IMG/VR virus record: IMGVR_UViG_3300020369_000005 | Coordinates: 1 to 46,522 of that record | DNA from: a virus | Lineage: Duplodnaviria > Caudoviricetes | Length of the DNA: 46,522 nt | Direction: 5' to 3' (one strand) | Shown here: positions 1-46,522 of the stretch, piece after piece | Layout of the letters: every line of letters begins with the position of its first letter | Position numbering within the stretch: position 1 is the stretch's first letter | Notes under the pieces: model-generated | Seen by the model: the letters and a program-made list of their open reading frames with translations, nothing else | The model's database searches: none | What the model was told of the DNA's origin: nothing | Made by a program: the position numbers and the translations under genes

Positions 1-318
1 CGCAACTAAAATAGATAAATCAGCATCAAACGGAGAGCCAACCAAACCTAACTTGGCTGTTTGTTCTTCCCATGTTGCAGGCATAAACTGCGCTATGCCA
101 CTGGCACCAACGGGGCTAACTGCATCCGTTTTAAATCGTGACTCTTGCCATAGCTGCGCCTTTAATAAATCAGGATCACGGCCCGCACTAAAACGCTTAA
201 CCGCGCTTTTTATTTGCGCATCATAATTACAGCTAAGAGATAACGAGGCCGAATAACAATGCAGCGCCAATAAGCTGCAGGCCGTATAAAACAGATAACG
301 AACGATAATCTTTAGCAC
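1..318 (-). CDS. Lytic transglycosylase (SLT) endolysin, N-terminal part; not in ORF track, continues at the window end
   Basis: Manual translation from GTG at 318 (AAGGA upstream): MLKIIVRYLFYTACSLLALHCYSASLSLSCNYDAQIK...LLKAQLWQESRFKTDAVSPVGASGIAQFMPATW...SPFDADLSILVA. Contains the SLT motifs QES and GIAQFMPAT and is open to base 1. Confidence 0.9.
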   Translation of the reverse strand, partial: MLKIIVRYLFYTACSLLALHCYSASLSLSCNYDAQIKSAVKRFSAGRDPDLLKAQLWQESRFKTDAVSPVGASGIAQFMPATWEEQTAKLGLVGSPFDADLSILVA

Positions 319-463
319 GGCGGCAATCCTTCACAAGTTGATCAAGCGTATAACCAGCGCGCGAATTAAAATACCGCAGCGCAACACGTAACAGCACATA
401 CGCCATAATGGCCAAAAATAAGTTATAACCCGCACCGCTTAAAAACGTATAAAATGCACTCAC
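233..463 (-). CDS. Putative holin (two hydrophobic segments)
   Basis: 76 aa with two TM-like stretches, directly upstream of and overlapping the endolysin. Confidence 0.6.
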   Translation of the reverse strand: MSAFYTFLSGAGYNLFLAIMAYVLLRVALRYFNSRAGYTLDQLVKDCRRAKDYRSLSVLYGLQLIGAALLFGLVIS

Positions 464-897
464 GTATCACCCCCGCATTTAAACTGCTCTGCAATCTCTG
501 CATAAATACCACTGCCCGTGCGCAATAAAACACAACGGGCCGCACCGTTAAAATCATCACAATTAAGTGCATGTACTAGCACTCTATCGGTGCCAAACTC
601 AGCAAGGCCAACCATATAAACTAACGCCAACAAAGCGCGCTGACGTTGCATATCCCATTGGGTAAAATCAACGTACGCCATTAGCGGATCGTAAACATCT
701 AAAACATCACTCGCCAATAAATTTAATGCCTCGTCCTCAGTCATTGGTTGATAATCAAAATCGCGTTGCAAATAATCAGGTAAAGGCTTTTTATTTACAT
801 CGTGGCCGTAACCTATTAATCGCTCGTTACTATTTGTTTTACGCACCAATGCGGTAAAAGCCACATGGCGCTTTAATTGTTCAATTAAATTCATCAT
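460..897 (-). CDS. Phage lysozyme-like protein (GH24-like), catalytic residues apparently degenerate
   Basis: LIEQLKRH...LIGYGH...MTEDEALNLLASD...RQRALLALVYMVG resembles the LKRHEG...TIGYG...EA..LL..D...R..AL..M.FNLG pattern. Confidence 0.65.
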   Translation of the reverse strand: MMNLIEQLKRHVAFTALVRKTNSNERLIGYGHDVNKKPLPDYLQRDFDYQPMTEDEALNLLASDVLDVYDPLMAYVDFTQWDMQRQRALLALVYMVGLAEFGTDRVLVHALNCDDFNGAARCVLLRTGSGIYAEIAEQFKCGGDT

Positions 898-919
898 TAG
901 AGGCTTAAGAGTTAGACAT

Positions 920-949
920 AAAAAAAGCCCAACTCGTTAAAGTTGGGCT
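920..949 (-). terminator. Intrinsic terminator in the late leader (tR'-like)
   Basis: Minus strand AGCCCAACT-TTAACG-AGTTGGGCT followed by a T tract, between the putative late promoter and the first late gene. Confidence 0.75.
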
Positions 950-1017
950 AGCGCAAGTACATAGTTGGGATTGTTGTAGCTCAGTAGCTTATTTACAGCT
1001 TTGCCACCGTGACAAAA

Positions 1018-1088
1018 ACAATACAACTTTATGCCAAACAAGTAAACACAAAATGTGTTTAAATTTCATATAAAACATATTTTGTGTT
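1018..1088 (-). promoter_or_regulatory. Putative late promoter (pR'-like) with two 15-bp operators
   Basis: TTTACT (1046-1041), 17 bp, TATTGT (1023-1018). Operators AACACaaaatGTGTT at 1045-1059 and AACATattttGTGTT at 1074-1088. Confidence 0.6.
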
Positions 1089-1149
1089 TTATCTCACACT
1101 GATAAACGGCAATATCTCACAAAAACAAACCTCAAGTAAGTGTGACGAG

Positions 1150-1428
1150 TCACAACTTTAAACACCCAGCGGTGCTAGGGTCTGCTAACTGCTGTGCTAA
1201 TCGCTCTTTATCACGGCGTATTAATGTACTTATATATTCATCAACACTGTACGGTTCTTTACCTTCACCGGCGCGCACTTGACATAACATAGCCAATGTT
1301 TCACGCTCACTTTCAGATAAACCCACCTCAATACGCTTAATATTAAATTTCGCCAGGCGCGCTCGGCTTTTACGTTTGCGCTCGGCCGCATCGGCGCGCT
1401 TTTCGTCAAGTGTTTTTTTAGCAGCCAC
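1150..1428 (-). CDS. Small basic DNA-binding protein (RHH-like)
   Basis: Basic N-terminus, then KRIEVGLSESERETL and Y.VDEYISTLIRRD (strand-helix-helix pattern). Confidence 0.5.
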   Translation of the reverse strand: MAAKKTLDEKRADAAERKRKSRARLAKFNIKRIEVGLSESERETLAMLCQVRAGEGKEPYSVDEYISTLIRRDKERLAQQLADPSTAGCLKL

Positions 1429-1633
1429 TTATTACCCCCATTTCACAAAGCAGCCCAGTAAGGGCGTAAAAAAATACATGGCCCACCAAAACAAACGCCA
1501 TTAAAAACCCTGCAGCACATAACAACGTCATACAAAGTGGTGGCTCATTGTCATTATCTTTTACTGTTACTTTATCAGCGCATTTTTGCTGATAATAACG
1601 TACATGCGCGCGGCGCTTTGGGTTACTGCTCAT
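1418..1633 (-). CDS. Hypothetical membrane protein (likely start MSSNPK at 1633)
   Basis: C-terminal hydrophobic stretch; start overlaps the stop of the upstream ORF. Confidence 0.5.
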   Translation of the reverse strand: MSSNPKRRAHVRYYQQKCADKVTVKDNDNEPPLCMTLLCAAGFLMAFVLVGHVFFYALTGLLCEMGVISGC

Positions 1634-2046
1634 TATGCCCACTCCTCTTTTAATAATCGGTTTAACCGCGCTTGCTCTTTGCGTTCTTCTATTAATTCGC
1701 GAGTGCATTTGCGGCGCTCTTTATACTCGGGCCGTGGCTCGTTGTTTTCTTCTGGTGGTTCTACCTTGTCATTATTTGGGCGCATTATTGATAAAGAGAT
1801 AGCCGGTTTAATTTTCCGATTAGACGAACGTCTTTTAATACCGGCGTAATTACCCGTGCTTTCATAGCTTTTACGGTCGCAGCCACACCCTTTAACATTC
1901 CCCAAATTGCATTTTTTAACTACGCGCTGAGTGCCGCATATACACTTACACAAAAATTGTTGTGCGCGTTTATTGTCGCGCTCCGCCTCACTGATCACAG
2001 TCCAGTTTTTAAATACATCACCGGCACTTACTAAACCTGTAGCCAT
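1633..2046 (-). CDS. Hypothetical protein with a Cys-rich domain like the N-terminus of phage HNH/AP2 proteins
   Basis: GDVFKNWTVI...FLCKCICG...NL...GCGC motif; no nuclease domain follows. Confidence 0.55.
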   Translation of the reverse strand: MATGLVSAGDVFKNWTVISEAERDNKRAQQFLCKCICGTQRVVKKCNLGNVKGCGCDRKSYESTGNYAGIKRRSSNRKIKPAISLSIMRPNNDKVEPPEENNEPRPEYKERRKCTRELIEERKEQARLNRLLKEEWA

Positions 2047-2327
2047 TACGCACTCCCACTTAATAATTTTGGGCGCGAAAATAACAGCGCCGTATTTTGC
2101 AATTTATCAATAGAGCGCTTACGGCCATCAATGCTTATTACTTTTATCTTAAGTTCGGGGTGGGTTATAGTCTCAACCTCAAAACGCGGGTTATCAATTA
2201 AACTATTAACGTAACGCATACCATGCTGGGTAGACTGTCCAAAAATACGGGCCACCTCAATCACAGTATAAAAACCGCCATTATTTAATAAAACTTCTGC
2301 AGCTCTCGTTGCACTCATTTTAAGCAC
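2046..2327 (-). CDS. Hypothetical protein, possibly winged-helix
   Basis: Coupled ORF in operon; YTVIEVARIFGQS is HTH-like. Confidence 0.5.
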   Translation of the reverse strand: MLKMSATRAAEVLLNNGGFYTVIEVARIFGQSTQHGMRYVNSLIDNPRFEVETITHPELKIKVISIDGRKRSIDKLQNTALLFSRPKLLSGSA

Positions 2328-2559
2328 TCCTTGGTGGGGCTGGTTTGGTAGGTGTTTGCGCTCTTACGTTTTTACGAACGTAGGGCTGGTACCCAACTAA
2401 TTTAATATTTGGCGAGCTAACACGGCGCTGCACTTCAAGCTCTACATTAACCGAGCCCGAACCCAAACAATAAGCGGCCACAACCGCGCAAAACATCAAA
2501 AGCGCCAGGGCAAACGCTAAGCCTAAAAATTCAGGGGCGGTAAACTGTAAAATAATCAT
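2320..2559 (-). CDS. Hypothetical protein with N-terminal TM
   Basis: Overlapping start/stop with neighbours; hydrophobic N-terminus. Confidence 0.55.
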   Translation of the reverse strand: MIILQFTAPEFLGLAFALALLMFCAVVAAYCLGSGSVNVELEVQRRVSSPNIKLVGYQPYVRKNVRAQTPTKPAPPRSA

Positions 2560-3113
2560 AAATAAAGTCCTTTTCGCATTGCGGTAATAAGTCGAGCGCT
2601 TGGCTCTAGGTTTGAATGTTTATCTTTTAAAAAATACTTAACCACCATGCACACCAAATAGGCGCGCTTATACGCCTTATTAAGATGCACAATATTATTT
2701 GTTTGCTGGCTAAGCTGGGCAAAAAATACCGCGCGGTCTAAGTAATGATTAATAAACGGCAGTAATATAAAATCTTTGGCCACTTCGTGTTTAAGTAAAT
2801 CCGCTTTTTCAAACTCTGATTGAACAAGGTCGCGCATAACATCAAAGGCTTTTATTTCTACGTATAATTTACCCACCACCTTGCGGCGCGAATGTCTTGG
2901 GGTACATAAAGTTTGCCCTGCTTGTTTAGCGCGTATGGCCAGCGCTAAGCACTGCCTTTGCCACGGCGTTAACGGCTTTTTATTTACCCGTTCTACAAAG
3001 GTGCTTATTGCGCGGCGCTCGCTTGTGTTTTCTCTTTCGGCTTGGGTGAGCTTTAACTCGCGTTCTATTTTTATTTTTTCGGCGAGTTTGTGTGCTGTTT
3101 TAAAATCAGACAT
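2556..3113 (-). CDS. Hypothetical protein
   Basis: 185-aa ORF with GGAG RBS and overlapping stop/start with neighbours. Confidence 0.65.
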   Translation of the reverse strand: MSDFKTAHKLAEKIKIERELKLTQAERENTSERRAISTFVERVNKKPLTPWQRQCLALAIRAKQAGQTLCTPRHSRRKVVGKLYVEIKAFDVMRDLVQSEFEKADLLKHEVAKDFILLPFINHYLDRAVFFAQLSQQTNNIVHLNKAYKRAYLVCMVVKYFLKDKHSNLEPSARLITAMRKGLYL

Positions 3114-3348
3114 TACGGTCTCCCCATAAATGGCGTGGCACTATCAACCCCGGAATATCGTGCTGGCGCTTTATAAATTTATTTATAGCAATTGCGTTGG
3201 CTTGGCTTAGCGTTACCGTGCAACTAAGTGGCGTACCGTCGTCAAAAATGAACGGCTTTACGTACTCTTGAACCTTAATTTTTAGCGCGAATTTAATATC
3301 TAAACTCAACTTATTTAATCGCATTTCATCTTCCTTCTTGTAAAACAC
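3106..3348 (-). CDS. Hypothetical protein
   Basis: ORF in operon context. Confidence 0.55.
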   Translation of the reverse strand: MFYKKEDEMRLNKLSLDIKFALKIKVQEYVKPFIFDDGTPLSCTVTLSQANAIAINKFIKRQHDIPGLIVPRHLWGDRNV

Positions 3349-3370
3349 TTAAATACCGCCACAATCCTTG

Positions 3371-4612
3371 TTACTGCTCAACACAAGCGGGCGCGTTAAA
3401 ATCATAATGGCTCGTCGCTGTCTCGGTTTTAGCGCTTGTAAACACCTCAACCAAATGGGCGGCCCAAAACGTTAAAGCCTCACGTTTTTTAATAGCCCCC
3501 GTCGTTTGTATATACGCCGACTGCAAATCATTTAAAGCATGGTTTAAAAGCAGTTCAGCAATGAGCGAATCAACGCCCAAATCAAGCCAGCGGCCACGGC
3601 AAAACTTGCGTAAATCATGAGCCGTATAACTCCCCTTACTTACTTGTTGCACGTATTTATTAGCCTCATTTTCATTAATAGGACCGCGTGTTTTTGCAGG
3701 GAAAATGTAAGCACTGCGCGAGTATTTAGCCTGTTGCTTATGCCAGGTAATTAACTGTTCAAGCGCATGATCACTTAATTCAATTACATGCTCTTTTGTT
3801 TTTGTTATCTCACTGGGTAACGTCATACGCTTATTAACCGCATCTATATAATCCCAACGTAACTGGCGGGTTTCACCAATGCGGGTGGCGTGTAGCAACA
3901 TAAACCAACACAGCATTTTAGGGGCGGTGGTGGGCGTCATTAAACTAAGCACTAAATCACGCTCATGTTTAACGGTTAACTTTGCTTTTTTAGGGGGGAT
4001 TTTTGCAGAAATAAACGTTTTAAATGACGTATCAGCCAGCGGATTAAACTCAATTAACTTATTTTTTAACGCTTGGTTTAATGCACATTTTAACAACTGA
4101 AAATGCTGCCTAACCGTACTTAACGCGTACGTATTTTGTAATGGCCAAATAAGCAAGCTTTCACACAACGCATTATTAAACGTTAACAAATCGCACTCAC
4201 CCACAAGCGGGATCAAGTGTTTACCAACTGACGACGCAATATTAATACGGCGCTTTTCACTAATTGTTTTATTTGCTTTCTCGCGGGCTAAATACCACTC
4301 AAGCAACTGGCCCACCGTATCGAACTGGCTAACCATAACCGGCTTATCTAATTGCAGCTTAACCATTAAATCGGGCACTAAAGCCAATGCTTTTTTGCAA
4401 TTAAACAGCGGCCACGTACCAAATTTGTGCCACTTATCGGCTTTAAAGTCGACTAAATACCAACTGCCCGTCGTGCGCGACGCATGCATTTTTAAAATTA
4501 ATGGATAACGGCCATCGCGAAAGCGGGTAAACTCGGCGCTCGCCTTTGTTTTTATTAAATTATCCGTTAAGTTTGCTTTACACGTTGCCATTATTGCGCA
4601 CACCTTTTGCAC
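3371..4612 (-). CDS. int: Tyrosine recombinase / integrase
   Basis: Catalytic motifs present: ATRIGE (R), ITKTK (K), HDLRK (HxxR), LLNH (H), QSAY (Y). Has arm-binding-like N-terminus and core-binding region. Confidence 0.9.
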   Translation of the reverse strand: MQKVCAIMATCKANLTDNLIKTKASAEFTRFRDGRYPLILKMHASRTTGSWYLVDFKADKWHKFGTWPLFNCKKALALVPDLMVKLQLDKPVMVSQFDTVGQLLEWYLAREKANKTISEKRRINIASSVGKHLIPLVGECDLLTFNNALCESLLIWPLQNTYALSTVRQHFQLLKCALNQALKNKLIEFNPLADTSFKTFISAKIPPKKAKLTVKHERDLVLSLMTPTTAPKMLCWFMLLHATRIGETRQLRWDYIDAVNKRMTLPSEITKTKEHVIELSDHALEQLITWHKQQAKYSRSAYIFPAKTRGPINENEANKYVQQVSKGSYTAHDLRKFCRGRWLDLGVDSLIAELLLNHALNDLQSAYIQTTGAIKKREALTFWAAHLVEVFTSAKTETATSHYDFNAPACVEQ

Positions 4613-4627
4613 ATTATCTGTGCATAA

Positions 4628-4798
4628 CTACAGATTAAATTGATTATCTAAATCACGAAGGGCGCGCATATCTTCTTGCACCCTGCGACGGCGAACCAGC
4701 TTAGGATCGGCCTTAATTTGCTTATCTTTTGTAGGGCGCTTACGCCAGCCATCGTAAAACGTTTTAGTCGTACCTGTTGACTCTAAAAATTCACTCAT
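4628..4798 (-). CDS. Small basic hypothetical protein (56 aa, below ORF-track cutoff)
   Basis: MSEFLESTGTTKTFYDGWRKRPTKDKQIKADPKLVRRRRVQEDMRALRDLDNQFNL. The start overlaps the stop of the Q-like gene (ATGA) and the ORF fills the gap before int. Confidence 0.55.
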   Translation of the reverse strand: MSEFLESTGTTKTFYDGWRKRPTKDKQIKADPKLVRRRRVQEDMRALRDLDNQFNL

Positions 4799-5199
4799 AA
4801 ATCACCTGTTTTTAATAAAGTAGATTCAACATAATCGCGGGCCTCTTTAAGCCTGCGGTTATAGGTTCGTAAGCTCATACCCATACGCAACGCCCGCACA
4901 TCGCGCGGCGCATCAACAGGCAAGTTAGGCAAAAATACCGCGCCATACTCAACGCGGCACACACTCACCGCCGCCTCGTTTGTAACTTTTAAGCGCATTA
5001 ACGCCGACTCTATATTTAGCTCGACACACTCAATCATGGGCGAACTCCCCCCGCCACTGCGCGCAAAGCTATCGCCATCCATTATTTTTTGTAAAATAGA
5101 CTTAGCTTTAACAACATGGCCCGTATGCACCCAACGCGCCCAGCTCTCAAACAAACTGTTTAAGCGGGCGTTATAATTTACGCTCAGCGAACGGGCCAT
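4795..5199 (-). CDS. Antitermination protein Q-like
   Basis: L..W..W N-terminus, IESALMRL...V..EY, and C-terminal HTH (RALRMGMSLRTYNRRLKEA) are typical of Q-type antiterminators. Confidence 0.7.
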   Translation of the reverse strand: MARSLSVNYNARLNSLFESWARWVHTGHVVKAKSILQKIMDGDSFARSGGGSSPMIECVELNIESALMRLKVTNEAAVSVCRVEYGAVFLPNLPVDAPRDVRALRMGMSLRTYNRRLKEARDYVESTLLKTGDL

Positions 5200-5201
5200 A
5201 A

Positions 5202-5624
5202 CTATTTAGCCCTCAACCTAAATTTGCGGTGCCTAATTTTGCACTCGCTTAACACTTCATCCACACACAACACATGGCCAGGTAAACCACGGCCCACCAA
5301 ATCGGGCACATAATGAAAATCGTGTAGCGGGCTAATGCTAATTTCATTACTGTAAAGTGGCGAAAGCGGCCCGTATTGGTGGCAAACCACCGCGCCAAAC
5401 TCGCGCAATAATTTAAGCTCCTGCCCTGTTTGCGGGTTACTCACCACCGTGACACGGCGCTCGCTGGCCCTGTCAGGTATTTGGTGAAGTTGCACAAGGC
5501 GGTTTTTAACATCGGGCACCCGCGTTAAATTCACATGTACCGAATAGCCTTGGTGTTGGTTTTCAATGTAACTAAACGCCTTTTTAAGCGCCTCGCCCGT
5601 GCTTGAGAACAAAACAATGATCAT
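5202..5624 (-). CDS. Hypothetical protein, distant dNMP-kinase-like fold without an intact P-loop
   Basis: VVSNPQTGQELKLLREFGAVVCH resembles VVxDxRFxNExxxIRxxGGxVxH. Confidence 0.4.
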   Translation of the reverse strand: MIIVLFSSTGEALKKAFSYIENQHQGYSVHVNLTRVPDVKNRLVQLHQIPDRASERRVTVVSNPQTGQELKLLREFGAVVCHQYGPLSPLYSNEISISPLHDFHYVPDLVGRGLPGHVLCVDEVLSECKIRHRKFRLRAK

Positions 5625-5853
5625 GCGTTCACCTTCTTGTTTTTAGCTTGCGTGTTGGTGTAATCCTGCTGCCACAGTTCCACATTAATTTTGTTATTAC
5701 TCTTAAGCACAATTACTTGGCAGTTTGTGGGCCGAGGGAATCTTTCACAGGCGTAATAACTTCTAAACGTTCGGTAACTAATCCCCAAATGCTTAGCCGC
5801 CCTAGCGCCGCCGTTTTCGCCAAACGTCTTATTAACCCATTGTGTAAATGTCA
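5621..5853 (-). CDS. cro: Cro-like repressor (likely start MTFTQW)
   Basis: HTH GARAAKHLGISYRTFRSYYACERFP; divergent from the CI-like gene across three operators. Confidence 0.7.
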
Positions 5854-5885
5854 TTTGAACACCTTTTATAGTATATAAATAAAAT

Positions 5886-5964
5886 AACACAAAGCGTGTT
5901 AAAAATGAAACACAAAGTGTGTTAAATTTAACCTTCTATAGTGACGAATGACACAAACTGTGTT
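5886..5964. promoter_or_regulatory. Immunity region: three 15-bp operators between cro and cI
   Basis: AACACaaagcGTGTT 5886-5900, AACACaaagtGTGTT 5909-5923, GACACaaactGTGTT 5950-5964. Confidence 0.85.
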
Positions 5965-5987
5965 ACTTTTTCAACAAGCACGATTAA

Positions 5988-6626
5988 TTGGGATTCGTTA
6001 TGACAGAATTAACCACCACAAACACAGTACAAAGCACAGAAAAAAAAGCCGCACGTATGCGCAAAGCCCGCATAAATGCCGGACTATCACAACGTGAAGC
6101 CGCCGCCAAAATGGGGGTTGGGCAATCGCGGGTATCTAATTACGAAAACGAAATAAACAAAAACGTACCGCCCGAGTTTTTAAAACAATGCGCGGCCGTG
6201 TATGGCTGTTCGTTAGAATACTTGTACGGATTTACAGACGAAATTGAGGGCGGTTATGCTTATCGCCCCATAGAAAAAGACAGCCCCATAGCCATTAATA
6301 AAAACACCCTCGCAAGCATGGGGCTGGCCTTGGGCGACCTGCGCGAAATCACCGTAACCGACGGTGCAATGTGTAACGAATTTAACCAAGGCGCGCGGAT
6401 AATTATTAGCAACAAAATTGGCCAAATAAGCAAGCCCGCCATTTATGCGCTAGACCAAGACGGCACCCCCGTAATGCGCGGATTACGTAAAGAGCTTAGC
6501 GGCCAATACACCTTATTTGTGCATAATAAACAAAATTACGACGACCAAACACTCACCGAGGCAGACATAAAAGCCCTGCCAATTATCGGCAAGTATATTG
6601 GCCACTGGCGTACGGCCAGCAATTAA
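5988..6626 (+). CDS. cI: CI-like repressor (XRE HTH plus degenerate S24-like domain)
   Basis: RMRKARINAGLSQREAAAKMGVGQSRVSNYE HTH; C-terminal S24-like fold (TVTDGAM, IYAL, VMRGL, IIGK). Confidence 0.8.
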   Translation: MGFVMTELTTTNTVQSTEKKAARMRKARINAGLSQREAAAKMGVGQSRVSNYENEINKNVPPEFLKQCAAVYGCSLEYLYGFTDEIEGGYAYRPIEKDSPIAINKNTLASMGLALGDLREITVTDGAMCNEFNQGARIIISNKIGQISKPAIYALDQDGTPVMRGLRKELSGQYTLFVHNKQNYDDQTLTEADIKALPIIGKYIGHWRTASN

Positions 6627-6640
6627 GCCCCACGGCTTTT

Positions 6641-6669
6641 TTGCGCCCGCACTAAACACAGGTTATGTT
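6641..6669 (+). promoter_or_regulatory. Putative early rightward promoter with operator
   Basis: TTGCGC, 17 bp, TATGTT. Operator AACACaggttATGTT at 6655-6669, just after the short cI terminator hairpin (AAGCC-CCAC-GGCTT-T tract). Confidence 0.55.
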
Positions 6670-6702
6670 TTAAAACAATAAATAACACGGATAAGGATCA
6701 TA

Positions 6703-6963
6703 ATGGCAAACTTAACAACAGTACAAACCACCCTAGAGCGCAAGCTAAACCGCCAAGCGGCGCGCAGCTTGTCAATGAAAAACAACGCGCAAGCCATTAT
6801 TGCACTGGCCGAAGCGCTACACAGTGACCCGCGCGCTGCAGACGACATAATCGACCTCGCCAACGCAATCAGCATGGACGCAGAGGACTTGAAAACCGAC
6901 CTTGGCAGCGCCGTTAACGTTATAGCCGACATACACACATTACGGATTGCAAACAATGCTTAA
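6703..6963 (+). CDS. Hypothetical protein
   Basis: AAGGA RBS; first gene of the rightward operon. Confidence 0.65.
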   Translation: MANLTTVQTTLERKLNRQAARSLSMKNNAQAIIALAEALHSDPRAADDIIDLANAISMDAEDLKTDLGSAVNVIADIHTLRIANNA

Positions 6964-7270
6964 CCCACATCAAACGCACCTACTCAATGAATTGGCCAAA
7001 GGTAAAACGCATTACGAAATAGGCGCGCAAAACAGCTTAAATCAAACCGAGCTATCAATCGAACTGCGTAACATGCAAGCGCGTGTAGGTGCAAAAACCT
7101 TAGCGCACCTTATACACCGTGCATGGGAACTGGGCCTGCTAAGTGCCCGCGCCCTGTGTTTGTGTGTGGCCGTATTTGGTGCAAGCACCGCCAGCGACGT
7201 AACTAAAATGCGCCCCGTGCGCATTGCCCGCACTCAAATACGCCTAACCCGACGCCAAGAGGCCGCTTAA
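6956..7270 (+). CDS. LuxR/GerE-type HTH protein
   Basis: LNPHQTHLLNELAKGKTHYEIG...LRNMQARVGAKTLAHLIHRAWELGLL. ATG at 6956 is the probable start. Confidence 0.7.
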   Translation: MLNPHQTHLLNELAKGKTHYEIGAQNSLNQTELSIELRNMQARVGAKTLAHLIHRAWELGLLSARALCLCVAVFGASTASDVTKMRPVRIARTQIRLTRRQEAA

Positions 7271-7271
7271 C

Positions 7272-7916
7272 ATGGCATCAAATAACAACCACCAAAGCAA
7301 AAGTAACAAAGCGGGGCGCGACACCACACAAACCCCGCGCTGGTTATTTGAAGCATTTAACAGCACGTACAATTACGTGCTAGACGCCGCTGCCCTAAAA
7401 AAATCGGCCCTATGCGCCAGGTATTACACCAAGCGTAACAACGCATTAAAAAAAGATTGGTCAGCCGACATAGGGCTTTATTTAGACGCAAACAGCCCCA
7501 CCCCTGCAGTTTGGCTAAACCCGCCATACAGCAATATTTTACCGTGGATAAATATAGTAATAGAGCAGCAACACAAAGGGATATTAACCACCCTTTTAGT
7601 GCCGCGCGACAACCGCACCGAGTGGTGGCCAGCCAATAGCGCCAGCAAAATAATAGATATAGTGGGTTATTACGAAAACCAAGGCGTGTACTTACGCGGC
7701 CCCAAAAAAGGCGAACCAAAACGTAAATGGCGCAGCGGCGGCATTCGCTTTATTAACTCGCTCACCGGCATTGAAGAACCCGCCGAGCTAAATAAACCCA
7801 TGTGCTTAATAGAGTTCAACCCCAACTTAATTGGCCAGCCCTGCCAATACAGCACCATACCTAAAAACGTATTAATGGCCCTTGGCCAACAAGCATTAGC
7901 AAAAAAGAGTAAATAA
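7272..7916 (+). CDS. dam: Phage N6-adenine DNA methyltransferase (Dam family)
   Basis: D...TP.WLF, LDAAA, NALKKDW, VWLNPPYS, LVP...TEWW motifs. Confidence 0.88.
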   Translation: MASNNNHQSKSNKAGRDTTQTPRWLFEAFNSTYNYVLDAAALKKSALCARYYTKRNNALKKDWSADIGLYLDANSPTPAVWLNPPYSNILPWINIVIEQQHKGILTTLLVPRDNRTEWWPANSASKIIDIVGYYENQGVYLRGPKKGEPKRKWRSGGIRFINSLTGIEEPAELNKPMCLIEFNPNLIGQPCQYSTIPKNVLMALGQQALAKKSK

Positions 7917-7918
7917 CC

Positions 7919-8839
7919 ATGCAAAAAACACAAGTAACCCACGAAGAATGCGCCGCACTAAGCCAATTGCACTTGGTAGATAGCACCGAGAGCGAACCGC
8001 ACTCAAGCGACACACTCAGCCGCTTTGTAGAGCAATACAACGCCGAACAAATACAGGCCGAGCAACAAACGCAAATACACGCGCTCTATAAGCAAAACAC
8101 CCAAGACGAAATAGCCATACTAAAATCAAAATTAGAGGCCGAAAAACGCTTTAACGCTGAACTACAAGATCAAGCAAAGCAAGACGCCATCGACTTAAAC
8201 CGCGCGGCCAAAGCCGTAGAAAATGGCGTAAAAATAGCAAGCCAAACAACCGCCCTTAATAACACCATTGCCAGCTTACAAAGCCAGCTTAAAACCGCAC
8301 ACGAAAAAGTGCGCGAGCTTAATCAGCTAAACCCCAAAAAGCTAAAAGAACAAATTAAACGCGTAAAAGAGGCCAACGAAAAATCGCAAGCCCGCTGCAG
8401 TAAATTAGAGCTTGAGGCCAAAGAGTACCGCAAAGAAATTGCGCACTTAACCGAACAACGCAACATAGCCGTAAACAAAGTGGCCGAACTTAAACACAAG
8501 CTTGATCACAACACCGGCGCAGGGCTTTACCACAACGGCGAGCATCACCTAATTATTTGGCCGCAAAAAACCAAAATGCAGCGCGAGGACGGCACCCAAT
8601 TCGAAAGCAGATCACTGTTATACCTACACCAAAGCGGGCGCGGTGGCCTAATAGCACAAGACCCAAAAAACGGCGCGCAACTTTGCGCAGCACCCAAGGG
8701 CGGCTTACGCCCAAGCAAAGCAACCCTCGAATTTGCACAAAACTGGTTATGCCAGGTAAACGACATACAAAATGGCGAAATGACCGACGCCGACATGATC
8801 CCCGTTAATTTTAACGCCGACCTAAAACCGGCTAAATAA
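7919..8839 (+). CDS. Coiled-coil hypothetical protein
   Basis: Long heptad-rich region followed by a globular C-terminal domain. Confidence 0.7.
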   Translation: MQKTQVTHEECAALSQLHLVDSTESEPHSSDTLSRFVEQYNAEQIQAEQQTQIHALYKQNTQDEIAILKSKLEAEKRFNAELQDQAKQDAIDLNRAAKAVENGVKIASQTTALNNTIASLQSQLKTAHEKVRELNQLNPKKLKEQIKRVKEANEKSQARCSKLELEAKEYRKEIAHLTEQRNIAVNKVAELKHKLDHNTGAGLYHNGEHHLIIWPQKTKMQREDGTQFESRSLLYLHQSGRGGLIAQDPKNGAQLCAAPKGGLRPSKATLEFAQNWLCQVNDIQNGEMTDADMIPVNFNADLKPAK

Positions 8840-8851
8840 GGAGTAACAACT

Positions 8852-9130
8852 ATGCCAACTCAAACAACAAAGCAAGGCGAGTACCTTCTTATTTATTGGG
8901 ATGATAAAACGCACGAATATATCCGCGGCCATGTAAACATTGAGGATGCTCAAAAAACCTTAGATTTTGAGTGTGACGGTATTATCGCAACTGAAATAAA
9001 ACACACCTACGCTTTTTGGGGGGTGGGCGTTGATGAATGTGGCGAACCTTGCCAGCGCTTTTACTTAAGAGACACACCCGCCAGAGGGCGCTTTAAAGTC
9101 ACTGAAATTTCATTTAAGGCCAAACCATGA
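8852..9130 (+). CDS. Hypothetical protein
   Basis: AAGGAG RBS; operon context. Confidence 0.65.
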   Translation: MPTQTTKQGEYLLIYWDDKTHEYIRGHVNIEDAQKTLDFECDGIIATEIKHTYAFWGVGVDECGEPCQRFYLRDTPARGRFKVTEISFKAKP

Positions 9131-9339
9131 ACCCAACCATTGACGCAAAAATGAAAACCAAAGGGTATGAACGTGTAAGCGGCATGGCCATATTAAACGA
9201 TGTAGCCGTGACCGAAACCCACCGCGAAATACTCAGCGCTAACCTAATCACCCCCAAAGCCGTTGAGGTATTTAACAACGAAGTGGGCGACGGCTGGGTA
9301 TTGTATCGAAAAATAAATGAGGTATATCAATGCAAGTAA
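9127..9339 (+). CDS. Hypothetical protein
   Basis: ATGA overlap with the upstream ORF. Confidence 0.6.
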   Translation: MNPTIDAKMKTKGYERVSGMAILNDVAVTETHREILSANLITPKAVEVFNNEVGDGWVLYRKINEVYQCK

Positions 9340-9569
9340 GTGTAGATGGCATGCGCCGAAACATGACAGCCGACATTAACTGGCTACGCGAGGCAATAAC
9401 CAGTGTTATTGACGAATTAGACGACAACGACAAACAAGAAATAATTGACAGCTTTGATCAAGTGGCCTGTAATCAAAATAGTTTTAATTGCATGTATGAC
9501 GACGAAAACCCATTATTTAACGATATGGGAGAACAACTAGAAATACAGCTATTGGATGATAAAGAATAA
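9330..9569 (+). CDS. Small acidic hypothetical protein
   Basis: GAGG RBS; D/E-rich 79 aa. Confidence 0.65.
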   Translation: MQVSVDGMRRNMTADINWLREAITSVIDELDDNDKQEIIDSFDQVACNQNSFNCMYDDENPLFNDMGEQLEIQLLDDKE

Positions 9570-9597
9570 AAAAGCCCCGCCTAAGTGCGGGGCTGTT
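9568..9597. terminator. Terminator between convergent operons
   Basis: AAAAAGCCCCGC-CTAAGT-GCGGGGCT. Confidence 0.75.
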
Positions 9598-9704
9598 CGT
9601 TTCGCTCTATCCGCTCTTGCGTAGCCCAATGCAATTGGCTAAATTGGCGGTTTGCTTGCATGGCCCGCCAACAATTATACCGGCACCATTTTATAACATG
9701 TGAA

Positions 9705-9863
9705 TTATTCAATGCCGCACCTCTTTGCTTCAATATCCATTACACGTTGAAATTCAGCGTTTAAGTGAACTTGGCAATAACGAACCCCGCAAACATCACT
9801 TGTGGCTGGTTGCTCGCACACGCTACAAATATTAAATAACCGCTTACGTAAATTAGTAAACAT
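9705..9863 (-). CDS. Small Zn-finger-like protein (52 aa, not in track)
   Basis: MFTNLRKRLFNICSVCEQPATSDVCGVRYCQVHLNAEF... with CxxC...CxxH and a GAGGG RBS. Confidence 0.5.
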   Translation of the reverse strand: MFTNLRKRLFNICSVCEQPATSDVCGVRYCQVHLNAEFQRVMDIEAKRCGIE

Positions 9864-9869
9864 ACACCC

Positions 9870-10172
9870 TCACTTTAATAACTTATATAAATTACCGCAT
9901 TGTTGGCACTTGGCGCGCTTAGCGCCTGATCGTGTTTGCTTAAGTACGCCATTACAATTAGGGCATGGCACTTGTGCAACGCGCGTGATCATCGCCTCGT
10001 TTATAACCGCGCTGTTATTTTTACGCGGCGGCAGCATACCCAGCGCTTTAAGCGTTTGGCGGTATTCTGAATTAATCCACTTTCCGCCAGGTTCACGGTG
10101 TAGGCCGTCGCCCATCATATCGCCGAGCTTAACAAGCTGGTTATGCAAGTGGGCGTTTGTTTTATCATTCAT
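9870..10172 (-). CDS. Zn-ribbon hypothetical protein
   Basis: CPNC...CQQC at the C-terminus. Confidence 0.65.
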   Translation of the reverse strand: MNDKTNAHLHNQLVKLGDMMGDGLHREPGGKWINSEYRQTLKALGMLPPRKNNSAVINEAMITRVAQVPCPNCNGVLKQTRSGAKRAKCQQCGNLYKLLK

Positions 10173-10470
10173 TTTTTACAGCCTGACAGTGGCTATAAGT
10201 ACATTGAGAATAACCGCCCATGTTTTCCCAATCGTGATCACAGTCTTGTTTTTCGATTACTTGCCCAAACTCGGTTAAATCTTCAAATTCGTCAAAAATA
10301 AAGCTTTCGCGAACCGCCACCACTTTAAGCACAACTTGCATTTCTTGTTTACCGCACAATATGCGCCCTAAACTTACCTCATTGTCGGCGTAATCGTGTT
10401 CTAGTATTTCAGTTACTAGGCTATCTATATTATCAACCGCTGTGGCGGCTACCTCTTGCGAACCTGTCAT
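10165..10470 (-). CDS. Acidic hypothetical protein (likely start MTGSQ at 10470)
   Basis: GAGGG RBS before 10470; C-terminal CDHDW...C...C. Confidence 0.6.
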   Translation of the reverse strand: MTGSQEVAATAVDNIDSLVTEILEHDYADNEVSLGRILCGKQEMQVVLKVVAVRESFIFDEFEDLTEFGQVIEKQDCDHDWENMGGYSQCTYSHCQAVKNE

Positions 10471-10495
10471 AAATCCCTCGTTTGCACTGTGTAAA

Positions 10496-10665
10496 TTACC
10501 GTGTAACACACCATAGCAAAGGCAAAATAACATGTAAACACAAACTGTGTTAATTTGAATATAAATACAAATTTAATACTAAATAAATATTTAATTGATA
10601 TATTTTGAATATATTTAAAATATTTATTGATTTAAAAATAAAACTCCCTTACATTTACACGGTAA
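10496..10665. promoter_or_regulatory. Divergent control region: operator, two 11-bp boxes and an AT-rich parS-like tract
   Basis: AACACaaactGTGTT 10537-10551; TTACCGTGTAA 10496-10506 and its reverse complement 10655-10665; repetitive TATTTA tract 10552-10640 upstream of parA. Confidence 0.6.
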
Positions 10666-10683
10666 TCAAAAAGGAGCAGGCAC

Positions 10684-11316
10684 ATGATCATTGTATTAGC
10701 GCATAACAAAGGCGGGGTGGGCAAAACAACCACCGCGCTAAATTTAACCGAAATATTAAAGCCGGACATCGTAATAGACCAAGACGCGCACAGTAACTTA
10801 GTGACCTTAAATAGCTTTCGCGAGCCAAGCGCGCAATTTAATGTATTAAGTGGCTTAAGCAAACAGGCGCTTATTGAGCAATTAAAACACACCGAGCAAG
10901 GTAAATTAATACTGGTAGATTGTGGCGGGTTCGACTCAGAACTAAACCGCATAGCCGTGGCGTTAAGTGATTTGGTTATAGTGCCAGCCAACGACGACAT
11001 AACCGAAGTGATCGGCCTTAAAAGCTTTGATAAAACACTCAGCGAAATAAGCAAAGAAATGGGCACCCCCATAAATGGCCGCGTATTGTTTACCCGCGTT
11101 CACCCGCGCCGCAAAAAGTTTGACGACGTAGAAAGCTTTTTAAATAACGCTAAGCACTTATCACGTTTAACAACCACCATACCAACGCGTAAAGATTATT
11201 CAAAAGCGGCCCTTGATGGTTTAGGCGTTACCGCCCACCCAAAAACAAAATACAGCGACGCCGCGCGCGACATTAACGCACTGGCCGACGAAGTAAGCGC
11301 GCTATTAAATATTTAA
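10684..11316 (+). CDS. parA: ParA family partition ATPase (type Ib)
   Basis: Deviant Walker A KGGVGKTT, VIDQD, ILVDCGG; 210 aa with no N-terminal HTH. Confidence 0.92.
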   Translation: MIIVLAHNKGGVGKTTTALNLTEILKPDIVIDQDAHSNLVTLNSFREPSAQFNVLSGLSKQALIEQLKHTEQGKLILVDCGGFDSELNRIAVALSDLVIVPANDDITEVIGLKSFDKTLSEISKEMGTPINGRVLFTRVHPRRKKFDDVESFLNNAKHLSRLTTTIPTRKDYSKAALDGLGVTAHPKTKYSDAARDINALADEVSALLNI

Positions 11317-11356
11317 ACCATACTTTATTAATACACATTCAATACAAGGCAAGACC

Positions 11357-11587
11357 ATGAGCAGCAAATTCGACAAAATTAACAACGTAGGTAACGCGGC
11401 CACACTGAGTGAAAAAAACACCGAGCAACACGCCAAGCCAGCCACCAAGCCAAAACACATTAATAATTTGCCCGTAAAGGCAGAGGAACGTTTTAACAGC
11501 TTAAAAGCGGCGGGCAAAGTAAGTGGGAATTTATCGGCTTACATGGTGCAAGCACTACTTGAAAAGTTAGAAAAAGACGAGCGATAA
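11357..11587 (+). CDS. Small partition partner (ParG-like centromere-binding protein)
   Basis: 76 aa directly after parA; flexible N-terminus then an RHH-like segment (NLSAYMVQALLEKLE). Confidence 0.7.
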   Translation: MSSKFDKINNVGNAATLSEKNTEQHAKPATKPKHINNLPVKAEERFNSLKAAGKVSGNLSAYMVQALLEKLEKDER

Positions 11588-11661
11588 CCAAACATTAAAA
11601 CGTAAGCCGGTGAACTCTGACCCCCACCGGCTACATGCAACACTAAAGAGGAAACTTTAAA

Positions 11662-11802
11662 ATGTCACAAGCAAACTATACAGCAATACAAAAAATGCGT
11701 CTAATTGATTTACACACCCTACCAAGCAACCTGTTATTGCAATGGTTAGCCAGTAAGCCCGCATGGCTGCAAGCGGCGGTTATTGGTCGCCAAGCGCATT
11801 AA
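11662..11802 (+). CDS. Small hypothetical protein (46 aa) behind a hairpin leader
   Basis: MSQANYTAIQKMRLIDLHTLPSNLLLQWLASKPAWLQAAVIGRQAH with AGAGG RBS; stem GCCGGTG...CACCGGC upstream. Confidence 0.45.
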   Translation: MSQANYTAIQKMRLIDLHTLPSNLLLQWLASKPAWLQAAVIGRQAH

Positions 11803-11950
11803 CGCTTTTATTTAGTAATTGGGCGATTTGCACAGCCACCGCGTTAACGTGCTGATCGTCCTCACTGGCGCGGGCCAGTATCACACACAGCGAATGGGCG
11901 GCGCTTAAATCATCTACAACGCTCACTGTTTTATTTATTTTATTTTCCAT
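11780..11950 (-). CDS. Small hypothetical protein (56 aa) divergent from the second CI-like gene
   Basis: MENKINKTVSVVDDLSAAHSLCVILARASEDDQHVNAVAVQIAQLLNKSVNALGDQ with AAGG RBS. Confidence 0.5.
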   Translation of the reverse strand: MENKINKTVSVVDDLSAAHSLCVILARASEDDQHVNAVAVQIAQLLNKSVNALGDQ

Positions 11951-12106
11951 AATTTAACCTTAGATAACTGCATTAATTGCAATGAAAATTACACGGATAT
12001 GACACCCTTTGCAATAAAAACTTACATTTTGTCAGTTTTTATTCAGGCAGGGTATGTAATTATTTACAGGATCGGTTACTATAACGCCAACATAAGAGGC
12101 AGGCCC

Positions 12107-12532
12107 ATGTTTAAAAAAGCACTAACACCCGAGCAGCAAACCGTACACGATATAATAAATCGTGTGTGCTGGGCGCATGGTGTAAAAAATAAAGCAGCCC
12201 TTGAGCGCAAAATAGCGTTAAGTGACTCATGGTGTACCAACACAATTAAACGCGGCTCAACACCGTATGCACTAATAGACCAAACAGCGCAGGCAACCGG
12301 CATAAGTTACGATCACCTACTGTATGGCAGCCCAATGAGCCAACTAGACCCAAACGATTTGTTGTATATAAAGCAAGGTTTAATAAAAAGCTTAAGAGAG
12401 CTAAACGAGCAGGGGTTTATAAATAAAGCGAGCAGCTTAGAAGATTTAGAACAGCTTGCAAAAAAACAAGCCGCCGATATTGAGCACGAACTTACAATAC
12501 AGTGGAACAAAAACACAAAAGAGCGCGCCTAG
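12107..12532 (+). CDS. Second CI-like HTH regulator (186/P2-CI-type N-terminal domain)
   Basis: IINRVCWAHGVKNKAALERKIALSDSWCTNTIKRGSTPY...TGISYDHLLYG. GAGG RBS before the ATG at 12107; the track ORF starts at 11999. Confidence 0.7.
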   Translation: MFKKALTPEQQTVHDIINRVCWAHGVKNKAALERKIALSDSWCTNTIKRGSTPYALIDQTAQATGISYDHLLYGSPMSQLDPNDLLYIKQGLIKSLRELNEQGFINKASSLEDLEQLAKKQAADIEHELTIQWNKNTKERA

Positions 12533-12927
12533 CGCTCTTTGTTAAACTTTGCATAAATTACTTTATGCCCTAAATCATTATCATATTTATTCATTAACTG
12601 CCCTATTGATAATTCCTCAACGGGCGCTTGCACCTCAGCCGGTGTAATTTCTGCAAGCTCAAAATCATAACGGCGCATACTTGGAAACTTACCCAATATT
12701 AATGCCACCTCATTTTTAAGCTTTTCAGCCTCATTCATTAATTGCATTGCTTTATTAAAGTCGGGTTCGTGCTTAGCGTTAATGCTTAATTTAATCGCCA
12801 ATTCGGCCTTATCTCTAATTTGTTTTTTAAATACAGAACGGCGCGCAATAAGCCAGGTACTTAATACAAGTAACGCAAATAACACCAGCGCAGTAAAATA
12901 AACAATATTAATCATGTGCCACCCCAC
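12529..12927 (-). CDS. Single-pass membrane protein with helical soluble domain
   Basis: N-terminal TM (IVYFTALVLFALLVLSTWLIA) followed by RR..KK; overlaps the stop of the upstream gene. Confidence 0.7.
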   Translation of the reverse strand: MGWHMINIVYFTALVLFALLVLSTWLIARRSVFKKQIRDKAELAIKLSINAKHEPDFNKAMQLMNEAEKLKNEVALILGKFPSMRRYDFELAEITPAEVQAPVEELSIGQLMNKYDNDLGHKVIYAKFNKER

Positions 12928-13495
12928 TAAATTGCAAACTCATAAAACGCCCAAAACGGGTAAATAATAAACGCGGGAACACCATTAACACCCCAAGCGC
13001 CACACTAATATAAAGCACAATAAAACTATATGCGTAATGCATAACCGCAAATCCCTCTTGAATATCCAACACCACAAACTTAACCCACACCGCAAAGTGA
13101 GCCAACGCCAACACCAGCGTTAAACGCACAACGGTAAAAAATAACGGGCCATACTTATAACTAAACCGCGTGTGTAACTTATAAAGCACATACACACTTA
13201 ATAAATTAAACCCGCACAACGCCAAGTACACGTTTTGAGCTAAATCGCCGCGCTGGGTGTCGGCTAAAAACATAAGCACATGCTCCATTAATAATGTAGT
13301 TAACATGTATTTAGACCCAACCACCGCAATACATAAAAAATCACTTAATAGTTCAGTGTTTTTTAACGCGCGCACAATCGACAACCCAAACGCCAACACG
13401 TAACACACCGAAATAACCACCTGTAACGAAAATACGTTATGGGCCGCCGTAGCAACCAGTAAATCGTTATAAATATTCGTTAATGTATTTAGCAT
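12908..13495 (-). CDS. Polytopic membrane protein (~6 TM), unknown function
   Basis: 195 aa with five to six hydrophobic segments; AAGGAG RBS at 13501-13506. Confidence 0.8.
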   Translation of the reverse strand: MLNTLTNIYNDLLVATAAHNVFSLQVVISVCYVLAFGLSIVRALKNTELLSDFLCIAVVGSKYMLTTLLMEHVLMFLADTQRGDLAQNVYLALCGFNLLSVYVLYKLHTRFSYKYGPLFFTVVRLTLVLALAHFAVWVKFVVLDIQEGFAVMHYAYSFIVLYISVALGVLMVFPRLLFTRFGRFMSLQFSGVAHD

Positions 13496-13536
13496 GTACG
13501 CTCCTTGTTGGCTATTTATAATATAATTTTAGGCAT

Positions 13537-13565
13537 AAAAAAACCAGCAACTTGCTGGCTTTTTA
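13537..13565. terminator. Intrinsic terminator after the peptide gene
   Basis: A7-CCAGCAA-C-TTGCTGG-C-T5. Confidence 0.7.
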
Positions 13566-13582
13566 AACATTGTTAAGCGCCA

Positions 13583-13759
13583 TTACTTTGGCTTTTTAGG
13601 GTTTAAAATAATAATACCGCCCGAACCCTGTAGTTTTGGTTTAGGTTTTTTAGGGTTTAAAATAATAATACCGGCTGAGCCCTGTAATTGCTGTGTATTT
13701 ACATTGGCTGAGGTAACGTCTGCCGCAAGGCCGCTTAATAGTAATAATGTCGCTGTCAT
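13583..13759 (-). CDS. 58-aa precursor-like peptide with duplicated core LQGS[A/G]GIIILNPKKPK
   Basis: AAGGAG RBS before the ATG at 13759; 54-nt-period duplication with 6 of 7 nucleotide differences synonymous; own terminator. Confidence 0.8.
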   Translation of the reverse strand: MTATLLLLSGLAADVTSANVNTQQLQGSAGIIILNPKKPKPKLQGSGGIIILNPKKPK

Positions 13760-13835
13760 TTTTTTGCTCCTTAAAATAAATTCAAACAGCAACAGCAAAT
13801 ACCACGCCAAGTATTTAAAAGGCGTTAAAGCCACT

Positions 13836-13927
13836 CTTTAGGGTTTACCCTAAAGTTAATTAAATTACCCATAGTAATGCGCCTATAGTTAAACTTTAGC
13901 GATACAAAAATAACCCTAAAGTTTAAC
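13836..13927. promoter_or_regulatory. Putative res site for the serine resolvase
   Basis: Palindrome CTTTAGGGT-TT-ACCCTAAAG 13836-13855 and wider-spaced inverted pair GTTAAACTTTAGcG (13888-13901) / CCCTAAAGTTTAAC (13914-13927), immediately upstream of the recombinase. Confidence 0.7.
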
Positions 13928-13936
13928 GGGCCAAAC

Positions 13937-14647
13937 GTGGCAAAAAATTACGCCTACATACGCATAAGCGACGCGCGCAAACAGCACAGCAAAGGGCAAC
14001 GCCATTGCATAAGCCAATACGCCAGTAAACACGGGCTATTTATATACAAATGGTACGAGTACCAATTAAGCGGGGCCAGCACCAACAAAGCCCAGCGCGG
14101 GCTCATTGAGTTAATAGAGCGATTAGCGCCAGGCGATCGGGTGTTAGTAAACGACATAGAACGCTTAGGCCGCGACTCTATCAGCGACATAATGGAAGTG
14201 ACCACCCGCATAATAAACGCAGGGGCCGAAATACACTTTTGCTTAACGGGCGACACCCTCACCCCAAGCCACAAAAACGACGTAGGGCAATTTTTTATAC
14301 AAATTGGCCGCGCCTTTGCCGCACAAGACTTTAGTAAGCAACGCAGTTTAAAAGCCAAAGCGGCAGCCGTTCGCCGCAAAGCCAGCAACTTACCCGCAGG
14401 GCGGGCAAAAGGGGCCATAATAAAAAGCAGGCTTGATGAGCGCGAAAACCAAATATTATTTTGGTTAAGCCAAGACGTATTTAAAAGCGAAATAGCACGG
14501 CGGCTAAACTGCAGCCCCACCGCCTTAATAAAATGGCTTGATCGACGCGACGAACTAATATGCCAAGCCAGCACAAACGGCGTGTACGAAAACGGCTTAA
14601 GCATTGGGGAAATAAAACGGCGGTTAAAGGGGGTTAAAATAGAGTGA
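13937..14647 (+). CDS. Serine recombinase (resolvase/invertase family)
   Basis: YAYIRIS (catalytic Ser), SG, GD.VLV.DIERLGRD, GR, C-terminal HTH KSEIARRLNCS. Confidence 0.92.
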   Translation: MAKNYAYIRISDARKQHSKGQRHCISQYASKHGLFIYKWYEYQLSGASTNKAQRGLIELIERLAPGDRVLVNDIERLGRDSISDIMEVTTRIINAGAEIHFCLTGDTLTPSHKNDVGQFFIQIGRAFAAQDFSKQRSLKAKAAAVRRKASNLPAGRAKGAIIKSRLDERENQILFWLSQDVFKSEIARRLNCSPTALIKWLDRRDELICQASTNGVYENGLSIGEIKRRLKGVKIE

Positions 14648-14682
14648 ACTATTAGGCCGTGCCTAATGGTTGTTTTAAATTT

Positions 14683-14934
14683 TTACCCGAGGGCAAACCC
14701 TTGCCAATATAAGCAATAAGCAACCCATGCAATAAACCCCAGCATAAACGATAACAGTACATCTTTTGGTAAATGCTTAACTTTAATATTATTGCGCTTT
14801 TTTCGGTAACACTTACAGCGCCAAAAGCAAAGCGCAACTAAAATGCCCAATTCGTGATTGTATGCGTAAAAACACCAATCAAGCCATAATATAAAAAACG
14901 GTAAATTTTGCGAATCGATATAATCTATTAGCAT
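14683..14934 (-). CDS. Hypothetical membrane protein
   Basis: Hydrophobic segments; the reading frame is uncertain because of an overlapping alternative at 14652-14837. Confidence 0.35.
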   Translation of the reverse strand: MLIDYIDSQNLPFFILWLDWCFYAYNHELGILVALCFWRCKCYRKKRNNIKVKHLPKDVLLSFMLGFIAWVAYCLYWQGFALG

Positions 14935-15084
14935 TTACAACCTAAATAAGTTAAGCCCGCAAGACTTATAAAACGCCACTAACTCTTTACGTGTATTGCA
15001 TTTAAAGCGAGGTAAAAAACCTTGCTCGTATTTTTTACGCGAGCCAAACACCCAGTACTGGCCCTTAATTATTGTGTGATACAT
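14935..15084 (-). CDS. Small hypothetical protein (49 aa, not in track)
   Basis: MYHTIIKGQYWVFGSRKKYEQGFLPRFKCNTRKELVAFYKSCGLNLFRL fills the operon gap. Confidence 0.45.
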   Translation of the reverse strand: MYHTIIKGQYWVFGSRKKYEQGFLPRFKCNTRKELVAFYKSCGLNLFRL

Positions 15085-15112
15085 AGCTAACTCATTTGTA
15101 TTTCAAATTTGG

Positions 15113-15340
15113 TTACATGTGCTTATTTAAAAACGCGGCCATGTTATCTAAGCGCCAGGTGCGCAAATCATCGGCGCGGCCATGGCGTACGGTGTACGCA
15201 ATGGCTTGGCCTGCAATAATACCGATCACATGGTATTTATTAGTGCCTGCTTGTTGCTGGGCCATTACCTTGTTAAATAATTTTGCTTGCAGTAAGCGTA
15301 AAAACTCGCCCTCTTTTACGCGGTTAAATTTAATGCTCAT
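15113..15340 (-). CDS. Hypothetical protein, possibly truncated by a 1-nt deletion
   Basis: Ends RTWRLDNMAAFLNKHM*; the shifted frame continues VTKFEIQMS* up to the next gene. Confidence 0.55.
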   Translation of the reverse strand: MSIKFNRVKEGEFLRLLQAKLFNKVMAQQQAGTNKYHVIGIIAGQAIAYTVRHGRADDLRTWRLDNMAAFLNKHM

Positions 15341-15341
15341 G

Positions 15342-15761
15342 CTACATACTGCCGTTTTGTGGTGTTTGTTTTGGGGTAATGTCGCTAAGTACAGGCAGCA
15401 CCCCTAAATCAATAATGCTTTTTGCATGCGAATACTTTATTTTTTTATAGGTAAACCACACCTCGCCGTTTTCTACTTTTATGCGCGGGCCATACGCGGT
15501 ATTAACTAAGGTGCCGTGCGTTAATAATTTACGATGGTGCTGTAAAAGCGCTTGCGTGGTTAACGCCTGATCACACGCTAAGTCATATTTGCATAAGTAA
15601 CGTTCTTGCCATTCATGTTCGCCTATTTCAGCAACAACCAATACCAACGCATAGCCCACCCCTTTTTTTATCTCTAGCGGGGTGGCTACTGGTGCGTTTG
15701 GGTTAAACATATCTAATTGAATTTCAGACACAATTACCGCCATAGCAATTAAGCACATCAA
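15342..15761 (-). CDS. Hypothetical protein
   Basis: Operon context; the true start is probably near 15731. Confidence 0.6.
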   Translation of the reverse strand: MMCLIAMAVIVSEIQLDMFNPNAPVATPLEIKKGVGYALVLVVAEIGEHEWQERYLCKYDLACDQALTTQALLQHHRKLLTHGTLVNTAYGPRIKVENGEVWFTYKKIKYSHAKSIIDLGVLPVLSDITPKQTPQNGSM

Positions 15762-15942
15762 ATATTAAATATTCATTGGGCGGGGTGTAACGGCCAACGG
15801 TGACAAACTCGCCGTTATGCTTAATTTGATAGGCAACGTCGTGTTCATCACGGTGTATTGATCCGCAACTTGTTACGTTCGTTAACGCGCACACCGAGGC
15901 CAAAAAGCAATCAAACTGATCAGCGCTTACAACTAAAGCCAA
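15724..15942 (-). CDS. Hypothetical protein
   Basis: Operon context. Confidence 0.5.
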   Translation of the reverse strand: MALVVSADQFDCFLASVCALTNVTSCGSIHRDEHDVAYQIKHNGEFVTVGRYTPPNEYLIFDVLNCYGGNCV

Positions 15943-16141
15943 GTACCACCCCCGTTTTTATTAGCTCTACACTTTCGCAGCGCACCCACTGCCATTCGTC
16001 GGCGGGGGTTTGCTCACGTTCAGGAACAAGCGCAAATAACCCCTCTGTAAAATTAGAGGCAATCACATAGTGCTTTACCCCCTCATACATAACGTACATG
16101 TTCGCGTGGTGCTTGATGGTGTTAAAAATGGCTCTATTCAT
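15920..16141 (-). CDS. Hypothetical protein
   Basis: ATGA overlap with the methyltransferase stop. Confidence 0.6.
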   Translation of the reverse strand: MNRAIFNTIKHHANMYVMYEGVKHYVIASNFTEGLFALVPEREQTPADEWQWVRCESVELIKTGVVLGFSCKR

Positions 16142-17559
16142 GCGGCGACTTGTTTTTTAGGCAAGCTTAAGTTGGCTGTAACCAATGCAGCGGCGGCCGG
16201 TGGGCATACTGCGTTACCACAGCGGGCCACTTGATTTTGCTTGGTGTTTTTTTTGCCCTCACTGTTAAAGGCTATTTTGTAGGACGCAGGAAACCCCATG
16301 GCCGCGTACAATTCGTGCGGGTAAAGCATACGCATACCAATATCAACAATTTGGTATTTATTGCCTTTAACCATCACCACGCCGTAACGGTCTTTGGTGG
16401 TAATAGTGCCGAGTGGTTCAAGGGCGCTTTGGGCGCTTGATGTGCCAAAGTATTTAATTAAAAAGGTTTGCACCTCGCCTAAATGGTTGCCACCGGCTGA
16501 AATAGTATGTAATGGCTCGTTGGTTTTATGGCCGGTATTATCACCGCGAAACTTTATTATATGGCTGGTAACTAATGCAAAGTGACCGCCTTTAACTTGC
16601 GCGCACAATGTGCGTAATGGCTCGTTTAAGGCCATATTGCGTTGATTTGAACCGTTAGCGTGTTCGGTAATAAAAGGGGCTACATGTTCGCGCGGCACTA
16701 TAAACGGATCGGGGTTGTTGATTATCTCTTTTTCAATCCCTTTGGCGATACGTATTAAGGTTTTTTCGACTATTGGTCGCGGTCGATTAAAAATAGACTT
16801 AACTGGTATTGACCAATCAATCACATCGGCGGCCGTTTTTACTTTAATTAATCCGCGCTTAGGGTCGCCATGAGTAGGCGCGGGCCAGCTTATCGGCGCG
16901 CCATCATTACGAGCCACTATAAACAAACGTTCGCGGCTGGTTGGCACACCATAATCAGACATTTTTAAAATCTTGTGCTCAATGCAGTAACCAAGCCCTT
17001 TAAATAATTTATATTTTTCAACTAAGTTAAATTCAATGTTAAGCGCCCTAACAGCCTCAAGCCATGTAGGGTGTGAGGGTTTTAGCCCTGTTGTTAATGC
17101 TTTTATAAAGCCGTCGAACGTCTCACCTTTACGGGCAGGGCAGGGGCGCGGCTGATCGTTTATACACACCACCGGCCCCCACGATAAAAACTCGCTTACA
17201 TTTTCAAGCATAAAAACACGCACCGGCACCGACATAGCCCAGCGAACCGCCACCCAAGCAAGACCGCGTATGTCTTTACTTACTGGTGTTGCGCCTTTTG
17301 CGCGGCTAAAGTGCTTACAGTCGGGGCTAAACCACGCCAAGCCAACGGGGCGGCCAGCGCAAGCCTTAACGGGATCAACATCCCAAACAGACTCGCAATA
17401 ATGCGCTGTGCTTGGGTGGTTAACCTTGTGCATATCAATGGCGGCTGGGTCGTGGTTTATGGCTATATCAACACTTTTGCCTAACGCCATTTCAAGACCC
17501 GTACTTGCACCGCCGCCACCGGCGAAATTATCAACCACTATTTCATTATCCCTTAACAT
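16138..17559 (-). CDS. C5-cytosine DNA methyltransferase
   Basis: Motif I FAGGGG, motif IV SPDC, motif VI ENV, motif VIII R.RLF, motif X GNAV. Confidence 0.93.
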   Translation of the reverse strand: MLRDNEIVVDNFAGGGGASTGLEMALGKSVDIAINHDPAAIDMHKVNHPSTAHYCESVWDVDPVKACAGRPVGLAWFSPDCKHFSRAKGATPVSKDIRGLAWVAVRWAMSVPVRVFMLENVSEFLSWGPVVCINDQPRPCPARKGETFDGFIKALTTGLKPSHPTWLEAVRALNIEFNLVEKYKLFKGLGYCIEHKILKMSDYGVPTSRERLFIVARNDGAPISWPAPTHGDPKRGLIKVKTAADVIDWSIPVKSIFNRPRPIVEKTLIRIAKGIEKEIINNPDPFIVPREHVAPFITEHANGSNQRNMALNEPLRTLCAQVKGGHFALVTSHIIKFRGDNTGHKTNEPLHTISAGGNHLGEVQTFLIKYFGTSSAQSALEPLGTITTKDRYGVVMVKGNKYQIVDIGMRMLYPHELYAAMGFPASYKIAFNSEGKKNTKQNQVARCGNAVCPPAAAALVTANLSLPKKQVAA

Positions 17560-17575
17560 ACTTGCGCCTTATTAA

Positions 17576-17632
17576 TTACCGTGTAAAAACATTATTACTG
17601 TTAATTATTCCCGTGTAAACACATTATGTGTT
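17576..17632 (-). promoter_or_regulatory. Promoter/operator region of the C5-MTase operon
   Basis: AACACattatGTGTT 17618-17632 overlaps a TTTACA -35; 11-bp boxes at 17576-17586 and 17608-17618. Confidence 0.65.
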
Positions 17633-17671
17633 ATTTTGATAATATATAATTAAAAATAAGGCAGTAAATAA

Positions 17672-17899
17672 GTGATCAAAGACAAAAAAGCAGCGGCGGC
17701 ACTGGCACGAAAGCGCCACCACACTAAGCAAATTGGGTGTAAAAAACGTATTGACGCGTATGTAAACCCCGAAACAAAAGCAGGGCTGGCGGCCCTTAAG
17801 GCCCATTTGGGTGAGATTAAAAACGAGGGGCAAGCAATCGATCACGCGGTGGCGCTTGCACTTAAAAGCCTTGATGAAAGCCAAAAAAGCACCGTGTAA
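17672..17899 (+). CDS. Small RHH-like DNA-binding protein
   Basis: KKRIDAYVNPETKAGLAALK...NEGQAIDHAV strand-helix-helix pattern. Confidence 0.55.
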   Translation: MIKDKKAAAALARKRHHTKQIGCKKRIDAYVNPETKAGLAALKAHLGEIKNEGQAIDHAVALALKSLDESQKSTV

Positions 17900-18017
17900 A
17901 TATTAAATCAATATTTATTAAATATTAATTAAATATCCCTGCATATATGCGGGGTTTATATTACGTAAAATTAGGGTATTATTTTTAAGCAATCAGCCTC
18001 AATATAAAGGAACAGGT

Positions 18018-18383
18018 ATGTTTAAGAATAGTATTTTAATGGCGTTATTGGCTTTGCTTTTGGTGGCATGTGCTAAAAGCGATTATTCGGTAGGTAATGA
18101 CTTTTCAAGTGAGCAAGTTAACAATATTGTAAAAGGTGAAACAACCACCGAACAATTAGTAAGTTGGTTTGGGCAGCCTTACTCAAAAATAGTAATAAGC
18201 GAAAATGAAACAAAATGGATGTATGTTCACACCAAGGGTGAAGCTAAAATGCAGTCGTATTTAGTGACAGCTAAATATACGTCGAGTGGCACACAAAAAA
18301 CGTTAGATATACTGGTAAAAAATAACATTGTTGTAAACTATACATTTACCAGCGGGCCAATACCTGGCATTAACGTTAATTAA
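18018..18383 (+). CDS. Lipoprotein with SmpA/BamE-like domain (moron)
   Basis: Lipobox LVAC; I.KG.TT.EQL...FGQP...W.Y motif; own AAGGA RBS and terminator. Confidence 0.8.
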   Translation: MFKNSILMALLALLLVACAKSDYSVGNDFSSEQVNNIVKGETTTEQLVSWFGQPYSKIVISENETKWMYVHTKGEAKMQSYLVTAKYTSSGTQKTLDILVKNNIVVNYTFTSGPIPGINVN

Positions 18384-18398
18384 ATTAATTAATAAAAC

Positions 18399-18428
18399 AA
18401 AAACCCCGCACTTAAGCGGGGTTTTTTA
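18399..18428. terminator. Bidirectional intrinsic terminator
   Basis: AAAAACCCCGC-ACTTAA-GCGGGGTTTTTT. Confidence 0.85.
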
Positions 18429-18433
18429 TTACC

Positions 18434-19249
18434 TTAAATATGGCGGCTAGGTTCGGTTAGCGCCGTGATCTGTTTAAACATCATATTGTATTGCTGCAAT
18501 AAACCCAATAGGCCGTCTAGGTCTTTAGCGGCGGTACGCACATTATTAACCAGCACCGGTTTATTTTGTTGCTCGGCCTGCATAAGTTGGTTAAGTAACG
18601 CGGCCATTGGGGTTGGCAATAAGGTATCGCCATAATTAAACGCGCTTACTTGCGTTGATTTTATTATGCCCGATTTAGGTAAATCAATAATTACCGCATC
18701 GTATTGCGGGGCAGCTAACTTAAACTGATCAACAATCGCTAACGCCTGGTTAAATAAGTGGGCGGGTATTTGCTCGTACTTGGTCACGTTAAAGTGGCTT
18801 TTTAATTTATTGTATAGCGTGTTGTATAAACTTTGGTGCAGTTCGCGCGGTTGGCTGTTTACCAGTGTGCTAATTTTGGTTTGTATTTGGCGTTGTTGGC
18901 CGTGAGTTAATGTACCGTATTGTAATTCGCTTAACTTATCGGCCATGGCATTAAATGCGTTTATGTATGCCTCTTTTATCTGCGCCGCTTTTTTTCCAGT
19001 AAAGCCCATAACCAAAAACATAAAGCCGTCTTTACTCATTTCATAAGTATCATACACGTTGCCACGGTGGTTATATTTAACCGCGCAAAAGTTCGCGGTT
19101 AAAAAACTGGCTGAGCATTCAAGTAAATTTATTTTTTTTATAATGTCTCGGTGACGTTTAGAAAAAGCCTCGGCGACTTTAAATGTGTTAGTTACTAGCT
19201 TTGTTTCTGTTGATGTAATTGCATTGATTGGTAGTGTTTGAATAGTCAT
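18434..19249 (-). CDS. rha: Rha family phage regulatory / antirepressor-like protein
   Basis: T.T..VAEAF.KRH.DI...I...NF...Y.MSKDGF.FLVMGFTGKKAAQ.KEAYI.AFN.M, followed by an ORF6C/antirepressor-C-like region. Confidence 0.9.
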   Translation of the reverse strand: MTIQTLPINAITSTETKLVTNTFKVAEAFSKRHRDIIKKINLLECSASFLTANFCAVKYNHRGNVYDTYEMSKDGFMFLVMGFTGKKAAQIKEAYINAFNAMADKLSELQYGTLTHGQQRQIQTKISTLVNSQPRELHQSLYNTLYNKLKSHFNVTKYEQIPAHLFNQALAIVDQFKLAAPQYDAVIIDLPKSGIIKSTQVSAFNYGDTLLPTPMAALLNQLMQAEQQNKPVLVNNVRTAAKDLDGLLGLLQQYNMMFKQITALTEPSRHI

Positions 19250-19264
19250 ACTTTTACCTTTTTC

Positions 19265-19381
19265 TTAAATGTTATTTAAGCCACGCAAAAGTCTCAGTTT
19301 GGGTGGCAAGCTAAAACGAGGTTGAGACTGTCGCGATAAAGGTAAAACGACCCACCGAAGTGGCCCCGCCCAGCTTGCCAT
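19265..19381 (-). other. C4 target (a1b1) element with overlapping Ash/Icd-like mini-ORF
   Basis: MASWAGPLRWVVLPLSRQSQPRFSLPP...; stem TGGCAAGCT...AGCTTGCCA; contains ACCTTTATC and GTCTCAA, complementary to the C4 RNA. Confidence 0.75.
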
Positions 19382-19405
19382 AATATATGGAAGTGCTAAA
19401 CAGTA

Positions 19406-19491
19406 GGCATTAAAAAACCAGCGTATAAGCTGGTGACAATGCCACCTTTATCATGCGGGGTCTCAATCCCGACACTGGATTTTGCCAGTGC
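19406..19491 (-). ncRNA. C4-type antisense RNA (P1/P7 c4 and P4 CI RNA class)
   Basis: GCACTGGCAAAATCCAGTGTCGGGATTGAGACCCCG...GATAAAGGT...CCAGC hairpin-T tract is the characteristic GCAAAATC/GTCGGGATTG architecture. TTGACA, 18 bp, TATATT promoter at 19527-19498. Confidence 0.8.
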
Positions 19492-19537
19492 CTTTTTAAT
19501 ATATCGCTGAAAAAGGGTAATTGTCAATATGGATTTA

Positions 19538-19762
19538 TTAAAAGCTTTCTGGTTGTGCCACAGCTCTAACAGCAGCCATGATCCCTTGCTGTAAATGTGT
19601 TTCTGCTATTGATACCCATCGCTGATCTATTTCTTTACGGCTTCGCATTGCTGAAATAACATTTTTCAACCTTTCCCCTTCGGCTTTTATGTCATTCATA
19701 TCGTTAATTTGTTGTTGGCTTAAGTCTCTGTAGCCCGCTATTTTTTTGTGTTGATTTTCCAT
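19538..19762 (-). CDS. acb2: Acb2-like anti-CBASS cyclic-oligonucleotide sponge
   Basis: MENQHKKIAGYRDLSQQQINDMN.IK...RW..IA.T.LQ.G.MA..RA.AQP.SF closely matches the recalled Acb2 signature (NQHKKIxGYRDL...RAIAQPxSF). Confidence 0.88.
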   Translation of the reverse strand: MENQHKKIAGYRDLSQQQINDMNDIKAEGERLKNVISAMRSRKEIDQRWVSIAETHLQQGIMAAVRAVAQPESF

Positions 19763-19802
19763 CTTAGTCACTCACTATAATTTATATTTTTAAAGCCAGT
19801 GA

Positions 19803-19844
19803 AGTATAGATGGTTATTTTTACCGTGTAAACACGATTCGTGTT
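19803..19844 (-). promoter_or_regulatory. Repressor-controlled promoter for acb2-c4-rha
   Basis: TTTACA, 17 bp, TATACT. Operator AACACgattcGTGTT 19830-19844 and 11-bp box 19820-19830 both overlap the -35. Confidence 0.7.
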
Positions 19845-20016
19845 ATAAACACAAAATAGATATTTATTTAATACTAAAAAGATATTTAATGAATATTAAA
19901 TATAACAAACTCAAGTTACACCCGTTATTAACAGGGTATTTATAAGTATTTATATATTTATTATTTTATATTTATAGGCGCTCTACAGGCCATATATAAC
20001 GCAGGCTGTAGCGCCT

Positions 20017-20126
20017 CACTATGGCTTTTAGACTAACTCACTATGGCTTTTAGACTAACTCATTATGGCTTTTAGGCTAACTTACTATGGCTTTTAGGCT
20101 AACTTACTATGGCTTTTAGGCTAACT
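20017..20126 (+). repeat. Origin iterons: five tandem 22-bp repeats
   Basis: YAYTATGGCTTTTAGRCTAACT at 20017, 20039, 20061, 20083 and 20105; AT-rich tract at about 19935-19977 upstream; rep gene downstream. Confidence 0.93.
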
Positions 20127-20189
20127 CGTTTTTACTTTACTCACAGGGGGTTTATTTGTATTGTGGCTTAAAATAAAAAGGCCATAGCA

Positions 20190-20900
20190 ATGACTAAAAT
20201 TAAAACAAAAAAAGATAATAATCAGCTTATTGTACAATCTAACGAAGTAACCGAGGCCGCCTATCACTTATCAATAAAAGGTAAGCGCGTTTTATGGCTG
20301 TGCTTGGCGCAAGCATACCAAAGCGATAGCGCAAAAGAGGGCGTGTTTTTTATTAGTGTACACGATTATCAGCATTATTTTGAAGTGGGCAAGGTTACGG
20401 CGTCAAAAGACGTTAAATTAGGCGTAGACGAGCTGCTGCGCAACTATGTCTCTTTTTACCCTACTACGGGGGATTATGAGGAAATATCGCGCCCTTGGCT
20501 CTTGGAGCAAGCCCGCAAAGTTGAAAGGGGCGTGTTTAAGATTGAGTTTAACCCCCGTTTAGTGCCTTATGTAACGGGCCTATCTGAAAAGTTTACGCAA
20601 TTTTATTTGCAGCACTGCGGCAAATTAAATAACTCGCGCACCATTAGACTTTATGAAAGCTTATGCCAATGGCGTAACACTGGCGTTTGGCGTGTTGATA
20701 TTGCTTGGCTTATAGAACGTTACGATCTGCCAGCAACGCAAGCGGCCAATTATGCCGAGCTTAAGCGTAAATTTTTAATACCGGCCGTCGCGCGGATCAA
20801 TGATAAAACCCCGATTAATGTGACATTTAAAGAAATTACAGGGGGTGGTAATAAAGTAACCGCTATATTATTTAACATGACAGATAGCGCAGCAAATTAA
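20190..20900 (+). CDS. repB: Plasmid replication initiator, Rep_3 (RepB/RepE-like) family
   Basis: IVQSNE..EA.Y.LS, F.P.L.PY...L...FT, TIRLYESLCQWR, Y.ELKR.FL.PAV..IN motifs; flanked by iterons. Confidence 0.92.
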   Translation: MTKIKTKKDNNQLIVQSNEVTEAAYHLSIKGKRVLWLCLAQAYQSDSAKEGVFFISVHDYQHYFEVGKVTASKDVKLGVDELLRNYVSFYPTTGDYEEISRPWLLEQARKVERGVFKIEFNPRLVPYVTGLSEKFTQFYLQHCGKLNNSRTIRLYESLCQWRNTGVWRVDIAWLIERYDLPATQAANYAELKRKFLIPAVARINDKTPINVTFKEITGGGNKVTAILFNMTDSAAN

Positions 20901-20901
20901 G

Positions 20902-21195
20902 CGCTATGGCTTTTAGACTAACTTAATATGCTTTCCCGTTCACACTACACCAACAAAACACCAAACTATGGCTTTTAGGCTAACTTGAGGCATTAACTTA
21001 ATATAGGCCCATAGTTTAACCGGCCAAACTGTTACGGCCCGCTGTTTCACTACCCAATAGAGTGCGTAAACGGGAATATTTCCCGTTCACACTACACCAA
21101 TACAAATAAACACTATGGCTTTTAGGCTAACTTAAGGTGTTTTCCCGTTCGCACTACACCCAATATAACTGCGTACTATGGCTTTTAGACTAACT
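20902..21195 (+). repeat. Copy-control/incompatibility iterons downstream of rep, interleaved with a second ~20-bp repeat
   Basis: Iteron copies at about 20902, 20964, 21111 and 21174; TTTCCCGTTCRCACTACACC at about 20932, 21079 and 21141. Confidence 0.85.
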
Positions 21196-21854
21196 TAATT
21201 TGTTTATTTACTGTTTTGTGACCTGTCACGCTTTTACTAAGTATCGGACTTTGGGCCGCACTGGGTGTTGTTTAGCAGAGTAGTTAAGGTTTATGCACTC
21301 AATGCGCTTGCGCATGATAAACCCAGCCCATGCGTTTGATAGCCACTTAAGGTGGTGGGCGTATAAAGCCCATTAAGGCACAAAATTTGATTGCCCCCTT
21401 GATAAACCAAAAAAGAGCACTGTTGTTAGGGCTGTGGGGTTGTTTATTTGCAATGAGGTGATAAGGCAGGGCAACTAAGCCCCCGTAACGCAGTTACGAA
21501 GTGGGGCGCATCATTCATTCTTTATTATACCGCCATGAGCTTTAGCTCATCGAGGCGGATTGCCTTATACACAGCTTGCTGTGCGTATAAGTTATTTAGC
21601 TGTTATTAAAGGTAAGATAATTTTGCACTTTAAAGTGAGCAAATAGCACATGTAACCAAATTAGCCTTGCACTTTATATGTATAAGTAAGGTTTGGGCCT
21701 TTAAATGGGAATAAGGTGGCACCTAAATTGGCGGGTGTGGTTGGGTTTTGTGGAGCTGGCTTATCAAAACAGCCAAGGGTAGGGCTAAATTTAAACGTAA
21801 GGCACGCAAAAAGCCACGCTTATGCATGGTGGTATTTGGTTGTTAAGTGGCTGG

Positions 21855-22793
21855 TTAGTGCGGTGGGGCGCTGGGCTCGTACTGCGCAATGGCGCGTAAT
21901 TGGGCGAGCTCTTGATTTACTAGGCCTTTAAAAACGTCAAGACTCATTAAGCTGGCGGCGGCACCTAAGCGGCTTAATACACGCTGCTGTGCAATGTGGC
22001 GTTGTTGTTCGGGGGTTTTGGGATTAATGGCGCGTTTAACTTTTGTTATAGCGCGTTTTTCTTTTATGCGATCAAACACTTTGCGGTAATGCGCCAGGCG
22101 TTGGCGTTCTTTAATTTCGGCCACGCTCATAACGCCTAGCTGCTCGGGCGTTAATCCGTTTTTTATGCCTTGTTTGCGTAAGTATTTTAAACGTGCATCA
22201 CGTTGGCGGGCTACGCGTTCTTGGGTAATACCCAGTGCTTTAAAAAATAGCTCGGTTACTTCAAAGTATTTATCAACCCATTGGCCCGCGTGTTTATCCC
22301 ACACTTGCCACTCTTTATGGGCCACGATCCACCCGAGATCGACCATATCTTTAAACGCACGGCTCGCGCGGCTAATACTCGGTTTAGGGGCGTAGCTTTT
22401 ATCAAGCTTGGCTTTGTTAAGCTCGGTTTGGCTTATGGTGCTTAGCCCGCAAACATCGGCGGCATTACGCAGGCTTATTTGTACTTGGTGAGTAACTACG
22501 TTTACATGCTCACAAAATACGGTTGCCAATGCGCGCATGGCTTTTTCGCGGTCGGGGTAATACACTTTTTTGCGGTTAGTGGTGGGGCGCATATAAACGG
22601 CGGCGTCTGATTTAACGATGTTTATTTTTTGCGACTTTTCGACCAAGTCGCGCACAAACGCTAAACGCTTGGTGTGGGTTTTGGGTACGGTATAGGCAGG
22701 GTTCGCGTTTTTAACGCGGTTGCAATGGGTTAATGATGTGTTGTTATTATCTGTTTGCATTTGGGTCACTTGTTTTTTATACGCTTTGGGCAT
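21855..22793 (-). CDS. repA: Second replication initiator, IncFII RepA-like
   Basis: NPAY..P, R..A..AL...F..H.N..T..V, A...GLST, SISRASRA...M...G, WD...G.W..K...VT.LFF..LG motifs. Confidence 0.78.
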   Translation of the reverse strand: MPKAYKKQVTQMQTDNNNTSLTHCNRVKNANPAYTVPKTHTKRLAFVRDLVEKSQKINIVKSDAAVYMRPTTNRKKVYYPDREKAMRALATVFCEHVNVVTHQVQISLRNAADVCGLSTISQTELNKAKLDKSYAPKPSISRASRAFKDMVDLGWIVAHKEWQVWDKHAGQWVDKYFEVTELFFKALGITQERVARQRDARLKYLRKQGIKNGLTPEQLGVMSVAEIKERQRLAHYRKVFDRIKEKRAITKVKRAINPKTPEQQRHIAQQRVLSRLGAAASLMSLDVFKGLVNQELAQLRAIAQYEPSAPPH

Positions 22794-22837
22794 AAAATAA
22801 AAGCTCGTTTAAGCTCTTACTTGTGTGCTTAAGCGCA

Positions 22838-22945
22838 AAACGGGCGCGGTGCGAGCGCCCGTTTTACCTTTCCTTTCAGCAATGCTTATACAAACACGCC
22901 AATCAATTATTAAGTCTAATATAACACGTTTTGTGTTATCCTCAA
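22838..22945 (-). promoter_or_regulatory. repA promoter with operator, and leader terminator-like hairpin
   Basis: TTGAGG, 16 bp, TATATT with AACACgttttGTGTT (22923-22937) in the spacer; hairpin AAAACGGGCGC...GCGCCCGTTTT at about 22838-22865. Confidence 0.6.
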
Positions 22946-22992
22946 GTTAAAGATCACGCGCACTGTTTAATTGCTGTTTTTTTAACCTTTTG

Positions 22993-23619
22993 CTACATCG
23001 CCCATATTTGAGCTTGTTTTGTTCCGGCCAAACGCAGCGCTAAAGCAAATTGTGCTTTAGTAACTATCACTTGCTCATTATTCGCCAGTACCCACCCGAT
23101 AGACTCACCCTCTGACATTGTAAATGCGGCTCGGGCCATTCTACCTTGGCTTATTTCGTCACCATCAAATACCATGCCGTCTACTTCTACGGTCAAGGTG
23201 TCTAATAGCTTTTGACGATTTAATTTAAAAATGGTGCGGGCGTAAGGGGCGAGTACGTCCTCAACGGTTTTTACGGCTGGCTGCTCTGGCTCTGTTGGTA
23301 ATGGCTTAGGTTCCGCCTCAATCAATGTCCCATCTTCGTGAGCCACGGGTTCAGGTAGGTTTGCGTTGTATTGCTCAACTTCCAGCTTAGCCACCAAGTA
23401 ATCGTAATAGCTTTGCGCCCAATCCCACTGTTCGCCCAAGCTCGTTAACTCAGCAAATTTATTAATCACCTCTACCGGCTTATTGAGCGCAATTAAGCGC
23501 TCAATATCCTGTGTGGTTTTAGTTGCTGGGCGTGGCCTTAGCTGTGGCAAACCTTGCTCGTTTAAAACGGGCTCGTTATTTTCGTCAAGGACGATAAAGT
23601 TTAAAATTTTACTTGGCAT
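22993..23619 (-). CDS. Tail fibre assembly/accessory protein (DUF4376-like C-terminus)
   Basis: LTVEVDGMVFDGDE.SQ.RM....W.LA.N; located directly after the fibre gene. Confidence 0.7.
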   Translation of the reverse strand: MPSKILNFIVLDENNEPVLNEQGLPQLRPRPATKTTQDIERLIALNKPVEVINKFAELTSLGEQWDWAQSYYDYLVAKLEVEQYNANLPEPVAHEDGTLIEAEPKPLPTEPEQPAVKTVEDVLAPYARTIFKLNRQKLLDTLTVEVDGMVFDGDEISQGRMARAAFTMSEGESIGWVLANNEQVIVTKAQFALALRLAGTKQAQIWAM

Positions 23620-26449
23620 TTTTAATCCATCCTAAAGGTTCAGAGTATTGTGATGTACCGGCGAGTACGTAATGCCCGTTATCGTTGAGTGTTAATTCTT
23701 GATAAGGTAAAACATCAAAGTAGCCAGCATCCCCCCAGCCTTGCTCTAAGTTGGTAAAATAAAGACCTTTGTAGATATAGTTCAAATAAAGCATTGAGTC
23801 TTTTTCAACTAAATAATACTGGCATTTATAAGCTATCTGACCTGCAAGAGCATCAAGGACCACCGGCGGGTGTGTTGGCGGCTGGCTTAGCCCATCACTT
23901 GAGAGTAGGTTAATATCAACCCTTAGCCCAAGGCTGACCATGTTATCGGCTTGCTGCCTTATACCATTATTACCGTTACATGCTTGGTTCGTAAAAGAGT
24001 GGCCAAGCTCTCGGCCCGATGAATACGTATTTCCCCTGCTAGTAGCATAGAAAGCTCCCAACCCCTTTGCCCCGCCTAAAATTTCAGCCGTCATCGTGGG
24101 TGTTGTAAGTTTCGCATTGGCTTTGTAGTAGTAGAGGCCAATTCGATTGCTTTGCCAGTTTTCAGACCGCAAGTTTTCAATCGAGTTGATAGATACAGTG
24201 TCTCGTATCCACGATGCTCCATTATTGTCGCTGTATATTCTTACAACTTCTGGCTCTCGGGATATTTTACTTAGTGGATAATTTTGCGCCTGCCCTGAAG
24301 GAACAACGGGTATCCAAGATCCTAACCAGCCATTACTAAACTGAGGTATATCAACTAGATTCTCGGGGTCACAAATAACGTCTAGGTGGGTGTATTCTCC
24401 GGATATGGATGTTATATCAGTTCTTGTCTCCCAAACAATAATTTCATCGTTTACCAAAGTAAGTGGAGCTTGTTCTAAAAACTTAGCCTGATTATCGTCA
24501 ATAGCCGTTATTAACCTGCGCTCCCACACTTGGCTTACAAGATCCTTGAACAATATAGAATCTCCTACCTCTAACGATCTACCTCCATAGTTTCGATTGA
24601 CGTAGTGTTTACTGCCCGATGCGTAAGTATGTCTTGCAATAAAAGTAAAGGGTACTTGCTCAACGCCCCTCGACTTTCCTTGTTTAATGTTAATATCTTT
24701 ATTTTCAGCATCAATAACCGTCACTGGGGTGGCAGGGTAACGTATGTCACGACAAACACCTCCATACCCACTGGCATATATAAGATCATAAAAATGCCCT
24801 TCAGGGTGGGTGTTTTCACTTTCACCTTCCAAAGAGCCACCACTGTTAAGGTTGTCGCTCCTAGAACCACCATCGCTATATGTTATAAAGCAATCTGCCG
24901 TGCTGCTTGCAATACGTATTGGAGATTGTGAGTGCCATTTTACAGCCCAGCTTGTATATTCAGCGGTGCCAAAGCCCGATGTGCCTAATGGATTAAAGCT
25001 TGGGTGGTAAGCGCCTCTATTTAATCTGTTAACGGTTCCACATACAAGGAAGTAAGCATATCCTTCTGAACTTACATCACTTCTTCTTGAAGTAAACACC
25101 CCTTTGCGTGGGTCTGTATTATACTCGCTTTGTGTGTTTGAGTAGTAGTTGCTGCCACCTCCTGTCGCTAAGGCTTCGTTCAGTATGCCTTGCGGTGGTG
25201 TTCTCTGCTCTGTACCTACAGGCTGTTGTCTTAGTGTAAGGCTGGCGGGTTGGTTGGTATCTATCGTATCCCAATCACCATTTCCTACGCCCGCAACGCT
25301 GCGACCTCGAATGCACCACTGATAAAACTTTCCTGTTTCATCATTAAAATAAATATTATTATCAGGGTTGCTCGCAATGGCGATGCGCTCTAGCTCGCTT
25401 GCTGTTTGCCAGTTCACACCCTTACCCACACTTTCCAAGTCACCTTTATACCATGAGAAATAAGTAACAGGGCGTACATTATCCAAAGTAGTTGGCACAC
25501 CATCAATGCTTGTCGCTTGACTTTGAATTAAACCACTGGCGTAGACAAAAGGATCTCCATCGTGTATTTCACGTAAGAATGCTTCAAACCCCCATATATC
25601 TACGCGATTTGTAACAACTTTGTTTGTTTCTGTTTCGCTTGCAAATGCAATGGCGGGGCTTGCATGAGTTGCCGACATTCCTGATTCTTTGTTGTAAGTG
25701 CGTGTACCATCCTCGGCGGGAGGGAATTTTATTCTTGAATAGTTAGCATCACCCAAAGAGGTAATGGGACTCAAAACACCTGTAATATTTATTACTGGAA
25801 AGTCTGCTTTACTTTTCCCTGCTTTATTAGTGCTAGCGCCAACCTGTAAAGTACCATCTAAACCTAAATGTGTGTAAAGACCTTCATTTATTAATTCATA
25901 ATTGTCACTATCAACACGGTGCTTGCCGAAATGAACAAAGCCACTGGCAGCAAATTTTTCGTTATTTGCCGCGCGGCGCGCTTCAAACTCAACCTTACGC
26001 ATCGCCCATGGGAAAGGGTGGTAAGTGTCTAATTGAGCTTGGGCTTCACTTTCAATTTGTTTAAGTGTTTTTACTGTGGTGGTTGTGCCATCAATATTTA
26101 CAAACGTTACGGTGCCTGTTTTTGTTTGCCAATCCTGCATTGCAACAAAGTTATCATTAACCAGTAGGTTTGCATTTTTAAGCGCAGCGGCGGCGGATTT
26201 AAACTCTACAGTAGTTGGTAAAACAATAGCGGGCTGGTTGCTTTTGTTGCCATTACTCCAATTTTTAGACAATTCGATAACGTGCTGAGAATTTGAATTG
26301 ATATAAGTGCGGTTAATACCAACAGGGTCGCTGCCAGTGATAAATAAAAAATCACCTTGGCGTACGGCTTCTGGGCTTTCGCCACTTTCAATAATAACGG
26401 CGTTTGAACCGTTGACGACACTAACTTGCTGGGCGATATATTCTGCCAT
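23609..26449 (-). CDS. Tail fibre / receptor-binding protein
   Basis: 946 aa at the end of the tail operon; N-terminal VSVVNGS.AV attachment module and ...MQDWQT..GTVT motif, then a beta-rich body. Confidence 0.75.
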   Translation of the reverse strand: MAEYIAQQVSVVNGSNAVIIESGESPEAVRQGDFLFITGSDPVGINRTYINSNSQHVIELSKNWSNGNKSNQPAIVLPTTVEFKSAAAALKNANLLVNDNFVAMQDWQTKTGTVTFVNIDGTTTTVKTLKQIESEAQAQLDTYHPFPWAMRKVEFEARRAANNEKFAASGFVHFGKHRVDSDNYELINEGLYTHLGLDGTLQVGASTNKAGKSKADFPVINITGVLSPITSLGDANYSRIKFPPAEDGTRTYNKESGMSATHASPAIAFASETETNKVVTNRVDIWGFEAFLREIHDGDPFVYASGLIQSQATSIDGVPTTLDNVRPVTYFSWYKGDLESVGKGVNWQTASELERIAIASNPDNNIYFNDETGKFYQWCIRGRSVAGVGNGDWDTIDTNQPASLTLRQQPVGTEQRTPPQGILNEALATGGGSNYYSNTQSEYNTDPRKGVFTSRRSDVSSEGYAYFLVCGTVNRLNRGAYHPSFNPLGTSGFGTAEYTSWAVKWHSQSPIRIASSTADCFITYSDGGSRSDNLNSGGSLEGESENTHPEGHFYDLIYASGYGGVCRDIRYPATPVTVIDAENKDINIKQGKSRGVEQVPFTFIARHTYASGSKHYVNRNYGGRSLEVGDSILFKDLVSQVWERRLITAIDDNQAKFLEQAPLTLVNDEIIVWETRTDITSISGEYTHLDVICDPENLVDIPQFSNGWLGSWIPVVPSGQAQNYPLSKISREPEVVRIYSDNNGASWIRDTVSINSIENLRSENWQSNRIGLYYYKANAKLTTPTMTAEILGGAKGLGAFYATSRGNTYSSGRELGHSFTNQACNGNNGIRQQADNMVSLGLRVDINLLSSDGLSQPPTHPPVVLDALAGQIAYKCQYYLVEKDSMLYLNYIYKGLYFTNLEQGWGDAGYFDVLPYQELTLNDNGHYVLAGTSQYSEPLGWIKNAK

Positions 26450-26451
26450 GG

Positions 26452-26832
26452 TTAATCCTCTTTATTAATAACGGGTGGTGGGGATTTTGGGTTATCTGCG
26501 TGGTAGTTCCCATATAGGCAGTGCATAACCTCATGGCCTATGCTTTGGGTTAATACTCCATCGACAATATTCGTGCCTGTTGACTTAATGATAATGTCGC
26601 AACGATTATCGTTGGGAGAGTAAGTTGCCTCACCATTTAAGCCAGGCGCGGGGTGTTTTGCTGCTTTTAAAAAGGCATTTTGGCCCTTGTAAAGCGTGAC
26701 GGTAATCGTTAGCGCCTCGCCCTCGCGGTTAAATTCTCTGTTTACTGGCGTACTGAAACACCCCGTTAAGCACACAGTCAGCAATAAGCAAAGCACGATA
26801 TTTTTTACGTTTTTTAGCGTTTGAGTTTTCAT
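26452..26832 (-). CDS. Lipoprotein with HExxH motif
   Basis: Lipobox LTGC; GHEVMHCLYG; own promoter TTGATT, 17 bp, TATCTT with degenerate operators at 26873-26887 and 26902-26916. Confidence 0.7.
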   Translation of the reverse strand: MKTQTLKNVKNIVLCLLLTVCLTGCFSTPVNREFNREGEALTITVTLYKGQNAFLKAAKHPAPGLNGEATYSPNDNRCDIIIKSTGTNIVDGVLTQSIGHEVMHCLYGNYHADNPKSPPPVINKED

Positions 26833-26917
26833 ATTAAGTTTAATTTATAAGCAATAAGTGCTGTTAAAGATAAACACTTAAAATGTTAAAATCAAATAAT
26901 GATCACTTATTGTGTTT

Positions 26918-29900
26918 TTATGAGTTAAATAAATTCTCCTGCGTTTTTATGCTTATTTGCTGCTGCTTATTAGATAATGACACTGAGCCTATTGTAATGG
27001 CGTAGTTATACGACGCGCTTGCCGTGTTGGTATCTACAGCGGTGGTGCTAAATGAATAGTAGTCGTGTATGGTGTATTCGCCGCCGTCTTGTGGCTCGTA
27101 AGTTACAACGCGTGTAACAACAACCGACCCTGATTTAATGGTTGTGCCATTGCGCGTTATTGCATAGGGCAAAGTGTACGTGCTTGCGCCTGTAGGCACC
27201 GACGAACTGCTGGTAATTGCTGTTCCCGACCCGTCGGTATTAATAGTTATTTCAACCTCATTACCGGCGCTTTGATGGGTGACACTTGCCTCGGTGGTGC
27301 CTTGTGCATATTTAGATTCGAGCATTTGCCCTGAGAAAAAACTCCCTTTTATAAAGCCAGTGGTATTTTTTTTAATAAAAAATATGGCGTTTGAATCTGT
27401 TTTTTCTCCTGAACCAATCCAAATTAAATAGGTACCATCGTCGAAAAACTCCCCACGTATACCTGTACCATTGTCGGTTATTATTTCACCCCCCACAATT
27501 TTAGGGGCTGTCATGGTTGTTCCCGCACGGATCACGTTAGCATCTAATGTATCTTGAATTAATACACTGCCATGCACTTGCAATGCGTAACTTTCCCAAC
27601 TTGCGCCATTAAAGCGTTTAGTGGTTTGCACCGCCGGATCACTGGTTTTGTAAATAGTAACGCGATCATGTGTTACTGGGGCACTGGGTAAGGCGGCATT
27701 GGCTGTTGAGTCGTACCAAATACCGCTAGCGGTTGCCACTTGCACTGAAACTGAGCCACGCGAACCATCAACCCCATTGTTACCATTAATTCCATCGCGG
27801 CCATCGCGGCCATCGTTACCATCGTTGCCTTTAAATCGCGACCATGTGTAATCGGCTGGCTGGTTTGATTCAGTCGCGGTGGTCTTATTAACCGCAATAC
27901 CAATATAAAGCGTATTTTCGTTGGGTGTTTGGTACATGCCCGACCCGCTTGGGTTATTACTATAAGCAATCCATGTGTAGGTTGTTTGGCCATCGGCTCC
28001 TTTTGCACCAGGTATGCCGTCGGTACCATCTTCGCCTTTAACTTTTGACCACTTATAATCTGTCGGGTTTGTTGACTCCGTTGCGGTCGTTTTATTATAA
28101 GCAAAACCGATATACTCTTTATTGGTGGGGGAGTTGCTAAGCCCTGAACCACTGGCGCTGTCGGCGTACTTTACCCATGTGTAGGTTGTTTGGCCATCGG
28201 CTCCTTTTGCACCTGGTATGCCGTCGGCACCATCTTTACCATCAACACCATCTTTACCATCAACACCATCTAGGGCGCGTATGTCGTCTTCGCTGTTAAC
28301 CTCGTAGTTATCACCTAACACCATGCGGCCTTTAAATGTATGTACGGGATTAGTCGGATCGGTGTTATCAACATATATGGTAGGTACAAACGTATCACCC
28401 ACCATAACACCGTGACGTATTACATCGGCAACAAGGTCTAAATTACCTGTTTCGCCATCGTTATAACCCGCCACGCTCACAGCGCGGCCATTGTTATCGA
28501 GCACCCAACCGCCACGGGCCACTAACTCACCGTTTACCTTTTTAAAGACTTGCTTAAGCTCTTTTATGCTGGCTGTGCTTTCGCCGTCGCTAATTTGTAA
28601 GTTAGAAATGTACTCGGCAAGTGGCCCAGCTACCCACGAACCACCATCAGCGACACACACCACCGCGTCACTTTCGCTGGTTATGTCGCCGTTGGCATCT
28701 ACACAATAACCCACGGCTGTGCGGGTGTATTCTTGAGCCATAGCCACCGCTTGGCTTTGTGCTTGTTCAGTGTCGGTATCAATCTTACTGGTTAAGCTTT
28801 GCTCAAGCGTAGTAAAGGCTTGGTTTTGGCTTGCAAATGTTTCTGTTACTTCATCAAAGCTGGCAATGGTATCAGCCACAAACGATTCAAACTCTTGATC
28901 GCGTACGGTGTTGGCTTCGTCAATCGTGGCTATAGCCGTGGTTACATCACTAAATCGGGCGGTTATGGTGTCAAAGGTTGCAAGATAGCGCTCATCACGG
29001 ATAACAGTAGCTTGTTTTTCGTTGGCCACAATTTGATTTAGCACGGTTATTTGGCCGCGGGCTTGTTCAAAAATCGTGGCTAATTCCAGTGATTGGCTTG
29101 CTTGGGCTTCAAGCTCCGTTGTTTTAGCTTGTAACTCACTTTGGGCAATGGATAGTTTTACACCAGCTTGGGTTAACTCGTTATTTTTTAATAGCTGATT
29201 AACCGAATTTATAATGTCGTTTAAATTAGCGTCTTGCAAGTCAAGCTCTAACCCTTGGACTTGCACGACATTTTGGCTAATGGTGCCGTTTAAAGCGTCG
29301 AGCGTTTGATCAACGTTTGATAATTTGGCATCAATTCCATCCTCAGCGGCGTTAAATGCGGTTATTTGGTTTGTTATGTATGCCTCTGCGCCATTAATAA
29401 ATTGTTGGGCGTTGTTGGCTTTTTCAAGTGTGCCGTTTTCATCAAATGTTTGCAGCGTTGCGCTTACTTGGTAAGTGGTATCAAACGCGTTAATGATGGC
29501 ATTGACGTTTGATTGGGTTTGGTAGCCAAGCTGATTTACCCACGTTGTGGTTGCGTATTGCGCCATGACCCCCGTGGCCGCATTAATGTCGGTTTCAAGC
29601 TCAGTTGTACGGGCTGTAATATCGTTTAGCGCTAGATCGTTAGCGCCGCGCTTTCCTACTTCAATAAAGTCAATATCACAAGCCCCTAAATTTAACTCAA
29701 GCGAGGTAATATTACCTGTGTAACCACTTGTGCCAGTGGCATCGACTTGTAAAGTTTGCCAATCAGTATTGTTGGGGGAGGGAACATTAATTAACGCCTC
29801 GCCGTTATTTGCAATTATTTCACCTATCCATTGCTGGCCGCTGTGTAAGCGCACACGCAACCTAAACATGGGGTTTTCGTCTGCGATGTAGTTAATTGAG

Positions 29901-32431
29901 GGTGAATTAATGGCGGCTGTTGCTACGATATACCCTTGGGGATTGTAACTATCAACATTACTAAACCCCTCATTATTACTATTAAACTTCCAGCTATAAG
30001 CAGGCCTTAAAGATTCTATAGCACCCGCTATTTCACTTTGAATTTCAGTAAATGTGGCGCGCTGTGTTATTTGCCCAGCTTGTACCAATAGCATTGCTTC
30101 AGCTTGACTTAAACGTGTATCGCTTTGCGAAATGCGGTTTGCTTGTAGCTCTATACGTGCGTTTACACCGTCAATTAATACGTTAGCCTCGGTAAACGCC
30201 TCGTCTGTATAGGCAAGCGCACGGTTTACAATAGTGCCGTTTTCAGGGTCGATATACACGGCGGCGTCGATTAACCGCTCGTTACCTAATTGGCGCTGTT
30301 CGTAGTTTTGACGCCAATTTGTATAGTTGGCAGATAAATCAAACACCCCTTGTTCAATGTCTGTGCGGGCTTGACGCTCTAAATTTAACTCGTTTACTGT
30401 GCGGTTAAGTACGTCGGGTAAATTGCCCTCAGTATCAGGGCGCAGGCGGTCTACTTGGGTGTTTATATCTTCTATTAGAGTTTGGGCGTCGTCACTTAAT
30501 TTTGTGAGCGGTATGTCGCTAATATGATCAAGTAAGTCGGCCAGTGAGGTTTTAACAGCCACATTTACCCAAGGGCTCACCCCTGATAAATTTTTAGTGC
30601 GCACGTTAAAGCTGTATTCTGTATCTGGCACAAGGCCGGTGTAAATATAGTTATAGCCGCTGGCGGTGTTTGGGGGGGCGATTGGCTCGGCGGTTGGGCC
30701 TAAAAACTGCCATTCAAACGTGGTGCCTAAACTTGCGCCGGTTACACTGGCGCTTAGTGTAATGGTGTTAAATGTGGTGGCGTCAATATTCACGACGGGT
30801 TCGGCTGGGAGCGCGACATTAAACCCAAACGACACCCAACGACTTTTAAACCCAATTTTAGAGGCGGCGCGTACATCTAGTTCGTAGTCGCCCGCATCAA
30901 GCGCGCTGATCACATAAGCGGGCGTAATGGTTGTGGTGGTTTGTATAAGTGCGTTGTTTTTGTATATTTGTATATCAAAGTGGCTGTATTCTGACTCCCA
31001 GGTTATGTTTACATTGCCGTCGTTTAACAATGTGCTGGCAAAGTTTACCGGCTCAGCAACGTCGCGCGGATCGGGTAAACTGGTATCAGGAATAGGCGGG
31101 CGCACTTCGCCACTTAGCCAGTTGTAAATATACGGTTGGTGCTCGCGTAGGTTAAACGTAAATTTACCGTCGGGTAAATCGGTTTTATTAACAAGCCTAA
31201 ACGGTTTATTTACCCAGCCCATTTTTTTATGCGTAATGGGTATTACATCGCCCACGGTGTAACGCAAGCCAATAGGGGCCACGTTTACGGTAAAACTTAA
31301 CGACTCGCGGCTGATCATGGCTAATATGCGCGCCATTTGGCGGGCTTCGTAATAATTGGTACAGCTTGATACTTTAAAACGGTATTCAAGCAGTATGCCG
31401 TTATCTTCGGCTAACCATTGATCTGCCAATTCTGTGTCGGTTGTTGGATCGGGATAAACGGCATCTTGCGCACTAAAGCTTAACTCTTTGTCGATGTATT
31501 CAACAATAACGCGGTTATAGCGCTTACTTTTGCTGCCCTCGTCGTATTTTAATGCGCCGTCGAACTCGTTTTCGCTAAGCCCAAACGGGGTGGGTTCGTC
31601 GTCTTGCTCTATAATTAAGGTTATTTTACCGTTAATTATAGGCGTTAATGCGCGCATAGATTTTGATAAAATTTCGGTGTTATCAAGCACACTTTGGCCC
31701 GTGTCGAGGGCGGCATTACAGGTAAATAATGGCTGGGTTTCGCTGCTGCCTTGGTACACGGGTACTTGGGTGTTTGCAATGCGGCCCGCTAATTTAATCG
31801 CATCAAGATCGTATTCACTGCTTGTTAAGCCTTTACCAAACACGGGGTTGGTTAAGTAATCGAGCGTACAATAGGCGGGGTTTTCGCTGTATTCTGTTAC
31901 GCCGGTTTCTAGGTTTTTAACACGACGCCCTTTAATAATGGCGGTTACATCAGGCACCCCGTTAAAGGGTGCGTCGTCGTCGATACTCCACTCTAAACGC
32001 AAGTACGTACACGCAAGACCATCGAGGCGGTGATCTTTGCTTGCAGGATCAAAACCTGCCTCTTTTAAATGGGTGTCTGAGTATGTGCCAAACCCGTTTT
32101 TGTAACTTCGGGCATGCGCCCAGCGGCCGCCGTCTTTTGCGCTAAATTTTGAATCGGTGATTGAAATATCATTTAATAAAATATCGTCTATTGATTCAAT
32201 GCCACCCTCACACCACACAATAATGATGTGCAATAAGTCGTTTTTAACGTCGTCACCGTCGGCAGGGTTGGTGGTGTTCATAAACACAATGGTGCCCTCA
32301 GTTTTGCGGGTACCATAAATGACTTTAATGTGATTATCTGAGCTGGCTTTGGTTACGTCGGTGCCGGTTTGTTGTTTTTGCTGTTTTTGTTCTGGTATAA
32401 ACCAGCTTACTATTTTTTTTAAAAAGCCCAT
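26918..32431 (-). CDS. Tail tip / host-specificity protein (lambda J-like) with FN3, coiled-coil and collagen-like modules
   Basis: VIYG.R, EG.I..I..I, KGR.V, SENPA...LDYL...FG, YN.V.V.Y motifs; FN3-like segments; long coiled coil; GxDGxDG repeats. Confidence 0.85.
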   Translation of the reverse strand: MGFLKKIVSWFIPEQKQQKQQTGTDVTKASSDNHIKVIYGTRKTEGTIVFMNTTNPADGDDVKNDLLHIIIVWCEGGIESIDDILLNDISITDSKFSAKDGGRWAHARSYKNGFGTYSDTHLKEAGFDPASKDHRLDGLACTYLRLEWSIDDDAPFNGVPDVTAIIKGRRVKNLETGVTEYSENPAYCTLDYLTNPVFGKGLTSSEYDLDAIKLAGRIANTQVPVYQGSSETQPLFTCNAALDTGQSVLDNTEILSKSMRALTPIINGKITLIIEQDDEPTPFGLSENEFDGALKYDEGSKSKRYNRVIVEYIDKELSFSAQDAVYPDPTTDTELADQWLAEDNGILLEYRFKVSSCTNYYEARQMARILAMISRESLSFTVNVAPIGLRYTVGDVIPITHKKMGWVNKPFRLVNKTDLPDGKFTFNLREHQPYIYNWLSGEVRPPIPDTSLPDPRDVAEPVNFASTLLNDGNVNITWESEYSHFDIQIYKNNALIQTTTTITPAYVISALDAGDYELDVRAASKIGFKSRWVSFGFNVALPAEPVVNIDATTFNTITLSASVTGASLGTTFEWQFLGPTAEPIAPPNTASGYNYIYTGLVPDTEYSFNVRTKNLSGVSPWVNVAVKTSLADLLDHISDIPLTKLSDDAQTLIEDINTQVDRLRPDTEGNLPDVLNRTVNELNLERQARTDIEQGVFDLSANYTNWRQNYEQRQLGNERLIDAAVYIDPENGTIVNRALAYTDEAFTEANVLIDGVNARIELQANRISQSDTRLSQAEAMLLVQAGQITQRATFTEIQSEIAGAIESLRPAYSWKFNSNNEGFSNVDSYNPQGYIVATAAINSPSINYIADENPMFRLRVRLHSGQQWIGEIIANNGEALINVPSPNNTDWQTLQVDATGTSGYTGNITSLELNLGACDIDFIEVGKRGANDLALNDITARTTELETDINAATGVMAQYATTTWVNQLGYQTQSNVNAIINAFDTTYQVSATLQTFDENGTLEKANNAQQFINGAEAYITNQITAFNAAEDGIDAKLSNVDQTLDALNGTISQNVVQVQGLELDLQDANLNDIINSVNQLLKNNELTQAGVKLSIAQSELQAKTTELEAQASQSLELATIFEQARGQITVLNQIVANEKQATVIRDERYLATFDTITARFSDVTTAIATIDEANTVRDQEFESFVADTIASFDEVTETFASQNQAFTTLEQSLTSKIDTDTEQAQSQAVAMAQEYTRTAVGYCVDANGDITSESDAVVCVADGGSWVAGPLAEYISNLQISDGESTASIKELKQVFKKVNGELVARGGWVLDNNGRAVSVAGYNDGETGNLDLVADVIRHGVMVGDTFVPTIYVDNTDPTNPVHTFKGRMVLGDNYEVNSEDDIRALDGVDGKDGVDGKDGADGIPGAKGADGQTTYTWVKYADSASGSGLSNSPTNKEYIGFAYNKTTATESTNPTDYKWSKVKGEDGTDGIPGAKGADGQTTYTWIAYSNNPSGSGMYQTPNENTLYIGIAVNKTTATESNQPADYTWSRFKGNDGNDGRDGRDGINGNNGVDGSRGSVSVQVATASGIWYDSTANAALPSAPVTHDRVTIYKTSDPAVQTTKRFNGASWESYALQVHGSVLIQDTLDANVIRAGTTMTAPKIVGGEIITDNGTGIRGEFFDDGTYLIWIGSGEKTDSNAIFFIKKNTTGFIKGSFFSGQMLESKYAQGTTEASVTHQSAGNEVEITINTDGSGTAITSSSSVPTGASTYTLPYAITRNGTTIKSGSVVVTRVVTYEPQDGGEYTIHDYYSFSTTAVDTNTASASYNYAITIGSVSLSNKQQQISIKTQENLFNS
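27971..28237. repeat. 62-bp direct repeats 204 bp apart inside the J-like gene
   Basis: CCATGTGTAGGTTGTTTGGCCATCGGCTCCTTTTGCACCWGGTATGCCGTCGGYACCATCTT at 27971 and 28175 (2 mismatches). Confidence 0.85.
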
Positions 32432-33042
32432 TAGCGCTGCCTTGTTGTGCCGCCACGATTGTTACGGTCTGTATTACTTCCACCACTTAATGGCGAACTG
32501 CCCTCACGACCCCACGGTATGTCGGTGATCACGGTGCCGCTAAATTCAAAGCCCATATCGTTTGGGTAATAAACGTGTTGAGATTTAAGGTTGGTTTTGC
32601 GCCCGCGCGCGGCTTCAAAGTCGGCCCAAATAGACGCGGCTTTTAGGGTCATTTTGCCCTCGTCTTTTTTTTCGGTGCCTGATTTACCAGTGAGTTGCCC
32701 GCGCCATATTTCGGTTTTATATGCTGGTTGGTGGGCGCTGTTAAACCACACTTTGCTTATGGTTACGGGGGCGTTTAACCAATTTGAGGTAAAAAAAAGC
32801 GCCGTTATGGCGCTGTCTACTGTGTTTAGGTCGAGGTTGAGTTCGCCAATTTTGGGGCTTGATTGCTGGGTTATGCTGGCTTTTGCTTGCCAAAACCCCG
32901 CGCGGTATTCAATGCCGCCGTAATGAATGTGCGCACCGGCATTGGTGAGGTGCAAATCGGTTTCAAGCTCGATGGTTAATAGCTGGGCCGTGGTGTGCGG
33001 GCCCGACAATATAGTGACTAACTCGGTGGGTAAATTAATCAT
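32431..33042 (-). CDS. Minor tail / tail tip hub protein
   Basis: Position between the distal-tail-like gene and J; C-terminal Q..YP.D.GFEF...I.WG motif. Confidence 0.7.
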   Translation of the reverse strand: MINLPTELVTILSGPHTTAQLLTIELETDLHLTNAGAHIHYGGIEYRAGFWQAKASITQQSSPKIGELNLDLNTVDSAITALFFTSNWLNAPVTISKVWFNSAHQPAYKTEIWRGQLTGKSGTEKKDEGKMTLKAASIWADFEAARGRKTNLKSQHVYYPNDMGFEFSGTVITDIPWGREGSSPLSGGSNTDRNNRGGTTRQR

Positions 33043-33649
33043 TAATAAACTCCACAAGTTCTATTTTTATGGGTACTTCTTTCCCTTCGCGGGCGCTTAA
33101 TTGTATGTCTTGACTGTCGGATTTTAACCGCATCGTGAATTTAACGGCGGCACCGGCTATGGTGGGGTTATTTTGCGCTACAGCGGTGCGCAAGGGCGGC
33201 GTAAAATACACCGTGCCTTGGCCCGCGCCATTACTGCTAAGCACCTGCGTAACCATGTACACTTTGCTGTGGTTAGTAAATTGTATAAAGTCGCCAGGTA
33301 ATAAAAGACCCGCCTTTGCGCCAGGTAAGTTATACAAGGGGGCGCTTTGGGTGCCTTGGCTTATTGTTTCGCGCAAGCGGGCGTCGCTCATACCTGTACC
33401 CAGCGGTGGGTATGGGTTGGCAAGCAAACACGGGGTAAATTTACCGCCCAGCGCACACATAAATGAAAATAACGCCATTACATCGGTGTATTTTAATTTT
33501 GGGGTGGTCATATCAACCCCCCATTTGTGCATATATCCAATGCGGTTAGCGGTGTCTACGCCGCCTTGGGTGGGGTCGGTTTGTGTTTCGTCAAGGCTGC
33601 GCAGGCGCGCTTGCTGGGGTAATACGTATTGTGCTGGGTAAGTAAGCAT
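33035..33649 (-). CDS. Distal tail (Dit-like) minor tail protein
   Basis: Follows the tape measure gene; L.PGDFIQF.NH.KVYMV...F.PPLR motif. Confidence 0.7.
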   Translation of the reverse strand: MLTYPAQYVLPQQARLRSLDETQTDPTQGGVDTANRIGYMHKWGVDMTTPKLKYTDVMALFSFMCALGGKFTPCLLANPYPPLGTGMSDARLRETISQGTQSAPLYNLPGAKAGLLLPGDFIQFTNHSKVYMVTQVLSSNGAGQGTVYFTPPLRTAVAQNNPTIAGAAVKFTMRLKSDSQDIQLSAREGKEVPIKIELVEFIND

Positions 33650-33657
33650 ACATAGCC

Positions 33658-35901
33658 TTATATGGGTTGTTCTATTAGCTCTTGCATATCAATGGCAATG
33701 CGATTGCGGTTTGACTCGTACCATTGTTCAAAGCCGTGTGTGTCCATTGCGCTAATATTAAAGTTAGGTGCGATAGTGGGGGCACCTTGGCTTTGATTTT
33801 GATTGGCCATCATGGCGTACATTTCATCTATGCGCTGGGCACTTTGATTAGTGTAAACACGCTCGCCTTTATCAAGTAGCCATGTGCCTTCGTTTGGTAT
33901 GGCATCAATACCGCTGTGCGCCATACCGGCCATGCCTGCTGAAATACCGCCAATCGCGGTGGCCATAGGTTGCGCGACGGCCAACGCGGCGCCCATTGCG
34001 CCAGGTGCTAAAATAGGCCCCACCATTGGGATTGCGGCAGTGGCGGCAAATGCGTTTAAACCTGCCGTTAGCGCCATAGCTTGGGCACTGGTTGCCATAG
34101 TTGTACCGGCGCTAACTGCCGAGGTTTTATTAAGCAGTTTTTCAACGGCCCACAATGCCAAACGCTTTGCGCCCATTTCAGCAAGGGCGGCAATGGTTGA
34201 TTTAACCACGCCTTGCATTACGCTTTTCATTGAGTCGCTAAAGCTTTGCTGGGTCATTACTGCATTAGCCACCGACTCACCTATGCCTTGGGTAAAGCGG
34301 TCAAAGGTATTGCCCCACATAGCATCAAAGTCGGTGCTGGTTTGGGCCGCTTGCGCGCGCAACTGCTCTAAAAAGGTTTGGTTTTGCTCTGTTCGCTGGG
34401 CGTTAAATTCTTCGTTGGCTTGCAGCGACAGCATGCGGTATTCATCTTCGGTTATTTTTTTAGCTTCAAGGGCTAATCGCCATTCTTCTAATTGCACACC
34501 GAGTTGTGCGCGTTCTTCGCTCCAATCGTTTTCGCGCATGAGCTTTTTAACAGCAAAGTATTCTTGTGCTTGCTCTATTTGCGCTTGGTATGGATTGGTT
34601 TGTTCTTCGTTTGTTGGTGTGCCCCCTTCGCTACCTTGAGCAACCGGCGGGTTGTAATTGAGTGTGCTTACGTATGTTTGCGCGAGCGCCTCAAAACGGG
34701 CTTTGGCGTCGGCATACCACTGCTCTAAATTATCTGACGGGATAGGCTCCATCATTAAATTATGTAAGGCGGTGGTTGATTGCTGCGCGGCTTTGTACGC
34801 GGCGGCGGTTTCGTCTTTGTCGAATAATTGCGGGGCGTCAAAGTTACTTAACGAGGCTAAGCTTTGTGCCATTTTTGCGGCGTCGTCGTTAAAAAACCCA
34901 GCGGCATCGAGCGCTTGCTGAATTGGGTAAACAACGGTTTTTATAATGTGTTGGCCCAATGACGTCATGCCGCTAAGCATGGCGTTTGCCCCTTCCATTA
35001 CCAGTAAACGCAGGCCGTTAAAGCTTACTTTTAAGCTTTGCCAAATTACTTGTATACCGCGCCAGGCATTACCGACAAACCCCGCACCTTTTACCATGGT
35101 GCCGACTGCATCTGCGGCATAGCGGCCCATGCCACCGGCTTGTTTAGCGTTTTCTAAAAACAAATCAGCGAGCGAGCCGATCACGGGCGCGGCCTCCGTG
35201 GCGAGGTTTTGGCTAAAACTGCTGAATACGGATTCGGCGCGGGTAATTGAATCGTTGGCTATTTCAACTTTGTTGGCGTCGATACGATCTAGGCTTATGC
35301 CAAGGGCTTTGGCTTCATCTTGCATGGCAGCAAGGCCCGCGCTCCCCCCTTCTAGCACTTTAAGCATGCCAATACCTGACTTGCCAAACAGTTCGTACGC
35401 TATGCGGGTGCGCTCGGATTGGCTTTCTATGCCGACAAGGGCGTCGGCCATGACGCCTAATTGCTGGTCAGGCTTTAATTTATTTAGGTCTTGGGCGTTT
35501 ATTTGTAACGCTTTTAGGGTGTCGGCCAGTGGGCCGGTGCCTTTAAAGGCGGCATCGGCTGTGCGGCGCGTCATGTTTTCTAAGCTTTTATCAAGCTCTT
35601 TATTGGTAACACCTGATAACGCGGCGGCGTGGCGCAATTCAGTTAATGCGCTGGTTTGTATGCCGATACTGTCGGCAAACTTGGCGGTTTGATCAATCGC
35701 GGCCGCTTGTTGTTTATAAATACCCAGCAATGCACCCACCACAACGCCACCGGCGAGCACACCCGCTTTAGCGTAGGTGTTCATATTACTGCGGGCATTT
35801 TTAGCAAAACTGCTTACACTTTTACCCGCTTTGGTTAGCTCTTTTCGTAACGTGGCGCTGTTACCGCCAATTTGTATATTTAAACTGGCTAATGTGCTCA
35901 T
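33658..35901 (-). CDS. Tail tape measure protein
   Basis: 747 aa, Ala-rich and helical; C-terminal GMAHSGID.IP.EGTWLL.KGERV. Confidence 0.92.
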   Translation of the reverse strand: MSTLASLNIQIGGNSATLRKELTKAGKSVSSFAKNARSNMNTYAKAGVLAGGVVVGALLGIYKQQAAAIDQTAKFADSIGIQTSALTELRHAAALSGVTNKELDKSLENMTRRTADAAFKGTGPLADTLKALQINAQDLNKLKPDQQLGVMADALVGIESQSERTRIAYELFGKSGIGMLKVLEGGSAGLAAMQDEAKALGISLDRIDANKVEIANDSITRAESVFSSFSQNLATEAAPVIGSLADLFLENAKQAGGMGRYAADAVGTMVKGAGFVGNAWRGIQVIWQSLKVSFNGLRLLVMEGANAMLSGMTSLGQHIIKTVVYPIQQALDAAGFFNDDAAKMAQSLASLSNFDAPQLFDKDETAAAYKAAQQSTTALHNLMMEPIPSDNLEQWYADAKARFEALAQTYVSTLNYNPPVAQGSEGGTPTNEEQTNPYQAQIEQAQEYFAVKKLMRENDWSEERAQLGVQLEEWRLALEAKKITEDEYRMLSLQANEEFNAQRTEQNQTFLEQLRAQAAQTSTDFDAMWGNTFDRFTQGIGESVANAVMTQQSFSDSMKSVMQGVVKSTIAALAEMGAKRLALWAVEKLLNKTSAVSAGTTMATSAQAMALTAGLNAFAATAAIPMVGPILAPGAMGAALAVAQPMATAIGGISAGMAGMAHSGIDAIPNEGTWLLDKGERVYTNQSAQRIDEMYAMMANQNQSQGAPTIAPNFNISAMDTHGFEQWYESNRNRIAIDMQELIEQPI

Positions 35902-36122
35902 GCTGGTTTAGCTCCCCACGCTTGAAGATATTGTGCTAGATCGTCGGGTGGTAACTCGACGGGTTTGTCTTTTTTAGGATTTGATTTATCTAGCTGCATT
36001 TTTTTAAATGCGTAGATTTCGGCTAGTTCGTGGTTATTAATTTGGCTTTTAAGCTCCGACGGGGTGCGCCCTAATTCCAATGCGAGCGAAATTAGGAAAC
36101 ACCGCCACCCATCGGCTTTTAG
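35898..36122 (-). CDS. Tail assembly chaperone C-terminal extension (gpT-like, -1 frame)
   Basis: The -1 frame is open from the slippery site: LKADGWRCFLISLALELGRTPSEL... Confidence 0.8.
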   Translation of the reverse strand, partial: LKADGWRCFLISLALELGRTPSELKSQINNHELAEIYAFKKMQLDKSNPKKDKPVELPPDDLAQYLQAWGAKPA

Positions 36123-36475
36123 TTTTTTGTTAGTTCGTCAATGTCGGCATCGGTTACATTGTTTAAACGCGAGGCCACGGCAAACATTTTATTGATTGGC
36201 GCGGCGGGCATGGCGCTAAGCTGCTCTAAATCATCCATGGTGAATAGCTTGTTGCCGTCGGCATCTTCGGCGCTTTTAATAACCATAACGGCTTTTACTG
36301 AAATATCGGTTTTCATTTTGCCATCGGTATTAACGATAATTTGTTCAAATTCTTCGTTTTCTTTGGCGGTAAGTGCTTTAATATGCACCTCACCAAAGCC
36401 ACTTAGTTCGACGGGTTCGCGGTGCAGCACACCCATTTTTGCAAAAAAGTTTGCTTTGTTAATTTGAGTTGGCAT
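36119..36475 (-). CDS. Tail assembly chaperone (gpG-like)
   Basis: Between tail tube and tape measure; ends ...TKN* on A-AAA-AAC. Confidence 0.85.
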   Translation of the reverse strand: MPTQINKANFFAKMGVLHREPVELSGFGEVHIKALTAKENEEFEQIIVNTDGKMKTDISVKAVMVIKSAEDADGNKLFTMDDLEQLSAMPAAPINKMFAVASRLNNVTDADIDELTKN

Positions 36476-36900
36476 TATGCGAGGCCCTCATCCGAGTTAA
36501 TGCCCATCTTTGCTTTAAAACGCAGGCCGCTTTCAGCTTCAAGTTCGTTCATTACAAACGAGGCCAGCACGGCTTTAAACGTCCATGTTGGGCCGTCTGT
36601 GCCTACGCGCAGTTTAAATTCACGCTCTAGGCCATCATCGGCAGCGGCTTTAAGCTCTAATTGGCCTGCATCAGTTGCATACCAGCGGCCGGTTAGCTCG
36701 CGTTCGCCTGCATCTTTTAGGGCCGATTTACCGTATTGCACTTGTAAGTCGCTTAGTACAGTGTCGGTGTTTAGCTTACCTTCACTGCCAATAGTGCCGC
36801 CAATGCTGTCGAATCCTTTAACAACGTTGGTTTCGCCTGCCTCGCCTGTTTTGGTAACTGAAAGCTGCGAACCTTCGGGAAATTTAACTGTATCGATCAT
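36475..36900 (-). CDS. Major tail (tube) protein
   Basis: D.T.L...LKDAGE...GQ..L..A.....REF....W.F.A.....; position in the tail operon. Confidence 0.8.
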   Translation of the reverse strand: MIDTVKFPEGSQLSVTKTGEAGETNVVKGFDSIGGTIGSEGKLNTDTVLSDLQVQYGKSALKDAGERELTGRWYATDAGQLELKAAADDGLEREFKLRVGTDGPTWTFKAVLASFVMNELEAESGLRFKAKMGINSDEGLA

Positions 36901-36903
36901 GGT

Positions 36904-37266
36904 TTATTCTCCGTAGTAAAAATTAAAGTCGATCATTTTGCGGTGTACGTTTGGGTGGCCGCTAAAGTCGGGTATGGTGTTTTGCTCTTTGATTAACGCG
37001 ATGTTGACGCCGCCAAACGAGCCTTTTACAAACTTAAGGTGTTGGCGCACCTGTTTGGCTAACGTGGCGGCGTCGGCTGACTGAATAGACACGGCGCTTA
37101 TTTGGTAGCGCGCGACGCGGTAGCCGGTGGCGTCGAGCGTGTCGTTTGGGGTGTCGGTAATTGGCACGTAACACAGTGCGGGTAATAACGCGGTGCTGGC
37201 TACTTCGCGTTCGAATACATTGTCGGTTACGTGGTTAAGTATTTCGGTTACGGCGGTGTCTATCAT
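36904..37266 (-). CDS. Tail terminator / completion protein (DUF3168-like)
   Basis: LP...Y..I, R.QI......A..LA..VR..L; position. Confidence 0.7.
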   Translation of the reverse strand: MIDTAVTEILNHVTDNVFEREVASTALLPALCYVPITDTPNDTLDATGYRVARYQISAVSIQSADAATLAKQVRQHLKFVKGSFGGVNIALIKEQNTIPDFSGHPNVHRKMIDFNFYYGE

Positions 37267-37772
37267 TTTGATTGCCTTTTTATTGCGCGCTCAATGTTTT
37301 TGGCAAGCTCTATTTTGGTAATGCTGATCACCAATGATTGATTACTAATAAGTGACGGCCGAACAAACGGCTGGCCTGCAATGCCTGGGTGCATTAAATT
37401 AGCTAAGCCTTTGGGGTTTAATATGTGCGGTTTTACGCCTGTTTCTAGCCAGTAGGCAATTAGCGGGGCGGGTAAGGCGCTGCCTGTGAGCCCTTGGGCT
37501 TTTTTGTTTGGGTAAACCCCCACGTACGCGGCGGCGTCGTAAATGCTGTGATTACCTTTTTTATTAAGCACGGTTTTTGTTTTTATTGATTCGCTTAAGT
37601 AGCCCGTTTGGCTGTTAAATTTAGCGTTTAAGTTGGCTTGCATATCTGCCTGCACGGGCTTAGCGGCTTTGCGTAATGCGCTGCGTAATACTTTGCCTTT
37701 GGTTGCGCCTGCCACTTTTGCTAGTTGCGCCTCTAACTCTTTTAGGCCAAGCACTTGACCGGTGATCTTCAT
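37263..37772 (-). CDS. HK97 gp10-like tail component
   Basis: GLKEL...L, TG.L..SI, LE.G, PFVRP motifs. Confidence 0.85.
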   Translation of the reverse strand: MKITGQVLGLKELEAQLAKVAGATKGKVLRSALRKAAKPVQADMQANLNAKFNSQTGYLSESIKTKTVLNKKGNHSIYDAAAYVGVYPNKKAQGLTGSALPAPLIAYWLETGVKPHILNPKGLANLMHPGIAGQPFVRPSLISNQSLVISITKIELAKNIERAIKRQSK

Positions 37773-38095
37773 TGGGCTGCCAGTTCTAAATCAAAAATAA
37801 GGGTGTGGTTTAGTAACTCCACGTTTGTTACGTCTTTTACTTCGTAACGTTGGGCGTTTATGTCGATGGCTTTAATGTTCATAAACGCGGGGCGGTAGTC
37901 GATAGCAAAGCTTACTTGGGCGGTGCTTATGTCGAGTGTTTGCTGATTGATTAAGCCGCCACGCTGCTTTTTATAACTGCCTTTTACTTGACCCACTTGG
38001 GTAAGCTGCTCTTTTTTTCCCGTTGGGGTGTTCACTAATGCCAGGCTAAATAACGTGGCGCGGGTTTTTTTTTGGCTGGCGGTTAATCTGTTCAT
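37769..38095 (-). CDS. Head closure / head-tail adaptor
   Basis: 108 aa beta-rich with IDYR and Y.V..V; position after the connector. Confidence 0.7.
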   Translation of the reverse strand: MNRLTASQKKTRATLFSLALVNTPTGKKEQLTQVGQVKGSYKKQRGGLINQQTLDISTAQVSFAIDYRPAFMNIKAIDINAQRYEVKDVTNVELLNHTLIFDLELAAQ

Positions 38096-38097
38096 GG

Positions 38098-38439
38098 TTA
38101 GCCTATATGCACGTATTTAAAGCCGCTTAGTAGGGCGTTAAATGCTGGGTTATCTTTTAAATTTTGCGCGGTGTCGGCCTCGCGGGTGCTGTATAGCGAG
38201 CTAAGCGCAAGCAAAGTGGCTTGCTGTAGCGTGGCTAGGTGCGTTTGCTTTAGGGTGTCGAGCGCAATGGCATTGGGGCTGCTTGCGGGTATTTCGCTTT
38301 GTGTTTGGTATATATCGCGCGCAATGGCATGCTCTACACGGCCAATTGAGGCGTTTATTAAGCCCTCTATGTGCTCGTTTTCTTCGTCGTCTAATACGCC
38401 AAGTTGGCTTTTAGCTTGCGCTAAGGTGATCAAATCCAT
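38098..38439 (-). CDS. Head-tail connector (gp6-like); likely start MDLITL at 38439
   Basis: ITL..AK..L....ED..I..LI.A...A.LL....LY..RE motif. Confidence 0.85.
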   Translation of the reverse strand: MDLITLAQAKSQLGVLDDEENEHIEGLINASIGRVEHAIARDIYQTQSEIPASSPNAIALDTLKQTHLATLQQATLLALSSLYSTREADTAQNLKDNPAFNALLSGFKYVHIG

Positions 38440-38498
38440 GGTTATTACCCATAAAAAAGCCCGCACATGGCGGGCTTTGGTGGCTGAGGAACACACTA

Positions 38499-38792
38499 TT
38501 ACTCTTTTTCGTATAGCTCTGCAGGGCTTGGAACAAGCGCCAGTATGGCGGCGGCTTTGTCGTTGCTAAAACTTGCAATGTCGCCATTGGCCCATGCTTT
38601 GTATGGGCCGTTAAATTTAAGCGTTACACTTTCTTGCTCTGGTGCGGCTTTTTCTGCCTCAGCTTGTGCGGCTTTTTCTGCCTCAGCTTGTGCGGCTTTG
38701 TCTGCCTCAGCTTGGGCGGCTTTTTCTGCCTCAGCTTGTGCGGCTTTGTCTGCCTCAGCTTGCGCGGCTTTTTTTTCGGCGGCTGTTGCCAT
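38499..38792 (-). CDS. Small head-associated protein with tandem AQAEA[D/E]KA repeats
   Basis: GGAG RBS before the ATG at 38792; five 24-nt tandem units at about 38642-38762; hairpins on both sides. Confidence 0.75.
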   Translation of the reverse strand: MATAAEKKAAQAEADKAAQAEAEKAAQAEADKAAQAEAEKAAQAEAEKAAPEQESVTLKFNGPYKAWANGDIASFSNDKAAAILALVPSPAELYEKE

Positions 38793-38856
38793 GGTGTTTA
38801 CTCCAAATTTACCCCGCACTTAGGCGGGGTATTTTTGTTTAAGGGCTAAGCGAGGC

Positions 38857-40137
38857 TTAGAATGAAATATCAGTACCCACAACCAAACCTTCAACATGGC
38901 GAAAGCCAATATCGTTTGATGTTACTAGGCGTAACACTGATTGGTTTGCAGAGTATGCCGAGATTAGATTGCCTGACGCGTCGTTGTACGTAGCCTCGCG
39001 GCTAAAGTCGATGGTCATGTTTTCACCTTCACCGATGATCACATCGTTAAAGTCGGCAAAGTAGATTTCAGAGAACTTAGAATCTGCGGCCCCTAAGTTA
39101 ACTGGTATGTTGGTTGTTTTGCCGATTGGGTAGCCTTTAAGCATACCTTGCGCCATTTCAGGGTAAACCTTATTGCCGTTACCATCGCGCAGGCCGTATA
39201 AGTACATGGCGGTACGCGGTGATAAACCCCAGCCAGGGCTAACCATGGCTGAATCGCTTTGTTCAAGCTCTAGCACTAGGCTGTCTAGGTACATATCAAC
39301 GACTAAAATGTCGGTTTTGTCGCCGGTAAATGCTTTGATACGGCCCGCATCTAAGGCAGTGGCGCGCATGCCTTTTGGTGTGTTGTTGGTGCCGTCGTCG
39401 CGAATAAATGCTTTATCTTGACGGGTGGCGGTTGCTGCGAGCATATCGCGTAAGAAAATACCCTCGACGTTACGACCCGCGCGGCCAATTAGTTCGTTAG
39501 AAATTGGCACGATGGTCATTTGTGTTTTAGCCGACAATTTAACGTCGTCTAATGTTTGGCTTTCGGCATTACGTGAGGCGTTTTCGGCCTTGTAGCCTGA
39601 AATTGCACCGCCTGTATGGCGTGGGATCGTTAAGTTACCATTGACTAATGGCACTGTGCTTGCGCCTAACATGCGCACTATGCTTTTAGGGCGTAGCAAT
39701 TCGATAAAATCGTTACTTAGGTTTTCAGGAATTAACGCGCCGCCTGAACCTTCGGCCGTTGAAACTGCCATTGCAACGTCGTTGTCGCCTAACTCCGTTT
39801 TAGCAAACTTAGCCGCGTCAGCTAAGTCGCCTTTAGCCGCCGCAATTGCCATACCAAAGCGCGCAATTTTTGCGCCAGGGTAATCGGCTGGGGCTGATTT
39901 AACATGAATAGCGGGTGCTGAGGCGCTAACCACTGGCGTTGCTTCTTCAATTGCTAGCGCTTCGGCCGCTTTGGCACGATTTAGGCGCGCTTCGTGTTCG
40001 CCAAGCTCAGTTGTTAGTTTGTCGAACTGCGTTAACTGCTCTGCAGTTAGTTGGCCTTCTTTTGCCTCAGTCGCGGCAAGATCTTTAATTTGTTGGCGAC
40101 GAGAGTTACACGCCTCAATTAACTGTTGGATAGTCAT
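38857..40137 (-). CDS. Major capsid protein (HK97 fold)
   Basis: Helical N-terminal delta domain; GGALIP, E...D.AF..DG...PKG, L.D.NG, L.GYP. Confidence 0.93.
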   Translation of the reverse strand: MTIQQLIEACNSRRQQIKDLAATEAKEGQLTAEQLTQFDKLTTELGEHEARLNRAKAAEALAIEEATPVVSASAPAIHVKSAPADYPGAKIARFGMAIAAAKGDLADAAKFAKTELGDNDVAMAVSTAEGSGGALIPENLSNDFIELLRPKSIVRMLGASTVPLVNGNLTIPRHTGGAISGYKAENASRNAESQTLDDVKLSAKTQMTIVPISNELIGRAGRNVEGIFLRDMLAATATRQDKAFIRDDGTNNTPKGMRATALDAGRIKAFTGDKTDILVVDMYLDSLVLELEQSDSAMVSPGWGLSPRTAMYLYGLRDGNGNKVYPEMAQGMLKGYPIGKTTNIPVNLGAADSKFSEIYFADFNDVIIGEGENMTIDFSREATYNDASGNLISAYSANQSVLRLVTSNDIGFRHVEGLVVGTDISF

Positions 40138-40217
40138 AGTTTTATTACCTTTTTTTGCTATAAAAAAAGGCCGCTTATGCGACCTTTGTGGTGAACTCTG
40201 CCGCGTGGCAGGGAATT

Positions 40218-41153
40218 TTAAATACTTTGTGTAAGTGCAATTGCGGCGGCTTGCGCTTGTATGCTGCGGCCGATTATTGGCGCGCTTGAACGTTGCACTG
40301 CGCTTTTTGCTATTTGGTTTATGGCGTCTTGCGGGGTGGCAAGGCGATCAGCGAGCTTTAAATCTATGGCGGCTTGACCGTCGTAGGTGTCGGCCTCGGT
40401 GGCTGTTACTTGTTCGGTGCTCATTTCGCGGTACTTAACAATGGCCCCTACAAATTTTTGATAGGTTAGCTCTATGTTTTTTTCGGTGTGGGCGCGTTCT
40501 TCGTCGCTCATTTCTACGTCGGGGTGAAAATACACCTTGGTTGCGCCACGGTGGAATGTATGTACTTTAAAACCGGCGTCGTCATATGCTTTGGTCATAT
40601 CAAGGCGCTTTTGATAGACGCCAATAGACCCGACACCGGCGGTGTCTGAAATAATAATTTCGGTACACGCGGCGGCAATTAAATATGCACCTGAGTAGGC
40701 GTTAAAATTAATAATGGCGCGTATTGGTTTAATGCTGCGCGCTTGGTAGATAAATTCGGCACATTCAAACGCGGCTTGGGCTGTACCGCCGCCGCTGTTT
40801 ATGTCGAGTACGATTTCTAGCACTGATTCGTCGTTAAGTGCTTTTTGTAGCTGGCTGCGCAGTAATTCGTAACTCATTACCTCTGCACATGTGTCTGTTA
40901 TGGTGCCGCGTCGCGGTACTAAGATGCCGTGTACAGGAATAACCACTAGGCGCTCGCCTTTTTCGGGATCGCCTAGCGGGATTGGGGCTACGTCTTGGGC
41001 GCTTATTTGCTCGTCGGTGCTGGTTTGGCCGTTGATTTGACCTAAAACACGCGGCGCTAAAAACGATTCGATTAGGTTTGCTAAGTGCGCGGTAGCTAAT
41101 AACGGCGTGTTAAAGGCCATTTCGGCAATGCGCGGGTAATTTATTTGCGGCAT
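40218..41153 (-). CDS. Prohead protease, S49 family
   Basis: VIPVHG.L, IVLDINSGGG, AYSGAY.IA, GVGSIGV. Confidence 0.92.
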   Translation of the reverse strand: MPQINYPRIAEMAFNTPLLATAHLANLIESFLAPRVLGQINGQTSTDEQISAQDVAPIPLGDPEKGERLVVIPVHGILVPRRGTITDTCAEVMSYELLRSQLQKALNDESVLEIVLDINSGGGTAQAAFECAEFIYQARSIKPIRAIINFNAYSGAYLIAAACTEIIISDTAGVGSIGVYQKRLDMTKAYDDAGFKVHTFHRGATKVYFHPDVEMSDEERAHTEKNIELTYQKFVGAIVKYREMSTEQVTATEADTYDGQAAIDLKLADRLATPQDAINQIAKSAVQRSSAPIIGRSIQAQAAAIALTQSI

Positions 41154-42406
41154 AGTATCTCAATCTCTTTTAGTTGCTCGGGTGTGGCGTGGTTTAGCTG
41201 CTCATGTATGCTTTGGTTTTTTGTATCGACCATGTTTAGCGGTGTTAGGTACACGTTGCCGCCCTCGACCGGCGGTAAGTTTTCTAGGCGGCGTATGTCG
41301 TTAAGTGATAACCAGCCCCATTGACGCGCGATTGCGTAGGCGTCGTAGCGGGTTTTTATGTCGCCACGTATTAAGCCGCTAAAGTTGAACTCGATAAAAT
41401 ACTTTTTACGCTCGTTTGGCTGCAGTAAGTCGCGGTGCATGGCGCTTTCCCAACGCCTGATCCACGGCATTAGGGCAAACGTTAAGTAATTTAGGGTGTT
41501 TTGCTCCACTGATTTATACGACTCGCCCGCCGTTTCGTTAAGTAGCGCAAGGGGTATGCCGTATAAGCGGCTTATGTCGGCCACTGATAATTTGCGCGAT
41601 TCGATTAACTGCGCTTGTTCGTGGGTCATGGCCATTTGTTTATAGTCCATGCCTTCTTGTAGCAGGCCAACGCCAAATTTATTACGTAAGCCAGTGTGGC
41701 GTTCTATAAACGAGCTAACTATATTGTTTATAGCGTCTTGCCCAATCGTACCCGAGTCTTTAGGGCGGGTAATTACACCACTTAATACGGCACCGTTACT
41801 GTGAGAACGTGAGGCGTGTTCGTCTACAGCTAACGCTAAACCGATTGTGTCGGTGTTGGTTTGCAGTGGTGATAACCCTTGGTAGCCGTCTGTGCTAAAC
41901 CCTTTTACGTGGTGTATGTCGCGCATGGTTAGCACTTTGTTATCCCATTCAGGGATTTTATAGTACGGCAGGCCGTCGCTGCCTTTTAATATGACCACTT
42001 TGTCGCGATGGATGGGGATCAACTCTTTGATTGAGTGGTTTTTATTTCGCTCAATTATGGCTAGGTGGTTGCCGTTTAACCCTAAGAACCCTTGGCCGCT
42101 TTCAAAGTATTCAAAGGCGCTATCTTTTTGGTTTGGCTGGTACTTAAGTAAGTCTGATAATGGGTGCTCGGGTGCTTTTGTGCGTTCTTCACCTTCGCGT
42201 TTATATACATCGCAAGGCATTTGGGCTATTGATTCAGCAAGTAACTTTACTGAGCGAGCAACGGCGGCTTGGCTTAGTGCGGTGTCTTGCGTGATCATTA
42301 CACCTGATTTTGATTGGCGCTGACTCCCAAAACCGACACCACCTGAAAAGTCGACGTTATTGCTACTGCCTGCGTTGGCTGGGGTAAAAAGTCCTGACGT
42401 AAACAT
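41141..42406 (-). CDS. Portal protein (HK97 family)
   Basis: V.LLA.SIA..P, LL..QPN, GLSP, GM.Y, I.R.YG.P, S..S.EQ, N..R..ENLPP..GG. Confidence 0.95.
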   Translation of the reverse strand: MFTSGLFTPANAGSSNNVDFSGGVGFGSQRQSKSGVMITQDTALSQAAVARSVKLLAESIAQMPCDVYKREGEERTKAPEHPLSDLLKYQPNQKDSAFEYFESGQGFLGLNGNHLAIIERNKNHSIKELIPIHRDKVVILKGSDGLPYYKIPEWDNKVLTMRDIHHVKGFSTDGYQGLSPLQTNTDTIGLALAVDEHASRSHSNGAVLSGVITRPKDSGTIGQDAINNIVSSFIERHTGLRNKFGVGLLQEGMDYKQMAMTHEQAQLIESRKLSVADISRLYGIPLALLNETAGESYKSVEQNTLNYLTFALMPWIRRWESAMHRDLLQPNERKKYFIEFNFSGLIRGDIKTRYDAYAIARQWGWLSLNDIRRLENLPPVEGGNVYLTPLNMVDTKNQSIHEQLNHATPEQLKEIEILCRK

Positions 42407-42591
42407 TATTTTTTACCCTTTGTTTTTTGGTGTTCGGCTATGGCGTTTGATCGGGCCATAAGTAATGACCAAATAATTAAAAATGTGCCTAAAGTTATGT
42501 AACCCATTGGCGGTATAAATAACCATGCACCGTAGGCCAGTAGGGCTATCCCTATTAACCCGATTAGGGCGCTTATTGTGTCTTTTAGCAT
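42406..42591 (-). CDS. Small two-TM protein between terL and portal
   Basis: Hydrophobic 61 aa, coupled to both neighbours. Confidence 0.65.
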   Translation of the reverse strand: MLKDTISALIGLIGIALLAYGAWLFIPPMGYITLGTFLIIWSLLMARSNAIAEHQKTKGKK

Positions 42592-44297
42592 CCCACTTCC
42601 CCTGATTCGTATATTGATGGTGTTGCAATGGGTTCGCGCATTTGCAACATTGCCTCGCCTATTGCCATGATCAGCGCTACCGCGCCATCTATTTTATTTA
42701 TGGCTTTTTGTTTTATTGGCCGCACTACGTCGTCGTTACCTTGTAGGTGTTTGCCGATTACGTTTGATATTTGCCAGGTCATTAATGCGTTGCCGTCGTG
42801 GTGAAAACGCCCTGAGTTTATGGCGGCCTCTAACTCTTTCATTGGGTCTGAAAGGTTGGTGTAATTTTGCGTGACAGTCACAACGTTTAACCCTTCATCC
42901 ATTAGGTTGTGCCCTAAGTTTGTGGCACCGTGTGGATCGAGGGGGATTGATATACTTGGCGTTTGTAGGTGGCTTTCGATTACGTCGGCGAGTATGTCGC
43001 GGTAGTCGATTTCGGCCCCGTCGGTTACGCTGAGTAAACCTTGATTTAGGTAACGCTGGTATTGCTGTTCAAGCTGCTTGTTTTCGTTGTTGAATACTTG
43101 CTCGTAAGGCACCCAAAATTTAGGGGCGATACAATACCAGTGCGTTTTGCCGCCAATGCCTTTCCAAAATATACGGGCCTTTGAGTTCATATCGAGCTTA
43201 CGCGCTAAGTCGAGTGCTTGCACACAGTCTGTGCCTTTAAAGTCCTCTATTTTTAAACTGGTATCTTCGCAGGCGTTGTATTTTTCCATGTTGAAAAAAG
43301 CGCTTTTGGCGCTGGCCCACATGTTTAAATGCTTGGTTTTAAATATGTTGGTAAAGCGCGGGCTGTTAATTGCTTTTTGCTGCTGCGCCAGTAAAAAATC
43401 TGCTTTTACACTTATGCCGTAATTTGGATTGGCTTTAATTAATACGGCGGGGTCTGTCCAGTCGTCGCCCTCGTCGATACCGTAAAGCAGGGCGAATAAA
43501 TGATCGTCCTCTGTGCCATTTAACATGGCTTTACAGCGTAGTTCTAAATCATAACAAGGGCTATCAAGGTTTGTGCCTGCGGTTGTTATGGTTAGGATCA
43601 TGGGCTGTTCACGTGAACCCATGCCGGTGTCGAATGTGTCGTATTGTTCGCTTGTTGGCTGTTCGTGGTATTCGTCTACGATTGCTATGTGCGGTGAACT
43701 ACCATCGCCAGGTTGCCCGATCACTGGCTCGAATACTGAGCCGTCACTACGTGTTAATTTTTTTGCGTGTATCTGCAGGCCAAAACGCTTACGCAGCTTT
43801 GGTAATTTACTTGCCATTATTAGCGCGGGTTTGAATACTTCCCATGCTTGCTTTTCGTTTGTTGCGCCACAATAAACCTCGCTGCCGTATTCTTGATCGG
43901 CACATAAACCAAATATGCCCACACCGGCTGCAATAATTGATTTACCATTTTTACGCGGTACTTTTAGCATTACTTCGCGAAAACGGCGTTTACCATTTTT
44001 CTTAAGAACCCAGCCAAATGACGCGGCGAAAAAAAACAATTGCCATGGCTCTAGTGTTATACGTAATTTACGCCGCGCCCACTCGCCTTTGGTGTGCGGC
44101 ATTTTTTGTATAAACGTACAAATGCGCTCGGCTTTGGCTTTATCAAATCTAAATTTAAAGTGGGGGTCTTTTTCTTTTGCCAGTTCGTCTAAGTGACGTT
44201 GGCAAGCTTGTATTACTTGACGGCAATTTGGGATTTTACCCGCAACAACATCACGGGCATATTTGTTTGCCGCGTTTACGTTGGGGTAAGTGGCCAT
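42585..44297 (-). CDS. terL: Terminase large subunit
   Basis: LEPWQ.F, PRKNGKS (Walker A), IVDEYH, ITTAG, ANPN.G, LDLA, KIDG.VA..MA. Confidence 0.96.
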   Translation of the reverse strand: MATYPNVNAANKYARDVVAGKIPNCRQVIQACQRHLDELAKEKDPHFKFRFDKAKAERICTFIQKMPHTKGEWARRKLRITLEPWQLFFFAASFGWVLKKNGKRRFREVMLKVPRKNGKSIIAAGVGIFGLCADQEYGSEVYCGATNEKQAWEVFKPALIMASKLPKLRKRFGLQIHAKKLTRSDGSVFEPVIGQPGDGSSPHIAIVDEYHEQPTSEQYDTFDTGMGSREQPMILTITTAGTNLDSPCYDLELRCKAMLNGTEDDHLFALLYGIDEGDDWTDPAVLIKANPNYGISVKADFLLAQQQKAINSPRFTNIFKTKHLNMWASAKSAFFNMEKYNACEDTSLKIEDFKGTDCVQALDLARKLDMNSKARIFWKGIGGKTHWYCIAPKFWVPYEQVFNNENKQLEQQYQRYLNQGLLSVTDGAEIDYRDILADVIESHLQTPSISIPLDPHGATNLGHNLMDEGLNVVTVTQNYTNLSDPMKELEAAINSGRFHHDGNALMTWQISNVIGKHLQGNDDVVRPIKQKAINKIDGAVALIMAIGEAMLQMREPIATPSIYESGEVGC

Positions 44298-44300
44298 TTT

Positions 44301-44744
44301 TTAAAACTCTTTAAAGTCGTCCTCGTCCTCGTCTTTTTCACCTTTGCCGCCGCTTAACATTCTGGCACGGGCCATGGGTGATAAGCCAAGCTGATTAGCT
44401 AACCTTATTGATTGATTTACTATTAGGTTATGCGCGGTTACGTGCGGGTGTAACTTTAGGCTGCCCGAGCTTGATACATCGGTAAAATTTTCTATGTCGG
44501 TTAATTGGGCCTCAAGCTTTATAATTTTGCTTATCGCATTACAGTAATTTATTAAATGCGGTATATCTTCGGCGGCGAACGATTGACGCTCAAACATAAT
44601 TCCCAAATTTGAGTGCCACGCGTCTATTGCATGCTGATCAGCTAGTAGCGGTTTTGGGCAGTTTGGTTTTTTTTTAATTGACGTATCGCCAACCGTTAAA
44701 CCGTTAGCAATTTTGCCAGCACCAGGCGAGCGTGTTTGGGCCAT
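44301..44744 (-). CDS. terS: Terminase small subunit (P27 family)
   Basis: P..L...A...W, YC, HP, LGLSP.AR. Confidence 0.9.
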   Translation of the reverse strand: MAQTRSPGAGKIANGLTVGDTSIKKKPNCPKPLLADQHAIDAWHSNLGIMFERQSFAAEDIPHLINYCNAISKIIKLEAQLTDIENFTDVSSSGSLKLHPHVTAHNLIVNQSIRLANQLGLSPMARARMLSGGKGEKDEDEDDFKEF

Positions 44745-44769
44745 TTTGAACCTGCAACAAATGTTAATT

Positions 44770-44890
44770 TGATGATCGGTAAAAGATCATAGATTGATCA
44801 AATTTCAATTCTTATTATTTGCGTGTAAAAATTTGACTGGATGGCGGTACTGTAGAATGGGCTTTCTATAGACAAAAAAGACCCCCCTAC
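44770..44890 (-). other. Putative cos / packaging region
   Basis: Between HNH and terS. Minus strand GGGGGGTC...ACCGCCATCCAGTCAAATTTTTACACGC resembles HK97/P27-like cos regions. Confidence 0.55.
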
Positions 44891-45312
44891 CTCTGTAAAT
44901 TCAGATTTATTGCGGTGTGCGCGTATCTTTCTAGTATTTGAGCAACCGTTTTGTTTCTTTCCCATCCTGTTTTAGTTTTTGCACAAGAATTACAGAAGAA
45001 CGAAAGATTTGTAAGCTGTTCCGTACCACCTTTAGCAACCGGCACAATGTGCTCACAGATAGAACCTGATTTAACAATCGGCTTTGGTTTTGTTAAGCAG
45101 TTAATACATAAACATTTAGCTAAATTCTTTACGTGTTCGCGGGTTTGTTTCCATGCTTTGGTTGTATAAACACGCTTGCCTTTGCGGCTTTGTTGCTGCT
45201 GATACTTACCCCAACTTGCTTGGCTTTCGTGTGCCTCGCAATAGCCGTGGCGCTCGGTTGTTGTCTTTCCGCAACCTTGTACGCGGCATCGCTTTGGTGT
45301 TGCATGTGCCAT
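44887..45312 (-). CDS. Packaging-associated HNH endonuclease
   Basis: C...GC...GYC.AH, CINC, EHIVP..GG...NL...CNSC..KT; upstream of terS. Confidence 0.88.
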   Translation of the reverse strand: MAHATPKRCRVQGCGKTTTERHGYCEAHESQASWGKYQQQQSRKGKRVYTTKAWKQTREHVKNLAKCLCINCLTKPKPIVKSGSICEHIVPVAKGGTEQLTNLSFFCNSCAKTKTGWERNKTVAQILERYAHTAINLNLQR

Positions 45313-45410
45313 AATAACCCCGTTACATATTGAATAAGTATTTAGGTAATACCTATTTAATATATATTAAGTATCTCGCTGGCCTGTATCAACTAAGCCA
45401 ACGAGTGGGT

Positions 45411-45695
45411 TTACTTCTTGTCCTGCGTTTCTATAGACCTTAACCGCTGATTAAATAGCGCCATATCCTTTTCGATACGTGAGCGCCATACAGCCGAGTC
45501 AGTCGAGTTGTTTTGCAAGTCTTTCAATATAATTGATTGACCCGCCAATCTTTCCTCAATACGCGCATATTGCAATTGATTCTGATTAACTGTTAAGCCA
45601 ACCCAGCTAAGCATACCGATAATTACAGCGGTCAATACAGCCATAGAAACTTTTTCAAAAGCTAGCGCGCGGCGCTCGACTTGGTTATTTTTCAT
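45411..45695 (-). CDS. Single-TM coiled-coil protein (possible holin/antiholin or accessory lysis protein)
   Basis: One TM followed by heptads, directly after the spanins. Confidence 0.5.
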   Translation of the reverse strand: MKNNQVERRALAFEKVSMAVLTAVIIGMLSWVGLTVNQNQLQYARIEERLAGQSIILKDLQNNSTDSAVWRSRIEKDMALFNQRLRSIETQDKK

Positions 45696-45960
45696 ATTTG
45701 GCCCGCCACTTTCTTAATGCTGCTTTATCCATACTGCACAACACATTTTTATTATGAGATTTAATAGCAAACGTTAACAGTTCGCGGTTAGTTGTTAGCG
45801 TTGAATACTTAACACTACAATCATTAAGGAGGTAGACCGGCGGCAACACCGGCACTTGCTTTGTTATCGTTATTACTTTTGGTTCGGGTGGCGTTGAGTA
45901 GCACCCGCTTAACATCATCAGGTAAAGGAGTATTACCCCAATCTTTATTGGCCTGATCAT
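45685..45960 (-). CDS. o-spanin (Rz1-like lipoprotein)
   Basis: Lipobox LSGC, Pro-rich, LL.DC, C..D...LR.W; starts inside the i-spanin gene. Confidence 0.85.
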   Translation of the reverse strand: MIRPIKIGVILLYLMMLSGCYSTPPEPKVITITKQVPVLPPVYLLNDCSVKYSTLTTNRELLTFAIKSHNKNVLCSMDKAALRKWRAKYEK

Positions 45961-46270
45961 AAATGAACACCTCTTTTAGCTTAGTTTGCACAACGGTTTG
46001 TTGTTCTGTTACATCGGCCAAACTAACAAGATGATCATTAAACATTCTTTCTTGGGTCTTAATGTCGGCCATTAACTTAAGTTTATCTGCTTCACTTGAT
46101 TGCAGTTCAACACCCAGCTTGGCGAGCTTATCAGTTAACGCATTATTTTTTTCAGTTAAGCTTTCACTTAATGCAATAGCGCCGTTATATTTATCAACCA
46201 ACACATACCCACCAACTGAAACAGACACAGCAAGGGCCGCAAATAAAGCAGTTTTATTTAGTGATAACAT
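45824..46270 (-). CDS. i-spanin (Rz-like)
   Basis: N-terminal TM, coiled coil, W..TPLPDDV.R.L. Confidence 0.85.
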   Translation of the reverse strand: MLSLNKTALFAALAVSVSVGGYVLVDKYNGAIALSESLTEKNNALTDKLAKLGVELQSSEADKLKLMADIKTQERMFNDHLVSLADVTEQQTVVQTKLKEVFIYDQANKDWGNTPLPDDVKRVLLNATRTKSNNDNKASAGVAAGLPP

Positions 46271-46522
46271 GGCAACCTCGCTTTTATTTGTAATTGATAA
46301 CGCCTAATATGCTGCACATATTCAATGGTTTCTCTTGAAAAGTGACCTGTCACATCGGGTAAGTATTGGATTATATGAGGGTAAAGAACCTCGCCGCCGC
46401 TAAGCTTTTGCGCTTTAAGGCAATTGCCTGCACCGGCGTTGTAATTGCATAGCGCCAAGTTTTCGCGGTCATACTCTGGCCGAGGGCTCGACCAAAAAGA
46501 ATATTGCTGCTGCATATAACGG
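46258..46522 (-). CDS. Lytic transglycosylase endolysin, C-terminal part
   Basis: RYMQQQ...LALCNYNAGAGN...ETIEYV carries the SLT motif III (YNAG) and ET..YV. Frame is open to the window end. Confidence 0.88.
   Translation of the reverse strand, partial: RYMQQQYSFWSSPRPEYDRENLALCNYNAGAGNCLKAQKLSGGEVLYPHIIQYLPDVTGHFSRETIEYVQHIRRYQLQIKARLPCYH

Follow-up and report, generated by a model that had tools for sequence, protein, structure and literature searches.

The window analysed here, a 46,522-nt stretch belonging to a plasmid-like phage of marine Pseudoalteromonas (a circular, Rep3-type phage-plasmid), contains a four-gene cassette whose order was confirmed as a peptide gene, the gene of a 195-aa membrane protein, a single-pass membrane protein gene and a convergent HTH gene, with two small ORFs beyond the latter (Table 1). 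The compact block proposed in the initial annotation proved real, considering that an ORF check of the window placed all six ORFs where they had been described and that the two-core peptide gene occurs in all 59 close-family loci with at least 330 nt of upstream DNA (a redundant set). Gene bounds were refined by homologue alignment, which put the start of the single-pass gene at 12915 and that of the HTH gene at 12107.

Table 1. Features of the cassette and of its surroundings in the window
Feature	Position	Strand	Basis
Main CI-like repressor, S24-like domain; predicted smORF target	5988..6626	+	Family matches, motif check
parA and small partner gene; mark the par-linked TF-smORF slot	10684..11587	+	Family matches
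46-aa ORF closing the par operon	11662..11802	+	phrog_22022
56-aa smORF, predicted antirepressor	11780..11950	-	Divergent from HTH gene, beside parA
Predicted dyad operator, AAAACTWACA-N3-TGTWAGTTTT	12017..12039	.	Midway between smORF and HTH starts
141-aa transcription factor (HTH protein), predicted activator of smORF	12107..12532	+	PF07022, 2FJR profile, model
Single-pass protein (128 aa), helical region cytoplasmic; predicted relay	12529..12915	-	Homologue alignment
Predicted peptide receptor, a membrane protein of 195 aa and five helices	12908..13495	-	Homologues, AlphaFold, hydropathy
Intrinsic-terminator-like hairpin between peptide and receptor genes	13538..13564	-	Fold -13.8 kcal/mol
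58-aa peptide precursor	13583..13759	-	ORF list, homologues
Sigma-54-type -24/-12 box upstream of peptide gene, TGGC-N7-TTGCT	13794..13809	-	Motif scan

The peptide precursor combines a short hydrophobic leader with two Gly-rich cores of the form G-S-(A/G)-G-I-I-I-L-N-P, which in the window read GSAGIIILNP and GSGGIIILNP, each preceded by LQ and followed by a Lys-rich spacer. The cores are allelic across the family loci and show pN/pS values of 0.22 and 0.23 (23 alleles), which, together with the constant presence of the gene in close loci, indicates that the cassette is not a chance arrangement. The leader of the window peptide has no basic n-region and only a short hydrophobic stretch, canonical Sec-like leaders being found only in the relatives L043 and L053; the double-glycine leader model TIGR01847 scored above its cutoff in one of eight relatives tested, and such a leader was absent from the window peptide in the NCBIfam search. 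No exporter was found among the window ORFs or in the flanks, and no protease is encoded with the cassette. The gene has its own RBS (AAGGAG, 6 nt 5' of the ATG) and, as initially annotated, its own terminator, a hairpin adjoined by a U-run, and a hairpin with a T-run is visible in the 18 spacers listed. The upstream box, which we take to be of the sigma-54 -24/-12 type, lies at -49 to -63 in 24 of the 25 distinct upstream regions of family A (shuffle rate 0.00026) and also in L144, a locus found later. A sigma-70 scan gave no surplus of sites.

The 195-aa protein had been regarded as a six-TM protein analogous to Agr modules; instead, the AlphaFold model (pLDDT 88), hydropathy and K/R bias give five helices (24-44, 50-80, 89-111, 117-142 and 150-172) in an N-out/C-in topology; its N-terminus and the loop 75-89 are predicted to be periplasmic and allele-specific. 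Its gene and the single-pass gene share 8 nt, and the latter is translationally coupled to the former. The five-helix protein, the single-pass protein, the peptide and the smORF had no family match in PHROGs, Pfam, NCBIfam or PADLOC. For the five-helix protein, a PDB sequence search returned only rows with E>0.05, Foldseek gave no match at E<=0.001 in the PDB or among viral models, the best VIA Z (9.3) was to generic bundles, and tblastn against annotated phages and plasmids found no match. Viral models of 146-178 aa resemble it at a TM of about 0.5 (E>0.3). The ESM Atlas yielded clusters without a name, apart from one automatically labelled MreD; the MreD identity had no Pfam support and was rejected. 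Within the superfamily, the first profile comparisons between families A and B were non-significant and a deeper profile aligned 131 columns at E 0.0075; the case for their homology therefore comes chiefly from the joint profile and from shared gene context.

The HTH gene overlaps the convergent single-pass gene by 4 nt, and its product joins a phage-186-CI-like N-terminal HTH (PF07022; profile match to 2FJR, E 1.7e-4) to a helical C-terminal domain that, according to the model and a fold search, belongs to no known family. The correlation between the single-pass and HTH proteins (rho 0.85) reflects merely their shared background, and a PspB model remained below the NCBIfam cutoff against the cassette proteins (E 0.35). 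The putative dyad operator has one match in the window against 0.02 expected, and alignment shows a conserved TTGCAA -35-like hexamer abutting it on the smORF side. It is present with 10 of 10 mobile HTH copies and none of 20 chromosomal ones; the chromosomal HTH copies have the helix without its Arg, the operator thus accompanying the copies with an intact basic helix. The 20 chromosomal cassettes also lack the smORF, so that a route through the smORF does not account for their output, and their single-pass protein and HTH C-terminal domain are under strong purifying selection (pN/pS 0.11-0.21, 15 alleles). We regard the HTH protein as a probable activator of the divergent smORF (56 aa) rather than as the second CI-like repressor assumed initially.

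Of the two small ORFs beyond the HTH gene, both located as described, only the smORF seems to belong to the signalling unit. The 46-aa ORF matches phrog_22022, and homologues of it follow parAB in Vibrio phage-plasmids without the cassette, which places it in the par operon and outside that unit; the same par-linked slot holds a different XRE/smORF pair in three Vibrio phage-plasmids. The smORF is conserved in 13 other phage-plasmid loci (pN/pS 0.51) and is only 64-73% identical in loci where the HTH protein is 98-100% identical. It diverges like CI (78-79%, a comparison based on two CI sequences, one of them partial), its neighbours being at least 98% identical. A kinship with Vibrio smORFs was non-significant (E 0.13), and a likeness to the single-pass partners, noticed by eye only, was dropped. 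The main CI had been called apparently non-cleavable, and its sequence agrees: at what we assume to be the positions of the autocleavage residues (the GDSM and Lys motifs) the catalytic Ser and Lys are missing, VTDGAM and VMRGL standing there instead, with the same loss in L010 and L012.

The cassette family occurs on phage-plasmids, on integrative elements and in Pseudoalteromonas chromosomes, the HTH gene remaining linked on all three, and is therefore not the phage-specific equivalent that had been envisaged. Both the single-pass and HTH genes were found in 59 of 61 loci by a script accepting only ATG starts, one of the misses beginning with GTG. Of 401 genomes sampled from the host family, 75 contain members of a remote superfamily (at most eight matches reported per genome). 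This superfamily combines Gly-rich cores with three distinct leader types, which argues for a receptor rather than an exporter. Outside the close family, the single-pass partner is present in only 30 of 58 clusters and a convergent HTH gene in about 11 of 61 (judged by eye), and a peptide candidate is missing from 13 of 59. No description of the cassette was found in the literature searched. Metatranscriptome contigs of a related phage, which may be DNA-derived and cannot demonstrate transcription, span the cassette region in three of four runs and the HTH gene alone in the fourth.

Close-family homologues of the 195-aa protein always keep the adjacent peptide gene, a point on which the initial annotation had made its proposal depend, and the two co-vary. 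Among 35 non-redundant cassettes, peptide type is independent of genomic background (rho -0.01). In the receptor, residues 1-23 and 75-89 follow the peptide (partial r 0.44 and 0.52) and residues 139-195 follow the background (0.44-0.62); some correlation with the peptide is likewise seen for the C-tail and for cytoplasmic loop 3 (partial r 0.25-0.27). The seven peptide types require 7 changes on the tree of the receptor N-half, for which the minimum is 6, against 13 on that of the C-half. The peptide gene adjoins the receptor 5' end and both are exchanged as one block, so the co-variation is partly linkage. In a phage/chromosome pair with the same core, the second 15-codon window shares 93% of its residues and only 35% of its codons, which argues against recent hitch-hiking. 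The leader and upstream DNA follow the background and not the receptor (r 0.79 and 0.78), and leader class switches 12 times on a tree of 59 superfamily proteins; this speaks against an exporter or leader peptidase, which should track the leader. Moreover, both motifs are present in L144, found afterwards, and its peptide allele is a new one. These patterns make an allele-specific interaction between peptide and five-helix protein very probable, and it is probable, with less assurance, that this interaction serves signalling. Allele matching is equally expected of toxin/immunity or precursor/maturase pairs.

A peptide communication circuit controlling lysis appears to be the best explanation of the four-gene cassette (probability about 0.55); for the whole chain, from the peptide through to lysis, we would put the chances at about even. 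The precursor would be exported by a Sec-like route, for which the leader of the window allele is weak, and cut after LQ to give a short peptide led by Gly, for which a binding site is predicted on the external side of the five-helix protein. From there the signal would pass to the single-pass partner, which may hold or release the HTH protein at the membrane, and the HTH protein would likely activate the divergent smORF, whose product may bind CI and act as an antirepressor leading to lysis. As to the sign, we lean slightly towards accumulated peptide keeping the activator off and the plasmid state held, as in arbitrium. The cassette would thus likely allow these phages to perceive each other and to time lysis.

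Other explanations must be weighed against this circuit. Signalling may be real and have an output other than lysis: the single-pass protein would have its target in the host or the envelope, as in superinfection exclusion or the control of a host regulon, with the HTH gene and smORF as mere neighbours. Many superfamily clusters without an HTH gene, several without a single-pass gene, and the chromosomal copies that preserve the single-pass protein and HTH C-terminal domain without operator or smORF would suit such an output. We nevertheless consider it unlikely, since the HTH gene accompanies the cassette in all three genomic settings, a P2-type repressor homologue is retained beside the chromosomal cassette in another branch (L076, L077 and L082), and every viral contig found with the HTH or smORF profile carries the cassette.

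The peptide may also be a toxin of the microcin type to which the five-helix protein gives allele-specific immunity, serving kin discrimination or plasmid maintenance, as the matching alleles, the double-glycine leaders of relatives and the tandem arrays of two to four receptor paralogues, with peptide-less copies resembling orphan immunity arrays, might suggest. However, the cores comprise only about 10 residues in up to six repeats, and some entire precursors in the superfamily have 19-23 aa, which is shorter than typical unmodified microcins; no modifying enzyme or exporter is linked, PADLOC matched none of 10 proteins tested, and the single-pass gene, the HTH gene and the operator would be left unexplained, which together render this explanation rather improbable. 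Still more doubtful is an AgrB-like role for the five-helix protein, which would then mature or export the peptide, with the receptor elsewhere. The peptide gene is adjacent, AgrB is of similar size and co-varies with AgrD, and two residues, His108 and Tyr156, hardly vary across the broader alignment of family A. Against this, the alignment of 35 superfamily proteins has no invariant column, and hence no invariant His, Cys or catalytic residue, Tyr156 alone exceeding 90%; none of the 35 matched AgrB in Pfam, neither Pfam nor PDB tied the protein to AgrB or any peptidase, and specificity lies in the core and the predicted periplasmic segments, while the leader tracks the background and repeatedly changes class.

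The proposed lysis circuit shares traits with several known systems. In Agr and ComCDE, a hypervariable block of peptide and N-terminal sensor part of the receptor is swapped as a unit, and the cassette likewise shows co-variation of the peptide with the receptor N-terminal region and, in some relatives, double-glycine leaders; it differs in having five helices with no cytoplasmic domain, and no AgrB, ABC exporter, histidine kinase or response regulator, the last two being absent among the scanned window ORFs and close-family flanks. Class II microcin/immunity pairs also place a small precursor beside a small membrane protein, and one cassette branch has a double-glycine leader, whereas the very short tandem cores, three leader types, linked relay and regulator and missing exporter set the cassette apart. 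PatS/PatX of heterocystous cyanobacteria, which are likewise Gram-negative, is a short peptide signal that contains Gly and has HetR as its target. The window peptide gives a weak score on the PatX model, below its cutoff (E 0.081, NCBIfam), but lacks an RGSGR-type motif and has a membrane protein as predicted target.

A further comparison is with arbitrium, with AimP, AimR, AimX and AimC (Kabel et al., 10.1101/2025.11.23.689978). Both systems have a phage-encoded allelic peptide and, as predicted here, a path that reaches the phage repressor by way of a small antirepressor; the cassette differs in its Gram-negative host, its five-helix membrane receptor in place of a cytoplasmic TPR protein (no TPR family was found in the cassette, where the propeptide's neighbour is the five-helix protein), its two extra relay components, and the absence of sequence relation and of any implied peptide import. 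The output side resembles the TF-smORF modules of plasmid-like phages, namely VP882 vqmA-qtip, tf63-smORF63 and xre/luxR-smORF, in which the TF is divergent from an ORF of 150-190 nt about 150 nt away, near par or repA-telN, and the natural cues are an open question for the authors (Silpe et al., 10.1101/2022.09.16.508337, PMC10432266). The window HTH gene is similarly divergent from a 171-nt smORF across a 156-nt gap, beside par genes on a plasmid-like phage. It differs in belonging to a circular Rep3-type phage-plasmid with a non-cleavable CI, in a 186-CI-like HTH with a new C-terminal domain (activation and antirepression being predicted), and in its input, predicted to be a self-made, membrane-sensed peptide rather than a host autoinducer.

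Taken together, the cassette is a candidate Gram-negative case of peptide communication among phages; to our knowledge, peptide-set lysis timing has so far been shown only in phages of Gram-positive bacteria (Firmicutes), and no counterpart in Proteobacteria was found in the literature searched. It would supply a defined cue, naturally occurring allele pairs and a receptor that belongs to no known family, and the idea is testable with 10-residue synthetic peptides in culturable Pseudoalteromonas. Tentatively, and at slightly less than even odds, the cassette may represent a kinase-free peptide quorum-sensing family of marine Gram-negative bacteria, found also on mobile elements, whose peptides would leave via Sec-like, double-glycine or flagellar-type leaders and signal through a new five-helix receptor and a tethered partner to an HTH protein; Pseudoalteromonas phage-plasmids would have wired it to an antirepressor as an arbitrium counterpart, and hosts would keep matching alleles with a DNA-binding-dead regulator able to eavesdrop or jam. 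The occurrence of the receptor family in 75 of 401 genomes of the host family suggests that it may be an overlooked bacterial signalling system.

The cassette is real and conserved. All ORFs placed in it by the initial annotation were found where described, with ribosome-binding sites and with a terminator-like hairpin 3' of the peptide gene, while comparison with homologues corrected the starts of the single-pass and HTH genes. The membrane protein, previously considered to have six transmembrane segments, shows five helices in its predicted structure (pLDDT 88), and its charges (acidic at the N-terminus and in loops 2 and 4; basic in loops 1 and 3 and the C-tail) indicate an N-out/C-in orientation; family-library, sequence and fold searches returned no family or fold for it. 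A 46-aa ORF initially counted as a member is part of the par operon instead: three Vibrio phage-plasmids that lack the cassette have it behind parAB.

Conservation was counted over 64 close-family loci, a redundant set that includes the window and one identical record, with the more distant L042-L050 and L053-L056 kept apart. The proposed co-occurrence of peptide and membrane protein genes held in all 59 loci that have 330 nt or more of upstream sequence. Of the 61 that extend 1 kb or more downstream, 59 have the single-pass and HTH genes; as for the two exceptions, L088 uses GTG as a start codon and the HTH gene of L093 was detected by tblastn. The cassettes occur on phage-plasmids, on integrase-bearing elements (L015, L016) and at one chromosomal site, whose neighbours we take to be exonuclease I and SbtA-like transporter genes. 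The peptide core follows the pattern [GN][ST][AG]GI[IV]I with a variable ending (LNP, KDP, KE/RE, KRP, LVP, MPP/LPP or RK) and has a pN/pS of 0.22-0.23 (23 alleles; uncorrected proportions).

Positions of features in the window and in related loci
Feature	Sequence	Position
CI-like repressor	window	5988-6626(+)
smORF (56 aa)	window	11780-11950(-)
Dyad	window	12017-12039
HTH gene, corrected start	window	12107-12532(+)
Single-pass gene, corrected start	window	12529-12915(-)
Five-helix protein gene	window	12908-13495(-)
Peptide gene	window	13583-13759(-)
Conserved repeats	window	13830-13930
Rha-like/antirepressor gene	window	18434-19249
Rep3 initiator-like gene	window	20190-20900
IncFII RepA-like gene	window	21855-22793
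XRE/smORF pair, Vibrio phage-plasmid	L139	5987-6660
XRE/smORF pair, Vibrio phage-plasmid	L140	4517-5195
XRE/smORF pair, Vibrio phage-plasmid	L141	5487-6163
Second cassette, remote family	L015	3197-4248
Second cassette, remote family	L016	3549-4610

The window, from a temperate tailed phage, is read as a phage-plasmid because it carries genes for ParA, a Rep3 initiator, a second RepA-like protein, a tyrosine recombinase, a resolvase and a CI-like repressor. The named relatives among 52 matches to the 195-aa protein (591 candidates) were all Pseudoalteromonas except one unclassified Pseudomonadota record, and the cassette gene order recurs on Pseudoalteromonas contigs of 49-62 kb, which together point to this genus as host. 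The two initiator-like genes face each other, with the tyrosine recombinase and resolvase elsewhere in the genome. Besides, conserved repeats including the palindrome CTTTAGGGTAAACCCTAAAG lie between the resolvase gene and the peptide promoter; they are likely a res site and occupy the position expected of a sigma-54 enhancer.

The expected covariation of peptide and membrane protein was borne out in 35 non-redundant cassettes, in which N-terminal receptor segments follow peptide type and peptide type shows no relation with the single-pass/HTH background (rho -0.01). Residues 1-23 and 75-89 of the putative five-helix receptor track the peptide (partial r 0.44 and 0.52; 0/500 permutations, near-copies inflating this and the shuffle tests), cytoplasmic loop 1 does not (-0.03), residues 139-195 track the background (0.44-0.62), and TM1-TM3, loop 3 and the tail carry a weaker peptide signal (0.25-0.37). 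The seven peptide types require 7 changes on the tree of residues 1-105 versus 13 on that of residues 139-195. DNA comparison revealed an exchanged block running from the core to approximately codon 135 of the receptor, with the leader and upstream DNA remaining with the background, and linkage of peptide and receptor DNA accounts for part of the covariation. Even so, same-peptide phage/chromosome pairs keep the N-terminal segment (L092/L104, 93% of residues; L003/L090, 86%) at saturated synonymous sites (35% and 46%, respectively), while pairs that have one background but different peptides agree at 40-80% of it, with five of seven at 60% or less. Moreover, LNP cores that begin with Asn and those that begin with Gly belong to receptors on different branches (support 100/100), suggesting that the mature peptide begins at that residue. 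We regard an allele-specific interaction between peptide and five-helix protein as highly probable.

Upstream of the peptide gene lies a box of sigma-54 type; all but one of 25 distinct regions (24) have it, 49-63 nt ahead of the start codon (0.00026 in shuffles), by a pattern set after some of these regions had been viewed. The dyad, a predicted operator, occurs once in the window and is present in 10/10 mobile versus 0/20 chromosomal copies, contexts being assigned from the single-pass N-terminus; the chromosomal copies no longer have the Arg in their HTH helix. On the smORF side the dyad directly adjoins a conserved TTGCAA hexamer, a placement that would suit an activator, and L144, a locus found later, combines a new peptide allele with both box and dyad.

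According to Silpe et al. (bioRxiv 10.1101/2022.09.16.508337), transcription factors linked to par genes switch on a divergent ORF of 156-183 nt at a distance of about 150 nt, and the product of this ORF inactivates CI. In the window, a 171-nt ORF beside parAB is separated from the HTH gene by 156 nt; only the output half of the cassette fits this TF-smORF layout. In the six loci that match the window at 98-100% identity in the HTH protein, the smORF is 64-73% identical to that of the window, and CI is 78% (L012, full length) and 79% (L017, 53 residues) identical. The main CI was rightly regarded as apparently non-cleavable, as it lacks the catalytic Ser and Lys, and would therefore need an antirepressor; besides the smORF, the Rha-like/antirepressor gene is another candidate for this role. 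An unannotated XRE/smORF pair, also par-linked, is present on three circular Vibrio phage-plasmids (K257, E110 p1 and PhiPS02) and may be a TF-smORF module with no visible input. A search of 12 of the 22 supplements of the Nature version of Silpe et al. (PMC10432266) gave no Pseudoalteromonas hit.

We estimate a probability of about 0.7 that the cassette serves signalling. The precursor would be made under sigma-54 control, exported and then cut after LQ; the mature peptide would bind the periplasmic face of the five-helix receptor, altering the coupled single-pass protein, which would control the HTH activator and thereby smORF expression, and the smORF product would inactivate CI and lead to lysis. 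We give this full chain even odds, and, by analogy with arbitrium, lean slightly toward a peptide that favours the plasmid state. Signalling with another output appears unlikely, a toxin/immunity pair somewhat more so, and a five-helix protein acting as an AgrB-like maturase is improbable. On the wider tree of 59 superfamily proteins leader class switches 12 times, and a five-helix protein that keeps to its core through such changes of export signal more probably acts as a receptor than as an exporter.

That superfamily was assembled from a profile search of 1.8 billion representatives, which gave just 20 matches to the five-helix protein; these and a second, remote-family cassette noticed in L015/L016 were added to build a joint profile, matching 75/401 family-level and 11/401 order-level genomes, with a narrower profile matching 24/140 genus genomes. 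By a loose rule, and with three rows being repeats of the close family, a short Gly-rich ORF lies upstream in 46 of 59 clusters with upstream DNA versus 82 of 421 control ORFs. Leaders, sorted by eye, are hydrophobic Sec-like, double-glycine (TIGR01847 above cutoff in 1/8, one further below) or FlgM-like (FlgM matches in 4/7, all sub-cutoff). Counting against generality, the single-pass partner is found in 30/58 clusters and a convergent HTH gene, by eye, in about 11/61 outside the close family; certain loci hold arrays of receptors or have no peptide.

Several arrangements recur among these relatives. Twelve loci (L048, L050, L066, L069, L070, L072, L073, L079-L081, L127, L137) share a chromosomal site after a presumably argH-like gene. 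There, one RGGG-core peptide precedes a tandem run of 1-4 receptor paralogues, and its leader is double-glycine or FlgM-like, depending on the species. In L071, L074, L084, L086 and L120 a FlgM-like precursor N-terminus precedes up to six GNG..EPP core repeats, suggesting possible export via the flagellar apparatus, and L116, L118 and L119 have minimal, almost leaderless 19-23-aa precursors upstream of the receptor homologue and no single-pass partner. Receptor homologues without a peptide gene but with a small single-pass ORF upstream (L046, L047, L054-L056; L054 and L055 also with a convergent HTH gene) are possible eavesdroppers. The convergent HTH gene of the chromosomal cassettes L076, L077 and L082 is a homologue of a P2-type prophage repressor, and L025 has a copy of its own repressor duplicated next to the cassette.

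The cassette lies outside known families: it belongs neither to arbitrium (AimP/AimR/AimX/AimC; Kabel et al., 10.1101/2025.11.23.689978) nor to the Agr-type systems initially invoked, and the full-text literature searched, with most subscription papers outside its scope, holds no description of it, five core motifs having been included. Its working likely resembles arbitrium joined to a TF-smORF switch. The second cassette of L015/L016 encodes an acidic Gly-rich peptide, a 182-aa membrane protein and a 114-aa single-pass protein, and lies divergent from the close-family HTH gene, with the same dyad operator and a perfect LexA-type box in front of it, upstream of a P2-type repressor. These elements may hold two serial peptide circuits, with SOS as a possible gate. 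In chromosomal copies L002-L009 and L027-L039 the HTH recognition region has lost its basic residue and the operator is gone, and six or more alleles of the peptide occupy their single site. Two strains have different alleles on chromosome and phage-plasmid (L003/L011, L006/L010). Since the chromosomal single-pass protein and HTH C-domain are strongly constrained (pN/pS 0.11-0.21) and the chromosomal copies have cores in common with phages, cross-talk between host and phage is possible.

Follow-up and report, generated by a model that had tools for sequence, protein, structure and literature searches.

The gene for a predicted 58-aa peptide at positions 13583–13759 (minus strand) of a phage genome has two copies of one short coding segment. 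The question that this locus raises is whether the repeat is maintained as DNA or as a peptide and, if as a peptide, what the product does. The window, i.e., the stretch of DNA that was analyzed, is a whole record of 46,522 nt (46.5 kb) and represents a temperate phage with plasmid features. Genes for terminase, portal, capsid and tail are present as judged by position and sequence, and a Pfam scan reveals two replication initiators, ParA, a serine resolvase, a tyrosine recombinase and a cleavable CI. Rep3 and IncFII RepA family initiators, ParA with a small partner, the resolvase and the tyrosine recombinase are thus found in one phage (positions 20190–22793, 10684–11587 and 3371–4612). A lysis-region gene is seemingly split over both ends of the window (46258–46515 and 1–232), which suggests a circular record, and a small gene behind the capsid gene (38499–38819, minus strand) has Ala/Glu/Lys-rich tandem repeats. 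Pseudoalteromonas is the likely host, because the named homologs of the gene that neighbors the peptide gene are all from this genus.

The precursor consists of a short hydrophobic leader, a spacer and two 10-residue cores, each followed by a basic stretch. Both copies of the core in the window read G-S-A/G-G-I-I-I-L-N-P. A Shine-Dalgarno sequence, AAGGAG, is at 13767–13772 (minus strand), 7 nt ahead of the ATG; AAGGA is present in 19 of 20 relatives, and the remaining one is cut by a contig end. A start at GTG 13834, which would give 83 aa, was rejected since the relatives begin at the Met behind the Shine-Dalgarno sequence. The initial annotation reported seven nt differences, six of them synonymous, between two 16-codon copies (copy 1 at 13640–13687 and copy 2 at 13586–13633, 54 nt from copy 1, both on the minus strand). 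A recount agrees and gives five third-position changes, one first-position change in a Leu codon and one Ala/Gly replacement. The probability of at least six synonymous changes out of seven is 0.001 at equal rates and 0.007 at a transition bias of 8, values that are optimistic in that the copy boundaries were chosen by eye. The remaining five frames show 0 to 2 synonymous vs 2 to 6 non-synonymous codon changes.

The purifying selection at the protein level that had been proposed from this one pair of copies is settled by the relatives, because the 10-codon cores of 20 distinct precursors display 84 synonymous vs 4 non-synonymous differences between copies. Uncorrected pN/pS values from 21 distinct genes are 0.28 and 0.30 for the cores, 0.44 for the leader and 0.50–0.63 for the spacers; pS is near saturation in these values and differences between alleles are included. 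The repeat is present as first described with a 16-residue core, but the conserved unit is shorter, about 10 residues, and the flanking LQ and KKPK vary. The layout of a multi-core precursor is borne out by homologous loci, where precursors with each core number from one to four are found. The leader has no basic n-region, as was remarked at the outset, so the doubt on Sec export remains; an invariant Asp follows about 12 hydrophobic residues. A check set beforehand was for a frameshift or stop in cassettes that retain the DNA repeat, and none is found in 33 distinct cassettes. The letters AACCCTAAA give way to other Asn-Pro codons in relatives. The gene almost certainly encodes a real peptide under selection.

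The divergent neighbor of the peptide gene is the serine resolvase gene (13937–14647, plus strand), which lies outside the cassette and is missing at P2-like and chromosomal copies. Inverted repeats at 13834–13927 are the likely res site of the resolvase and are found only at resolvase-bearing loci; resolvase-free cassettes are without them and retain the peptide. A 216-codon open frame opposite the resolvase gene (13954–14604, minus strand) is partly open in relatives and is likely a shadow frame. The cassette in the window is located between the partition genes and the resolvase gene.

The cassette has a fixed order: a sigma-54-type motif, the two-core peptide gene, a hairpin, a membrane protein gene, a gene for an anchored protein (gene 3) and a convergent CI-type helix-turn-helix (HTH) gene. 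It is carried by Pseudoalteromonas phages, by prophages and at one chromosomal site. The membrane protein was found at 24 loci, and the two-core gene is present in 22 of the 22 that have upstream DNA, L011 being the window's own sequence. In total, 77 records were obtained, many of which duplicate a place already represented, and 33 distinct pairs remain; loci with a membrane gene that lacks a start or scores above E 1e-40 are not counted. The two-core gene precedes the membrane gene in all 33 distinct close cassettes, with gene 3 present in 32 and the HTH gene in 31, and the gaps are due to cut contigs. Cassettes are located in phage-plasmids like the window, in P2-like prophage pieces (L008 and L009) and at a chromosomal site between the genes for exonuclease I and a bicarbonate transporter. 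L008 and L009 had been considered as satellites, a reading that was rejected since repressor and excisionase match phage ACA1. The close family occurs in 19 of 140 Pseudoalteromonas genomes; a wider profile detects members in 28 of the 140, and in 2 genomes of a 401-genome sample of the order. A duplicate of about 35 codons of the membrane protein's last helix lies between the membrane gene and gene 3 at G002:C21:270078-270176 and at eight other chromosomal loci, and is likely a scar of allele replacement.

The sigma-54-type –24/–12 motif, TGGC-N8-TGCT, is at positions 13794–13809 (minus strand), 50 nt ahead of the ATG, and promoter activity is predicted. All 32 cassettes that extend upstream of the peptide gene have it, at 49–62 nt from the ATG and with varied spacer letters, and these 32 motifs are not independent of one another. 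The whole window has five matches to the motif where 5.6 are expected by chance. The motif was detected at 7 loci out of 36 that are more distant and at 1 of a further 3. The GG and GC elements at –24/–12 with fixed spacing that mark a sigma-54-dependent promoter are found, and the motif has the same form as ChIP-supported sigma-54 sites listed in the part of PMC3844500 that was available. Sigma-54 promoters require an enhancer-binding AAA+ activator (PMC3844500); none is encoded in the cassette and a host activator would be needed. A sigma-70 scan showed fewer sites than chance. In RNA runs, related elements account for only small shares, as contigs that do not extend over the peptide gene. 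Between the peptide and membrane genes is a hairpin with T-runs on both sides (13536–13563; stem at 13544–13558 in the plus strand listing), including a minus-strand T-run. The stem is conserved in 20 of 20 relatives. It is likely a terminator or attenuator that would leave the peptide message in excess.

The membrane protein gene (12908–13495, minus strand) encodes 195 aa with five predicted helices and an N terminus predicted to be outside; the protein is a candidate receptor, and its N-terminal half travels with the core allele. The structure model has five long helices with a pLDDT of 87 and a pTM of 0.81. Loops 1 and 3 and the tail are rich in Lys and Arg, and therefore the N terminus and loop 2 are placed outside; the variable N terminus, loop 2 and loop 4 are all predicted to face outward. 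One His, a Trp-x-Lys pair and two Tyr are near-invariant among 33 homologs, and in the same set there is no fully invariant column or conserved Cys. No peptidase or transporter family was detected for this protein in Pfam (to E 0.1) or NCBIfam. The best fold match is a designed bundle (Z 8.8, rmsd 3.7, 129 residues aligned), and Foldseek matches have E values above 1. Fold searches with two models thus gave no specific solved match, which by itself indicates neither a new fold nor the absence of one. The protein has 20 clusters in 1.84 billion proteins. In the ESM Atlas it matches three unnamed or automatically named clusters with no common Pfam family among them, and tblastn against phage and plasmid collections gave no match.

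The evidence that links this protein to the peptide comes from the alleles. There are nine core types, and both copies within a precursor change together. When mapped on a tree of membrane protein residues 1–95, the core types require 8 changes, which is the minimum, vs 15 on the gene 3 tree (32 cassettes, with L020, which is without gene 3, omitted). Partial correlation with the core given gene 3 is 0.56 for the N-terminal segment, 0.60 for loop 2, 0.28 for loop 4 and 0.05 for the last helix and tail, a region that instead tracks gene 3 (partial r 0.82). The leader of the precursor also tracks gene 3 (0.84, vs –0.11 with the core), with four core types behind one leader. Because leader and tail both track gene 3, the swapped block has its boundaries within the peptide gene on one side and within the membrane gene on the other. 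Pairs of cassettes whose gene 3 is at least 85% identical illustrate this: the 61 pairs with different core types have 48% identity in the N-terminal segment and 89% in the tail, and the 18 pairs with the same core type have 97% and 95%. Permutation P values for the allele comparison disregard relatedness and carry no weight here.

The swapped block was never seen broken across the spacer of roughly 90 nt with its conserved hairpin. Residue 17 of the membrane protein is Asp or Glu in 13 of 13 cassettes where core position 9 is Lys or Arg and in 0 of 19 otherwise, a charge match that rests on one or two tree branches and may represent one or two events. Linkage alone makes neighbors co-vary; the block boundaries argue for more than linkage, but fall short of proving contact. 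The core and the membrane protein are very probably a cognate pair, as far as alleles can tell. Allele matching alone does not separate a receptor from an immunity protein or a maturase.

Gene 3 (12529–12915, minus strand) encodes a candidate transducer of 128 aa, in which basic residues come after a single hydrophobic helix at the N terminus and the domain that follows is predicted to be cytoplasmic; the ESM Atlas has no usable match for it. The 141-aa CI-type HTH protein (12107–12532, plus strand), a candidate output repressor, has an extra C-terminal domain and is encoded convergently with the operon. Its start at 12107 is taken from the alignment, and a longer open frame begins at 11999. 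It matches Pfam Phage_CI_repr at the cut-off as well as PHROG repressors, and in the 140 genomes 17 of 17 of its matches are within about 1 kb of the membrane gene. Since the window has a separate cleavable CI, the HTH protein is not evidently the lysogeny switch here. A 56-aa gene (11780–11950, minus strand) is divergent from the HTH gene and is a candidate regulated target; homologs are present at the same place in L001, L002, L005 and L007, and no Pfam, PHROG or PADLOC match was found. It is overlapped by a convergent 46-aa gene (11662–11802, plus strand; PHROG 22022) that is retained in related phages. Between the HTH gene and the 56-aa gene is a palindrome (12017–12039), a candidate operator that is a single site in the window. 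The palindrome is retained in mobile copies and is missing at the chromosomal site along with the 56-aa gene. At that site (L031, L033, L035, L047 and L049) the helix-turn-helix region has also diverged, and this domesticated copy may differ in output.

No family match beyond noise came from Pfam, PHROGs, NCBIfam or PADLOC for the peptide, the membrane protein or gene 3, and the weak rows PatX (E 0.08), PspB (0.34) and Tad (0.02) were set aside. More distant homologs were found at further loci. Single cores are present in L054, L055, L056 and L059 and four cores in L053, and two of these distant loci have seemingly ordinary signal peptides. A second membrane type, located beside the first in L008 and L009, occurs in 50 of 140 genomes, the highest copy number being 17. 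It is a remote homolog through intermediates: profile comparisons give 97.7% and 89% stepwise and 46% directly, and a single-sequence profile comparison of the first and second types gave no link. Second-type precursors have one to five Gly-rich cores, many of them behind double-glycine-like leaders, where the leader classes (Sec-like, double-glycine-like and flagellar-type) were judged by eye. One GenBank note gives a weak bacteriocin-leader match for a remote precursor. Three loci (L069 at 1984–2322, L093 and L116) have multi-core precursors with long polar leaders, which we take to recall flagellar export substrates; L069 is from another genus and also has a sigma-54-type motif. In L091, L094 and L095 a double-glycine-like or other remote leader is joined to a core close to that of the window family. 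The presence of different leaders ahead of like cores suggests that delivery outside the cytoplasm is the conserved feature.

At many second-type loci a third gene for an anchored protein and a convergent HTH gene are again found, and others consist of the peptide and membrane genes only. Arrays on host chromosomes (L131–L134) contain four to six second-type membrane paralogs, at most one peptide gene and no gene 3; two of these arrays end at a gene pair for a kinase and a heme-NO-binding-like protein, the latter identified by eye. Intermediate membrane homologs are present in L087 and L088, where the filter detected no peptide gene in front. In the cultured phage ACA1 a second-type cassette is represented by gp5–gp7 and converges on gp9, an annotated immunity repressor with an unusual C-terminal domain. 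The accessible main text of PMC10612066 mentions neither gp5, gp6, bacteriocin nor quorum. L008 (1304–5660) and L009 (1660–5921) each have two back-to-back cassettes, in which the HTH gene and palindrome of the first type face the peptide gene of the second; what is presumably a LexA-box-like sequence lies between the two, and there may be control of one cassette by its neighbor. Small unnamed phage proteins with weak fold matches to the membrane protein pointed to phage PEi21. In that phage, genes for a 41-aa peptide with three repeats, a 143-aa membrane protein and a holin-like protein are divergent from an endolysin gene (L128 at 27644–28484; L130 at 1381–2219). The PEi21 membrane gene is matched by 77 phage records. 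Profile comparison shows no sequence homology between its 143-aa product and the window membrane protein, and the weak fold likeness is a lead only.

The best reading of these data, favored with modest confidence, is that of an exported peptide signal perceived by a membrane receptor and passed through an anchored transducer to a repressor. A host sigma-54 activator would turn on the operon, and the hairpin would leave the peptide message in excess. The precursor would be exported and cut at its basic stretches into two cores, each trimmed to about 10–13 residues, and a core would bind the predicted outer face of the membrane protein of its own allele. The inner tail of that protein would then act on the anchored gene 3 protein, which would hold or release the HTH protein, and the latter may act as a repressor at the palindrome at 12017–12039 that faces the 56-aa gene, the candidate output. 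The relay to the HTH protein is reasonably probable, and that the signal acts between cells has about an even chance. The cassette is likely used for counting cells with an element of the same allele; control of lysis-lysogeny or of the plasmid state as the output in the window phage is a tentative proposal. The signal reading is consistent with remote membrane homologs that follow Gly-rich cores with Sec-like, double-glycine-like and other leaders, and with the remote ACA1 cassette that converges on an annotated immunity repressor. Evidence against it comes from the leader, which has an invariant Asp and no basic n-region, from the orphan arrays of four to six remote paralogs, an arrangement shared with immunity arrays, from several remote loci that consist of a peptide gene and a membrane gene only, from the separate cleavable CI of this phage and from the missing palindrome and 56-aa gene at the chromosomal site.

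The doubtful export route of the leader also bears on a different explanation, in which the peptide stays in the periplasm or membrane of the cell that makes it and keeps the membrane protein either active or inactive. It would then serve for feedback modulation, as an antitoxin or as part of a block to superinfection, and no signal would pass between cells. Excess production of an inhibitor would be consistent with the hairpin behind the first gene, and a sigma-54 promoter could link the cassette to the stress state of the host. However, nine alleles at one chromosomal site and across phages are easier to explain as discrimination between elements, membrane paralogs persist without peptide genes, which argues against a toxin that needs its antitoxin, and PADLOC gave no match. 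This explanation is unlikely.

The orphan paralog arrays, with up to 17 copies per genome, resemble immunity stockpiles and are a feature in common with class II bacteriocins and microcins. On this account the cell would secrete the peptide as a short toxin, the membrane protein would confer immunity to the toxin of its own allele, and gene 3 and the HTH protein would have regulatory roles. An allele-matched small peptide and membrane protein are expected for such pairs, and double-glycine-like leaders are found in the remote subfamily. Class II bacteriocins and microcins are much longer than ten residues, however, and the cores here are about 10 residues and repeated, far below that size. The window precursor has no double-glycine leader, no exporter is found in the cassette or among neighboring genes, and no modifying enzyme is found in the cassette. 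The third gene and regulator are a fixed part of the cassette, and the membrane tail tracks gene 3, which would be needless for an immunity protein. A toxin with its immunity is quite unlikely.

Adjacent, co-varying precursor and membrane genes are also expected if the membrane protein is a dedicated processing or export enzyme of the peptide, as AgrB is for AgrD, and the mature product acts on a receptor elsewhere. The near-invariant His, Trp-x-Lys pair and two Tyr could be read in this way. The catalytic residues of AgrB are a conserved Cys and His; the 33 homologs have no conserved Cys and no invariant column, and Pfam and NCBIfam gave no match to the AgrB family or to any peptidase or transporter. 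Peptide maturases usually read the leader, but here the leader varies independently of the variable half of the membrane protein, and unrelated leaders precede its homologs. A maturase is very unlikely. Finally, an interpretation of the repeat as DNA that belongs with the resolvase site, its reading frame being incidental, has negligible probability: the upstream inverted repeats contain two further occurrences of a 9-mer found in both copies, but the 84 vs 4 changes, the other codons in relatives and the intact gene with its Shine-Dalgarno sequence at resolvase-free loci are against it.

The reading of a signal with its receptor can be compared with known systems. In the agr layout, with its specificity groups, the peptide and the outer part of the sensor vary together. 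The cassette is like agr and ComQXPA of Bacillota in that a small precursor is located beside a membrane protein and the peptide and the outer part of that protein are exchanged as a block while the flanks stay; the pattern of specificity alleles over a peptide and the outer domain of its sensor is found here as a sequence pattern. The accessible parts of PMC6834553 and PMC10075063 mention, respectively, the agr hypervariable region and specificity groups and the components ComX-ComQ-ComP-ComA. The differences are a Gram-negative host and the absence of a histidine kinase, a receiver domain and a known maturase; no kinase or receiver family was detected in any cassette protein by Pfam, PHROG or NCBIfam. 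The cassette also differs in its five-helix protein of no known family, anchored third protein, CI-type HTH protein, two cores and sigma-54-type promoter.

Arbitrium (AimR-AimP-AimX) and other RRNPP systems resemble the cassette in that a phage carries the peptide gene next to that of a candidate receptor, allelic variants exist, and a small gene under a regulator close by is a candidate effector. As set out in the available part of PMC10075063, RRNPP systems have a TPR receptor of 250–500 aa, an adjacent propeptide, and secretion and re-import of the peptide. Those receptors are cytoplasmic TPR proteins that bind an imported peptide, whereas the present candidate is a 195-aa membrane bundle with a separate DNA-binding protein, and no TPR family was detected for the membrane protein, gene 3 or the HTH protein. 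A short propeptide directly adjacent to the receptor is found in 33 of 33 cassettes, if the membrane protein is the receptor. Multi-core RiPP precursors are similar in that repeated cores are split by recognition sequences, with one to four cores at homologous loci, but no modifying enzyme is encoded by the cassette or flanking genes; a host enzyme in trans is possible. The gene order is shared with the Pseudoalteromonas phages ACA1, ACA2 and C5a, where the unannotated gp5–gp7 together with gp9 give the same series of peptide, remote membrane homolog, anchored protein and convergent HTH protein. They differ in having a single Gly-rich core and an HTH_3-type repressor, annotated as immunity repressor. 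No description of the cassette was found in the literature that was searched, in which subscription journals are largely outside the coverage.

The pair of core and membrane protein is likely an undescribed peptide signal and receptor of Gram-negative bacteria that would report to a neighboring repressor. The available part of PMC10075063 presents quorum sensing by peptides as a typical trait of Bacillota, with Pseudomonadota relying on small molecules that enzymes make, and the arbitrium of Bacillus phages is named as a phage-made peptide signal in the accessible part of PMC11794697. The term 'Gram-negative' is absent from the portion of PMC13389391 that was available. It is conceivable, if doubtful, that the cassette is the visible member of a widespread undescribed superfamily of peptide communication in Gram-negative bacteria and their phages, with a Gly-rich core, a five-helix receptor, an anchored relay and a repressor. 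The cores are short enough for synthesis, the nine natural alleles provide built-in specificity controls, and cultured carriers exist, among them the strains from which L029, L031/L037 and L035 derive. Orthogonal peptide-receptor pairs that work in Gram-negative cells would be useful tools. If the signal reading is true, phage communication would be extended to Gram-negative hosts, in this case through phages of marine Gammaproteobacteria, by means of unrelated parts.
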